Source: Lytechinus pictus (Eukaryota). Taken from it: a stretch of 64,000 nucleotides of DNA. The stretch's first letter is position 1. Every line of letters starts with the position of its first letter. Shown here in pieces: positions 1-64,000 of this stretch. A program made the position numbers and the translations under genes. The notes beneath the pieces are model-generated. The model made no database searches, was not told the DNA's origin, and was given only the letters and a program-made list of their open reading frames with translations. The stretch covers positions 69,130,001-69,194,000 of the forward strand of contig NC_087246.1 of NCBI RefSeq assembly GCF_037042905.1, given 5' to 3'.

Positions 1-678
1 GCTCTCCGGCCGCTTTTCACCAAAATTGCGGCTCATCGTAGCAGATCAATGCGACCGGAACGGCGTAACGGAAAATCTGCGAAGCTTTGGAGCGGATTTC
101 TTTCTTCTTTTTTTCTCGATAAGAAGAAAATGCTATTCCTTGGAGCGGCTTTCTTTGTTCTTTTTCTCAATAAGACAAAAATGCTATGCCTTGGAACGGA
201 AATTTGAGTGTAAAAATGGGGGTCCCCTCCGCGGCACATACCCACTATGCATTATAATACTGAGTGCCCCCCCCCCCCCGCGCGGGCTGCGCGTTTCCGT
301 TTTACACCCTGGCGAAGGCATTTTCCGCAAAAATAGCCACAAAGCGACTAGTGAAGAGTCTACACACGTCGCTGGTTGCAGCGTGCGACACAGGCGAGTC
401 CCACACCACCGCATGCAATCTGCACAGTTACTGATCAGAGCATAGAGTTCCTCGGCACTTCATGTACAGAGAGCAGTCATATGAGTGAAATCCGAACATG
501 CTTTTGCAGTAACGTTTTTTTTATGAAAAGTTATGAAAAATTATTAACTAAATGAATAGAATGACAGACAAAATAAACAGATACATATAATAGAAAGAAA
601 ATTGAAGTTTGATGGATTGATACACTTAGATGCCGAAAGATAGATAGGCCTATAGAAGACTGATAAATAGATAGAGAC

Positions 679-726
<48 letters not shown>

Positions 727-778
727 ATAGATAAAGAATGAGAGAGACAGAGAAGATAGACAAATTAACAGATAGATA

Positions 779-909
779 NNNNNNNNNNNNNNNNNNNNNN
801 NNNNNNNNNNNNNNNNNNNNNNNNNNNNNNNNNNNNNNNNNNNNNNNNNNNNNNNNNNNNNNNNNNNNNNNNNNNNNNNNNNNNNNNNNNNNNNNNNNNN
901 NNNNNNNNN
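779..909. other. Assembly gap (131 N)
   Basis: Run of N in the sequence. Confidence 1.
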
Positions 910-1351
910 AGATGTTAGATGGATAGATAGATAGATAAAGAATGAGAGAGACAGAGAAGAGCGACAAATTAACAGATCGATAGATACTGCAGTTACATAT
1001 AGATGGATAGATAGATATAAGATAGATAGATAGATTGATAGAGAGAGAGAGAACTAGAGAAAGACAGATGGATAGATAGAGAGAGAGAGACAGAATGGAT
1101 TAATAGATAGATACTGTTACATAGATAGATAGATAGATAGATAGATATATAGATAGATATATAATTTGAGAGATAGATACATAGACGGATAGAGAGAAAA
1201 AGACAGACAGATGGATAGATAGATAGAGAGAGAGATTTTGAGAGACAGCCAGACAGATGGATAGAGAGAATTCGAGAGATAGATAGACGGATAGAGAGAA
1301 ACAGAGAGAGAGAAAAAGACAGACAGCTGGATAGATAGAGAGAATTTGAGA

Positions 1352-1850
1352 TATATATATATATTGGATTTTATTGCAATAAAAACTATCAAAATACAAT
1401 CACAAGCAGTCAAAGACTGAAATAAGTGAATGTTTACATACAAATAGAATCATAACAAAATATAAAGTAAACATTATAAATAAATATCAAATACAATACA
1501 AATTCATACAGATAAAAAAGAAATGTATCATAAATAAATACAAAAGGCCAAAAGTAAAGTGTCACCAAAGAAGAAAAAAGCGGAATGAAAGATTAAGAAG
1601 AAAGAGGTGAGAGAAGGGAAAGAAATTGGGATAAGACAAAGAGAAGGGAAAGCAAGAGGTGGAATTTGAAAGAGAATAGGAGGCAACCTTCAGAAAAAAA
1701 AACTCATTATGCAATACAAGACATTTAACAATTGTAACAAGTAAATAAAGGAGTAATTGAATCGAATCGAGCACAAAAAAGGGAAAAGTAGAGCTGAGGA
1801 AATAGACTCCCGAAGGAAGTCGAGGCAGTGTTGATATTGCACATGAGTAG
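1352..1850 (-). mobile_element. Probable 3' fragment of a non-LTR retrotransposon inserted in the TAGA satellite
   Basis: A ~500-bp non-satellite block. On the minus strand it is pyrimidine-rich and ends in AATAAAATCC followed by an (AT)n tail, which is typical of LINE 3' UTRs. Family not identifiable. Confidence 0.35.
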
Positions 1851-2591
1851 ATTAATAGATGGATAGAGAGAAATAAAAGAGAGACAGATGGATAGATAGA
1901 GAATTTGAGAGATAGATGTTAGATGGATAGATAGATAGACAGATAGATAGGTAGATAGAGAATGAGAGAGACAGAGTAGATAGACAAATTAACAGATAGA
2001 TATATCATGTAGTTCCATAGATTGATTTATAAGATAGATAGTGGATAGACAGATATGATAGATATAAGGATAGATATAATATGAAAAAAGGTAATTATGT
2101 GTTTTATTTTTCAATATTTTAGCTATTATTCGTTTTCATTCATATAAACGATCATGTGCGATAAAGTAAAAAAAATCATGAAGCCAACGTATATAGTTCA
2201 GCGGAACAACCAAAATACAGAGACTGAAGCTTTTGGTCTATAAGCTCAGCTGCATTTGCACGTATGTTCTGCGGATATCTTCGGTGCGGACTTTTGGATC
2301 GCGCGCCCAGCTGATTATGTAGACAAACGTAGACGTAGACTCTTCACTAGTCGCTTTGTGGCTATTTTTCCGGAAAATGCCTTCGCCAGGGTGTAAAACG
2401 GAAACGCGCCGGTGTACTACAGTATAATTATAATTTTAACTTACCCCCGTCAAGGAGGAAAAGTGGCTCTGGAAAGAACTTTTCACAGGGGTGCTGGTTT
2501 GAATTTGACAAGCAAGAAAAAAAAGGGTTTCGCAATAAAATGAAAGTGATTTTGAATACATCCTCTCCCAAATTTCCAGGGGGTGCTGCCT

Positions 2592-2824
2592 ATTTCATAT
2601 TTCATATATTAAAATACAAAAGAAATAGTGAGCGGATGACGTCACCATCTCCTCATTTGCATACCGATCATGATGTGCATATAAATGTTTTGTAAAATAA
2701 AGCGAAACTTTAAAATATAATAACTTTTTTGTTTTACATCCGATTTTGATGAAATTTTCAGTGTTATAATTTTTGTATTTTTCTCTTTATCAAAAACAAC
2801 TTTTTGTTGGGGTGGACTTGTCCT
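2592..2824. mobile_element. Partial TTAA-targeting (Kolobok-like) MITE, one end only
   Basis: Ends in GGGGTGGACTTGTCCT|TTAA. Its internal CATCCGATTTTGATGAAATT...AAAACAACTTTTTGTTGG recurs at ~10190-10280. Confidence 0.55.
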
Positions 2825-3514
2825 TTAAGTTAAGAAGTTGACAATTTTAGACAAAAAAAAATGTGCCTTCATTGTTCATTTTGTCTTCAGATAATTTTCT
2901 TAATTTCGCTAAAGTAATAGTGCTCCCACTTTGTGGAATGCACTCTCTTCAACAATACGCATTCAAAGTCAACATTAAGACATATTTATTCTCATCATAT
3001 TTCAAATAATATCCCTCCCCCTTCTGTGTAATAAATCCTTCTGCGCCTCTGAATAGAAACTAGATTAGAATTCAACAGTAGTTATCACTGGCGTAAATCC
3101 CGGGGGGGATGGGGGGGGATATATCCCCCCACTTTTCGAGGAGGGGGGATGGCCTGTACAAACATCCCCCCCCCCCACTTTTTACGAAAGAAATGAAGAA
3201 AAAAATCACAAGAGATAATTGTTTTACTGGTGAAAATTCTTCCTGAAATACCGCTTAACCCAAATAAAACAATATTATTGAATCATAAATTGCAAATAAA
3301 GAGCCATTTCACCATTTCCAAACGAAATACTTATGTCCTTATTATAACATTGAAGAGAAACCCCCGTTTCTTCCAATTCATCAATGTTGGGGTCTTTGGA
3401 AAGGGATTAAGATGGAATGTAAAAAATGTTTGAATGTAATCTCTAATAAAACAATTAAACCATCATGGGGTAAAAAGATAATAATATTGGAGGGGTATTT
3501 GCCATATGGACATA

Positions 3515-6128
3515 CAGTGGCGTAACTACGGGGGGGGGGGGGCATGGGGGGCACATGCTCCCCCCATCGGCTGACCAAAATGGGGAAAAATAGAAAAGAG
3601 GGAGAAAGGAAGAGAAATGTAGTGGGAAAGAAGAAAATATTATTCATTATAATGTTATATTATAATTATGTTATGTTACATTACATAAGAAACATTTTTA
3701 TCATAACTTCATGAAACATAATTTGCCCAGGGCATACGTCTTCATAGTTCCTGGTGCTCGCATTGTCTGTTCCAGGCGCGTAGCCAGGGGGGGGGCGGTG
3801 GGGGCGGTCGCCCCCCCCCCCCAAAACGTCCCCAAAAAGAAAAAAAGAAGGGAAAAAAGAGAGGAGAAAAGGAAAAGCGAAGGGAAGAAAGGGAAGAAAG
3901 GTAGCTTTGTGTGTTTTTCCTTTTATTCTTTTTTTTTTCAAAAAGAGAAACTCCTTCACTCTTGCTCTAAATTTATATATATGAATTTTGCTTGCGCGCT
4001 GCGCGCGGATAAATGACAATATTGCAGTTCACCTCTGTTTCCCCCACCCTTTCTCTAACCCTGTTTTTCCACCTCAGCTATACGTGTTTCTTGCCAGTTC
4101 AAGTTCAAATGTATACATGAGGGCATGGAATTAGGGTAAGGTTAGGCCGAAGTGTATGAAGTCTTTTTTTTTCAAATTGATCGCGAAACTTCTGGTCGGG
4201 TCGACTCCAGGCGGGTCAAATCTTTATATCAATTTCTGCCGTCACCTCCACTAGGGCAACTTCTCCCGCTTTTCAGCTCATTATTTAACAACCATAATTT
4301 TGGGGCAAACGGGTTTCTAATTAAAAAAAAAGAAGGTATAAAATTCGTGTCGTATCAAATAAAAAAGTACAATATTTTTTTAATCAAATTCTAGTAAATT
4401 TCATGTCATTTCCATGCCCTGTCCTATTTTGCGCCCTCAGTTTGAAATTTTGAATGACACTTAAGTTTCTTTATCGTTAAAAATGAAGCGCTTCAAGATT
4501 AGTCAAAGACATTATACATCATCCTTTTTATATAATTTTAATAAATCACAGAAGTTTCAACTTTTTGAGCGGTATTTTCCTTGTAATGAAGTTAAATAAT
4601 ATTAGAAAATCAATTGAATTAGAACCGCTGGGTATAGAGATATCTGCATGTAATGAAACGTCCGACCTTTAAGATTTCAGAGTTTCATTGCTCTGCGCGG
4701 GGAAGAATATCTTCCTCCCGGCATATCTTCTCCTCTGTTTTGCGAGTTAAAGATATGCACTGTGGCTAAATTGTAATCAAATCTGATCTTTCCGAGGGAA
4801 GCATTCAATATGACTTAGAGAATACCATTATTTCGGGACCCTTTTCTTTGCCAAAAAAATATAAAATGCATGAGCTTCCGCGCTTCGCACGGGGTAATTA
4901 TTATTATAATTTCCTTTATTTTATCCCTTTTGTGCGTTCACAATCACTTTTGAAAACAAGATTCAAAATCACAATAGAGTCAACTGAATTGGAGCTGATA
5001 CAGGTACTAGAGACAAGATAGACGGCTCCTTTTCATTTTAATTTATGAAACACCGAAAGCTTCGCGCTTCGCGCGGGAGGGGGAAACTCCCCCTCCCTGC
5101 ACCCACCCCCACCCCCTAGGGAGCGCGCTTCGCGCGCTCTGTAAGTGTTGGCACGCTTCGCGTGCACTTACCGCCCCCTCCAAAATGAAATCCTGGCTAC
5201 GCGGTTGGTCTGTTCAACGAGATATATAATCCTGTTGTACTAAAACATCCCGTTTTCAAGTCAATATAAACTAAATATATTTCCTAGCAATTGAGTTATC
5301 ATTGTTTTATGTAGTGACATGAGCTTCTTTTACATGATTAAAAAGGTGATTGCCCCATGTTAAGGTCTTCGTATATATAAAAACATTTCCTTCCGTGAAT
5401 ACGTTCGCATTAGTGGATTGGTGAGATATGTCTGCTCTTCATGAATTCCTAAAATCAGTCCTTGAAATGTCCCTTCTTCTGATCTGAATATCAAAAATTT
5501 TCAGCTCGCGCTTCGCGCTCGCATCACTTGGTTAATGAAATACGTATGGTCCTAGTTAATTCCTACAAAGAAACCTTAGAATGCCCCACTTCAGGTCTGA
5601 CTTATCTAAATTATCTAAATTTTCAGCTCGCGCTTCACGCTCGCAATATTTGATTAGTGAGATGTGTATGATAATCATGATTGCAATGAGTACAAAAAGT
5701 GTTTCATGTGTTCAGATGTAATTCTATAATAAAATCAGCAAGCGCTTGGCACTTGCATTAGATGACTATGGTGAGATATGCATACTCTTAATGGATTCCT
5801 AAAATATATTCCTTAAAATCTCGCTGTTTGGGGTAAAAATATACGAAAATTTCAGCTCGCGCTCGCATTGTTTAGCGAGACAGGTACCTATCATGATTAC
5901 ACAAATTTGATTATAATGTCCCTTTTTAGGTGTGAATATAAACAATTCAGCTCGCGCTTCGCTTGCATTATTTGATCAGTGAGATACATATCCGTTCAAT
6001 GACATTGTCCTTAACATGTCTCTATTAGGTCAGAATAACTAGCAACCGAGCGCGCTTCGCACGCTCACTCAGTGATTCGAAAATTTTGCTGGTGCCCCCA
6101 CAATGCCGTGACCCACGGTACGCCACTG
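3515..6128. mobile_element. hAT-type MITE, middle element of the nested set
   Basis: TIRs CAGTGGCGTA / TACGCCACTG. Perfect 8-bp TSD TGGACATA (3507-3514, 6129-6136). Internal ~110-120-bp subrepeats containing TTCAGCTCGCGCTTCGC. Confidence 0.9.
3773..5207. mobile_element. hAT-type MITE, inner element of the nested set
   Basis: TIRs CAGGCGCGTAGCCAGG / CCTGGCTACGCGGTTG. Perfect 8-bp TSD GTCTGTTC (3765-3772, 5208-5215). Confidence 0.9.
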
Positions 6129-6253
6129 TGGACATATCAATTACAATTCCTTGCATATCTAAAAACATGATAACAAAAAAAAAAAGCCAAAATATTTCAG
6201 TCATCCCCCCCCCCCACCCCTCAACACGGATTTACGCCAGTGGTAGTTATTAA

Positions 6254-6821
6254 AGGAGAATGAAACTCTTGGAGCAAGTTAGCTTTTGTGAAAGCAGAAA
6301 AATCAAAGAATAAGATCAACAAAAGTTTGAGTAAAATAGGACTAGCAATAGAAGAGTTGTGAGCATTTGAATGTCGAGACCACTAATGCTATGGAGATCC
6401 TCTCATTGGCAATGCGACCAAGATCTATGATGTCACAGATGAACACCCCTCCCCTTTTGGACACTGAAAATATACCCCAAAACATCTCTTTTTGCTCATT
6501 CTAATCATATGACAAACGATTCATCAATGATATAATGTTGTGAAACCTCTGTACTTGTCCTCTCATAAAGAGAACACCTCACCTTGTGATAGACTCTATA
6601 AAAGTGAGAATATAAGTGAAATAAGTACTAAGTAATGAGGGAGTTGTACGTGTGTGACATCACAGATCTTGGTCGAATTGCCAATGGGAGTATGGCATTA
6701 GTGATCTCAATATTCAAATGCTCATAACTTTCTTATTATTCATTCAATCTTCCTCAAACTTTCAACAATATGTTTCTTTGATATGGATTCAGCTGGTTTC
6801 AAGGGTTTCATTCTCGATCCT
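6254..6821. mobile_element. TTAA-flanked (Kolobok-like) MITE with long imperfect TIRs
   Basis: TTAA|AGGAGAATGAAAC ... GTTTCATTCTC(GAT)CCT|TTAA. Internal inverted match CATTGGCAATGCGACCAAGATCT / AGATCTTGGTCGAATTGCCAATG. Confidence 0.75.
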
Positions 6822-7847
6822 TTAAATTCGCTAGTCCATGGTGTAACCAAAATGCTAGGTGAACAGCGCCATCTACTTTAGGAAGACGACCAAATTTATT
6901 GATGATCGACATGTACATGATGTAGGCACATGCCTCGGTACCATTTTTATTGTGTGAATTACCCAATAGTCATGTTAGGTTTAATTAGCGACTGTGGCAC
7001 GATGAGTTAAACGAACATGTCATACGGGAAAATTACTTTTTATAAAGTCAAGAGCAACCCCCCCCAAAAAAAAAAATCGACTGTGAGTGGCTATCATAAT
7101 AATTATCCATTATGATTGACTCCTTTCCTTTTCGTTTCCCTCGGTCATGGTCATTGGGACGACATTAATTTACTCTGGTTTAATCAAAGAACTCAGTTTC
7201 AGTAGTTACATGCAACAGAGAAACGTTCATGACACAATCATGACCATAATTCAACAAACGGTCACTATTCAAGATTCAGAAATCAGGGCCCCATCTTACA
7301 AAGAATTGCGATATAATCGAATCACTAAGTGATTCGACTACACAAACTGCGACTGATCTAAATTATTATTAGACGAGAGTTTGATTTTATATATCGATCG
7401 AAATTTGAGTTGAATTTGTATATCGCAACTATTTCTTCGGCTCTGATCCGATAGGCGAATGGTGATTGTGACGGCATTTCATAATGACCATGACTGAATA
7501 ATTTTACACTTAGCACACAGAACATTTTAATGATGAACAACAAGTATACAATAGGGAAAACAAAAAAGCTTAAGTTTTCTAAAATTATAAATTATAATGA
7601 AAAACTCTTAAGAATCCAAATATAAACATTGCAAATGGTCAAAAGGAATATTGAGGAATAAAATCTCCCGCTCTCTGTCCCTCTCACACATTCTCTTTCT
7701 GTCTTTATACATAGCTCTTTCCTCAAATGGTCATAATTTCCATTAAATCACATACACAATGGCATCATTTTTAAAAGCTCTGGGAGTTGGGCCTGATCTG
7801 CTGAGCATAGTATATAATACAAGTCATCTACTTGTTCCCAACAACAG

Positions 7848-8104
7848 TAATATTAATAATATGCAACATTTATATACCGCCAATACAAATGTTTCTAAGC
7901 GCTGCATACTATTATCCCGGCTTTAGCACGGCTATACCCTGATCGGGCGCATCGAGCATTCAAGGAACCCATTTACTACACCTGGGTCGAGAGTGGAAAT
8001 GTAGATAAACGCCTTGCCAAATGACGCTAGTGCTGTGGTTGGATTTGAACCCCGGACCTTGTGGTTCACATTCCGGAGATTTATCCACTGAGCCACAACA
8101 CCTC
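7848..8104 (-). mobile_element. tRNA-derived SINE
   Basis: The minus strand starts GAGGTGTTGTGGCTCAGTGG (A box) ... GGTTCAAATCC (B box), then a body (GGCAAGGCGTTTATCTACA...CTCGACCCAGGTG), and ends in AGCGCTTAGAAACA...TATATAAAT plus a (TAT)n-like tail of L2/CR1 type. Confidence 0.8.
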
Positions 8105-9841
8105 TACAATAGGGCTAACGGGATTTGTCTCTATAATAAATGAGTGACGCTTTTCAACATTGATCAATCCATTTGATTTTGTTTCCATTTCTTAGCCAAT
8201 GTTCTCATGATCTATTATGATTCCGTTTTATTAAACATTCTTGGGAAAAGTTTAATAAGCCTTGAAGTTTGAACCAAAAAGCCACTACATCTTCCATCTT
8301 CACCAAAGGCAAAGATATAGAGAAATAAAATGATTAAGGTTTCTTCTTGTCCCTGATTCTTTTACAATATCTGCCATAATCATTGATTTAGTGGTGGCGT
8401 CGTGGTTGACGAAATTAAATTGTGATTGATAGTTTGACTGGAAAGTGATAGTAAACTGTTCTCAGGATAATTATTGATTAATTATTTTGTTAAGCTGTCT
8501 TAAGTTTTGATAATATAGGACTATCATTTCAATTTTTAAATCCTATATGGATTTGTGTAATGATGCCCATTTCATTTCATTTCATTTCATGAAATTGAAA
8601 TTTAGAAAACTTTTTTTTATCGAGTCTTGTGTAAAAAAATATTTGGCCGTTACATACAGTGTTAGATACAGCCCATCTCTCTACATTCATCAAGTCTTTA
8701 TCTCATTCCATGCTTCGATTGTGTAACATTTTATGTTAGACATTCCAATTATAAATTTGACACGGCTTTACTAGATATGTTTAAGGGTAGACCACAATCA
8801 TGTAGGTCCTATATACATGAGAGATGTGGGCTATCTATCACAACTCGATAAAACGGGGCAGCAGAAACAACAACAACAACAATAAATGAGCCCCTTCTCA
8901 TTTTGGTAGAAGTACGAGGGGGTTTATAGAATAAAAGGACCAGTCATTCTATATGAAGGGGTTGGGGTGGGGGTATTTGAAGAAAAATCGAAATAATGTT
9001 GAATTGAATTAACATTAATTTGGTAATTGGAGCTAACGTAATAGCAAGATGCTAATCGAGGTTAGCCCAATATAATGTCATTATCATGGTTTAAACAATA
9101 ACTTTAACTAAATCACAATAAAATCCAGTACTAATCCTACTTACTCAGACAATTGCGATCATTTTTAGCGAACATAATGGCCTACACTATTTACAGGAAA
9201 AAATATCTTAATTATACACAAAAATCTTTTTTTTTTTTGTTCAGAATTATTTGTTTTCAGGCAGTACTTACCATACCAAATTAATTATAATCTTCAAGTA
9301 GCATTAGTTTTAACGATTTGCTAAATATCTGGCGACTGGGGTTGTTTCTAATGTGACTCCCGTTAGCCTAATTAAAAATAAAGTCAAGTTTAAGAATGTT
9401 ATTGCAGGGTAGATAAAGGTTCACAACCTTCGATAATGCATGTCTGTCAATCAACCAGTCTCACAAAGCAAAACATGAATGAAGATATATAGGCAATACA
9501 AACATACATTAGCACTAATGATACCACCGTTGTTGGGGAGCTATACACCTACGATAGTGAGGCGAGATCCGGGCTTTGCGAGCCTGACTGACAGACTTGA
9601 TTGGCATTCCGAAAACAATAGAGGTGTTCAACCTCGTCGCAGATCATTGGTGGAAGAAGAGCCGCTATAACTTCCAATATTAGGAATAAGTTGGCTAGAC
9701 CCAGTAGGCCTACGTACACGACATAAACCATAATTACAACCCTTGTTTCTCATCGAGATAACAGCATTCACCTAATTGTAGGCCTGCTCTTTTTAGTATA
9801 GGCCTAATATGTCGTTTTCGTGATTGTAAAACAATCTATCT

Positions 9842-10086
9842 CACTGGCGGATCCAGGGGGGGGGGGGGCACAGCCAGCCCGTGCTCCCCCTTTTGAGAAG
9901 CAACATTAAAATAAATGCTTGTCCAAATATTTGCGGGGACGAAATATCATTAATTTTTGGTGAAAACCATTTTTTTTGCTTGTAAACATAAATATCAATT
10001 TTTTGTTAAAAAACTTTTTTTTGGCTTGTCAATTTTTTCCTCAGAAAAATGTGCCCCCCTTTTGGAAAATCCTGGATCCGCCCCTG
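9842..10086. mobile_element. Short hAT-type MITE
   Basis: TIRs CACTGGCGGATCCAGG / CCTGGATCCGCCCCTG. 8-bp TSD ATCTATCT / ATCTATAT (7/8 match). Confidence 0.8.
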
Positions 10087-10289
10087 ATCTATATGATATT
10101 AGGGCATATGCTAAAATATATATTCTACTTCTCGTACGTATTAAAACCCAACCTCCCTACGGAGATTTTGTGAAATTAAAACTGTAGAATGTCATAACTT
10201 CCTTACTTTTCATCCGATTTTGATGAAATTATAGGTCATGCTTTTTTTTATTCTTCTTATTCAAAACAACTTTTTGTTGGACATTGAGG

Positions 10290-11494
10290 TTCGAGCCGGG
10301 TTCGAGCCTGGTCAGGTTTTTCGGATGGTGACGATGAAGGTCGGTCCGAAATAAATAATCTAGCTGAGGCTGTGTAGAAAGAGCGGAAAGGGTGGGATCC
10401 TCCCATCACCCCTCCCATCTGAGCTCCATTTATAATGCCGGTTAATTTACGTCTGCCTGAATTATCGGCCTCGACGTTTAATATACAAAAAAAAAAATCA
10501 GAGCAGAATACCCCTACAAGTTTCACCCCACTCCCCCATCCTCCTCTCCCCCTCATCTCGCGTGGTTTCTGTTTCAAAGTAATTTCTGCGAGCGATGCCC
10601 CCCTTTTCAGGGGGAAATGTAAACAAACGACTTCGTGTGTGCCATGTGTGTATATGCATGGAGATATAACACAGAGCACAGTGAACTGTGTGTTCTGGTT
10701 CTCAATGGAACACTGGCAGTGTTTTGTGTACCTCAGAAATCGCTCGATCGCTTTACGCGTACATGTACTGTACATATCGCAGTTTTCTCGCTGCATAACT
10801 GCGATAAACTGAACGAAGTGTCGTCGAATTCCGACAGTTTCCGACTGTCACATTATCATTGTATCAATTTGATTGCACACTGAGGAGTCCTGTCTTCGGA
10901 TTTTTACAGTTTCGGGAGCTAGGAACACCTTGTCAGAGAGAATTAAGGATAAAACACACCATTTCAACTGATGCCAGCTCCGGCACCAGGCCAGGTGTAG
11001 CTTCGTAGCACTCAGCTCTACGTACGCTCCGTAGTTCGCGATCGTAGCCTCCGCCGCTTTCTCTCTGTATGCATGCATTGCATGGCGGAGTTAGGATTGT
11101 ATATGAAGATCCCATGAGCGACTTGCTGTGATTTACGGGCACTAAACATCGATGTATGTATTTCTGCATATTTGCACAGATCCTATCTTACTCAAAAAGT
11201 TACAAAGACAGGATTACGTACAGGATAATGTAAGATTACCATCGAGGTTGTTTATTCAGTGATATTCTCCCACTTTCCATCTTTTACGGCGTTGTGACGG
11301 AGCTCCTCCATTTCGTAAAAACGAAGGAACTGTGTAAAACCCTAACATCTTGCATTCGCTCTTCCATCGCCGTAGCAGCCGTGGTTCACGGAGGAGAGTT
11401 TGAAAACTGGGTCAGGCATTTTCTGCAGACGTTGGTTTGTAATAGGATTGAATTTGCAGACATTTTTACTTGACGTCAAACTGTGAAACTCAAA
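10290..11494 (+). promoter_or_regulatory. Probable promoter / long 5' UTR of the signal-peptide gene
   Basis: A repeat-free, relatively CpG-rich ~1.2-kb block directly upstream of the ATG, with a full CRE (TGACGTCA) at 11471-11478. TSS not determinable. Confidence 0.4.
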
Positions 11495-11579
11495 ATGGGG
11501 TATTTGGTGCCAATACATCTTCTTGTAACCCTCGTCTTGGTATCTGGAACGGTCTCAACGGATAAAGATGTGGAGACAG
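11495..11579 (+). CDS. First coding exon of an unidentified secreted or type-I membrane protein (MGYLVPIHLLVTLVLVSGTVSTDKDVET+G)
   Basis: Good start context CAAAATGG. Hydrophobic signal-peptide core followed by small residues. The 85-nt exon ends at a consensus donor ACAG|GTAAGT (phase 1). Too short for the supplied ORF track. Confidence 0.7.
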
Positions 11580-14500
11580 GTAAGTGTAAATTGGGGTTGA
11601 TTCCTATCGGATGAAGATGATGTACATGTCAATCATTTTACGTATGGAGGAGCAATACTCTATAGGGCCTACTAAGTACTATTCTGTGTGCAATCTCTTA
11701 ACCATAGAGCTACCATTTGGTCTGGTCATAGAGCTATTTAGTGAGTATTACAGATGGTCTGGACTCTGGTCATGGAGCTGTGTTTTATAGCTCCATGATC
11801 TGGATCATCATTAAACTAAGTCTTTATTTTGTTTTTTTCTATGATATTAAAGGATAATGCATAGGTCTAGTACATACCTTAATGTTAAACAAGCTTAAAT
11901 AATAAATGAATAATTAATAGTAAGGATAATGTTGAATAATAATATTGATAATATAAATGATGATGATTATATTTAACATTTCTATTGTCATTCATGTTAT
12001 TTTTATTAAATCTTCTTTATCATTATCATTATCACTGTACTGTAACAATAACCACCATTTAACTGCAGCTGCCTTAGTTATATATTTTCTAGTAAACTAT
12101 TTTGTTAAAAATTATGAAGGTAATATGTGATATATGCCTGGGTAGTATAATTTTTTTTCACATTATAATAATAAAAACTATTATTATCCATACTGATGAG
12201 GTTTATCATTGCTTTACTCTTATCTGTTGAACTACTACATGTACTAATACTACTCCAACTACTACTACATACAGACCCCTATACTACACTAGGCCACCTT
12301 GGTATATATCAACTTACACACTTTTTTTTAGTTACCTAATCACACAAATAAACAAAAACAATTCAGTTTAAACTAAATAAATAATAACATACTATTACTC
12401 ATTACTATATAAAACTGCATGCTTAAGTTCATGTCTGGTTTAAAATACTATGTTTCATCTTCATTACCTGATATTCCTGTCTTGAAAAATGTTCATGAAA
12501 ATGACAGTGGGTCTTTTTGGTCATATGCTTTAATCAGTCTGTAATGTATTGTAAAAGGCAAGTCACACTCACGTTTAGATAATGACGCCTTAATCTAAAA
12601 CATTTTTATAAAAAAGTTTGTCATAATGTTGTTCACATTATTATTGCTCATCTGTACATCATGTACCTGTATCACACAACTCCTGATCTTTTGCTGAAAG
12701 GCGCCGTGGCAGAGAATAATACTCCATTCGCAGTGTTTGTTAAAATGGTGTGATAATCCCACCTTTATTGCCATTTTATGCACCGAGATTTGCACCTAAA
12801 TCCTCCAGAAATTCGCCCATGAAAAGGGTATCCCTGCATTTTGTTGTGAAGGACGGTGATTACCTATTCAAAAATTGATCATTCATGGTTGCTTATGCAA
12901 ATTTGGTCAGGCCCCATTGAGCGTGTGGGCTTTGTCATCCCGGGGTCATTATGAATGGGTTTTAGCGGTCCTCCTTTTATGCCTGCATAATACATGCGCG
13001 TTCGGCGTGTGATCGAAAATACAAGGAGGTGAATGGGGTGCACGTTGAGTCGAACAATGAATGCACCTACCCCATCATAATCTGTTAACAGTATCAGGAT
13101 TACTAAATCATTACACATTTTACACTATGACCATGATGATATAATCTTTCTTTTCTGTATATGTGATGGCCATGAAATTACACAAAATCATATTCCATAG
13201 CCTGAGGCATATAAAGTATTATACAACTAGTAACTTTTTTCTTTATACGGGCCCATTATTATGATTTAATGCCCTACCCCAAATGTCGTGCAATAGGCCT
13301 CCACACGCACTGACAGGCCTCCATGTAATGATGATATCTGTCTTTACTACAAATTATTGTCCAGAATTCTTCACGAATCACCCATACATGTCATGATCCC
13401 CACGCTTGCAGAGGGTCCTGATTAAGCTCGACAACTAAATCACTATTTTAATTACTGTTATTTATTATTTATTTATTTTTTGTTGGGGGGGGGGGGGTGC
13501 TCATTTTTCCCATTAAAATAGGGGCATAATTCTGAGTAGGTCGATAGGTTGTTTTGTGCCTAAGGCCCCAAACATTGATGTCCATTTATATTTTGAAAAA
13601 TGTTTTGAAAATAGACACCTATGCATAACTTGGCTTGACATTGACTTCTATCTTAAAGACTACATGGCCAGTATAGTGAAGCTTGAAGTAGAAACCTGCT
13701 GGATATGAATGAACCTTAGCCCTGGTAGTTGAACTTTGGTACAATCGATGCAGGTCTATTTTGAATGAAATACACGTATCTGAGAAAACGAATCCCCCTT
13801 ACACAGAAACGAGATTGTATGCAATATAATCAATCACGAGCTGGCGCCAGCTTTGGAAGGGGGGGGGGGTGATGTGCCACTGCCGTTGCTCTCATTTGAC
13901 CTTTTAGTGAGGTCAATCTAACTGTGAAATGTAGATGCATATTTCAAACCTGATGGTTTTCAGTGTAAAAATATTCACATGTGCACCTAATTGCTCCGAA
14001 GTGAGTGGAGAATGAGCGTTTACATGCCCGGTTCACATGTTATATCGAGGTACATCATATCAGTAACAATAGTTCCACATGTATGGTACATGTTGGTCTT
14101 CTGTTATTGATGGTGTTCAAGTTAAGTCATCATAATGATTGTGACTGAAGATAGAATTTGAATTATTTTTTTTATTGCAAGGGGATAGGTCTACTATTCT
14201 ATTGGCTTTTCCGTTTTACCCGTCTACCCTTCTGGTCTTACCTTTTTGTTTTAGAAACGCCAACAATGAAAGTTATGAAACTGTTTTGTAGTTGTGTATT
14301 ATGCGGGCAGAAGGTTAATATTGATTTCAAGCCCTGTGTTGAAAATAAGATGCATTCTGTCATTCGATATTCAAGCAATTATGATTTTCGAGCAAAGGGG
14401 GAAACCTTGGTCCTCGCCGTCTATAGCACCCAAACTCGCATAATGAGTTTCCAGTCATGGATCCTATTGGTAGAGTCATAATAAAAAGAGATGGGAAGGT

Positions 14501-15441
14501 CATCATTTATGCACCACACGGGAATGCCTGCACACAACCACTGAATAATTCCATTGTTGCTCATCCGTTTGTTGTGCCCATTCCATCTTCGGGTTGCTCA
14601 TCATGGATGAACCGTAGTATCTTCCTGGGAGAATAGAACTGGGGAGGGATGAACTGCCCAAGCACGGTGTTGCAAGTAACCGGATACCCGCAGTGTTATC
14701 TTCGAGTTCCCTTGGGCAGGAACCCGAGTTGACCCGCAAGATTGAGAAGCGAAAAAACATGAAATGATCTTCCATATCCCCAAGTGACAGTATCCTGCTC
14801 TGCTAGATTTTCAATTCCAATTTGAAAGAACAGAGAATTGGAAGCTCAGTGATTATACATGTAGATCAGGGTTAACGGTTTGGTTCGTTAACTTGTGCTT
14901 ATAGGTCCATACTCTAGAACCTACATGAAGCTTTTGTGGCACAGAACTTTGACAGGCCAGCATCACAGGCAATGGGGATCGCAAGCTTCCCTGGTTCCAT
15001 GTCATACACATTCAGCTCCTGTCAGTCTGGGATTATTTCCTTGATCTGGTACATGTCCGACCGTGGACCTACTACAACCAAGGAGGTACAATGATACAAG
15101 AAGGTCATGTATAATGACCTCATGGTCTCATGGAGCATGTGCAACATCATTTTTGGTTAGTTGGGGCTGCACTTGCACAGTGCAATTCTCGGGAGGACAA
15201 AATCTTTTTTGTCACCAGAGTTCATGGCATGACCTCTCGAAGACAAATAGGCCTACATGTACGTTGACTGCATGTACCTATTGTATGCACCTATCGACTT
15301 TTAACTTGAAAATAACACTGAAGCAGGATAGGTCTTACATCATAGACCTCGTTCTCATTGAACTACGATCTATTTGCATGACGGAAGCCTGGTAACACCC
15401 AACAGCACTATCAACCGTTGTAGCAGGTCCTTCTTCGCAGC

Positions 15442-15676
15442 AAACACTGGTGTTAAACGGTGTATTTAGAGGACCACACCAGTTTTTTTTTACACCGGTG
15501 TTAAATTAACAGTGTTACAGTTTAACACCTATAGGTGTTATTACAACACATTTGGTTGTTACGTTTACACTCTTTGGTGTTATGTTCAATCTCTAGGGTG
15601 TAATTTTAACACCTCAGGGTGTGGTCCTCTATTAACACCAACTGATGTCAGTTTTAACACCACAGTTTTTACAGTG
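15442..15676. mobile_element. CMC/EnSpm-like MITE, left end eroded
   Basis: Inverted GGTGTTAAA..GAGGACCACACC / GGTGTGGTCCTC..TTAACACC, with right end TTTTTACAGTG. Same style as 32133-32358. Confidence 0.55.
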
Positions 15677-18299
15677 TTCTATTGGTTATGTTTGTGACAT
15701 CGGTCGTAGAAGCATCCGTGGTCCAGATCGAAATCTCCTGGATGACCTGGGGGTGAAAATTAACCAGATAGAGTATAAAAAGTGAACTCTGATATGACAA
15801 AATACCTTCTCTCCTTTACTATGCGATGCCAAGATACTATACTTTGTTTTGCCGTTCTTACAAGATAATACGAATAATAAACGTAAAAAATATTTTCAAA
15901 ATGGTTGTCTTTTTATTTGCGGTGTTATGTTATGGTATCACAATCGTCAAAAATAAAATTGTTTACAAATAAAGATGATGCTTTAAATTAAAGTTGTGCT
16001 TCAAGGTTGTGTGGAAATTATGCAATGCCAATGGCAGAAACTGAACTCATCCAAAATTGTTTCAGGACAAAAATTAAATGCTTTATAAACTGGGTAAACA
16101 ATCCCTAAAAAGAAACCGTAGACATTCTTCCTTGGTGTATACATGTAGTTTTATTTTATATTTGTATCGATACATCGTCCATCAAATTGATTTTAAGATT
16201 CTTGTATTGGAGGTGCCGATGATCAGGGGGACGTTTTGGTTCCTCCAATGTCATGTCCAGCTTTAGAGGGCTCTTTAATTTCAGAATTTTACCCTGTGGC
16301 ACGATTTGGCAAATTAATCTTAGACAACCTGTCGGGCGCCCCTTTACAACTCTCTCTTTCTCTCTCCCACTTTCATACTAGTCCAGTAGATATGTGAAAA
16401 AGATGCTCGAATCTGGCAGAAAGTGTGAAATTTGGCATACAGGGGTATTTTTGGGCGCTGATTTCAAAAATTGCCGGCCCCAAGTGATTTGACCATCGGG
16501 TCGGCCGCCATTTTGAAATCCAAGATGGCCGCCATGAGAAATTCATTAATGTCATTTTCTTGAGTTTTACATGACGTGTGACACTGAAATTTGGCATACA
16601 GGGGTATTTTTAGGCACTGATTTCAAATATTGCCTGCCCCCAGCAATTTGACCATTTGGTCGGCGTCTAAATGGCCGCCATTTTGAAATCCAAGATGGCC
16701 ACCATGAAAATCATTAAATGTCATTTTCTTGAGTTTTACATGATATGTGACACTGAAATTTGGCATATAGGGGTATTTTGAGGTACTGATTTCAAATATT
16801 GCCGGCCCCCCAGCAATTTGACCTCCAGGTCAGCGGCAAAACGGCCGCCATCTTAAAATCCAAGATGGCCACCATGAAATATCGTTGCAATAATTTTCTC
16901 GAGTTTTGTATGAGCTATGGTATTGAAATTTAGCATATACAGTGTAGGTGTAGTTTAGGGCACTTATTTCAAATAGTCTTACCACCAGGTCTGCCGCCAT
17001 CTTGAAATCTAAGATGGCCGCCATGAAAATCACTAAAAATCATTTTCTTGAATTTTACATGTGCTCTGAACTTTGGCAAATAGAGTACCTATTTTTGGGT
17101 GCTGATTTCAAATATTGCCAGCCACAAGTGCTCTGACCATCAGTTCAGCGGCAAGATGGCTGCCATGAAAAACCATATCAAAATAATTTTCTTGGATTTT
17201 ACATTATATATGACACCAAACTTTGGCATACAGAAGTACGTGGCACTGATTATTGTCAGACCCCTGTTTGGTTACCATTTTGAAATACAAGATGGCCGCC
17301 ATGAAAGATTATTTGCTCAAGTCTTACGTATTGCCTTTAACACTTTGAATTTGGAGAAAAACTTGATCTTTGCATCCTTGATCAATGAAAAAAAACATAT
17401 TAAATATATGCTATTTTGAATTCAAATATGGTTACCAAGTTTGAATGATGTACAACATTATAATGGTGAGTAAAACCCGTTGTATTGGCACTGAAAACAA
17501 ATCCAACACAACCACATCTTTGTCCGTTGCAACTTTGGCACCCTTAATTGCTGATATAGATGTTACGTAAGTATGAAGCACCATGAATACAAAAACCAGC
17601 TAGCTTCTTCTGCAGTTCCACATTTGAAGTGGCTTTGGTTGAATAATAACCATCCGGAACAATCATTTTCTGTTGAGAGGCTGTAAATTATTTCTTTGAG
17701 TTTTATATGATCTGCAGTATTGCACTTTGACATATATCGACGGAGTGCGGGGTGCTTATTTCAAATATTGCTGGCCCTCAGCGATCTGATCCCCTGAGTC
17801 AGAAGCAAAATGTCAGCCATCTTGAAATCCAAGATGGCTGCCATTAAAAAAGATCATTAAAAAAAAATCACTTTATCTAGTATCACGTAATGTATTATTT
17901 CAACATTTGGCATCTAGGGATATTGAAATTGCCCCCAGTAATCTGTCCAATAGATATGCTGCAAAATGGCCACCATCTTGAAATCTAGAGAGGATCGACT
18001 GTCATGAAAATTCATTGAAATCATTTTCTTGGTTTTAAATAATTTGAGGCACTGCATTTTAGACATACAGGCAGGTTTTTGGCCTGCTTGTTTCAGAATA
18101 TTGCTCCACTAATTGTGATATTTTATTACAAATCGACATGAAGATAAAACTGCTCCAGACTTGAAGTACTGATGGTTATATAGTGGTATGATGATGATGA
18201 TGATGAATTAATATTAATGATGAATGATAATAATACATATTTTATTGTTCAAAATAGAATTCAGTAACAGAAATGCTCCGAAAATTTATTTTGCCCATA

Positions 18300-18940
18300 C
18301 CCTGTAGATCGTGAGCCCGGCAGCAACTTAGCAGCGCCACGTCGGACGTTGCTCTATCCCTTAAAAAGGGAAGTTCACCTCGGAGAAAAGTTTGTTGTAA
18401 AAACACAAGAAAATATGATACAAAAAAGATATTGGTAAATCCATCTAAGATATCAGAATTTTAAGTTTTTGATTTGTGACGTCATATACTGTACGAGCAG
18501 CTGCCCCATTATGTTGTGTGATACAAAATGCATAAATGGTTCATCATGGGTAATTTTTTTCTTTCTGGAGCGGGTGTGAAATCATTTGTTTGTTGATATA
18601 CTGAGGGTTCAATAAAAAACATTTTCATTTTTTTTAGGAGGCTACATTTCATTGAGTTTTGTACTATAAGAAACATGGGGGAACTGCTTGCATCTGACGT
18701 CACAAATACACTAAATGAAATTCCAATAGCTTTTTAAATATTTGATGGAATTTCCTCAAACCTTCAATATTGTTTTCATTATTTATTATGTTATTGTTTC
18801 AATAAACTTTTTGTCAGGGTGAACTTCCCCTTTAATTCGTTGACCGCCAAACAGGGTAGAAGCAACTCCCCTCTTTTAACATCTTTTGGTCTTATGCTGT
18901 CGGAGCTTGATCTCCCGATTGTGAGGCGAACATGCTCCCA
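18300..18940 (-). mobile_element. Degenerate SINE-like remnant split by the 18365-18831 MITE
   Basis: The flanks ...TTTAACATCTTTTGGTCTTATGCTGTCGGAGCTTGATCTCCCGATTGTGAGGCGAAC resemble the reverse complement of a decayed tRNA-head SINE. Confidence 0.3.
18365..18831. mobile_element. TTAA-flanked (Kolobok-like) MITE nested in the foldback spacer
   Basis: TTAA|AAAGGGAAGTTCACC ... GGTGAACTTCCCCT|TTAA. Internal inverted TTTGTGACGTCA / TGACGTCACAAA. Confidence 0.75.
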
Positions 18941-19702
18941 TTGTCAGATTGTCGAACACACAATGGTTATCAATTGAATCGTTTCAAAGTAATTCCTGGA
19001 GATCTGTAAGATTCACTGTCAACCGCCTAGCATATAAATGATTGATAGCAATAATAAATGGATTACCATCAGTTATACCATACATGAATTTTGATTCGTG
19101 CTATCATATTGTACTTATTTTCCCCCACAATGATCAATATTTAGAACTAAGCTAGGTAATCATGTCCTTTGTGTCATGATGGGTCATATTGGAATTTAAA
19201 ATGGCAGATAAAGTGTGTTATGTGTTATATGTTCATTATCTATCCATATTTGAAATTAACATACAATACAAGTTTTTGCTTCATAATACCAATTTACAGT
19301 GTCGCAGGTTATGTAGAATTCAGGAAAAAAATTTGAAAGATATTTCGTAGTAGCCATCTTAGATGTCAAAGTGGCGGTCATTTTCAGCTGACCCGGTGGA
19401 TCAATCACTGGGGCAGCAATATTCTAAAACCAGCAGGCCAAAACCTGCCTGTATGTTTAAAATGCAGTGCCTCAACTTATTTAAAACTCAAGAAAATTAT
19501 TTTAATGAATTTTCATGACAGTCGATCCTCTCTAGATTTCAAGATGGTGGCCATTTTGCAGTATATATATTGGACAGATTACTGGGGGGGAAATTTCAAT
19601 ACCCCAAGATTTCAAAATAATACCTACGTTATAATTATGATACTTTATTTTTTTTTATGGCAGCCATCTTGGATTTCAAGATGGCTGCCATTTTGCAGCT
19701 GA

Positions 19703-20153
19703 GGTATCACGGGCCTAAACTATTTCCCATAGACTCGTGTGTTAAAGAGACGCTCTAAAAAAATAAGGATGAAATTCGAGAATTGAATGTTTACTACCTG
19801 TCCAGTGGATAGGATATATGTCTGACATTCCATATCTGACCAGAAAAGGGTACCTCGACCAGCTCATTTTAAAAATAAATCGGCATTTATGAAGACTACA
19901 CCTGACAGGATCAAATTCATCACTTGAGACAGTAAAATGGCAATACTTCTCCCGCCAGTATAAAAATAGTTCCAAAGTGGCGATATTTCTTCCCAATTTG
20001 AAAAAAGGAAGTTCAGTAAAGTTACCCTCCCTAGAATCAGTGTTTGATTATCAATCATATTCATTCATTTTTGTCAATCAGCAATATCAAAATTAAAAAT
20101 TGAGAATTAAATGGGTTAATTGGCTCGAATGAATATCTTTGGCCCGTATAACC
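19703..20153. mobile_element. Short-TIR insertion with a 4-bp TSD, in the right arm of the foldback element
   Basis: Ends GGTATCACGGGCC / GGCCCGTATAACC and TSD CTGA (19699-702, 20154-57). The equivalent site in the left arm (~17795) is uninterrupted. Confidence 0.75.
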
Positions 20154-21744
20154 CTGACTCAGGAGATCAGATCGCTGAGGGCCAGCAATATTTGAAATAA
20201 GCTCCCCACACTACTTCTATATGTCAAAGTGCAATACCGCAGATCATATAAAACTCAACGAAATAATTGCAATATTTCTAAGGCAGCCAGCTTCGAATTC
20301 AAGATGTGGGCCATTTTTCCGCCGACCAATTGTCAGATTGCTTGGAGCCAGCAATGTTTTAAATGAACTCACCTAGATACCGATATACTACAAATTTCAG
20401 GGGTACATATGTAAAATTCAAGAAAATGAGTTCAATGATTTTTCATGGCGGCCATCTTGGATTTCAAATGGCGGCTGACCCGATGTTCAAATCGCTTGAG
20501 GCCGGCAATATATGAAATCAGCACCCCGAATTAAGCCGATATGCCAAATTTCAGTGTCACATATCATGTAAAACTCAAGAAAATGACATTTAATGATTTT
20601 TCATGGCGGCCATCTTGGATTTCAAAATGGCGGCCATTTAGCCACTGACCAAGTGGTCAAATTGCTGGGGGCCGGCAATATTTGAAATCAGTGCCTAAAT
20701 ATACCCCAACATACCAAATTTCAGTGTCACACGTCATGTAAAACTCATGAAAATGACATTAATGATTTCAAAATGGCGGCCATCTTGGATTTCAAAATGG
20801 CGGCCGACCCGATGGTCAAATCACTTGGGGCCGGCAATATTTGAAATCAGCACCCCAAATTAAGCCTATATGCCAAATTTCAATACCGCAGTTCATATAA
20901 AACTCGAGAAAATGATTGCAATAATATATCATGGCGGCCATCTTGGATTTCAAGATGGCGGCCATTTTGCCGCCGACCAAATGGTCAAATTGCTGATGGG
21001 CGGCAATATTTGAAATCAGTGCCTCAAAATACCCCTATATGCCAAATTTCAGTGTCACATGTCATGTAAAACTCAAGAAATTGACATTTAATGATATTTC
21101 ATGGCGGCCATCTTGGATTTCAAAATGGCGGCCGACCCGATGGTCAAATCGCTTGGGGCCGGCAATTTTTGAAATCAGCGCCCAAAAATACCCCTGTATG
21201 CCAAATTTCACACTTTCTGCCAGATCCGAGCATCTTGGCCATTTTTTGTCACATAACCGCTCCACTATACATGTTCTTGTAAATGTTACCATTACACATG
21301 CTCGAACGGCCATATGCCTCGATTTGTAGACACAGCCATGCAAGAAGGGAATCGACAATCAATCAAGAAAACAGTGAATTGTGACGAAAGTAGTGGAGTA
21401 GCTAGTAAGCTGAAGGGGCACTGGAGTCTATATAAGCCCCAGTACAAGCATGTAGATTCCATGGTGTAGTGACGGAAATCTGCCAATAGGCCTATGTTAG
21501 CGAATTAAAAATGGAAGAGGTGTGGGGAAGGGGTCGGTTGGAAGGTAACACGACCCCATTCGGTTGTTAACATGCATGGGGCCAGAACTTCCTCCAATTT
21601 TTACATTCCTGCGATCATTTTACACGTCACCATACCACATTTCATCAATCTAATTTAGTCATGGTGTAAAATTGGTATAATATAGGTTTTTGAGCGAGAC
21701 GAGGGAAGATGAACGCCTATGCCTACAACTTACATATACGAACA

Positions 21745-21968
21745 GGTTCCATGACATTTGCTCCGGCGACAATTGCTCCGCTCTATTTCACACACTAATC
21801 GAACGACCAACTTTAACCCTGGGTTTAACATTATATATCCTTCCCAAAATCTAACCCTAATCGTGACATAATAGCCGATTGCAACCCTAACTCCAACCCT
21901 ACATCTTATATACATGTAGACAAAATTAAGCCCGGAGCAATTGTTGCAGGAGCATTTGTCGTGTCACC
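21745..21968. mobile_element. MULE-like MITE with internal TAACCC-like repeats
   Basis: TIRs GGTTCCATGACATTTGCTCCGGCGACAATTGCTCCG / CGGAGCAATTGTTGCAGGAGCATTTGTCGTGTCACC. 9-bp TSD ATACGAACA / ATACAAATA (7/9 match). Confidence 0.7.
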
Positions 21969-24900
21969 ATACAAATATGTCTTTCGGTCATATGCTCGAT
22001 TTCAGAGTGATGTAGAATTATATCGTATAATGAAAAAAAAACAATTCTTATTTTTTATGAAAAAAAATCCAAAATATCAGAGAGGTGGAATATCAATATT
22101 ATCAATCGACTATGCCGAAGACAAATGATTAAGGACAAAGGAATATTGCGTCTCACGAATCTGTAATCCCACATGTATTACATCTTCCCCGTTCTTCATC
22201 ATCTTCATCTTTGAGTAACCATTCAGTTGCCATGACGACATGCTTAGTCATCAATGAAATCGTGCTCAGTGGACTTTTCGATTTAATTCCTAAGCCTTCC
22301 ACCAGGCTGCTTATACATATTTTCGGTAAGAGTTTTTTTTTAGAATTTGTAATCTAACTTATAAGCAATTTTAGCTCATACATCACAACCAAAACCAAAT
22401 AATTCGTTTTGCTGTCTTGTGCGAAGATGGCAAATGAAAGGCTAGAAATGTATTTTTGTGGGCGTTAGGGGAAAAAATACTCTCTCAATGTCTTGAACGC
22501 AGAACTGTGGTGTCTAAATGAGCATGGTGAGAAAGTGACAGTTTTCGGCTCTACACAACGTGATGCCATATCATGTCCTGTACGACGGTAAAAAATTGAA
22601 GATTTGTTGGTTCTGGAACGAGGTTAATGAAACTGCTATCGCCGGGAGCGGGTGGGTTGGAGGGTGGCTGGGGGTAGAATTGGAGATTTATACATATTCT
22701 GTATTCAATGAATGATCAGTATTGAAACTTTTCATTTGTGTAAAAATGTAGGACCTACCAGTACATCTTTCAGTGTGGAGAGTCTTTTTGTATATTAAGT
22801 GACGTAGGTCTGAATATTTTTTTACAAACTCATTTTCTTTCTGGTGTTTTGTACGGCGGTCAGACCAACTTACAAATGGAGTACAATCTTCTATTCCAGG
22901 CAATACTTGGATGCGCACCTTTCATCCATAAAACTCGGTATACATGTAGATTACCTTGCTATCTTCTTTGACTATCATTGCTGAAAAGGTGGGATAGATT
23001 CACGTGACAATCCGGACAAGGGATTTCGCTTGTTACAGTGTAAATCCATGATACCGAGTACATTGATATGCTGGGATTAGAATCACGCTCAACAAATCAA
23101 GGAGGTAATGTCTTGATCAAAATGGGGAGGGGGTCGCGAAGGGGGGGGGGGGATACTTGTACGTCTCTTCAAATTCTGTTCTATCCAATGCCAACTGAAG
23201 CAAACAGTCGGAGTGATGTTGTTTTTCTGTAGTTGATTCGAATCGAATCCTCGCTCAGTATTTCCGCTGCTCTTATCACGTCTTATCAAGCGAAAAATGA
23301 ATGCACCCGAATTCTGAGGGACAGGAAAGAGAGATTCCCTTCATCTCCAGTAGATGTAGAAATGTACTTCGCTAATGTGTCCGATAGTGCGGGAAACATG
23401 AGACGAAGTTAATGTAACATGGCATTTCTTTTCTGATTTTACTGGGATTGAATGTATATATTTTAAGCGCCCATGTATAACGTATAGTATGTAAGTAGTA
23501 TGTTAGGTTTGTGCAATGTAGTTTGCTTTTACCGAATCTTTCGGTTATCCACGCTAATCAATTACACCTATTTCACTGGAATGTAATTGTGAAAAGTTTA
23601 GGGTGTGAAGTTGCATCAGAGGAGGATTAGATGGGGTGAGGATGGGCTGGGTCGACATCGTGAGTTCTGCATTATTGCTCACCGTTTTACCTATTCCATA
23701 GCTTGACGACATGCATGCTCTCTCTTTAATCCAAATACATGTACACCATGCACATTTTCATACATGTACACAGTAAATATTTCTGCTTTTATTGATACTT
23801 CTTCAAATCATGATAGTTATTTGAATAGATCATACATCATAAATAATCAATGGAAATAGGAATGTCAAATTATACCTGCATACTTCATTTCCCGACGAAA
23901 TACACATCCACATACCACAGGCACACAATACATGAACTGGCAGACTGCATACACACTTACCCCTCCCACCCAACCCACACGCACACCCCACCCACACGCA
24001 CACCCCAGCCCCCCACAACATATAATATACATGTATATGTACATGTAAGAAATAGACGAATGATTCGCCCTTGCCACTGCCAGTATTATTTCCAAAATCA
24101 TTCCATTTATCCGATTTGAATGCTACTTTTGAAAATAATTGAATCACCTATTGATAATAATATCATTTAATCTAAGCGTCGGATCACGGTATATCACCCA
24201 CGGAAGAAAATTGATGCGTTGCGAATTGAAGATAAGTCATCTTACCATGAAAAACTAACACCGATTTCTATAGGTGGGTTCAACACAGGACGATTCTTAA
24301 CACAAATTCCTTTCATGAGCGTTTGGAGTGGATTCTTTTCCATGAGATAACAATTGCCTCTGCTTTTGTCGTCACAACACAATGCGCAACAATAATTTCA
24401 AAAGGCTTTTGTGTGATATGAATGCTCTCCATTATTTTGAATGTCATGTGCGCAAAGATGGAGATGCAATCTGTATGCAAGTAGCGATATTTCTGTGGGG
24501 CATTTCGGATAGAGTTCAATTTTGCCATCATTTTTGGTTCATTTTTTTGTGGATGCGGGTAACTTATTGAACGTGTGTCCCAATAATTGATAGCCTTGCG
24601 TGTTGATTTTGACTTTCTTCTATCTAGTTTTATTGATGATATCCCCTGGAGGGAACCTTGTGAATGGGGGAATATAGAACTGTTCCACTTTATCGGGTCT
24701 GAATAATTCTGCTTCTGAATTATTTTCAATATATTTTTATTATGGAATATGTAGGGGAAGATTCTAAGGTATTCTGATGATATATCATAATGACATTTAC
24801 TGAGTTGAATCATTTAATGTCATGTTTCTTACAGTTCTCGAAATTCTGCCTATCAATCAATAGTTTTTTTAAACTTTAATCAAAATTTACCCGTACATGT

Positions 24901-27460
24901 TTTGGGGAAGATAATGAATCTAATTTCATTTGATTGAATATAAGTATTTGAATCATTATCAATGGACACTGAGCTGACTTGAATTTTGAACTGTCTGAAA
25001 TATGAAAAGGGCTGTAATTTTTATTGATGAATTATATAAACGTCGAAATGTAGTTATGTTTCCTTCATGAAACTAATGTGATTTCTTTTTTTCAAATTGA
25101 AAACTGCCTTTATTGTGACACACAAATTGTCAGAAGGCGTTTCGATTTTAATGATTGTATCTGGAACCAAAGTGCAGTTCCAGCTTGAAATTGTCTTGAT
25201 TAGCGGAAATTTCATCACATCAAACACCTCTGTATCTGACTGACAGCCATATTTTTCTATGATAAAAAAATTGTGATGCAGATGTTTGCATGTTTGACAG
25301 ATAATCAAAATCGATATAACTTGCGTATCTTCACGTCTTTCACTCACTCGTTAGTTTCCAATCGAATTCTTCAATGTTGGGAGGAAAAAGGGACTGTATA
25401 ATAAGCAGAAACTAGGAAATAAGAATCAAGATTTTTCTTAAGAACCAATTCAGTGAAGAAAAATTCCAGTGGGACACATGATACATTTCTAATGCGCATT
25501 CAAATTTGAATCAAAAGATTTTTTTTGAATTGTTTTGTCATTCTTTATATTCAACGTTGAAGTGACGATTTGCTATTGGTATTGTATGGTGGTAAATAGA
25601 TTAATCGACCTCTCAGGCTCTCACGCAACATCCGTATTGAACAAGCGCTCCAACTTGTGATATTGTACGATAACTTATGACTTTTTGTAGTAATGTCTAA
25701 GAAAAAAGATAATAAAGTGCAGATCTTGTAGATTTATTCAAGGGAAAACTCATGATCAAGAGGAATGAAAATCATCCTTCATTATTAATATTTCTAAACA
25801 ACTTCAATTTTGATGGATTAGTAAGGCTATTGCTATCTAGAGTTAAAGACCTTAGCCAGGTTATCGATTTCAGACGACCTTTCGTATTCTCAGTTGACTT
25901 TAGCTGTCGGCTCTTAAATATTGCATTTGATAGTGTTTTATATTTTATTCCATTCTGCCTGAGCTGCAGAGCATGTAAAAATACAGGATTTTCACGTTTT
26001 GTGCTTAATTTTCTGTAATTCTCGAGGTACATGTATAACTCTTACTCTAGGAACAAGATGATTGATAAGTATAACGTACCTTTTTGGGGAAAAACATATA
26101 ATAGTGATGTCCTTTTCCAGAAGAGTGATAACAGAAAATTCGATTTCATATTACGCAAATTTCTGTCGCTAATTGTCAATGTTTAACAGAAAACATAAGT
26201 AGCAAATAACTATAAAAATTATATAAAATGATTGCAATTGTCAGGTTTAACGAAAATCATATCTTCCTGTCAATCATCTTGTAGATATGCCTCATTGAAA
26301 CATATATGAGCCGATTCGACAAGACGATTAAATATGTCTCTTGTGGCAGTTATACATGTAGTACACCCGCGGCCAGATGTCTGAATGAGTTAGAGTACAT
26401 GTTCACATACGCAAATGAGCAGGAGGGAGTAATAGTGAATATTCAATGAAATGAATAAATTATTTACTCATTTGACTTGAATATGTTGTGGCTCTTTTGG
26501 GGGAAAGTTGACTTTCATTTCGATTTATCCTGTTGCAACATAAGTCAACCACACTCTTGTCCCATCTGGTGACTGTGAAAAAGTAGTTACTGTCAATAAG
26601 AGGCAGATGATTCAATTTTCATAACCTGTCCGTCAAACTTCAAATGAAAACCGTCTGTGAGTGTCCAATTAATGGTGCTGTACAATTCTTTATCTCCATT
26701 TAAATCTTCAAGAGTGTGTCAATCATTTCTGATTATGCAGATAAAAAAAATTAAACTTGAGAGATCATCAAAACTGTCATTATTTCGGCAGGTTAGGGGG
26801 AGTAGAGAGTTATTTTATTGCCCTGCCATGAAACTGTACTCTTTCGTAACTGTAATGCGCAACCGAATCTCGAAACTTGCTCCTTGAAACTTGTAATTAA
26901 ATCGATTCTTCAGTGAAGAAATTTGTGCACTCTTGGAGAACGAGAATGGGAATTGTAGAATATAATGCCCAAGAAATATGTGCATCCAATACTTATGAAA
27001 TATCATAAGTTCAAAATTACATCTCTTTGGTGAAGAGATGGATGTAGGTTTGTTATCCAGTCGTTTCAATCAGAATTTACCTTTGCTTCAAAGCGCACTA
27101 CACATTTTCCTGTGGATATTTATTAAGAAAAAGACAAGAGCGTATATGTACAGCTTCAGAACATGAACTAGGTTAAGTGAAGAAACAATATCTTTATTAC
27201 TCCAAAATGTGCGGTGCATCGAAGATTCGCTTTTTCCTTTGTCGCGTTTAGGTGAAAGTGTATGAGGCGCCGAATGTACCAATATTATATAGAACAATTA
27301 TTTGTTATATAATCATTATTTATTAAATAATAACTATTATTTATATATAATTTACATTTTATTTGTAAATAACTACTATTATATAAAATATCATTTCTAA
27401 TTATTTATATATAATTCCAAGTAATACTTCATTATTTGTAAATAATAATAGTTCGACATT

Positions 27461-28050
27461 CCATTATTTATAAATAATGATTATTTGTTTTTCATTATTT
27501 ATAAATAATGATTATTTGTTTTTCATTATTTATAAATAATGATTATTTGTTTTTCATTATTTATAAATAATGATTATTTGTTTTTCATTATTTATAAATA
27601 ATGATTATTTGTTTTTCATTATTTATAAATAATGATTATTTGTTTTTCATTATTTACAAATAATGATTATTTGTTTTTCATTATTTATAAATAATGATTA
27701 TTTGTTTTTCATTATTTATAAATAATGATAATTGGTTTTTCATTATTTATAAATAATGATTATTTGTTTTTCATTATTTACAAATAATGATTATTTGTTT
27801 TTCATTATTTATAAATAATGATTATTTGTTTTTCATTATTTATAAATAATTTGTTGAGTTTTCCATTATTTATAAATAATGATTATTTGTTAAATAATGA
27901 AAACGTCTACTTCATTATTTATAAATAATTTTTTCGAGTGCACCATTATTCTCATTATTTATAAATAATCATTATTTATATACAAATAACCATTATTTAT
28001 TAAATAATGCCATTATTTATTAAATAATGCCATTATTTATTAAATAATGG
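27461..28050. repeat. 31-bp AT-rich minisatellite (~13 units) plus a 20-bp unit x3, left arm
   Basis: Unit TTCATTATTTATAAATAATGATTATTTGTTT, which contains the 20-bp palindrome TCATTATTTATAAATAATGA. Confidence 0.95.
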
Positions 28051-30306
28051 AAAACTCGCTATAACATGCAAATGTGGGACCGCCCATGATATGAATATTC
28101 ATGATGCGATTTCCTTTTTCGTGATTTTTCTTCACAAATTTTTGTCCATTTCCTCTTCATAATGACATTTCTTGAAGCAATTTTCTAGGGATATGGTCTG
28201 ATTGTAATATTCTTCATTTTCTATATAACTTCGTCTTCGTAGAAATATCAAAAAGTGTAATTTTATACGATTTTTCCTACAGTTCACAATCCCCATAGGC
28301 GCGCGTGTACGGTAGGGACAACCGGTGAATCGACGGAGTGCTCTTCATCGAAATACTACGTTGGTTGGTCCCCGGAAGTGGCGGGCGGAATTTAGCCCGA
28401 ATCCTCGATGGAAGTCGATCAAGTGCATATGAGCTGAGAGAGTGAAATATCAGTGTACTTGTACAGGCCCTTCTACTTTTTATAATTATTTCTTGTTGCT
28501 TTTTTGTTAAGTTAATTTTTCCTGGTGTAGAGATAAGTTTCAGTTCTAATAATGCACTTCAAATACATTTTGGAGTGTCTGTTTGAGGCGTTTGGGGCGA
28601 TTTCACCCTGGCCCCAAAATGCTCGCAACGACAATACGGGGGCATGATGACCCCTAAATTTTTAAAAACTTATTTTTCTATTGAAAATTATCACAAAATT
28701 CACCCAAAGTGTGCACGAAAGCCTTCGTATTTCACTTTTAAAACTCCAAAAAGTGCCCAAATGACAAGCTTGGTCGCTTCGCTGTGTCGCTTTCAACTTG
28801 AGAACGTTTACGCGTCTGCTTCCCCCCCCCCCCTCCTCCGAAAGAAATTATGTATACGGCCATGCTCTAAAGAGCCTGGCACATTGATTTATGTATACTT
28901 CATTTTCATTATTTTTATCTCATTATCATCATGGCCTTACGCATAATTTTTTCCGGGGGGGGGGATGGGGGGAGCAGGACGCGCGTAAACTTTCTCATAA
29001 AAATCTTGAAAAAGCGAAGCGACCAAGCTTGTCATTTGAGCTTGGTCGCGTCGCTGTCTCGCTTTCAAGATTTTTTTGAGAAACTTTACGCGCGTCCTAG
29101 CTGCTCCCCCCCCCCCCCCGGTAAAAATTCTGTGTAAGGCCATGATGATAATGTGATAAAAATAATGAAAATGAAAAGTACATATAAATCAATGTGCCAT
29201 ATGCTCTTTTGAGCATGGCCGTTCACAGAATTTCTTTCGGGGGGTGGGGGCAGACGCGCGTAAACGTTCTCAAGTTGAAAGCGAGACAGCGAAGCGACCA
29301 AGCTTGTCATTTGGGCTTGGTCCCGTGGCTGTCTCGCTTTCAAGATTTTTTTGAGAAAATTTACGCGCGTCATGCTCCGGCCCCGGCCCCCCTGGAAAAA
29401 ATTCTGCGTAAGGCCATGTTGATAATGAGATAAAAATAATGAAAATGAAAGTATACATAAATCAATGTGCCAGGCTCTTTAGAGCATGGCCGTATACAGA
29501 ATTTCTTTCGGAGGAGGGGGGGGGGATATATCGAAGCAGACGCGTAAACGTTCTCAAGTTGAATGCGACACAGCGAAGCGACCAAGCTTGTCATTTGGGC
29601 ACTTTTTGGAGTTTTAAAAGTGAAATACGAAGGCTTTCGTGCACACTTTTGGTGAATTTTGAGATAATTTTCAATAGAAAAATAAGTTTTTAAAAATTTA
29701 GGGGTCATCATGCCCCCGTATTGTCGTTGCGAGCATTTTGGGGCCAGGGTGAAATCGCCCCAAACGCCTCAAACAGACACTCCAAAATGTATTTGAAGTG
29801 CATTATTAGAACTGAAACTTATCTCTACACCAGGAAAAATTAACTTAACAAAAAAAGCAACAAGAAATATTTATAAAAAGTAGAAGGGCCTGTACAAGTA
29901 CACTGATATTTCACTCTCTCAGCTCATATGCACTTGATCGACTTCCATCGAGGATTCGGGCTAAATTCCGCCCGCCACTTCCGGGGACCAACCAACGTAG
30001 TATTTCGGTGAAGAGCACTCCGTCGATTCACCGGTTGTCCCTACCGTACACGCGCGCCTATGGGGATTGTGAACTGTAGGAAAAATCGTATAAAATTACA
30101 CTTTTTGATATTTCTACGAAGACGAAGTTATATAGAAAATGAAGAATATTACAATCAGACCATATCCCTAGAAAATTGCTTCAAGAAATGTCATTATGAA
30201 GAGGAAATGGACAAAAATTTGTGAAGAAAAATCACGAAAAAGGAAATCGCATCATGAATATTCATATCATGGGCGGTCCCACATTTGCATGTTATAGCGA
30301 GTTTTC

Positions 30307-30935
30307 CATTATTTAATAAATAATGGCATTATTTAATAAATAATGGCATTATTTAATAAATAATGGCATTATTTAATAAATAATGGCATTATTTAATAAA
30401 TAATGGTTATTTGTATATAAATAATGATTATTTATAAATAATGAGAATAATGGTGCACTCGAAAAAATTATTTATAAATAATGAAGTAGACGTTTTCATT
30501 ATTTAACAAATAATCATTATTTATAAATAATGGAAAACTCAACAAATTATTTATAAATAATGAAAAACAAATAATCATTATTTATAAATAATGAAAAACA
30601 AATAATCATTATTTGTAAATAATGAAAAACAAATAATCATTATTTATAAATAATGAAAAACCAATTATCATTATTTATAAATAATGAAAAACAAATAATC
30701 ATTATTTATAAATAATGAAAAACAAATAATCATTATTTGTAAATAATGAAAAACAAATAATCATTATTTATAAATAATGAAAAACAAATAATCATTATTT
30801 ATAAATAATGAAAAACAAATAATCATTATTTATAAATAATGAAAAACAAATAATCATTATTTATAAATAATGAAAAACAAATAATCATTATTTATAAATA
30901 ATGAAAAACAAATAATCATTATTTATAAATAATGG
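30307..30935. repeat. Mirror copy of the minisatellite, right arm (20-bp unit x5)
   Basis: Reverse complement of 27461-28050, including the same variant units. Confidence 0.95.
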
Positions 30936-32132
30936 AATGTCGAACTATTATTATTTACAAATAATGAAGTATTACTTGGAATTATATATAAATAATTAGA
31001 AGTGATATTTTATATAATAGTAGTTATTTACAAATAAAATGTAAATTATATATAAATAATAGTTATTATTTAATAAATAATGATTATATAACAAATAATT
31101 GTTCTATATAATATTGGTACATTCGGCGCCTCATAAAAGTGCGATTCGTAATTCGGAACCGTGTTCCCCAGTGCGATATTGTAGACTCCGCACACGCGCT
31201 TCAGGGAGATCAAACTTCACCGCGCTCGGGCGCGAAAATGAAAAGGCATCGGTGGTAAGTGACTATCATTTTCCATGAAAGTATGATAATATTGCAAAAA
31301 CCAGAAATGACAAGTCCGGGGCATATTTAGGGAGCCTTGGATCTCGGATGACACCACACATTTTTATTCATATCTCCTGTTTCAAAGGCGCAGTTCGGCT
31401 TTTGATGGCGAGGCATAGAAATTGAGACCGAAGATTGGTGTTGTGCGTACCTTATCAATGAGGGTAAATGATACCATTGGCACGTGTACTGCTCTTGGCT
31501 GTTGGATCCAATATTAATATACCACATCTCTGCCCCCTATCATAACCTGATGCAATAACTACATTAGCCAGTTATAGCCACCTTCATCATTTCCACGCAT
31601 GCTTTCATGAAGCATACATTATACAACCACAGAAAATGTGCGATTTTACCATTCGTTTCGCAAGATTGTGTGTTTCTGTTGATACGATTTAGAAGTATGG
31701 TGCATTTGTTATGCGTTTTTTTTTCTCGCCATATCTTTAAAAAATGGCAAAAAATTGGTAAACGGAATTGCCAAAGCGACAGCGACTGACCTGAAGCGAG
31801 AAATGTAGAAGTGGCTGTTGCCAATGCATTGTTCGTATTCAGGATCGTACATGTATCTGTCAGAGACATATGCCATACGAGCTGTCGGGTTATCATACAT
31901 GTTGCATGTAGTTAAAGAGCCAATGCACCTCGGGCACATCTGGGTCCCCTTCTCGAGCATGTGAAACGAAATGGTTCAGACGATCATCTTTCTCGAGCAA
32001 ACATTTGATGACGGCAAGGCGCCTATATCTTCTCCAGACAATATTTTCAGAGGCTCTAAATAACGAAACAAAGTTAACAAATCGAACTCAAGTTCGATAA
32101 CCTTGTTCCCACCCCTTCTCCTAACCTTTCCA

Positions 32133-32358
32133 CTCTGTAAAAACTCCGGTGTTGATTTAACACCAGCCCGGAATCTATATATGTCCACATCAGAGAAGTA
32201 TTGAAACAACACCAGTTTGGAATCAAACCGATGCTGTTTTAATACTAATTGGTGTTGTGTTAGACCAAAACGAAACTGGTGTTGTTTAACACTTCTCTGG
32301 TGTGGACATAATATAGATTCCGGGCTGGTGTTAAATCAACACCAGAGTTTTTGCAGTG
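32133..32358. mobile_element. CMC/EnSpm-like MITE
   Basis: ~48-bp TIRs (CTCTGTAAAAACTCCGGTGTTGATTTAACACCAGCCCGGAATCTATAT and its reverse complement ending GCAGTG). 2-bp flanks CA/CA. Confidence 0.75.
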
Positions 32359-35300
32359 CACGTTTGAGTGTTTGGAGACTATTGAAGCTGAACGATTCAT
32401 GTAGCATGCGCAAACAAAATTTCCAGAGGAGCAGTCCACAATAATTACTTAAATTATTCTTTGTTAAATCCATTTGTGAAACAAAACCCCTTAGAGTCAC
32501 ATTTTTGTCCTTTCGGCACGAACTAGCATTTTCGAAAAGGCATGCGTTCATGTTTGGCGTCTTTGGCCGGTGAAGCACGTATGGGGAAAGTTTTTAACGT
32601 CAACATTACTTCCTGTTTACACATCAAACATATGTCGTTAATTTGGTTGGAGATTTGGGTCTTGAATTCTGACTGTGTACGCTAGCTGTTATAAGGTCCT
32701 CTCTTTTTGGACTTGACGTTATACAATTATGGTCATTCATGCTCTGCAGCACTACTTCTGGTTGTAAATTAATCGAATTCTTCGACCTTTACTCAATAAA
32801 GATGGGTTAAGCCATATATATTAGTTTCAATATTAGTTTCTCTTTGCACAACCTTATACATGTTTCTGCAGTTTCTCTCCATGCACTTAATGACTCGCTC
32901 CTGTAATGGCGAAACTCCATACCTTGACAGATGTGGGCATGTGGAAAATTCGACTTGCCCTTGGTGAATCTTCTCTCAGCAAACCATGATTTCTTTCTGG
33001 TTCGATCAGCCGTTCTGTGACCGTAAAACCACCAGTAATTATGATTCAGTCATGAGGAAAACGAGTTTCCAATTCATAAACTCGCTGGTAAGAATGCCGG
33101 TTTAACGCAGTGTCGCTTCTCGCGCGAATCTAAAGGGATCCTTTTGGTGAATCGTTTTGTCTTCGTGCGTATCGTACTGGGCGATTTTGCCCCATGCAGT
33201 GCCGAATTCTGCAACCTTCGTTAGTTACATGTACATGATACATCGATACGGTTGTTGAAATTCTTGATAAGAAGTGAAGTTAAATAGGCCAATGGAATTT
33301 AATGTACATGCACTATTTTTCCTCAGTTTACATGTCCCATATTGATAATGCTAAAACATACACCCTCTCAAACAATATACATCATACCATGGACCTACTC
33401 CTCTGTCAGAGTAGTACGTCCATGAATTTACGCACCCCCACGATATATTACGTACATGTTCTGTCAAATGTTCCATGGTTAAGGACGGGTAGAGCGTGGT
33501 CCATGTCCACGGACGCTTTTTGGTTGTCACTTTTTGTGGATTGGTGAATGGTGATACCTTTGTATATGTGGTTATCAGCAGATCTAAAAATGAAATGTTA
33601 TTTAAGTATTATTTTTTTCACCTATCGGTCACAACATAGTACATGTACTTCTTCGGAGCGATGTAGTTTATGTGGCCTGTATTGTATCTTTGTCCATGCT
33701 TTAAATACTTTAATACGGTCTATACGGTGTAGTTCATTCTGTGGGCTGTTGGTATGGACTTACATGTACCATAGTCCTAGGGTAGAGTTAATTCGTTTGT
33801 GCCAACATGGATGTATAAAGAAATGGTTTCACGAAGTTCCATGTTCTTTGAGGGTTTTGCGATATCATTGTATTCGATAAATCGGTTCTCCCTTCAGCTT
33901 GCAGGACCTTTGGCGAATGTTCCATACAATATGACGCCCCTATTCGAGTGGCGCCTGGAGGCAAAGGCGTTTTGAATTCACCATCAATAAATGTCAATCA
34001 TTCTTGATTTATAACGATTCATGTAGACTTTCTGTGCACTTAGCCCATATTTCACAGCTTTGTGGATTAATTCAAAGCGAATATTGCCGAGATTTGCTTG
34101 ATGATAGTAGTGTTTGTCCCATTGGCATGATTGTATCCTCTGAGTTTAGTGGCTTCCCATGACCTCTTGACTGTCAAGGGGTGGGGTTTGATCTGTGGTG
34201 TCTTATTGACAAAGGGTTATATATGTTTTGGAAGGCAAGATCGAAATTGTGTTTTTGAATTGAAACCATAATACATGTGCCTGGGCACTCGTAAAGATAC
34301 AAGAACTGTCGAGATACATTTGCCACTTCTTGCCATGAAGAACGCCATAAAGATTGATGTCAAGTAATCTGATGATGACTAGGTCGATAATGACTAAAGA
34401 TTGACTATTTCGTCAATCTAACAGTATGTACTTTTTAAGAAGTGTGTGTATGTGTGGGAGAGAGCAATGGGTGGACCTGCAAGTTTTGGCCCTATTATCT
34501 AAAAGGCATATTCTATCCTTCCATCCATTTGGTAGGAACGATTGAGCGTAAACTGGTGAGTTAGCCACTCGAAAACGTTAACTAATTTACTTCTTGTTTT
34601 CACAATTTTATTTATTTTCAAGCTGAGAATACATGTAGATGAGAACAGACCCTGTAAACCACATCAGACCAAAGTTACAAATTGTGCGTTTGTTGTGGAT
34701 CCCATTCAATCCACATGTAATTTGTACATATAAAATGAAATGGCGAAACGGAGCAATACTTACTATTTACGCTCCTTGCATTACAGTTTTCGATGGAACT
34801 ATTTTTCTAGCAAAATTGGAGAGGAAGGCTGTGATCGATTTGGACATTAAAATAAAATCCCGGTAAAACCCCGAAACCCCGACGCCGTAATCTGACAGAT
34901 GACTGGATTTTATGTTATTTGGGACACTGAAGGGATAAAAGCCACACTAAAGCTTATAAATACAATTCTATCACATTTCCTAGGGTTTTTCGAGACGTGC
35001 ATTTTGATTGAGATAGTGGAGACCTTTCGTTTTCTGTGACGAGCCATGTGGACGTACGAGATTAAGGAATTTTGGGAGCGCTGCGCATGCGCGAAGTAAT
35101 CTGTGACGAGCCTTCTCGTTCACTGCCCAAATCTGTGACTCGAATTTGAGGGTTTTGACGTTCGGTGTCATAGTGCTCGAACGAGCGCTAGTTCGTACAT
35201 GATGACGTCATCCAAGCTTAGCAAAAATGAATGAAGCCACATCAACATTCGAGTTTCGTTGATTCAGCAGGGCTGGTAAACTGCAAATTACTGCTTGTTA

Positions 35301-37431
35301 CCAGCTTTTCCATTACATTTAGTGTGTCCTGTTTTCAGACACTACATATCCGATAGGTAATTGATGTTCTATTTCCAAACAACTGTGTTTTTTCAGCTTT
35401 TTGCGCAGGAGTGCAAATGTTGCACCCACAGTCGCCCCACTGGTTCGTAGCGTGATGCTACGCCTGATTCTCCGGCCGAGCATCGGCCCACGGCCCGCTC
35501 GCTACCACGCTGGTATATGCTGTGGCCTGGTACGGAAACGTCGACTTAAATCGAAACTGTTTTCATCAATGTACGAACGTAAAACTGAACGAGCGGTGTC
35601 ACCACTTCCGGTGAACTAGGACTACGTTGCAGTCGCAGACAATCGAAAGCTCCTTAGTTACATTACAAGTGCAACGTTTCTTTGTCATTTGTTGTGTCAT
35701 GCCATGGCGAAGGGCTCTTGCTCTATCTTCATATGGATGGATAACCAAGGAATTGTCAGGAACAATTACTGGGAAGATATCAACACATGGAAAACTGGTT
35801 TCGGGTGTGTGTGTGTGTGTAGGGGGGGGGGGGTATAAAGGCGCATATGAATGATCTTACTCTGGAGAGGTGATGACACACCGATGTCATTGAACTCGAC
35901 TAATGGGGGTCACCTCATCTGGGGATGCTTGCGGCGGTCAAGAGCGTCTTATCGACTGTCCAGGTAGTATAAAAAAGGAGGAGTGGAAGTACCAAGTTTG
36001 ATTTCTCACTCTGAGTGATATGTGATACTGTCTTAGCCTGAATATTTTGTTTTGATTTTGAAATCTATGATATAATATTTTTCTATTGACAACATTAATT
36101 TTTATTGATAATTGTGATTCCGATTGGGAATGAATACAATTTATGTCATGTTTAATTTAATTAACATTCACGTGTTGGTGACAGAATGCAATGTCGAATC
36201 AGGGAGTTGGGAGTAGATTTTCTGGTCGAATGCAGTGGACCTATTATAAGATGAAATTCAGAAGGCATGTTGCAAAACAACGAGTAGAACCTGATCAACT
36301 CAATTGTTTTGAATAGGAACTGACCGCAAACGACTCTGGACGCATTCGCTACTGATTTTATATGTGCATGATTTATTCATGCCAGCGGGTAACATGTTCA
36401 TGTACATTTGCCTTGGGATAAAAATTCCACTCTTTCCACCCTTCCTTATGAACGATTCATTCTCTTTGTTGGATATCTGTTTTTCTTACCTTTAAGATTA
36501 TTGGTTTCCATGCAGGTGAGGTCTAAAATTAAGTCTCTTATAGTAGGACGATGTCTTTTTAGTTCTTGAAAGAAAGTGCTTTTCTGAAAACAGGTATGTA
36601 AAGGGGTGTGTGCCCTATAAGTAACTCACTGAAGATGAATGGCCTCCTATTTGCCAACCATTTTACCCCGAACAATAACCCGACACCATCTTTAGGTCAG
36701 GTGCACAAAAGACGGGTCAATAAATAGTGGGTAATGATCATTGCCCCTCCTACAGAAGCGCATCGAAACCACTCTTGATCTATTCTTCCTGGCCAATTAA
36801 TCTGTCTTTGATTATCACATTGTCCCTGCACAAGTCTTCATCCATAAATATAACAATGTATTTTGTGTACATACATGCGAATATGCACTTTTGGTTTGTG
36901 GTACAATTATTGTAGGTAGGTACAGGTAGAACATCAAGCCAGCGATATCATAAACGTAGTTACGGATTGTTTACATAGCTGCTTTTTCTGGGTAATATCC
37001 ATGAAAAGCATCACAAAACACAATTGAAGTTGAATAACTTTATGACTGACTAGCTGGAACTGCTAAGATGTTAGACACATGCTAATTACAAATTGCTTGT
37101 ACTTGTGAGTTTGTGCGATTTTTTCAGATACATCAGGATTGAAATAAAGTTCTTATATTACCTGATCTACCTGAACCATGGAGCTACTCCAGCTAGCAGG
37201 TTTGGTATAATGTATCCAAATAAACATGATGAGGTATATCTACATGTATTGTAGACAACATAAGTCATGTACGACGTATTGATATAGGGCCTATGGGTGA
37301 ATGAATTCTGACCTGAACTAAGACAATCCTCGAGTAATTTAAGACTAAATCATTTTTCTTTTTCACAAGTCAACGGCTAGGGGGGATTCCTCAAGCTTTA
37401 GTTTATAGCATTCCGAGCCTGAAATCCAAAT

Positions 37432-37609
37432 AGGCGGTGCTGCACCATCCCGAGTTTGCTCAATCTCGAGATTGGGCCCGATTGGCCCTCTTCGCGATTA
37501 ATCTCGAGATTCAAGAAACCCCGTCTCCACCATCGCAAGAAGATCGGGATAATTTGTCGGATCAGAAATAGCGCGCTTATTTGAAAATTCGGGATGGTGC
37601 AGACGGCCC
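37432..37609. mobile_element. PIF/Harbinger-like MITE
   Basis: Inverted ends CTGCACCATCCCGA / TCGGGATGGTGCAGACGGCCC. Internal AATCTCGAGATT palindromes. Confidence 0.65.
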
Positions 37610-40600
37610 TTTTAGAGGTTTTATTAAATACTCGCGTTGGAGTTTGAAAATATTGAAGAATTTGGTCCTAGTATTGTCTAGGAGAGGTTCCTGTGCGTAA
37701 CTCACATGGAGTCTAAAATTGGCATTGACTGTAAGTATTATGTGCATTCACGGTTATTGCTGATATTTTAGAAGGGTGTACCATACAATATTTCCGATGT
37801 ACCGGAAAGATGTACCATCATCTTAAAACAAACGGCGGTCGGGTGGGAAGGTATTGGGTAACCGGCATGTCCATGACCTCGAAACATTACTCTTCGTTTC
37901 GATTTCTTTCGGTTTTTTTTGCTCTCTAGTTTCTTGCATTTTATATGCTTGTGAACGAAATTAACGTTTGTAGGAACTGTAAAAATAGTTAATCGCGGGA
38001 AAGGTTCAGACATTTGCAAGAAGAATTTGACCGAATGGTGCCCTAGAGGGTATCAAAGGCATGATAACGAAGCATTAATATTTTGAAGACTATCACTATG
38101 GGAGCACTTTAATCCTAGTGCATATTCAATCTGTATTCCTGCTATCTATTCGTTTTGAGAAGTTTCGAAGGGTAACTTGATAAAGTTGTAGCGGCGTTAT
38201 ATATTAATTTTGTCACGTTCCTATATTTGCATAAGTAACTTCGAGGAATATATCGCGTTTGTCCCCGGTGATTTAATTAATAAGGACATACTTTCAAAGT
38301 TTACTCTATATGAATACGAATTCCTTTTTGAGATTGATGATCATTTGGCTGATAACGAAATGCGTGGATGTAAGGATTCATGCAATTTTTGTTAAGCTTT
38401 GATCATACGTGCTATCCATGATTTTCTTTGCACGGGAAATCAAAAGCAGATACTAGACTGTATTCTGTAGGCTTTTGCCTGTGGTCTCGAGCCAATACTC
38501 AGTCAATGTCACTGCGGTTGAATAAATCATGAATGTACTGTCACTGAAGAATTAGTTCTGAATCACAAGTGGCGAAGCTCCTCACCGTCGCAATGGATAA
38601 ATTTTGTCCTAATTTTTTTGTCTCCTTCCATGAATTACAATGAATTACATGGTGTGGATTATTAGAAAGCGACGAAACCCCAAAATGGTATGTTTCTGTT
38701 GCTTGGTAAATCGTCGCATGATTATTCAGAATCTTCCATCAACATCATGAACATACCGCTCTTGCATGTCAAGTACATGTAGTAGCTTACTAATGGAATT
38801 GACGTTTTCTCAGTAGCATACATTTTGTAAAATAGGGGGAAAGTCTTTGTTGGCTTTTGCCTCATATAATTATGTGCAAAAAATCTTTAAAAAACTTAAA
38901 CTATGTCCAGGACCATGTGATCAAATTGTAAGTTTTAAATCTTAAATGATGCAATTTTTTTTGACTTACAGTAGTAGTTGATATGGATTTCGTGAGAATA
39001 TGTTTTCCTGATAGTCGTGGTAACTATTCCCTGAATGGAGACGGAAGCAGCACGTTTTCATCGGGACCAGTGGTAACGTACTGTAACGTTGATAGAGTGG
39101 AATTTCTTATGTAACACGTCTCGGTAACGACGATTTACCGAGAGGGGAAATGGAGGTGAAAGGAAAGTTTGCATCACTTGAGGAAATTACGAAAGCAACG
39201 TGACTTGAGTTGTTTCTTGCTTCTCCCTCGTCATCTCTTATTCATGAGGTCGTTGCATCTCAGAGGATAGGTGAGTTCGGGACCGACGTGACGGATGAGT
39301 CATAGTTTGGGAAAAGAGGGCGCTTCTTAAAGTTCCGAGGACAAAAAACTCTGGAGGCAGGGACATATCCACGGAGGATTAGTCTATTGTTATAGGGGTG
39401 CTGAGCATTGTCACAGCACCCCCAGTAACAATAGATAATCCTCCGTGGCCAAGTCCATGTCTGGAGGAGTGACATTGGGCCTTTCGTATAAATCTTTGTT
39501 TGACCATACCACTCCAAGTCCTCCATTTTTCACTTGCTTAGAAAGCTCCATCTTATAGCGACATGTATGTATGTCAATAAAATGGGTAATAGGAGGTCAT
39601 CTCACTGTACGAGTTCGTGAAGTAATGCTGTTTTGGTGATATTCTCGTTTCATTCGGTGTTGTAAAGTTGACCGTTATCCATCAGAAGATCATAAGTGAT
39701 CCTATTACCCCTTAAGTCGTGAACAAGTTTCTAACCATGGCTAACGTTCATTGATGCAGTGACAAGTTGTATTTTTTTTTCAGACTGGTGTCGAAATTAT
39801 AGTACTGCCATCAGGAACATTACCTTGTAGACGTGTTGATACCGTCCTTGCCAATTGTTCATAATTATGATAATCAAAATGACCGTAGTACCAATACAGT
39901 CCATACGTTATAGAGAAAATCATCAATGTAAAATGCATTGAACTCTCAATTTACTGTCTTCATTGATTTGACGAGACGATATTTATTACTTAATATTGTG
40001 TAATGGGAAATGGAAGTCAATTAAAACAATTGGTTGGCATTAATTCTTTTGAAGAACATTGAATTTTGTTCAAAAGCAATGATAAAGCAGACGATGTTGA
40101 GATACGAGTTCGACGTATCTCGGTTCTGTTGTCATCCTCTTGTCATGCTTGTAATCATATGCAAGCTTTGCCATCTGGTAAGTGGTGGTACGATGGGCTT
40201 TCTTAAGGGTGTATTAATCATGTTGATCCACTTGATGCATGGGTTGCTTTGTGGCATTCACATCTATCCTTTTAAATAAATGCCAAATTGGACGCAGTTC
40301 CTTTAATATTCACGGAGGGTCCACATTGAAATACAGTGGAAAGCCGCATTGACCGCAATAAGGAGGGTATTTGGGATATCTTCGGCGTCCACAAGAGGAA
40401 AGTAGAGGTTGGACGACTCTGATCACGGTAAGAGACGTTGACAGGATGACGAGTACTCTCGGCTTCCATCTCTTGAGGCCTTCCTACCTGTAACCTCTTA
40501 TCCTCCGCAGGTGCAAAACATCGGCGTCGCCCAATTGCAGGAGAGGTGGTGCTTTTACATGACGGTACTACAAGCAGTTGTCACTCACAGAGTGTGTGTG

Positions 40601-43600
40601 TCTTGACATCACCTGTGGGTTGTGATCGTGGCATATTATTACTCTTAATTTACATTGACTTCACTCGCATACATATGATAGAAGAATTACTGCGGCTAAG
40701 ACGACATTAGTTTAGACATTCAAGAAAGAAGACTTTGATGTGGTAGAATTTCACTGGGTGGACAGCAAAGATGAAGCAATTTATATGACGACCCGATGAC
40801 GTGTTGAGGTCATTAACCCCGTAATCTTACACAGGTATTGAAACATTTTAAATCTTTGTATCCATTACCTCCTGGGTTATCTAAACATTAATATCTTTGT
40901 TATTATTTTGTTTGAAAATAACATACTATTCCTTTCCAACAATGGGCATAGATAGTAGTACAATACATTATTATCATTGATGTCATATATTTGATTTAAT
41001 TCAGAACTGTTTCAGGAGTGCCGAAGCGAGGATTAATGAATGATGCTCGCATTCCATTGAGATATTGGGTTACACCTTTACCTGATTTTATACATACAGC
41101 TATAAAAGGTCCACTTTTCCCTTGGGCAAATATGCAATTAATTTCAATAGAGAATCCCCAAGGATACCCCCATCACTGACTTAATTTGATGTAATTGCGT
41201 TGATGGAATCATGTTTCGTAATTATTCACGTTTGTCTTTTATTTCTTAAGAAAATAAATCCCTCGTGAATGGCAATATTTTCAGCTGTCTAACACAGAAA
41301 GAAGAAGACAACGAGCAATAAGTACTAAGGACTATCGTGAAAATATACACTGACTGACTGGACTACCGCAGGCAAATGTGCTATCCTGCAGATGCCCATG
41401 GTAACAGTGAAAACATTCATGCAAATCGATACTTGTAATTAATGGTGAAATCATGGGGGTGTTTATACATGAAATTATTTCTCTAGGGGTCACGCTACAC
41501 CCGCCTGGCGCCTGTCTGCGACAACATAATTGCTGTCACCACCCCTCTGTTATTCACATACTTTTTCTTTATATTCCATGGTAGACCCATGAATGATTTC
41601 ATGGTTTCAGGACAAATTCAGATTCCCGATGTCTTGGAGGTGTCTTACTCATACTGATTTCCGAGCGATGTTCGCAGGGAAAATTTGTGATTAATTAGTA
41701 ACATCTCCATGAGTGCATCTATCCGGAAACCCTCTTGGCGTACCCTTCCATTCGTGTGAATACGCGCTCTGGTGAAGAATGCGCGCCAAACTATTCTATA
41801 ACGTTCTCCGATATTGAAGGTGACAAAGACACTGGCCTGATATTTATAGAGTAAACAGTGTAAACATGGGTATTGGCGCTTTTATTCCCTCGCGATATTG
41901 AATCTTAGGTGACCCCGAAGAAAGTGATCAGTCATTCTGAATTTCAATTAAAAAAATCGGTAGTGTGGCATGGCGAAGAATCTGTGCTAAATCGACAGAT
42001 TTAAGACCATTAGAACACTGGAATTCGTGACAGAAGATATCCAGGAAAGGTAACTTAGCTTTGACCCAGAGGCATACAGTGGTTACATTGGGACTAACCT
42101 TATATACCTTTGTCTTGGCACGTAGTTGATCGTGTCTCATGGTACCTACCGTTGTCAAGTGTATTTTTCCTGCGAAGCAAATTTCGTTTCAAAGATTCGA
42201 TGTACAGATATCTGCGTTGGTTACAGATTATAATATAAGAAACTGAATTGACTGTTTGGTATTGAAAGTATGATGTGACACCTATAGAAAAGAGTGACAG
42301 GAAGGCTTGATCAGCAATTCATCTAATTTACTATACTGAACACAACTGAGTGATGATAATACGTATTGATCGATTTTAGTGTCGCATTAGCAGTAAATAT
42401 CGATTTACCGTTTGCTGGTTGTCTTTTGCAAATCAATTACTGCTGTGGATTATTAGTGTGAAATACAATGTGTTATTAGTTGTAATGTAGGTGCTTTACC
42501 TTTGCACATCATAATGCGTTAATGCGAAACATTTAATATCTGATGCATATTGTCATTGGCAATAATGATAACATAATAATGACGTTAACGATGAAGGTGG
42601 TATCAACTGATGAACAATATTGTCAATTTGTATAAAGGGGTTGTACATGTCGTCACGCCTCTGGGGATACCGGATCGAAAAGATGAGCTCTTATTACTGC
42701 TCTTTGGAATAAAAATGTCATGATTTAGGGTGGATTTAAGTTACATATCTTCTGTCTTCCTAAAAGCAAATAGAGTCCTAAAAGCATATAGAGGATGTTA
42801 TTAGAAGACGAAATCTTTCTGATGACAGACATGCATGTTGTAATGTAAAAGGAGAAGGAGGGCATTGGTTTGCGTGAAGGAATCGGCGTGAAAGATTATC
42901 GCCGCTCGGAAGGCGAAACAGGAAACAGAATTCGGTCGAAATGCGTGCTAGTGGAGGGGGTAATCCAGAATGACAACAATTTTGAGACAAATCTCACGTC
43001 CCGATTCTCGTTATTGAATTCTTCGATTTTGCCAGGTCGGAAAATGATAAATTGATAAAGTGCCTGTCATCAGGAGCTGTTCATTAATTTTACTTGTGAG
43101 GATAGTCAACTTTCGTGATTTTTCATCTGTTTGAGACAGAGTGACAAAATTAAAGAAATCACCCTCCGCCTTTGGCTAAAGGTCCCCTCTAACATGTCTA
43201 AGGGATGGAATTGTATATGTACATTCTCTGAATCTGTGGACATGTTTGATATTATTTCGTACTCGCATCATGGTATTGATAAATTACTGAAGAGTGAAAC
43301 CTTATTTTCCTTGTCTACTTCTCCATTTCTTTATTATAAAAATCGATAAGTTATTTACAAAAAAGGCGACATGCTAGGTATTTTTCTATCTTTACCATGG
43401 TTACTTTATGTACTTGATTAGGTGAGATCAAATTAATCAATTGGTTACTGCCAAGACGATTTTTCATAAGGCAGTAACGTTTGACACAAGAAAACGTTAC
43501 CAGTCGTGTGCACATGTATATTTTAGTCGCATGTAACTTTTCTGACACTTATAGCATTATTTCCATGTGTGTTAATCTGTATTATTAACTTTCATCATGT

Positions 43601-46600
43601 AACAGTTCTTACTCATGCGAACATGGCGAACGTCCGTCCCTCTTTTTCAATTGGGGTTAGTGAACACACTGATTGGATACTGGATAATATGTGTATTTCA
43701 CGTGTCTTTTTAGTGTATTTTTGACTCCCTATCATGCTTCCTCTCAATTTGATGTCAACCACAACTCTTTTAATGTCTATCATAATTTTGTACCATTTCT
43801 CCTCTGCGTTCCTATTTTCACCTTTGATCACCCGCTCTCAAACTCGCTGAGTATTGATAAGATCCTCTAAAGTTTAATGCACTTTTGATATCATTCACAT
43901 AGATTGGAATCGCATGCGCCCTGAACCATAAACATTCATCGGAATTCCTTCTCTCATTAAACCAGCTTGGTATACTACCACATCCATGCGGCAGTAATAC
44001 GCGATTAATGTTTCTCATGGTGCCAATACCGACCTCGATACGTAAGAAAAACAAACTATTATTGGAATTTGATTACACCAGGGGCGGGAAAATATGATGA
44101 ACTTGGCAGCCCTCCTCATCTCTAATGAGATCATGATAGTACCGAGGCACCATGCCCAAACATTTCTTATGTACTTTTTGGTAGCGATAATTCGCAAGGA
44201 TGCTGGTTGTTTACTTGCCGTTGAGGGCCCAATAAATGGAGCGCCACTCGTGCTGGGTAGAAAGAAAAACATGCACAAGATGAGTCACAAATGATTTGAA
44301 ATAATTCAGCGGAAGTAATGTCACCTGCCCATGCGCGCTTCACTTGCTAAAAGGGTTAAGATATTTCGCAATTTGTTAATGGGGAAAAAGAATAGATGAT
44401 TGGTTGAGTGACGTTAGAAATTGGTAAATTTCTACCTTTTTTTACGTGATTAACGATAATTTGGTAAAGTGGCCAGGTGGAATTTAAGCGGTATGGGTAA
44501 TTTGTTCTGCGCTGAACTTGACTTGGCCATTTCACCTCTGATGTTATCGGTCATTTTTCAGATCTAAATCTAGTTAAAATGTCTCCTCTGACATGGTTCT
44601 TAAGGAAATGTACACAAAATTATGTTATTCCCAAACTCCCTTTATACCGCTCATATAATACATGAATAAACATTTTTCTCTGATGACCAATATTACAGAT
44701 CTAGGCCAATCAGTTGCAATGGTTATTCGTCACGCATCATCTGATAAATGATGGACATGAAGTTCAATACGTTATCTTGAAATCATCCCTTTCCGGAAGA
44801 CGGAAAATTAATGTAGTGGTATCGGGTGGGGGGGGGGGGGGGCTACTGGATTAGAGGCACGAAAATTAAATCCCCGATCTTTCATTCTCCAATGTGAAAA
44901 TTTTAAATGCATTAATGACACAGTTCGCGTAAAAGTATGACCTACTTTCCTGTTGTAAATTATAAACATCTGCCCTAAATTCTATTTTATGTTATGCCCC
45001 TTAGTATGATCTTGCCCAGAGAAGCACTTAAAGTACAAAAACCCCTGGTTAAAACTGACTCGGAAGAAGAAGACGATAAAATTTGCAAGGAAGATCTCGG
45101 AGGAATGGGTAATTGAAATGGCACGATTTCCATTCAGAAGAACTCGTGTGAACTCGCCAGGGAATGGAAGGTTTGAATTTCAAATAATGTGCCTTTTTTA
45201 GATCGATTTGAGACAAATCTAGATGTAAGTGCATAATCTCGAATAATGGAATGATCAATTTCAAAGAAAGAATATATCTTGATAGGATAAGAGAGAGAGA
45301 ATGTGTGTTTGTGATGCATTTGCTTGTTTGGATCCGGTGGGTGAAGATGTTTGGAGTCAAATGGGTCAAAACCCAATTATCAGGCCTTCAGTTCCGATAT
45401 TTTTAAGGGCAAGACCACTTTTCAACAGGGCACTTTTCTATATTAGAGCTGAACGTGAATAAAAATAGGGAGTACAACAAATCACTAAGGTCAATGAGAG
45501 GGTCACTGTGGCCAGTCAACAGGGCATCCATAGCCAATGCCTTCGATGTTCTTGGATTAATTTAAGATTTGGCATATAATTTTTATACAGACTTTACGTT
45601 TAAAGCTTCGTCAAAAGTGACCCCACCATTTTTCAGACTATTTTTGGTCACCTGCCTCCTTTATACCCGTATCCTCTTCCTCCTCGAGATTTGAAGACGA
45701 GAAAGACATATTGTAACTAGCATGAATACTAGCTATATTATGATTGACTACAGACTTAGCCCTGTTACCATGGCTGTTGCCATATAAATGGCAAAGTTAC
45801 CATAGTTGTAAATCATTATGGAAGGAACCCCAGATCTAGCTCGCCAACCGTCGCGACTGTAAAGTGTGAACGCTAATGAATCGATCTTCTTACACTGAAT
45901 CAGGTGGAAGCGGTTCAGGAAAGTCATTGTGAACGAGGTTGGACCATTCTTTCCCCAATTGTGAGATATTTTCATTTTTTTAAATTACATTTATAGTATA
46001 TGTATTAACCAAGGGAAGGAACCCCCTGGTAAATGAAACATTTCATTGCCTTATACGTCGTCCTCCCTCTTACCGATTCGATTTCTTTCCTCCATCTTTT
46101 CTTTCTGTGCCACCCTTCTCGTTTCCAACATTTCCATTCATTTTAACATCTCTTCGACCCAATCGCCTGCCATTATTACGTCCCTTCCTTCATCACTTTT
46201 CAAGAGCGGATGAAAGCATTAAGATGCACTCCTCAGGCAAGTTTTGCACTTCCCTGGTGGCGCAATATATTGTTCAATATTTGATGAACGATTGTCAATA
46301 AATAAAATGGTGTCCGTTTCAAGTCGCCAGTGCGCCAGAGAGGGGTGTGAGCCTTGCGAAGCCAGCGAGGTTGCTCATCCTGAAATTAGCTACAGAGTAA
46401 CTTTCCGGTTTCGGCGGATTCCCCTGGTATCTATATCTTTGCAGGATGCGATATCATTGTTTACCAACAAATATCTCTTATACCTCTATGGCTGTCACGG
46501 TGTGTATTTGGGGATCATTATATCATTCTCGTGGGCTCACGTTCAATGAAAATATGAGAACTTTTTCGTAGTGCGTTGCCTTCTATTTACTTATCACAGA

Positions 46601-49600
46601 ACCGTTTCTCTGCATTTCCACAACTCTAACTCTAAGTTCCTATTCTCCAAATCTTCTTTGGAATTCTCGTTGACTAGTTCGAATTTCGGGCTACGTTTCA
46701 CGTTCCCATAATTCGTGAAGTGCTGAATGAATAAAAAGGGCGATTGGGCTCTTTTCAAATGTTGGTTTGACGCGCAACACTCTCCATGCGTGGAGATCAG
46801 AGCAAACTAAGCGATTGGATGTCTTGCGTGAATCTCGAGCAGGAAGCGGGCACTCCGTAAATTCTCGAGTGCCGAACTTTCGTACACTTTTCATCCAGCA
46901 TGTCCAGTTTGCTGTGTTCACTGCGATTCCGACTTTGTAGGAACCAATACGCCAAGGTTTTTTTGCGCGTGAGAGAACCCTCGGGAGATTCATCCCAGCT
47001 TAAAAAACCCTGGGGGTAAAGATGTTCTAATGACCAGGTGATAGGTTACTAATTACCGACAACTCTTGTCTGTTAGTGTTCCAGCCCTTACCAGTGAATA
47101 AGGACAAACAGGTCCGATTGACTTTCATGCATTCAAGCCATCTCAACAATACTCTGTCATATCTGTGTAGGATAGTTACAAGGGTATTATTTATCACTTA
47201 GTCCTCTGATCTACGAATTGTTCACCTTAGCTTTAGTTATTTTTCAAGATATTATCGAAAGATGTTTTCATTGAGTTAACGCATTAGGAAAGAAGAAGGA
47301 GAAAATTTGATGTCTGACCATGAACGTTTATTACGCGATGAATTCCATTTGTGTTCTGGATGTCTTTGTCCTATGCATCCACTGTTAATCAAACACAGTT
47401 CAAAATTTCAGCAACTTTTCTTACAATGCTGATTAACTCTGACAAAAATCCTTGGTACAGTTTGCACGAAGTAAACACAAACATCTTGAGTGTGGATCAA
47501 GACAAAGATAGGGTGTTTGCAAGTTCAGTGGGCAAATCTGCTTGTCAGCAGCAAATGCAGTCGTATTTTGAATGCTCATATTTGGTTGTTCAGATCATGT
47601 TACAAACTACAAAACATTGCAAACATACTGGATGAAAACCTGTTGAAATCAAATACCTAGAGAAGCACCGAACCAACATGACTGCTCAAGATACGGACTG
47701 TAAAGATTTTCTCTGCTTTAGTCAGGAATGTATTTACAGTGAGCGAGTTCCACCTGATGATCTGTCGCGTAATTAGCACAACCAATTACCAATGGGTTAC
47801 CTCATTGGTATTAGTAAAGGAAGACCGTAAGTAGTAAATTATTGCTTAGGCCAAGTTAGGGTTCATTCGTGAATCCTGAAGTGTTGAGATCTAGTAGAAA
47901 TGCTTAGCCATGATATTTTATCAATAATATGGTCAAGAGTTGCTGCTTTCTACTCGGGTTTTTATTATTTGTTACCTGACAAAGGACGTGGATAATAAAA
48001 GGAATTCATTACTATTGAAAGTAATCAAGAAGTATAGTTTCATTTTCATATGTTGATATGAAGTTGGAAAATAAAGAAATCATACTTCTGGTTTTATTTT
48101 TGTCTTTTGACTCGGAACCGTTAAATACCGAAAACTCATCACGAACTTCAGCCAGTTTTAACAGTAGGCCTATATATCACAGTGCCCACATAGTCCATTT
48201 ATTACATTACTTTAGTCTCGGGGCCGAGGGGGCACGTTTTCTAATTTTGCGGTAGCTGGTTCATACTTACCGACGAAAGAAATCGATACGAACGCCTTGT
48301 GGCGAGTCTAGTTTGGGGGTAAGAGGACAGTCACTTTCGAGTAGAATATTGCTAGAGATGTTGATGAAGGTGAGAGCAAGTGGAAGGAACAGACATTATT
48401 GTGATGTAGAATTGTTTGAGAGAAGATTTATTAGGTATTTGTTCGGAGGGGAAATGAATCAAATACGCCGACGAAGCTATTAGAAAAATGGCGTAAGAAA
48501 AGCCACCGACTGATGAAATTCGACAATGAAAGAGGGGGAAGGCATCCCTGAGCGCAATCATGATAAGAAATGGAGACAGGGATTCGTGGGATAAGGGAAC
48601 CCCCTAGTGTTTGAGATTAAACAATCAAATTGGAATAAGAGCGGTTGCTTAAATGTTGCACAGGTAGCATTCTCTTTGATAGATTGTAAGTGATGAGCTC
48701 TTGTTGGGGATAGTTGGTACTATGAATCGAAGGTGATACATGAGATGCATTTTCCGGAGGGTTAGCATATTAGCATTAACATCTTCCCATGAATTCAATT
48801 CAAACTCCATTTCAGGAAATAACTGAGACCCTCTTTCATTATATCCCAATGATATTCACGATGATTTAGTAAATATTAGGCCGGATATATTTGGTTATCT
48901 GCAAGAATACCCAGAGCAGGCTTGACAAGAAGGCCGCCTCTGCATCATCTAATGAAATTTCATCTCATCTAATGCCTTTTCCAACGGCTGCTGATAAAAA
49001 AGAGCCGCGTGTCTATCTCAATGCCTCTCTAACAGCGTTTTAAGAAATCTTCTCAGTCTTGCGGAATCAGGATCATCCGGTTATCTTATCTGTTTGTGTA
49101 CGTCTAAGTATCGACTAGATGAGATGTATATATAAAACATGAAACGATTAGCCTGGGTTGTGGCAGGTGGATGTAATAGTGTAGACGACTGTCTGGCTAA
49201 GCCGGTGTACCTTCGATAATATCCATTTCCTTTATTCCTTATGTTACTTACCGTGATCCTGGTATATTGAAATACAGAACAGAAGCTCGATTGGTGGGTG
49301 TTATAAAGTTTACCGTTTTGGTGGAAGAATACTATACGAAAAAGTTTCTTATTAAAATGAATTTCCGAATGATACCTTAAACGGATACGAAAATGCACAT
49401 GGCATACTCAACTTTTGACATATTCAGCTTTGAAGATTGCTCAACTTTATTATTGTGTTCAGGTTGGAAGTGGTGAATAATTAAGACAGCTCAGAAGTTG
49501 ATTTTAATGGTAAGATGATGAAGAATCGTATCACCTTCCAAAATAGCAATATGCATTCCATTTTAGTAAAAATTTATTGTCATTCCAATATGATAAAGGT

Positions 49601-49924
49601 CTCTTTAAAATCAGTCCGGTCTTCGAGAGTAGTTGTCTTCACAAAAATAGAGGTTCCTTTCAAGGTTGTTGAGTTGAACGACCGCCAAATAATCAATTTT
49701 TATTGGTTTCTTTAGAAATCGTTTTAGTAGCTGTCCGGAGTTTACAGGCATGATATGAATAGAAAAAATTAATTCGCATGGCGGTTTTATCCATCGAAAC
49801 ATGCTATAGTCATAGGAACGTGGAGATATTGGCACAGAATCCTCAACCACACTACGAGTACTGTAGGCGGTAGCTTCCTATTTTCTTTGTACTAAAACTT
49901 GTTTGAAACCAACAGCCGATATTA

Positions 49925-50594
49925 GACCCCTGTTACATCTGAGAGATTCCCTACCTCGGGCCGGCCCGGGGCCTACCTCGGGTCGGAAAGAAATCAGATG
50001 TAAACATCCCAAACCTACCTCGGGCCACCTTTTAGCGAACCTACCCGAGACCACATCAAGAGGTAGTCTCGGGTAGGTATCGGGCCGGCCCCGGTCCACC
50101 GATTCGTAGATGTAAACGCACACTAAGCTTTCAAACCTATCTCGGTCCGTTCGCCAGCTGTCAAATTACGTCATAGCGCGCGCTATCCCCTCCCCAGCCC
50201 CGTCGTTCTTCGAATGTTTTGCGGCTTTTGACATGTGAATTGTGATTGATAAAGTCTTTGATTTTAGTGGAAAGAAGGAAGCACTTTAAACGTATTCTTT
50301 TCAAATCGATCATATCTTCAACGACTGCTGGGATCATCAGCATGCTTCCAGAATAACGAAATGTAAACAACTTCAATTAGCGCGCGCAAATTATTCAGAG
50401 CCTAGATCGAGAGTGCCCTCAATCGGATACCGCTCGAAACCGTACCGATAGGGGAGGGAATGAACGCTGTGATGTAAACAGACCACATTTCGGACTCGGT
50501 CCGTTCGCGAAGCTAATCCACCAATAATCCAGTCAAGGTTGCAAGTGGACTCGGTCGGGTCTCGGGTAGGAAACTTTCAGATGTAACAGGGGCC
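49925..50594. mobile_element. PIF/Harbinger-like MITE
   Basis: TIRs GACCCCTGTTACATCTGA / TCAGATGTAACAGGGGCC, TTA on both flanks, and repeated internal CTACCTCGGG and GATGTAAAC motifs. Confidence 0.8.
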
Positions 50595-50842
50595 TTAGTT
50601 ATGTGCTAATGAAGAATACATTTTTTGAAGGTATGAAAAGCGAAACTAAAAAGAGAGATTTTCATTGATGAAAGTCATCTAGATGACATTTACGGTAGTT
50701 CCTTCATTATGAATTGGAAGCTGGGATCCCAGCAAGGCATCAGAGACATCCTGGTGGGATCCCTGGTAACATACCGCCGTTCTAGGGTCGTTGGAGGTCA
50801 TGTAGGATACAAGGGGTCAGTAAATAGGCAATCGCAGAAGTG

Positions 50843-51249
50843 GGAAAATTGCCAATTCGTCTACTGCCAACTCGTCCACTCAAATCATGATCTACTTTCA
50901 TTTAGTTTAATGTCATTTCGTGCATCAACATTTCGTCTAACAACTATTTGGTCCAATCATCACTTCGTCTAATCACCATTTCGTCTATGACCATTTCGTC
51001 TCATAACCAGTTGGGTCTAATATCCATTTCATTTTCATACATTTTGCACAATTTAACACTTTAATAGTCCAATTAGACCAAATGGTATATGGACTAAATG
51101 GCTATTGGACCAACTGGTTATTAGACCAAATGGCATTATACTAAATGAAAGTAGACCATGTGGTGAGTGGACGAACGGATGGTAGACCAGATGATAGTAG
51201 ACAAGTTGGCAATTGGACGAATTGACATTAGACGAATTGGAAATAAACT
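50843..51249. mobile_element. MULE-like MITE with ~15-bp subterminal repeats
   Basis: Perfect 9-bp TSD GCAGAAGTG (50834-42, 51250-58). CCAATTCGTCTA-type units on the left arm, TAGACGAATTGG-type units on the right. Confidence 0.85.
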
Positions 51250-51368
51250 GCAGAAGTGTGGTGGGTGGGATGTACGGCTCGCTACATACATCAACATTCT
51301 TCGACTTTGAAATTGGAAAGATAAGGGTTTTTTTGCATTTCCTTGCGCACTTAAAGAAGTTTAATTCA

Positions 51369-51636
51369 TACTCTCTTAATGCAAAGTAGCTTATCTATTC
51401 CCTAATTACACTCCTCTCAGAGTGAGATGAGGGACCAGTCCTGATGGAGTGAGATTTCGGTCTTTCTTTTCAAGAGTGTATTTTCATCTCCTTTGGAGTG
51501 AAAGTGTAAAAAAAGATGCACACTTTAACTTCATACTTGAAAGACCGAAATCTCACTCCATCAGGACTGGTCCCTCAATTCACTCTGAGAGGGGTGCGAT
51601 TAGGGACCAGATTAACTCTTTTGCTTTTAGAGAGTA
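51369..51636. mobile_element. Palindromic MITE (~110-bp TIRs)
   Basis: TACTCTC...GAGGGACCAGTCCTGATGGAGTGAGATTTCGGTCTTTC pairs with GAAAGACCGAAATCTCACTCCATCAGGACTGGTCCCTC...GAGAGTA. Confidence 0.8.
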
Positions 51637-53347
51637 TAGCTTAACTTTACACAGAATCAGAATGTCGAGTCCGTTCATCCTTGGTGCGTTGATATGAGTG
51701 TACCGTGTCCTTGTCTCTGCCGATTATGAACATTTACTTGTATGAACACAATCATTTCATGAGTCTGAAAAATCTTGCATCTCACACAAATATAAAATAT
51801 ATCTATCGGTCTTGGCGTCATGTTTCCATTCCCATAATTTTACATTCTGTACCAGTAGTTCTATTTTATTGTAACGTTTGTGTCTTTAGACCCAGTCAGC
51901 ATGATCAGTTAGATGATTTCAGTTTCTTCAAGTTCATTAGCTTTTCCGTCTAGCAGGCATTTCAATTGTATGACAGATGATTCATTTTCAAGTACAATTC
52001 TCACGAATTCACCACTGCTTCGACACCAGCAGCGTCTTACCGTAATGCGTAGCCTTCCCCCAAGAGAGTATGCATTTATTGCTTCTTGTGGTTTTGTGGT
52101 AAAGGATCTATGGAATAAAGAATGAAAATGGGGGAAAATGTATTTTGTTTGGCTTTATCTTAGCTTGGAATAAAGAAGATATAAAGACGGCATTTTCTGT
52201 CTGCAATCATGGAATGAAATGATTGGCATATGAGCTGAGACGATAGACAACTTATTTGGTGGAGTTGTGTTGGAAAGGAAAGAGTTAAAATGTCTCTAAT
52301 AACATTTACGACTCGACGCTGAAATACTGATATTGATATTGTAATTGACTTTATAATTATCCATATTCGAGGGATGTGCAGAATGTAGGAATTTTAAAGC
52401 CAAAGCTGAATTTACACGAACATTGATTATTCGACATGAAGCATTTCATCCTCGAGGTTCAGCGAAAGAGAAAATATGAATAACAAATAATTGTAAAATT
52501 TTGCACATTCTGATTTAAAATAAAGATTTCTTGTGATGGCTTGTTGGGGTTATAGAAAGGAAAACTCAGACCATAAAGATGATCGATTACACATGAGCCC
52601 CCCTAAAAGGGGTGGACAGAAGAACATTTACGCTGATGGAAGGCCAGCTGGTATAGTTAAAAGTAACTGGATCAATTTCGATAACTTTAACTTATTTTAC
52701 ATCAGTATATTAACGGCATTTCTTAATTTCCAGTGCCGATGAGGAATAGCATGTTGATGGGTAAAGGACTAATGATAAACATAGTTTCTTACATACGAAA
52801 TATTTCCAGACAAACACGGTCAGTCAACGGAACTACTCCATCATTACATATAATTTTTCTCTCAAACTCGTTCTCTGCGATATTCGCTTTTCAGCAACGG
52901 ACGTGGATTCTATGTTCATATCTCATACTGTGAAATATTCTAATCTTCAATTGTGCCACCAGCAAATTTGCTATTTCTCTCGTTTATGTCTCAACCTAAA
53001 AACCACTTGCTAGAAGGGAAGTTTTTGTAAATATTCCTCCTGAGTATGCTAATGCATCTAGAAACTTTTCTGGTAGGCACGAAGGGTTGGTTTTCAAACG
53101 CCAAATCCATTGACGGTCATATCTGTGGTGAATCCACTCGCCAAGGGGGACATTCTGTTAAGTGTTCCTGGCCCAAAGGGACTTGTTCACAATTTTAGAG
53201 TATAATAGTAAAGTGACTAAAGGAGGAGAAGGAGTGAAGATTGTTGATGGGTTAGTAGACGGGGTCAACGTATAGAAAGAAACTGATATCGCCGGAGTTA
53301 GAGCTGTAAGAAAAATTATAAAATCACTAACAATCCAAGTGTTTCAG

Positions 53348-53363
53348 CATGGTAGGGTCCATG
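53348..53363. other. 16-bp micro-element CATGGTAGGGTCCATG with a perfect 7-bp flanking duplication
   Basis: GTTTCAG at 53341-47 and 53364-70. Confidence 0.7.
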
Positions 53364-56300
53364 GTTTCAGTGACCCAAAATAATAAAAACTACCCAATTA
53401 AAATCGAATGTTTACGCACCATAAATTTGAAGGCCGAATCCATGTATATTATACACACATATGACTTTGGTCTTTCGTAGACCCTGTCGATCTATTGATA
53501 ACCGTGTAAATTTCCCTTAGGTATCTTATGCGTCTGCCCTCATGCAGTTAGGACTAGGGTTATATACTTAATCTTAGAAGAATACTAATTGATATATATC
53601 TAAGATTAAAGGATTAATTCGGCCTCATTAATGAGTGTGACTAATTATCGTTTTTATGCAAGCATTTAACTCTCAACAAATCTCCCAGTAACATATGCCG
53701 CAAAGTAAATATTTTACCCGTTGAAGATAAAATCAAGTAAGATGGTACTATAAAGATCGATCCTTTAAGGTATACTTTCCTGGGATCCAAGAGGCAATGG
53801 TGGACATTCATGCGCGCTGCATGCGGCTCCAGCTGCCAATTGACACCAACTTCATACGACGCAACGAACACAGATGCCATGTTCTGAATGCCAAAACTCC
53901 GACGATTCTCCGTTCGCCTTTGCTTCGTTGCAATTCGAAGATCCTGCCAGGCTGGCTCCGCCTTTCTCCTACTGTGTGGAGTGACGTAAGCAGATGTTTG
54001 GGCAAACACTTATCTAACCGGAAGCAGCGCAGCGCGTGTGTACTGTGCATGTGCTACGCGAATGGCTGGTGATTGACAGCTTCATGCAAATTACGCCGAT
54101 GATCTCAATGAAGATGGCGAGTACAGCACGTGGCAAAAGTCCGCAAAACCGTCCAATAGTGCCCTTTTGAAACCCGGGAATGTATACCTTTAAAGTGTCA
54201 ACCTGCCCTCCTTGATCCCACCCCTCTTCCCTTCGTTTTACTGGTAGTTATACACACTATTTACTTCAGCATGAGAGATGAAGGAAATGCTTTTACAGGA
54301 TGAAGAACTAGTAGGAGAGTGACCCCTCTTTGCGCTTTGGGCGTTGAGAACATTGGCAAATGATCGGGACTACACATCATCAAGATCATGATACCCGAGG
54401 GTGTACAGAGTAAAAGAGTGTATATGGGATAAGAAGAACAAGACAAGAGAGCAGAAAAGCCGGAACTTCGAGTGACAGTGATGAAGAGTTGCGTGAAGGA
54501 GGGAGGAGAGGGAAGGGTTTGAAGAGAAAATGCAAATCAGGAAAATATAAGTGAGCTTGAGGGCCAGCCGAAAGGTATCGCGAACCTTTGTATGATAATA
54601 TGTCGTTACACGTCTTGATTTGCCATGGTTGCGTTCTGGCTTTAGTGAAAAACATATCTCTGATTTTTAGCACGTCACGGGAAAGCGAACATTTTTTGAG
54701 CTGTATAATACTTTCATGTAATCTATGTTTTTTGCATAGTGTCAGACATATGAACCATCTTATAAGCATACAAGAGGACATTATACAGTCAGCTGCATGC
54801 ATGCTAACTTGTTTTGTTCTCTTGTTTGGTACCATGTAGGGTAGTTCCAAGCAGAGTGAATCTCTAATCCCTTAGTCATTGATTGTCTATGTGATGAGGG
54901 TAATGGGAAAGGGAAGTGTAGATCGTGGAGATCAGTGTCGGACATACATCAACATGAAGATGAGTCAGTGGTTGACGTCCGGGAGTATCGGTATCTTTCA
55001 GTGAGGCATCATGTTCGTAATTACTAGATGCCAAATCATACATCATCATACACTTAAGATTACTTGTAGCGTTGTAAAGAGAGCTTTTATAAGATACATG
55101 GAACACTCGAACGGGGAAAACATGCATGCCTTCATGATAATAGTGAATTGTAACGTTAAAGAAATAAACCTGTATGTTGATTACTGTTTTCATTAAATAA
55201 TTGCTCTCTATCTTTGATTCATAATGATAATTCTCATTACCATGGATTACGGAATGTAATGTTAGGCACGGATATGAAGATTCATCATGACCAGGAAGGG
55301 GGGATACATCCACTGCGCAGTAGAGCACTTTGATGTGTGAATGAACATTTTCTAAGGTTGAAATTACAAAGGACACAATTAGAGGGGCTCTATATTCCTT
55401 TTGCCTCCACCCCTTATGTTAATGTTATTTAGATGACACGGCTGGGGCCCGTTTCATAAAGAGTTTAATACCAGAATGGTAACTTTGTCATTATGGCAAC
55501 TACCAGGCTGAGCAGCCAATCACAATCAAAGGATCCATGGTATATCTTATGTTTTTGATGAGACCGGAGTCGTCGGGGGCTTTATGGCTATCTCATCGGT
55601 CGTGAAATCATAGTTACTTCGAGAGGATAGATAAGGACAAGGATGGTGTGATATGTCTCTTGACCTTAAAGCGCTCCATGTATCTCATGAATGTTTGAGA
55701 GGAGTAGTTCTGCTGTTGGGGCCAAAAGGGCTGAAACTCTAGATACAGCAAAAGAGGACTATATTTAAATATCGGCGTCGCCCTTTCGATTCCTGCCGAC
55801 TTATTATGTAATGAAAATATGTGCTTGCTTCTTGTGTTTGCTTTATTCAAATCATGGACCTTCATCAGGTCCATGTTCTAATGGAGTTCGCTTTTGCGAT
55901 GCTACTGCAGATCTACTTTTTGAGAGTCCAGTCTGATCAGAGGGAATCGTTCTGATACTGTACTTTAGCCGTATACAATGTGCAGGAAGCATAGGGGTTA
56001 ATCCGAAAACGGGATAGGGTTTGTGAATACTTGACCTAAATGTGCGACACAAGAACCTAATCAGTAAATGGCTGTGAGGGCTGTATCATATTTCTAATAA
56101 TAACCCTCTGCAGCACTTTCACTGAACACGCTACAGAGATTATTAACTGTTGCTATATATTTTCGAATGCATAGACTTTGAACTGCTTGACATAGTGATA
56201 ATGGACATTAGGTCTCTGCTCCGTTAATCAGCTATTGTTAATTCATTTGTGATTTACTTTGAAGTAAACCTTGCTTTCACCCTATTAATGATGTCTATAT

Positions 56301-57260
56301 ATATAAAAAAAAATTTATTTTGGGTAGTTTGTAGGCCGCGTTCCCCCTTTGAATTCAATATGATAACTGCAAAGATAAACATAAAATGTCAGAGTAGTGT
56401 GGTATCGACATCGTTGTTATCTTTTAAAATTGGAACACTTTACTTCGATTCAAAGAAACTCAACAACGTTTTTATTTTTCATTTCCCAAAAGTTCTTTCC
56501 ATTCATGTGAAATTAATACGAATTTTACATTTCAATCTAGACAATATATTTGTTTATGTTAGCATCTTGTTGTTTCTTAGGAATCGTCCAGCCCATGCAA
56601 TTCTGGTGTGACAAGTTGAATGAAGAGGGTACCCGGCGCAAATTATCCCTAACTTGGGATACATTGACAACTGGATAGGAGAGATCCGCCTCCACCATCT
56701 CGATTTCAACTAAGCTGTCTATTTCCGATTGCCGTATACAAACTCTTTTTAATGGAAACATAGCCTCGTGAATTAGTCTTCAATATGTGCATTTCACCTT
56801 AAAAGGCCATCTATTTACCTATATAGTCTTTCCTATACCATAGGCAACAGTAGCTCGGTTAGAACATGGATCTATAGGTCCATGGTTAGTAGTATCATTT
56901 ATTGTAGAGCGCTTAGAACGCTAGATACAGGTATGAGTATCATATCCTCGTCTTACGATACCATCATGCCATCATACCAGCATTCTTCCACTTGCCATAT
57001 TTAATACATATTTAAGATGACTAGTTTTTTTAAAATAAAAAGTCAGTTCTCCTGAACTCTTTGAGACTCTTAGGGATGTCCTCGTTTAAGGTAGTCCAAA
57101 GACTCCAAACACCCTCGTATATATTGTACAAGGAATCGTATGTCGTCATCGAGTTCGAGTTCGAACTGTATTTAATCTTATTATCTTCACGTAATTACTT
57201 TAATTTTTTGTCCATGTGATGCTTGTGAGTTGTTTGGAAGGAGGATAACGTGTGTCTTTG

Positions 57261-57420
57261 TGGTAGCAGAGTGGCAAGACGTTCGTTTTTAAAGTAAAGG
57301 CAGGGATCCAGGGTTCGATTCCTGCAACGGCACCTGCGCGCTTGAGTACAGCATTTTATCAGATTTGATCACATCTCAGTCTCTGAAACAAGGATGTATG
57401 AATTACATACCTGCATGGGT
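57261..57420 (+). mobile_element. Degenerate tRNA-derived SINE
   Basis: A box TAGCAGAGTGG and B box GGTTCGATTCC, followed by a SINE-like body (GCGCTTGAGTACAGCATTTTATC). No full cloverleaf. Confidence 0.6.
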
Positions 57421-58484
57421 ATCTCTGCATTGTTTATAATGTATGTAAGATGTTTCAGTTCTTCCAGTCTAGGAGCGAGTGATCTCTTACTGGTACATGT
57501 TTGGTTATCCATTCACATCAATTGGTCCGCTTCGTAAGGGGGTGGCGAAGGTCAAGTCCTCGCGGGGTCACTTCGATCTAATGTCCAGTTCGGGTTTCCA
57601 CCACCTGCTCGCATCCCCGTGGCTTTGCGGATGCGAGGGGCGTTTGATTGCTTCTTATGTTCTAAGGCGGATAATGATCGTAATGAGAAGGTAGGAGGAT
57701 GCCTGTCTCGTTTGTCTTCATCATCCTTCCCATTTACTGGCTTTATTTTCATCCCACGTCGTTTATCACTTTCCTGACCTGTTCAAGCTGCCTTCACAAG
57801 TCTTCAATTAAAGGTTAGGGAACTGAAATAGGACATGTAGAATCCAGACAATCTGTAGAAAAAAATAACTCAAATTAACAACGTGTAAACACATCTGTTG
57901 TGTGAATGTGCTTGCAATTAATCGAGGCCGGGCTGATATTGAGTGGAGACAGCCAAGGAAATACTTTTCGTCAATACCCTTTCCTTTCGAGAGTACCTGA
58001 TAATAAAAATGGTGCTTCGTTTATTTGTTTGTTTTCAGGAAGTAGTTCTTTTTTTTATAGTTTTTCAAGATTTTCATTGTCTGGTGTCAGCAACTGTACT
58101 ATTTAGTGAAAGCTGCATGTGTATCATAATTATACATGTAAATGGAGGATAAAGTCCTTGTATGTATTTCTAGATATCTACATGTATTAAATCCATAAAG
58201 TCTTCCAACAACAACAACAGCAAAAAAAAACTAAATAAAACTGTTTTCCTAGACTCTTGTTGGGTTTTCACCAATACTTTATCCCATATACATAAATAGA
58301 TGAGTTTGAGAGCCCTTTTGAGTGGTGGAATTTATGTAGCATTTATCGATCTAATTCGAGATGTAGATGAGCATTGATTTCGAACGAAGCCACTTGTTCT
58401 TACGTTCCACCCCTCGCACATCATACACATGGCTGTGTACCTCTAAAATTACCTCACTTCATGGCCTGATTCATACATATTTTG

Positions 58485-58712
58485 CACAGTGCTAAACATA
58501 ATTCAAACAACGCTGTTTAGTCTCACAGTATTTGTTTAAACAGTTTAAACAAGTGTTTAAAATCTTAAACAACCATGCTTAAATTATTGATAATTAAATA
58601 TTTGAATTTAAACTTTGTTGTTTAAGATTTTAAACACTTGTTTAAAATGTTTAAACAACTACTGTGCGATTCACATAGTAAACAGCGTTGTTTGAATTAT
58701 TTGTAACAGTCT
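58485..58712. mobile_element. Palindromic MITE
   Basis: ATAATTCAAACAACGCTGTTTA / TAAACAGCGTTGTTTGAATTAT and TTTAAACAAGTGTTTAAAATCTTAAACAAC / GTTGTTTAAGATTTTAAACACTTGTTTAAA. Confidence 0.75.
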
Positions 58713-58732
58713 ATCGCTTCTTTAAGTATAAG

Positions 58733-58758
58733 CATGGACCCTACTAAGAAGGGCCATG
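58733..58758. other. 26-bp micro-element CATGGACC...GGGCCATG with a perfect 7-bp flanking duplication
   Basis: GTATAAG at 58726-32 and 58759-65. Confidence 0.7.
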
Positions 58759-59677
58759 GTATAAGTGAATGTGAAGTTCACGTGGCCTAAACTTTTCCCC
58801 TTTATCTTGGAAAATATCTTGGTAAATCCAGATTCTAAATATATTTCAAAGATAAAAACAAGGGTAATGAATAATAGTCAACATTCAATCGTTTATTGCT
58901 TCGAATTATTAATATTGTGAATGCAGTTATGGCTTTAACCGTTTCTTTCATGTTGATTTTTCTTGAATGTTCATAAATATCTAGTGTGTAGGCCGACACG
59001 AAAGAATTTTCTGTCTAGTTGAGATGATCGTGCATTTATGCAAAGACGGTAGTCAAGCTACTTCCTCTCTTTGATCAAACTGAGTGTGGAAGCTCTCGCA
59101 ATTATTATGAAAATGTCACGTTCTGGAGGAAGAATTCTATCAGGGAGAATTTTATTGTTGAAGACACGGTTTTAACGTCTGTCGATAGAATAAGAAGCTA
59201 GGTATGTCTTATAAGCTGATGCGTTTTACAAGATAAGTTCCCATTAACTGAAATAATTATACGGCTACTATTTCTTGGAATGTCTTTTTACAGTTTTTTC
59301 CGCCATTGGATTTTTTTATCGTACAGAAGATGTTGTATTGTAGAACTCTCTGAATCAAAAGTCATGGTTCATACTCAATTAGAAATAATTGAATATTCAA
59401 TTTGTAATGAAATGACATACACTACTCAAAAAAAGTTAAGGACCACTTTTTAAAACGTACATAAAGATTTTATACAAGGTGTTTTATTTCTGGAAATACC
59501 TCAGTACAACTGTCCTAAATGTCCTTAAACACGCTGTAATCAATTTCACGCATGGGTGGTTTCAGTTGTTGCACAATGTCTCTCGCATCACTGCACATCC
59601 TGAAAAGTGGGCCCCGAGGGGTATCAGCTACCGACATGAAGTGGTAAAAACGAATGTCTGAGTGTCTTTCAGGCAGT

Positions 59678-60706
59678 TCAGTAACGAGTGTGACCACCTC
59701 CTGCAGCAATAACGGCTTCACAGCGCTGTCTCATGGAGCTGATGAGGCGATTGATGTCTCTGACGTCCAGTGCATCCCATGCAGCCTCCAGAGCCACACC
59801 CAGCTGCTGCAGTCCAAGTGGATGGACTTCGAGCTGCTCGAGACTCCTCCCCATCATGTCCCAGACGTGCTCTATCGGGTTTAAGTCCGGGGACCTCGCT
59901 GGCCACTCCATACGCTCAATCCCCTGGCCCTCAAGGAACTCGGTCACCACCCTAGCTCGGTGGGCACGGGCATTGTCATCCATGAAAATGATGTTTTGTC
60001 CCACATTTTCTGCAAATGGCACCACTATAGGTTCAAGGACCTCATCCCTGTACCTCACTCCTGTCATTGCTCCCCCTGGGACCACGTAGAGACGAGTACG
60101 GTTGGCGTAGGTGATGCCTCCCCACACCATGACGCTGCCTCCCCCATAACGGTCATGTTCTGCAATACAGGGGTCTGCAAATCTCTCTCCTGGTCGCCTC
60201 CAGACTCTCGAACGTCCATCATTGTGGTCAAGGGAAAATCTGCTCTCATCTGTGAACAGAACTCTACGCCATTGCTGTCTGGTCCATCTGACATGCTCCC
60301 GGGCCCAGTTGAGACGAATTCTTCTGTGAGCAGGGGTGAGTGGGACACACTGAGCTGGCCGTCTGGCATGCATATTGGCTCTGTGAAGTCGGTTACGGAT
60401 TGTTTGAGTGGAAACAATCACTCCAGTTGCTGCAGCGAAGTCATTGTTGAGGCGGCGTGCACTGTGAAAGCGGTTGCGGAGGCTGAGATTCGTCAAGTAG
60501 CGATCATCTCTAGGGGTTGTCGAAACTGGTCGGCCACTGCGGGGTCTCTCGGAGTATAGCCCTGTCTCTCGGTGTCTTTGATTTGCTCTGCTAATGACAC
60601 TGTGTGACACGCCCATCATTCTGGCTACTCTTCGCTGACTGAGGCCAGCTTCCAGCATCCCTAGGGCTCTGGCTACATCTGTTTCACTTAGGTGGTGTCT
60701 TGGCAT
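59678..60706 (-). CDS. Tc1-family DD34E transposase, intact, 342 aa from the first ATG
   Basis: Begins MPRHHLSETDVARALGML, with an N-terminal paired-like HTH and GRP motif. Catalytic motifs FTDES, MDDNARAH and SPDLNPIE, with 34 residues between the second D and E. C-terminus GGHTRY. The ORF-track start at 60721 is a TTG; the first ATG is at 60706. Confidence 0.95.
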   Translation of the reverse strand: MPRHHLSETDVARALGMLEAGLSQRRVARMMGVSHSVISRANQRHRETGLYSERPRSGRPVSTTPRDDRYLTNLSLRNRFHSARRLNNDFAAATGVIVSTQTIRNRLHRANMHARRPAQCVPLTPAHRRIRLNWAREHVRWTRQQWRRVLFTDESRFSLDHNDGRSRVWRRPGERFADPCIAEHDRYGGGSVMVWGGITYANRTRLYVVPGGAMTGVRYRDEVLEPIVVPFAENVGQNIIFMDDNARAHRARVVTEFLEGQGIERMEWPARSPDLNPIEHVWDMMGRSLEQLEVHPLGLQQLGVALEAAWDALDVRDINRLISSMRQRCEAVIAAGGGHTRY

Positions 60707-61101
60707 TGCTGTTGTAGGCAAGTTGTTGATTGTACAGACTAAAGACGGAAAATGCTTTGGAAGACACTTGTCTTATGGCCCACTGCAATGATGCCAGAGA
60801 CATCATGAAAGAACTGCATGTGTGAAATTGATGTCATTGTGTTTGATGGCATTCTGGACAGCTGTATCTTGGCATTGCTATTGTCAGCAAGTTGTTGATT
60901 GTAGAGACTAAAGACAGAAAATGCTTTGGAAGCCACTTTTGTACGAGCACATTGCAATGATGCAAGAGACATGAAAGAACTGCATGTGTGAAATTGATTT
61001 CATTGTGTTTGATGGCATCCTGGACAGCTGTATCTTGGCATTGCTGTTGTCAGCAATTTGTTGATTGTAGAGACTAAAGACAGAAAATGCATTTGAATCC
61101 A
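60698..61101. repeat. ~167-bp tandem repeat (2.4 units) forming the spacer of the Tc1 palindrome
   Basis: The unit TCTTGGCATTGCT...GACTAAAGAC.GAAAATGC...CTGGACAGCTGTA starts at ~60698, ~60867 and ~61033. Confidence 0.9.
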
Positions 61102-61102
61102 C

Positions 61103-62064
61103 AGCCAGAGCCCTAGGGATGCTGGAAGCTGGCCTCACACAGTGTCATTAGCAGAGCAAATCAAAGACACCGAGAGACAGGGCTATACTCCGAGAGACCC
61201 CGCAGTGGCCAACCAGTTTCGACAACCCCTAGAGATGATCGCTACTTGACGAATCTCAGCCTCCACAACCGCTTTCACAGTGCACGCCGCCTCAACAATG
61301 ACTTCGCTGCAGCAACTGGAGTGATTGTTTCCACTCAAACAATCCGTAACCGACTTCACAGAGCCAATATGCATGCCAGACGGCCAGCTCAGTGTGTCCC
61401 ACTCACCCCTGCTCACAGAAGAATTCGTCTCAACTGGGCCCGGGAGCATGTCAGATGGACCAGACAGCAATGGCGTAGAGTTCTGTTCACAGATGAGAGC
61501 AGATTTTCCCTTGACCACAATGATGGACGTTCGAGAGTCTGGAGGCGACCAGGAGAGAGATTTGCAGACCCCTGTATTGCAGAACATGACCGTTATGGGG
61601 GAGGCAGCGTCATGGTGTGGGGAGGCATCACCTACGCCAACCGTACTCGTCTCTACGTGGTCCCAGGGGGAGCAATGACAGGAGTGAGGTACAGGGATGA
61701 GGTCCTTGAACCTATAGTGGTGCCATTTGCAGAAAATGTGGGACAAAACATCATTTTCATGGATGACAATGCCCGTGCCCACCGAGCTAGGGTGGTGACC
61801 GAGTTCCTTGAGGGCCAGGGGATTGAGCGTATGGAGTGGCCAGCGAGGTCCCCGGACTTAAACCCGATAGAGCACGTCTGGGACATGATGGGGAGGAGTC
61901 TCGAGCAGCTCGAAGCCCATCCACTTGGACTGCAGCAGCTGGGTGTGGCTCTGGAGGCTGCATGGGATGCACTGGACGTCAGAGACATCAATCGCCTCAT
62001 CAGCTCCATGAGACAGCGCTGTGAAGCCGTTATTGCTGCAGGAGGTGGTCACACTCGTTACTGA
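61103..62064 (+). pseudogene. Second, 5'-truncated Tc1 transposase copy with an intact catalytic domain
   Basis: Lacks the first ~11 codons and has a 35-bp deletion between TCA microhomologies at ~61137. Otherwise nearly identical to the minus copy; differences seen are GRP>GQP, LRN>LHN and EVH>EAH. Confidence 0.85.
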
Positions 62065-64000
62065 ACTGCCTGAAAGACACTCAGACATTCGTTTTTACCA
62101 CTTCATGTCGGTAGCTGATACCCCTCGGGGCCCACTTTTCAGGATGTGCAGTGATGCGAGAGACATTGTGCAACAACTGAAACCACCCATGCGTGAAATT
62201 GATTACAGCGTGTTTAAGGACATTTAGGACAGTTGTACTGAGGTATTTCCAGAAATAAAACACCTTGTATAAAATCTTTATGTACGTTTTAAAAAGTGGT
62301 CCTTAACTTTTTTTGAGTAGTGTATAATTCAGATTCGGTTTTGAAAGTACCGGAGTCCTGAACTGCATTGAGCAGTCGTGCATGACGCTAAAGCACCACT
62401 GCTTATATGAATACATACCACGTCCCAAAGAAGCGGCACAGTCGTGACAGTGAGGAAATACCTGAGCGGCGATGTATTCTGCTTTCACTTCTACGACTAC
62501 TCTATACGCTTACGGCATTGTCTTCCGATCGACCTTCATTAACTGTTAACATCCAAAAACATCAATCTGAAGGACAGCTTCGTTTCCAGGGGAAATCGAT
62601 GAAAATCAAACTTTAAAAGTGTGGAACCAATACTAACCTTCAATGCTCAAGGTTAGAATTTGCCAGGCGTGTTCCATGGTCATGATGGTTTATGGTGAAC
62701 ATGTCAGGGGCATTGCTCGTTTTCTCCCCTTACCATTCTTTTACTCCTGACATACTTGTACATGAAAAAACGATTATTGATTTCGTACTTTTTATGGTGG
62801 AAGGAAATAAGAAAAGGGGGAACGAACCCAGATTTAACTACCGCTTTCTCTCCACTTTTCATGAATTTCTTCCATTAAAAGTCAATGATGATTCATCAAA
62901 ATGATTATCGATTTTGGACTTGACGTACATTGTAATGTAGGTCCTATATGTTGGGGAATGATGCATCAGGGGGAGTGGAGGAAAGGGGTATCATTAAAAA
63001 GGTGAACATATTCCCATTTTAAACAACCATTCATGAAAGAGCGAGAAATAATTATATTCCGCATATTAATTGAATGTTGTCACCACTGGATTAGAAAGCA
63101 AACACTGTAATTTTAATGACGCTTGATGTTGCATGATTTGACATCGTATTATAATATTTCAGGAAAAAAACGCTCTTAAAGTTTTGTGTTTGTATCTTTT
63201 TTTTAAATAAACGTTCAAACCATTTCCTACTCGGAAGAACTTTAAATACAGTTGCGACTTCGCATCTTTCTGTTGTTAAGAACACATTTTTTGGTGCATC
63301 GTTGCACCCTAGAGACCAGAAAGGTGCTTAAGGGGACCTGTAAATGGCGTTCACAAAGTTGCAGTGTGAAAGTGCGAAGTTGACCCCTTTTTCTTGGAGC
63401 GAATATGGAAGAAATTTACAGTGGTCACTATGGGTTCGGCGGTAGGCCTTTTTTAAAACAGGAAAGCAACTACCATGATTTCCCTGTTTCAATAAAATGG
63501 TAATCATCCCAAGGAGCTTCCTGAAGCATGCAAAGGAAACAGTATCTGTAGCCATACACTGTTCATACTACGGGAATGCATGAGATGTCGGTACGCACTT
63601 CAAATATTTTTTATGTTGCAAAACTGTCAAACTGATTTGTATCTTTCGCATTGATGTCAACCCAATCGTGTTTAGGTCGCAATTTATGTCCAATTACCCC
63701 AGGATCACGTCTATTTAACCGATTTTCGCTCTGTAATTAAAGATCAATATCTTACCTACAAGGTCTCCGTACGAGAAAGATGGCGATATAAGGTTCCAAC
63801 CATTATGAAGTGTTACATTGCAGTAATAGGAGATAACTCCGTCTTGAAATAAGGTGTCAGTGAAGGCAGATTGGGGTCGAAGTGGTGTAAAATTTGTCCT
63901 TGAAAATGGAACCCGATTACCTTGCCCATAAGTTTGTTATGTTCTATTTGGAAATTAGGTGTATGATGTTAAACTTAAGGAAGCTTTACATTGTCATTCC

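Follow-up and report, generated by a model that had tools for sequence, protein, structure and literature searches.

The window, that is, the whole 64,000-nt stretch of Lytechinus pictus DNA analysed here, carries a Tc1-derived element of 2903 bp at 59420-62322, which direct sequence comparison places between two TA dinucleotides. A repeat search of the window recovered two inverted arms, 59417-60607 and 61135-62325, each 1191 nt long and separated by 527 nt, and direct arm-to-arm comparison found exactly three mismatches between them (59826/61916, 60477/61265 and 60531/61211). An inverted repeat of 1.19 kb with 99.75% complementarity far exceeds what could arise by chance, and the sequences outside the two TAs, when compared directly, show no complementarity to each other. 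Ten other large open reading frames (ORFs) of the window gave no Pfam matches. No sequencing run that was searched contained the unique flanks of the element; the runs that matched its surroundings, from another species, share only a high-copy MITE at 58508-58715.

Members of the Tc1 family possess one 5′ and one 3′ terminal inverted repeat (TIR), whereas both termini of this element are the 3′ TIR. Relative to canonical genomic copies, the first ~213 bp, including the whole 5′ TIR (ref 1-213), are absent. The TA target-site duplication of the family flanks the window element and all other complete copies that were examined. The element is a rearranged Tc1 derivative and not a canonical member of the family. 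The features are collected in Table 1.

Table 1. Features of the foldback element in window coordinates; reference (ref) numbering of the Tc1 element follows L002:1287-3184.
Feature	Position	Strand	Basis
Left TA target-site duplication	59418-59419	.	TA on both sides in every examined copy of the 215/643-junction form
Long arm: near-complete Tc1 copy, ref 1897 down to 215, only the 5′ TIR absent	59420-61102	-	99.9% identity to canonical genomic copies over the span
3′ TIR, left end, ~194 bp; outer core GGACCACTTTT, inner inverted core GGCCCACTTTT	59420-59613	-	5′/3′ TIR alignment and motif scan
Intact DD34E transposase CDS of 342 aa and a stop codon (ATG at 60706, stop at 59678); private A-to-V change at 59826	59678-60706	-	ORF list, Pfam, catalytic spacing, polarised variants
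Upstream region with ~166-bp tandem repeats and TIR-internal-like segments; single-copy centre of the foldback	60635-61102	-	Repeat families D1 and D2, self-matches of the canonical element
Head-to-head junction, ref 215/214 to inverted 643/644, 1 nt (A) microhomology	61102-61103	.	Junction analysis; 26-nt junction word with 15 exact genomic occurrences
Short arm: inverted, 5′-truncated copy, ref 643 to 1897; private SNPs at 61211 and 61265	61103-62322	+	Arm comparison, polarised variants
Site of private 35-bp deletion, TCA microhomology	61135-61137	+	Deletion-spanning word occurring once in the genome
3′ TIR, right end	62129-62322	+	Repeat search and motif scan
Right TA target-site duplication	62323-62324	.	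Sequence comparison of copies

The long arm encodes a transposase with the hallmarks of the Tc1 family. Its helix-turn-helix region is present, the Pfam matches are DDE_3 (3.8e-19), HTH_Tnp_Tc3_2 (6.9e-19) and HTH_38 (2.7e-07), and the catalytic triad D153, D244 and E279 has the spacing of 34 that defines DD34E. The short arm begins at the equivalent of codon 11. An ORF starting at Met17 is kept in copies without the 35-bp deletion, as seen in L023, and has been removed by that deletion in the window element; an ORF search across the internal junction found no usable frame. The preliminary description of the locus, made from the letters of the window, had recognised most of this architecture. 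The same TA-flanked Tc1 3′ end at both termini and the missing normal 5′ end are borne out, with the element's coordinates exact; the arms of ~1.19 kb with about three differences, the one intact DD34E copy, and the N-terminal loss of the other through truncation plus a microhomology deletion likewise agree with our results. The position given there for the junction was off by one base.

The junction provides a marker for following the element through the genome. Sequence-level comparisons covered 60 loci, while genome-wide figures are coordinate-only pattern counts. The exact 26-nt word has 15 genomic occurrences, the window's own included, all at TA sites and with different flanks wherever both flanks were seen. 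Ten full copies, again counting that of the window, were examined; all are bounded by TA/TA, and their flanks all differ except in the segmental-duplicate pair L009/L010. Since the same junction occurs at 15 TA sites with differing flanks, the 215/643 form transposes as a unit, as the preliminary description had expected of an element with two identical ends. Furthermore, four copies (L033, L037, L042 and L045) make up a sub-lineage without one 166-bp unit, showing that this junction was inherited with modification and not formed repeatedly. Among structural features, the 35-bp deletion alone is private to the window locus; this deletion and three point changes are the later changes of the window copy. 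Predicted empty-site words for the window insertion and for the C7 copy had no matches, nor did the junction word in JGI metagenome contigs, and the external contigs encoding 99%-identical transposases contain canonical copies only.

These copies bear directly on two simpler accounts of the locus. In the first, two independent Tc1 insertions came to lie head-to-head and the intervening DNA was deleted, leaving a unique and immobile structure. The genome does contain head-to-head pairs, nested or adjacent (e.g., L054), but the identical junction at 14 other places, with different flanks wherever both are seen, contradicts this reading, which we regard as highly improbable. That the junction arose by nested insertion was likewise rejected, TA being absent at the internal breakpoints. 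In the second, a foldback or chimeric read was collapsed into the assembly. The window locus is indeed known from the assembly alone; on the other hand, its arms are asymmetric, with three mismatches and a 35-bp deletion between them, the sequences on its two sides are unique, unrelated to each other and bounded by a TA duplication, its junction is found again at the 14 other loci, and ~130 similar elements have proper TA/TA boundaries. An artefact is therefore scarcely credible.

Genome-wide word counts extend the picture beyond a single junction. The 5′-specific end occurs 130 times, the 3′-specific end 396 times, and the canonical continuity across 213/214 141 times. The 396 3′ ends set against 130 5′ ends thus correspond to ~133 two-3′-end elements versus ~130 canonical copies, i.e., the two classes are about equally numerous. 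On contigs C1-C3, 38 outward-facing 3′/3′ pairs in ~30 size classes were found, versus 24 unpaired 3′ ends, and no 5′/5′ pair appeared among the 100 5′ ends listed of the 130. A second foldback form, 284/607, has 26 copies. Breakpoints are many and different, with junction microhomology of 0-4 nt and filler at some junctions. Six other complete foldbacks among the sampled loci are all TA/TA, and the breakpoint pair was seen once among the loci in five of the six. The L054 pair consists of an almost full-length element, beginning at position 4, and, beyond some filler bases, an inverted copy starting at ~871-876. The 'killer' allele envisaged in the preliminary description is not supported as a singular locus, the window element being one of ~133 two-3′-end foldbacks with many breakpoint types. 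Copies of the family are 99.6-100% identical and their ORFs are mostly intact. Taken together, the window element very probably belongs, in slightly decayed form, to a mobile foldback subfamily of 15 copies within a very young DD34E Tc1 family, in which foldbacks would have formed recurrently and profited from a preference for the 3′ end.

Because the transposase encoded in its long arm remains complete, the window element may be autonomous, and ~400 bp upstream of the ATG, tandem repeats included, are retained. Alternatively, the foldback could be a non-autonomous passenger that is moved only in trans by the transposase of canonical copies, its own ORF being intact because it is young and not because it is used, and the 5′ TIR with any promoter therein having been lost. 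The absence of the first ~213 bp fits this account, as do the ~130 canonical copies with intact ORFs on hand, which are able to provide transposase in trans, and the ORF is already broken or missing in 2 of 15 long arms. In the ORF comparison of sampled loci, it is intact in 13/15 long arms and in 19/21 canonical copies. Against the passenger account stand the retained upstream region and the distribution of derived changes, which over the same 1256 bp number 22 in the long arms versus ~36 in the short arms; this is a weak trend compatible with selection acting on the coding arm or with a cis-preference for it. We consider passenger status a serious possibility, though somewhat short of an even chance. 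The arms also appear to exchange sequence: in 6 of the 15 copies a private derived variant, in one case a 13-bp insertion, is shared by both arms, which indicates that arms are occasionally homogenised by arm-to-arm gene conversion.

As to the origin of the mobile subfamily, its single founder was a copy without the 5′ TIR (from ref 214/215) fused head-to-head, across 1 nt of microhomology, to an inverted copy truncated at 643. The resulting unit, equipped with two identical 3′ TIRs, has since moved whole by cut-and-paste into new TA sites. Foldbacks were probably formed repeatedly, when two copies, or sister copies, became linked through end joining or template switching, and they may owe their success to a transposase that prefers a pair of identical 3′ ends. 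Precedents for such a preference are known. A Mos1 donor carrying the right IR at both ends exceeds the natural element 26-fold in activity, whereas with two left IRs it is 50 times less active, and Mboumar-9 and Sleeping Beauty show an end preference of the same kind (PMC4505599). By analogy, the mobile foldback subfamily may be at an advantage if a pair of matching 3′ ends serves the transposase as a better substrate. In the present family, TIR alignment and motif scan show no difference between the two kinds of TIR over the outer 34 bp and the inner core motif in both; any end preference would therefore have to come from positions 35-194. The 3′/3′ bias could also reflect a polar formation mechanism instead of end preference.

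A further-reaching model is that the self-complementary two-3′-end element is the family's main propagating form, made recurrently when two synapsed 3′ ends, from sister or excised copies, have their broken inner ends joined, and that each such element would combine three roles, as a source of transposase, as a substrate superior to the wild type and as a template for a long hairpin. We put this forward as a speculative and rather unlikely proposal.

The hairpin in turn raises the question of silencing. A read-through transcript of a two-3′-end element would fold into ~1.2 kb of double-stranded RNA (dsRNA), and it has been suggested for the window copy that host read-through yields such a transposase hairpin, from which small RNAs shut down the family in trans, as Mu killer does. 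The geometry is suitable, the near-perfect inverted duplication of transposase coding sequence (1191-nt arms, three mismatches) folding from either direction of transcription. Mu killer itself is a partial inverted duplication of mudrA that is read through from a flanking gene (PMC3440606), and read-through transcripts of C. elegans Tc1 form dsRNA that feeds RNAi (PMC3878927). With ~133 foldbacks in the genome, some are probably located in transcribed DNA. Nevertheless, transcription from a promoter of the element itself would be directed away from the short arm, and the hairpin therefore requires transcription from outside. An exon-1-like feature lies at 11495, where the preliminary description placed the start of a gene whose intron would hold the element; the element is 48 kb downstream, and no link between them was found. 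In three RNA runs and one DNA run of another species, reads matching the element show 95-99% similarity and carry fixed differences, and they include no joints at 61102/61103; the unique flank 58716-59339 has zero DNA depth and the flanks have no RNA coverage in these runs. Coming from a different species, these reads do not count against transcription of the window locus. Near-identical and mostly ORF-intact copies give no sign of effective silencing, the family having apparently been unsilenced recently, and the foldback forms themselves have been amplified, to 15 and 26 copies. We regard trans-silencing by the window copy as improbable.

The favoured reading, a mobile foldback subfamily, has several implications. 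The genome looks like the natural outcome of a preference for one end that mariner/Tc1 transposases have displayed in the laboratory: elements whose 5′ end has given way to a second 3′ end have emerged on many occasions, have been amplified as units and are now as numerous as the canonical copies, and the reciprocal 5′/5′ form was not seen among the listed ends. The duplicated end carries up to 1.2 kb of coding sequence, hence every such copy is a potential source of long dsRNA. The system connects end preference, recurrent rearrangement during transposition, homogenisation of a palindrome by gene conversion and possible self-silencing, and since the family is young (<0.5% divergence), each step can be read from the sequence and is open to experiment. 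Should the two-3′-end form prove to be the main propagating form, the family would possess an inherent boom-and-bust control, accessible to study in a natural population of animals.

Several known systems resemble parts of this one. In Aedes, Tc1/mariner elements gave rise to MITEs by microhomology-mediated miniaturisation (PMC3814204). Breakage and rejoining with short microhomologies, followed by amplification of particular forms, is common to both cases; the Aedes elements bear internal deletions, so that a 5′ and a 3′ end are retained but coding capacity is gone, whereas here an inverted fusion replaces the 5′ end. MITEs are non-coding, high-copy and under ~800 bp, while the window element has 2903 bp, an intact ORF and 15 copies of its form. 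A role as an intermediate in MITE formation, also proposed in the preliminary description, is conceivable but finds no support here, since no foldback seen was smaller than 1418 bp.

Galileo (PMC4168063) is a classical foldback element. The same class includes Drosophila FB, sea urchin TU and the palindromic Tc6/Tc7 of C. elegans. The likeness of this class to the window element consists in long inverted arms that form most of the element and in transposition via two equivalent ends. Classical arms contain no coding sequence and frequently consist of subrepeats, with long arms of non-coding tandem subrepeats in the FB/TU type; in the present element, the arms are the transposase gene itself, colinear with that of a canonical element <0.5% diverged, and tandem repeats are confined to the 166-bp units of the single-copy centre.

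With regard to dsRNA, inverted repeats in read-through transcripts of C. elegans Tc1 produce dsRNA that enters RNAi, the stem being the 54-bp TIRs (reviewed in PMC3878927), while the potential stem here is 1191 bp of coding sequence. Mu killer (Muk) of maize is a single locus for which siRNA production and heritable silencing have been demonstrated. The window form is multi-copy, mobile, from an animal and endowed with a complete ORF.

The closest counterparts are engineered mariner/Tc1 donors in which the preferred end is present twice, namely the Mos1 IRR/IRR '3Tet3' pseudo-transposons, Mboumar-9 IRL/IRL and Sleeping Beauty, which gave the best transposition in vitro (PMC4505599; PMC2642840). 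They too carry the same end, inverted, at both termini, and in the sea urchin 3′/3′ elements are abundant and 5′/5′ elements were not seen among the listed ends. Those donors are laboratory constructs in which only the ~30-bp IR is duplicated, whereas the duplication of the window type is natural, takes in as much as 1.2 kb of coding sequence and leaves an intact transposase in place.

The structure of the window element agrees in every part with the preliminary description, as judged by direct comparison of the arms, TA flanks, ORF, truncation and deletion, and is solid. The TA reported at both ends is present, and the arms, estimated at ~1.19 kb with about three differences, are 1191 nt long with exactly 3 mismatches on base-by-base comparison, the complementarity ending directly beyond them. 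The copy claimed to be intact, in the long arm, encodes HTH, HTH_Tnp_Tc3_2 and DDE_3 domains with the DD34E residues D153, D244 and E279. The short arm, said to have lost its N-terminus by truncation and a microhomology deletion, indeed starts within codon 11 and lacks 35 bp.

Features of the foldback, the canonical Tc1 and neighbouring sequence (window positions unless marked ref., numbered on the canonical copy; L-numbers are retrieved loci)
Feature	Position	Strand or arm	Detail
Element proper	59420-62322		From comparison of arms and copies
TA flanks	59418-59419, 62323-62324	left, right
Inverted arms	59417-60607 / 61135-62325		Spacing 527 nt (repeat finder)
Arm mismatches	59826/61916, 60477/61265, 60531/61211
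Transposase ORF	ATG 60706, stop 59678	minus, long arm	342 aa (ORF list)
35-bp deletion	61135-61137	plus, short arm	TCA microhomology at site
Tandem repeats	60635-61102		~166-bp units
MITE-like palindromic repeat	58508-58715		65-nt arms 58521-58585 / 58605-58669, 91% complementary
Exon-1-like feature	11495-11579	plus	ATG, 28-codon hydrophobic signal-peptide-like ORF, GTAAGT donor
Canonical 5' TIR			~194 bp
Canonical upstream region			About 400 bp, with ~166-bp tandem repeats
Canonical transposase ATG	ref. 611
Canonical 3' TIR			~194 bp
Private variant, L015	ref. 1456	both arms
Private variant, L034	ref. 1495	both arms
Private variant, L038	ref. 1686	both arms
Private variant, L045	ref. 1185	both arms
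Private variant, L046	ref. 1342	both arms
Private variant, L032	ref. 1266	both arms	13-bp insertion

The assembly searched (811.7 Mb, 368 contigs; window at C2:69130001-69194000) holds many canonical copies, 99.8-100% identical to the long arm and 1896 bp between TAs. Positions were numbered on one of them, L002:1287-3184 (1898 bases, including one base of each flanking TA). Its TIRs are 83% alike overall, identical in the outer 34 bp, and carry an inverted core motif at their internal ends. In this numbering the window element runs from 1897 down to 215 and then from 643 up to 1897, minus 35 bp, with one ambiguous A at the head-to-head junction (breakpoint pair 214/643). Transposase matches of 99% identity occur in only a few ENA and Logan assemblies; one relative is 89% identical, and all others, annotated as Tc1/Tcb-like, reach at most 59%. 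A search of 58900-62900 found about three-quarters of the element's 31-mers in low-coverage runs under at least 5 organism codes, so that a near-identical Tc1 is present in several labelled taxa, which could reflect a species complex or recent horizontal transfer; such 31-mers also occur in marine and echinoderm-associated metagenomes. A related species, organism F, carries a 95-99% relative transcribed on both read directions. The tandem repeats preceding the ATG differ in number of units between copies and hold segments 72-78% like the inner TIR; organism F RNA reads skip 176 bp there (60731 to 60908).

The copies of the 214/643 form show that a rearranged Tc1 with two 3' TIRs moves as a unit by TA-targeted cut-and-paste. 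By exact word count, a 26-nt word across the junction occurs at 15 genomic places and canonical continuity at this point 141 times. TA lies on both sides of all 10 copies visible from end to end, the window's included, and their flanks all differ, save for one pair, L009 (G000:C10:17459306-17462245) and L010 (G000:C10:17440612-17443551), which share identical flanks 18.7 kb apart. Already diverged by a few SNPs, this pair is a recent segmental duplication carrying the foldback. One 166-bp unit is missing in common from L033, L037, L042 and L045, which marks descent with modification from a single founder, not recurrent formation of the junction. Together, the differing TA-flanked sites and the shared loss strongly indicate some dozen transpositions of this foldback as a whole. 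The junction proposed as a marker of such movement thus recurs; the companion marker, a word across the 35-bp deletion, occurs once genome-wide, in the window. The window copy's private changes (the deletion, two short-arm SNPs and one long-arm Ala-to-Val SNP) came later. At L014/L015 (G000:C7:21210624-21215687), a 214/643 foldback with its short arm cut at reference 1060 is followed by 22 bp that match the right flank in reverse complement; next comes another complete 214/643 foldback, whose flanks are mutually inverted repeats.

Exact word counts across the genome gave 130 5'-specific versus 396 3'-specific ends, which implies that ~133 two-3'-end elements coexist with ~130 canonical copies. 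On contigs C1-C3, which supply the first 100 3' ends of the listing, 38 outward-facing 3'/3' pairs with under 4 kb between their members account for 76 ends and leave only 24 unpaired. Among the matches listed, these pairs range in size from 1418 to 3114 bp and sort into about 30 classes. The 100 listed 5' ends include no 5'/5' pair. Retrieved loci show at least 11 breakpoint pairs (e.g. 146/787, 49/824, 284/607, 132/816, 410/1108, 592/663). Six complete foldbacks with other breakpoints are all flanked by TA/TA, hence integrated as two-ended units; for five, the breakpoint pair was seen only once among retrieved loci. The 284/607 form was counted 26 times, across at least 12 contigs. Many breakpoint pairs together with multi-copy forms show that formation recurs and that several forms have amplified. 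Searches of open-access text yielded no description of a Tc1 family whose coding-length two-3'-end foldbacks equal its canonical copies.

Foldbacks may form by end joining of two copies, or of the two sister copies, after breakage on the 5' side of each; alternatively, synthesis may switch template. The junctions, with 0-4 nt of microhomology and occasional fillers, fit both routes, which are not separable in a breakpoint sample biased by the query used for fetching loci. Simple nested insertion is argued against by the lack of TA at internal junctions among the foldbacks analysed. At L054 (G000:C1:42880056-42882983), a nearly complete element with its 5' TIR, stopping at reference 4, adjoins an inverted 5'-truncated copy via a few filler bases; C3:4942435-4944849 and C3:4965520-4968565 look similar from coordinates. 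Such loci may represent foldbacks at an early point in their formation.

The strict 3'/3' bias may mean that the transposase prefers the 3' TIR, an attractive, unproven idea. Paired right IRs raise the activity of Mos1 26-fold over the natural element and paired left IRs lower it 50-fold, with similar behaviour in Mboumar-9 and Sleeping Beauty (PMC4505599), and the standard donors of PMC2642840 carry two 3' ITRs; this published work supports the preference in principle. If real, the preference must reside further in than the outermost 34 bp, as these are the same at both ends.

Copy-private derived variants are present in both arms of 6 of the 15 copies of the 214/643 form. Identical independent mutation is not credible, and these variants evidently arose by arm-to-arm gene conversion, a process known from other palindromes. 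In the 1256 bp common to both arms, arm-specific derived events number 22 for the long arms and about 36 for the short arms, a weak trend that is compatible with a degree of constraint on the coding arm. An undamaged 342-aa ORF is kept by 13/15 long arms and 19/21 canonical copies. In undeleted copies the short arm holds a 326-aa ORF from Met17 (e.g. L023:504-1484), destroyed in the window by the deletion. Residues 1-16, where the N-terminal HTH region begins, would be missing from the 326-aa product, which, if expressed by flanking transcription, could act as a truncated, perhaps interfering, protein.

Read-through in either direction would give ~1.2 kb of near-perfect dsRNA, and hairpin-type silencing has precedents in Mu killer (PMC3440606) and C. 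elegans Tc1 read-through dsRNA (PMC3878927). Self-silencing is attractive but unproven. Because the element's own upstream region faces away from the short arm, the hairpin requires outside transcription. The preliminary description judged that the element probably lies in an intron of a gene starting at 11495; no downstream exons of the exon-1-like feature were identified by the methods applied, and nothing links it to the element 48 kb away. Nor is a singular killer allele upheld, the window copy being one potential hairpin source of about 133. The element's flanks had no match among indexed sequencing runs. The raw RNA runs covering it come from another species, organism F, given 95-99% identity, fixed differences and zero depth on unique flank; they hold no junction reads. 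The family, with near-identical copies and mostly intact ORFs, shows no sign of long-ago shutdown, and foldbacks kept amplifying (15 and 26 copies of the two forms). The neighbouring MITE-like repeat is extremely abundant in organism F DNA (summed contig depth ~13,000), and its many different loose ends in that organism's RNA reads indicate transcription from many loci.

Both the end-preference and self-silencing ideas are directly testable. The window element works like engineered mariner/Tc1 donors with two preferred ends and looks like Mu killer, yet is a canonical member of neither. A standard Tc1 has a 5' and a 3' end, and the window element, having no 5' end, is not one. Classical foldback elements and MITEs have non-coding arms, and in this they differ from the window element.
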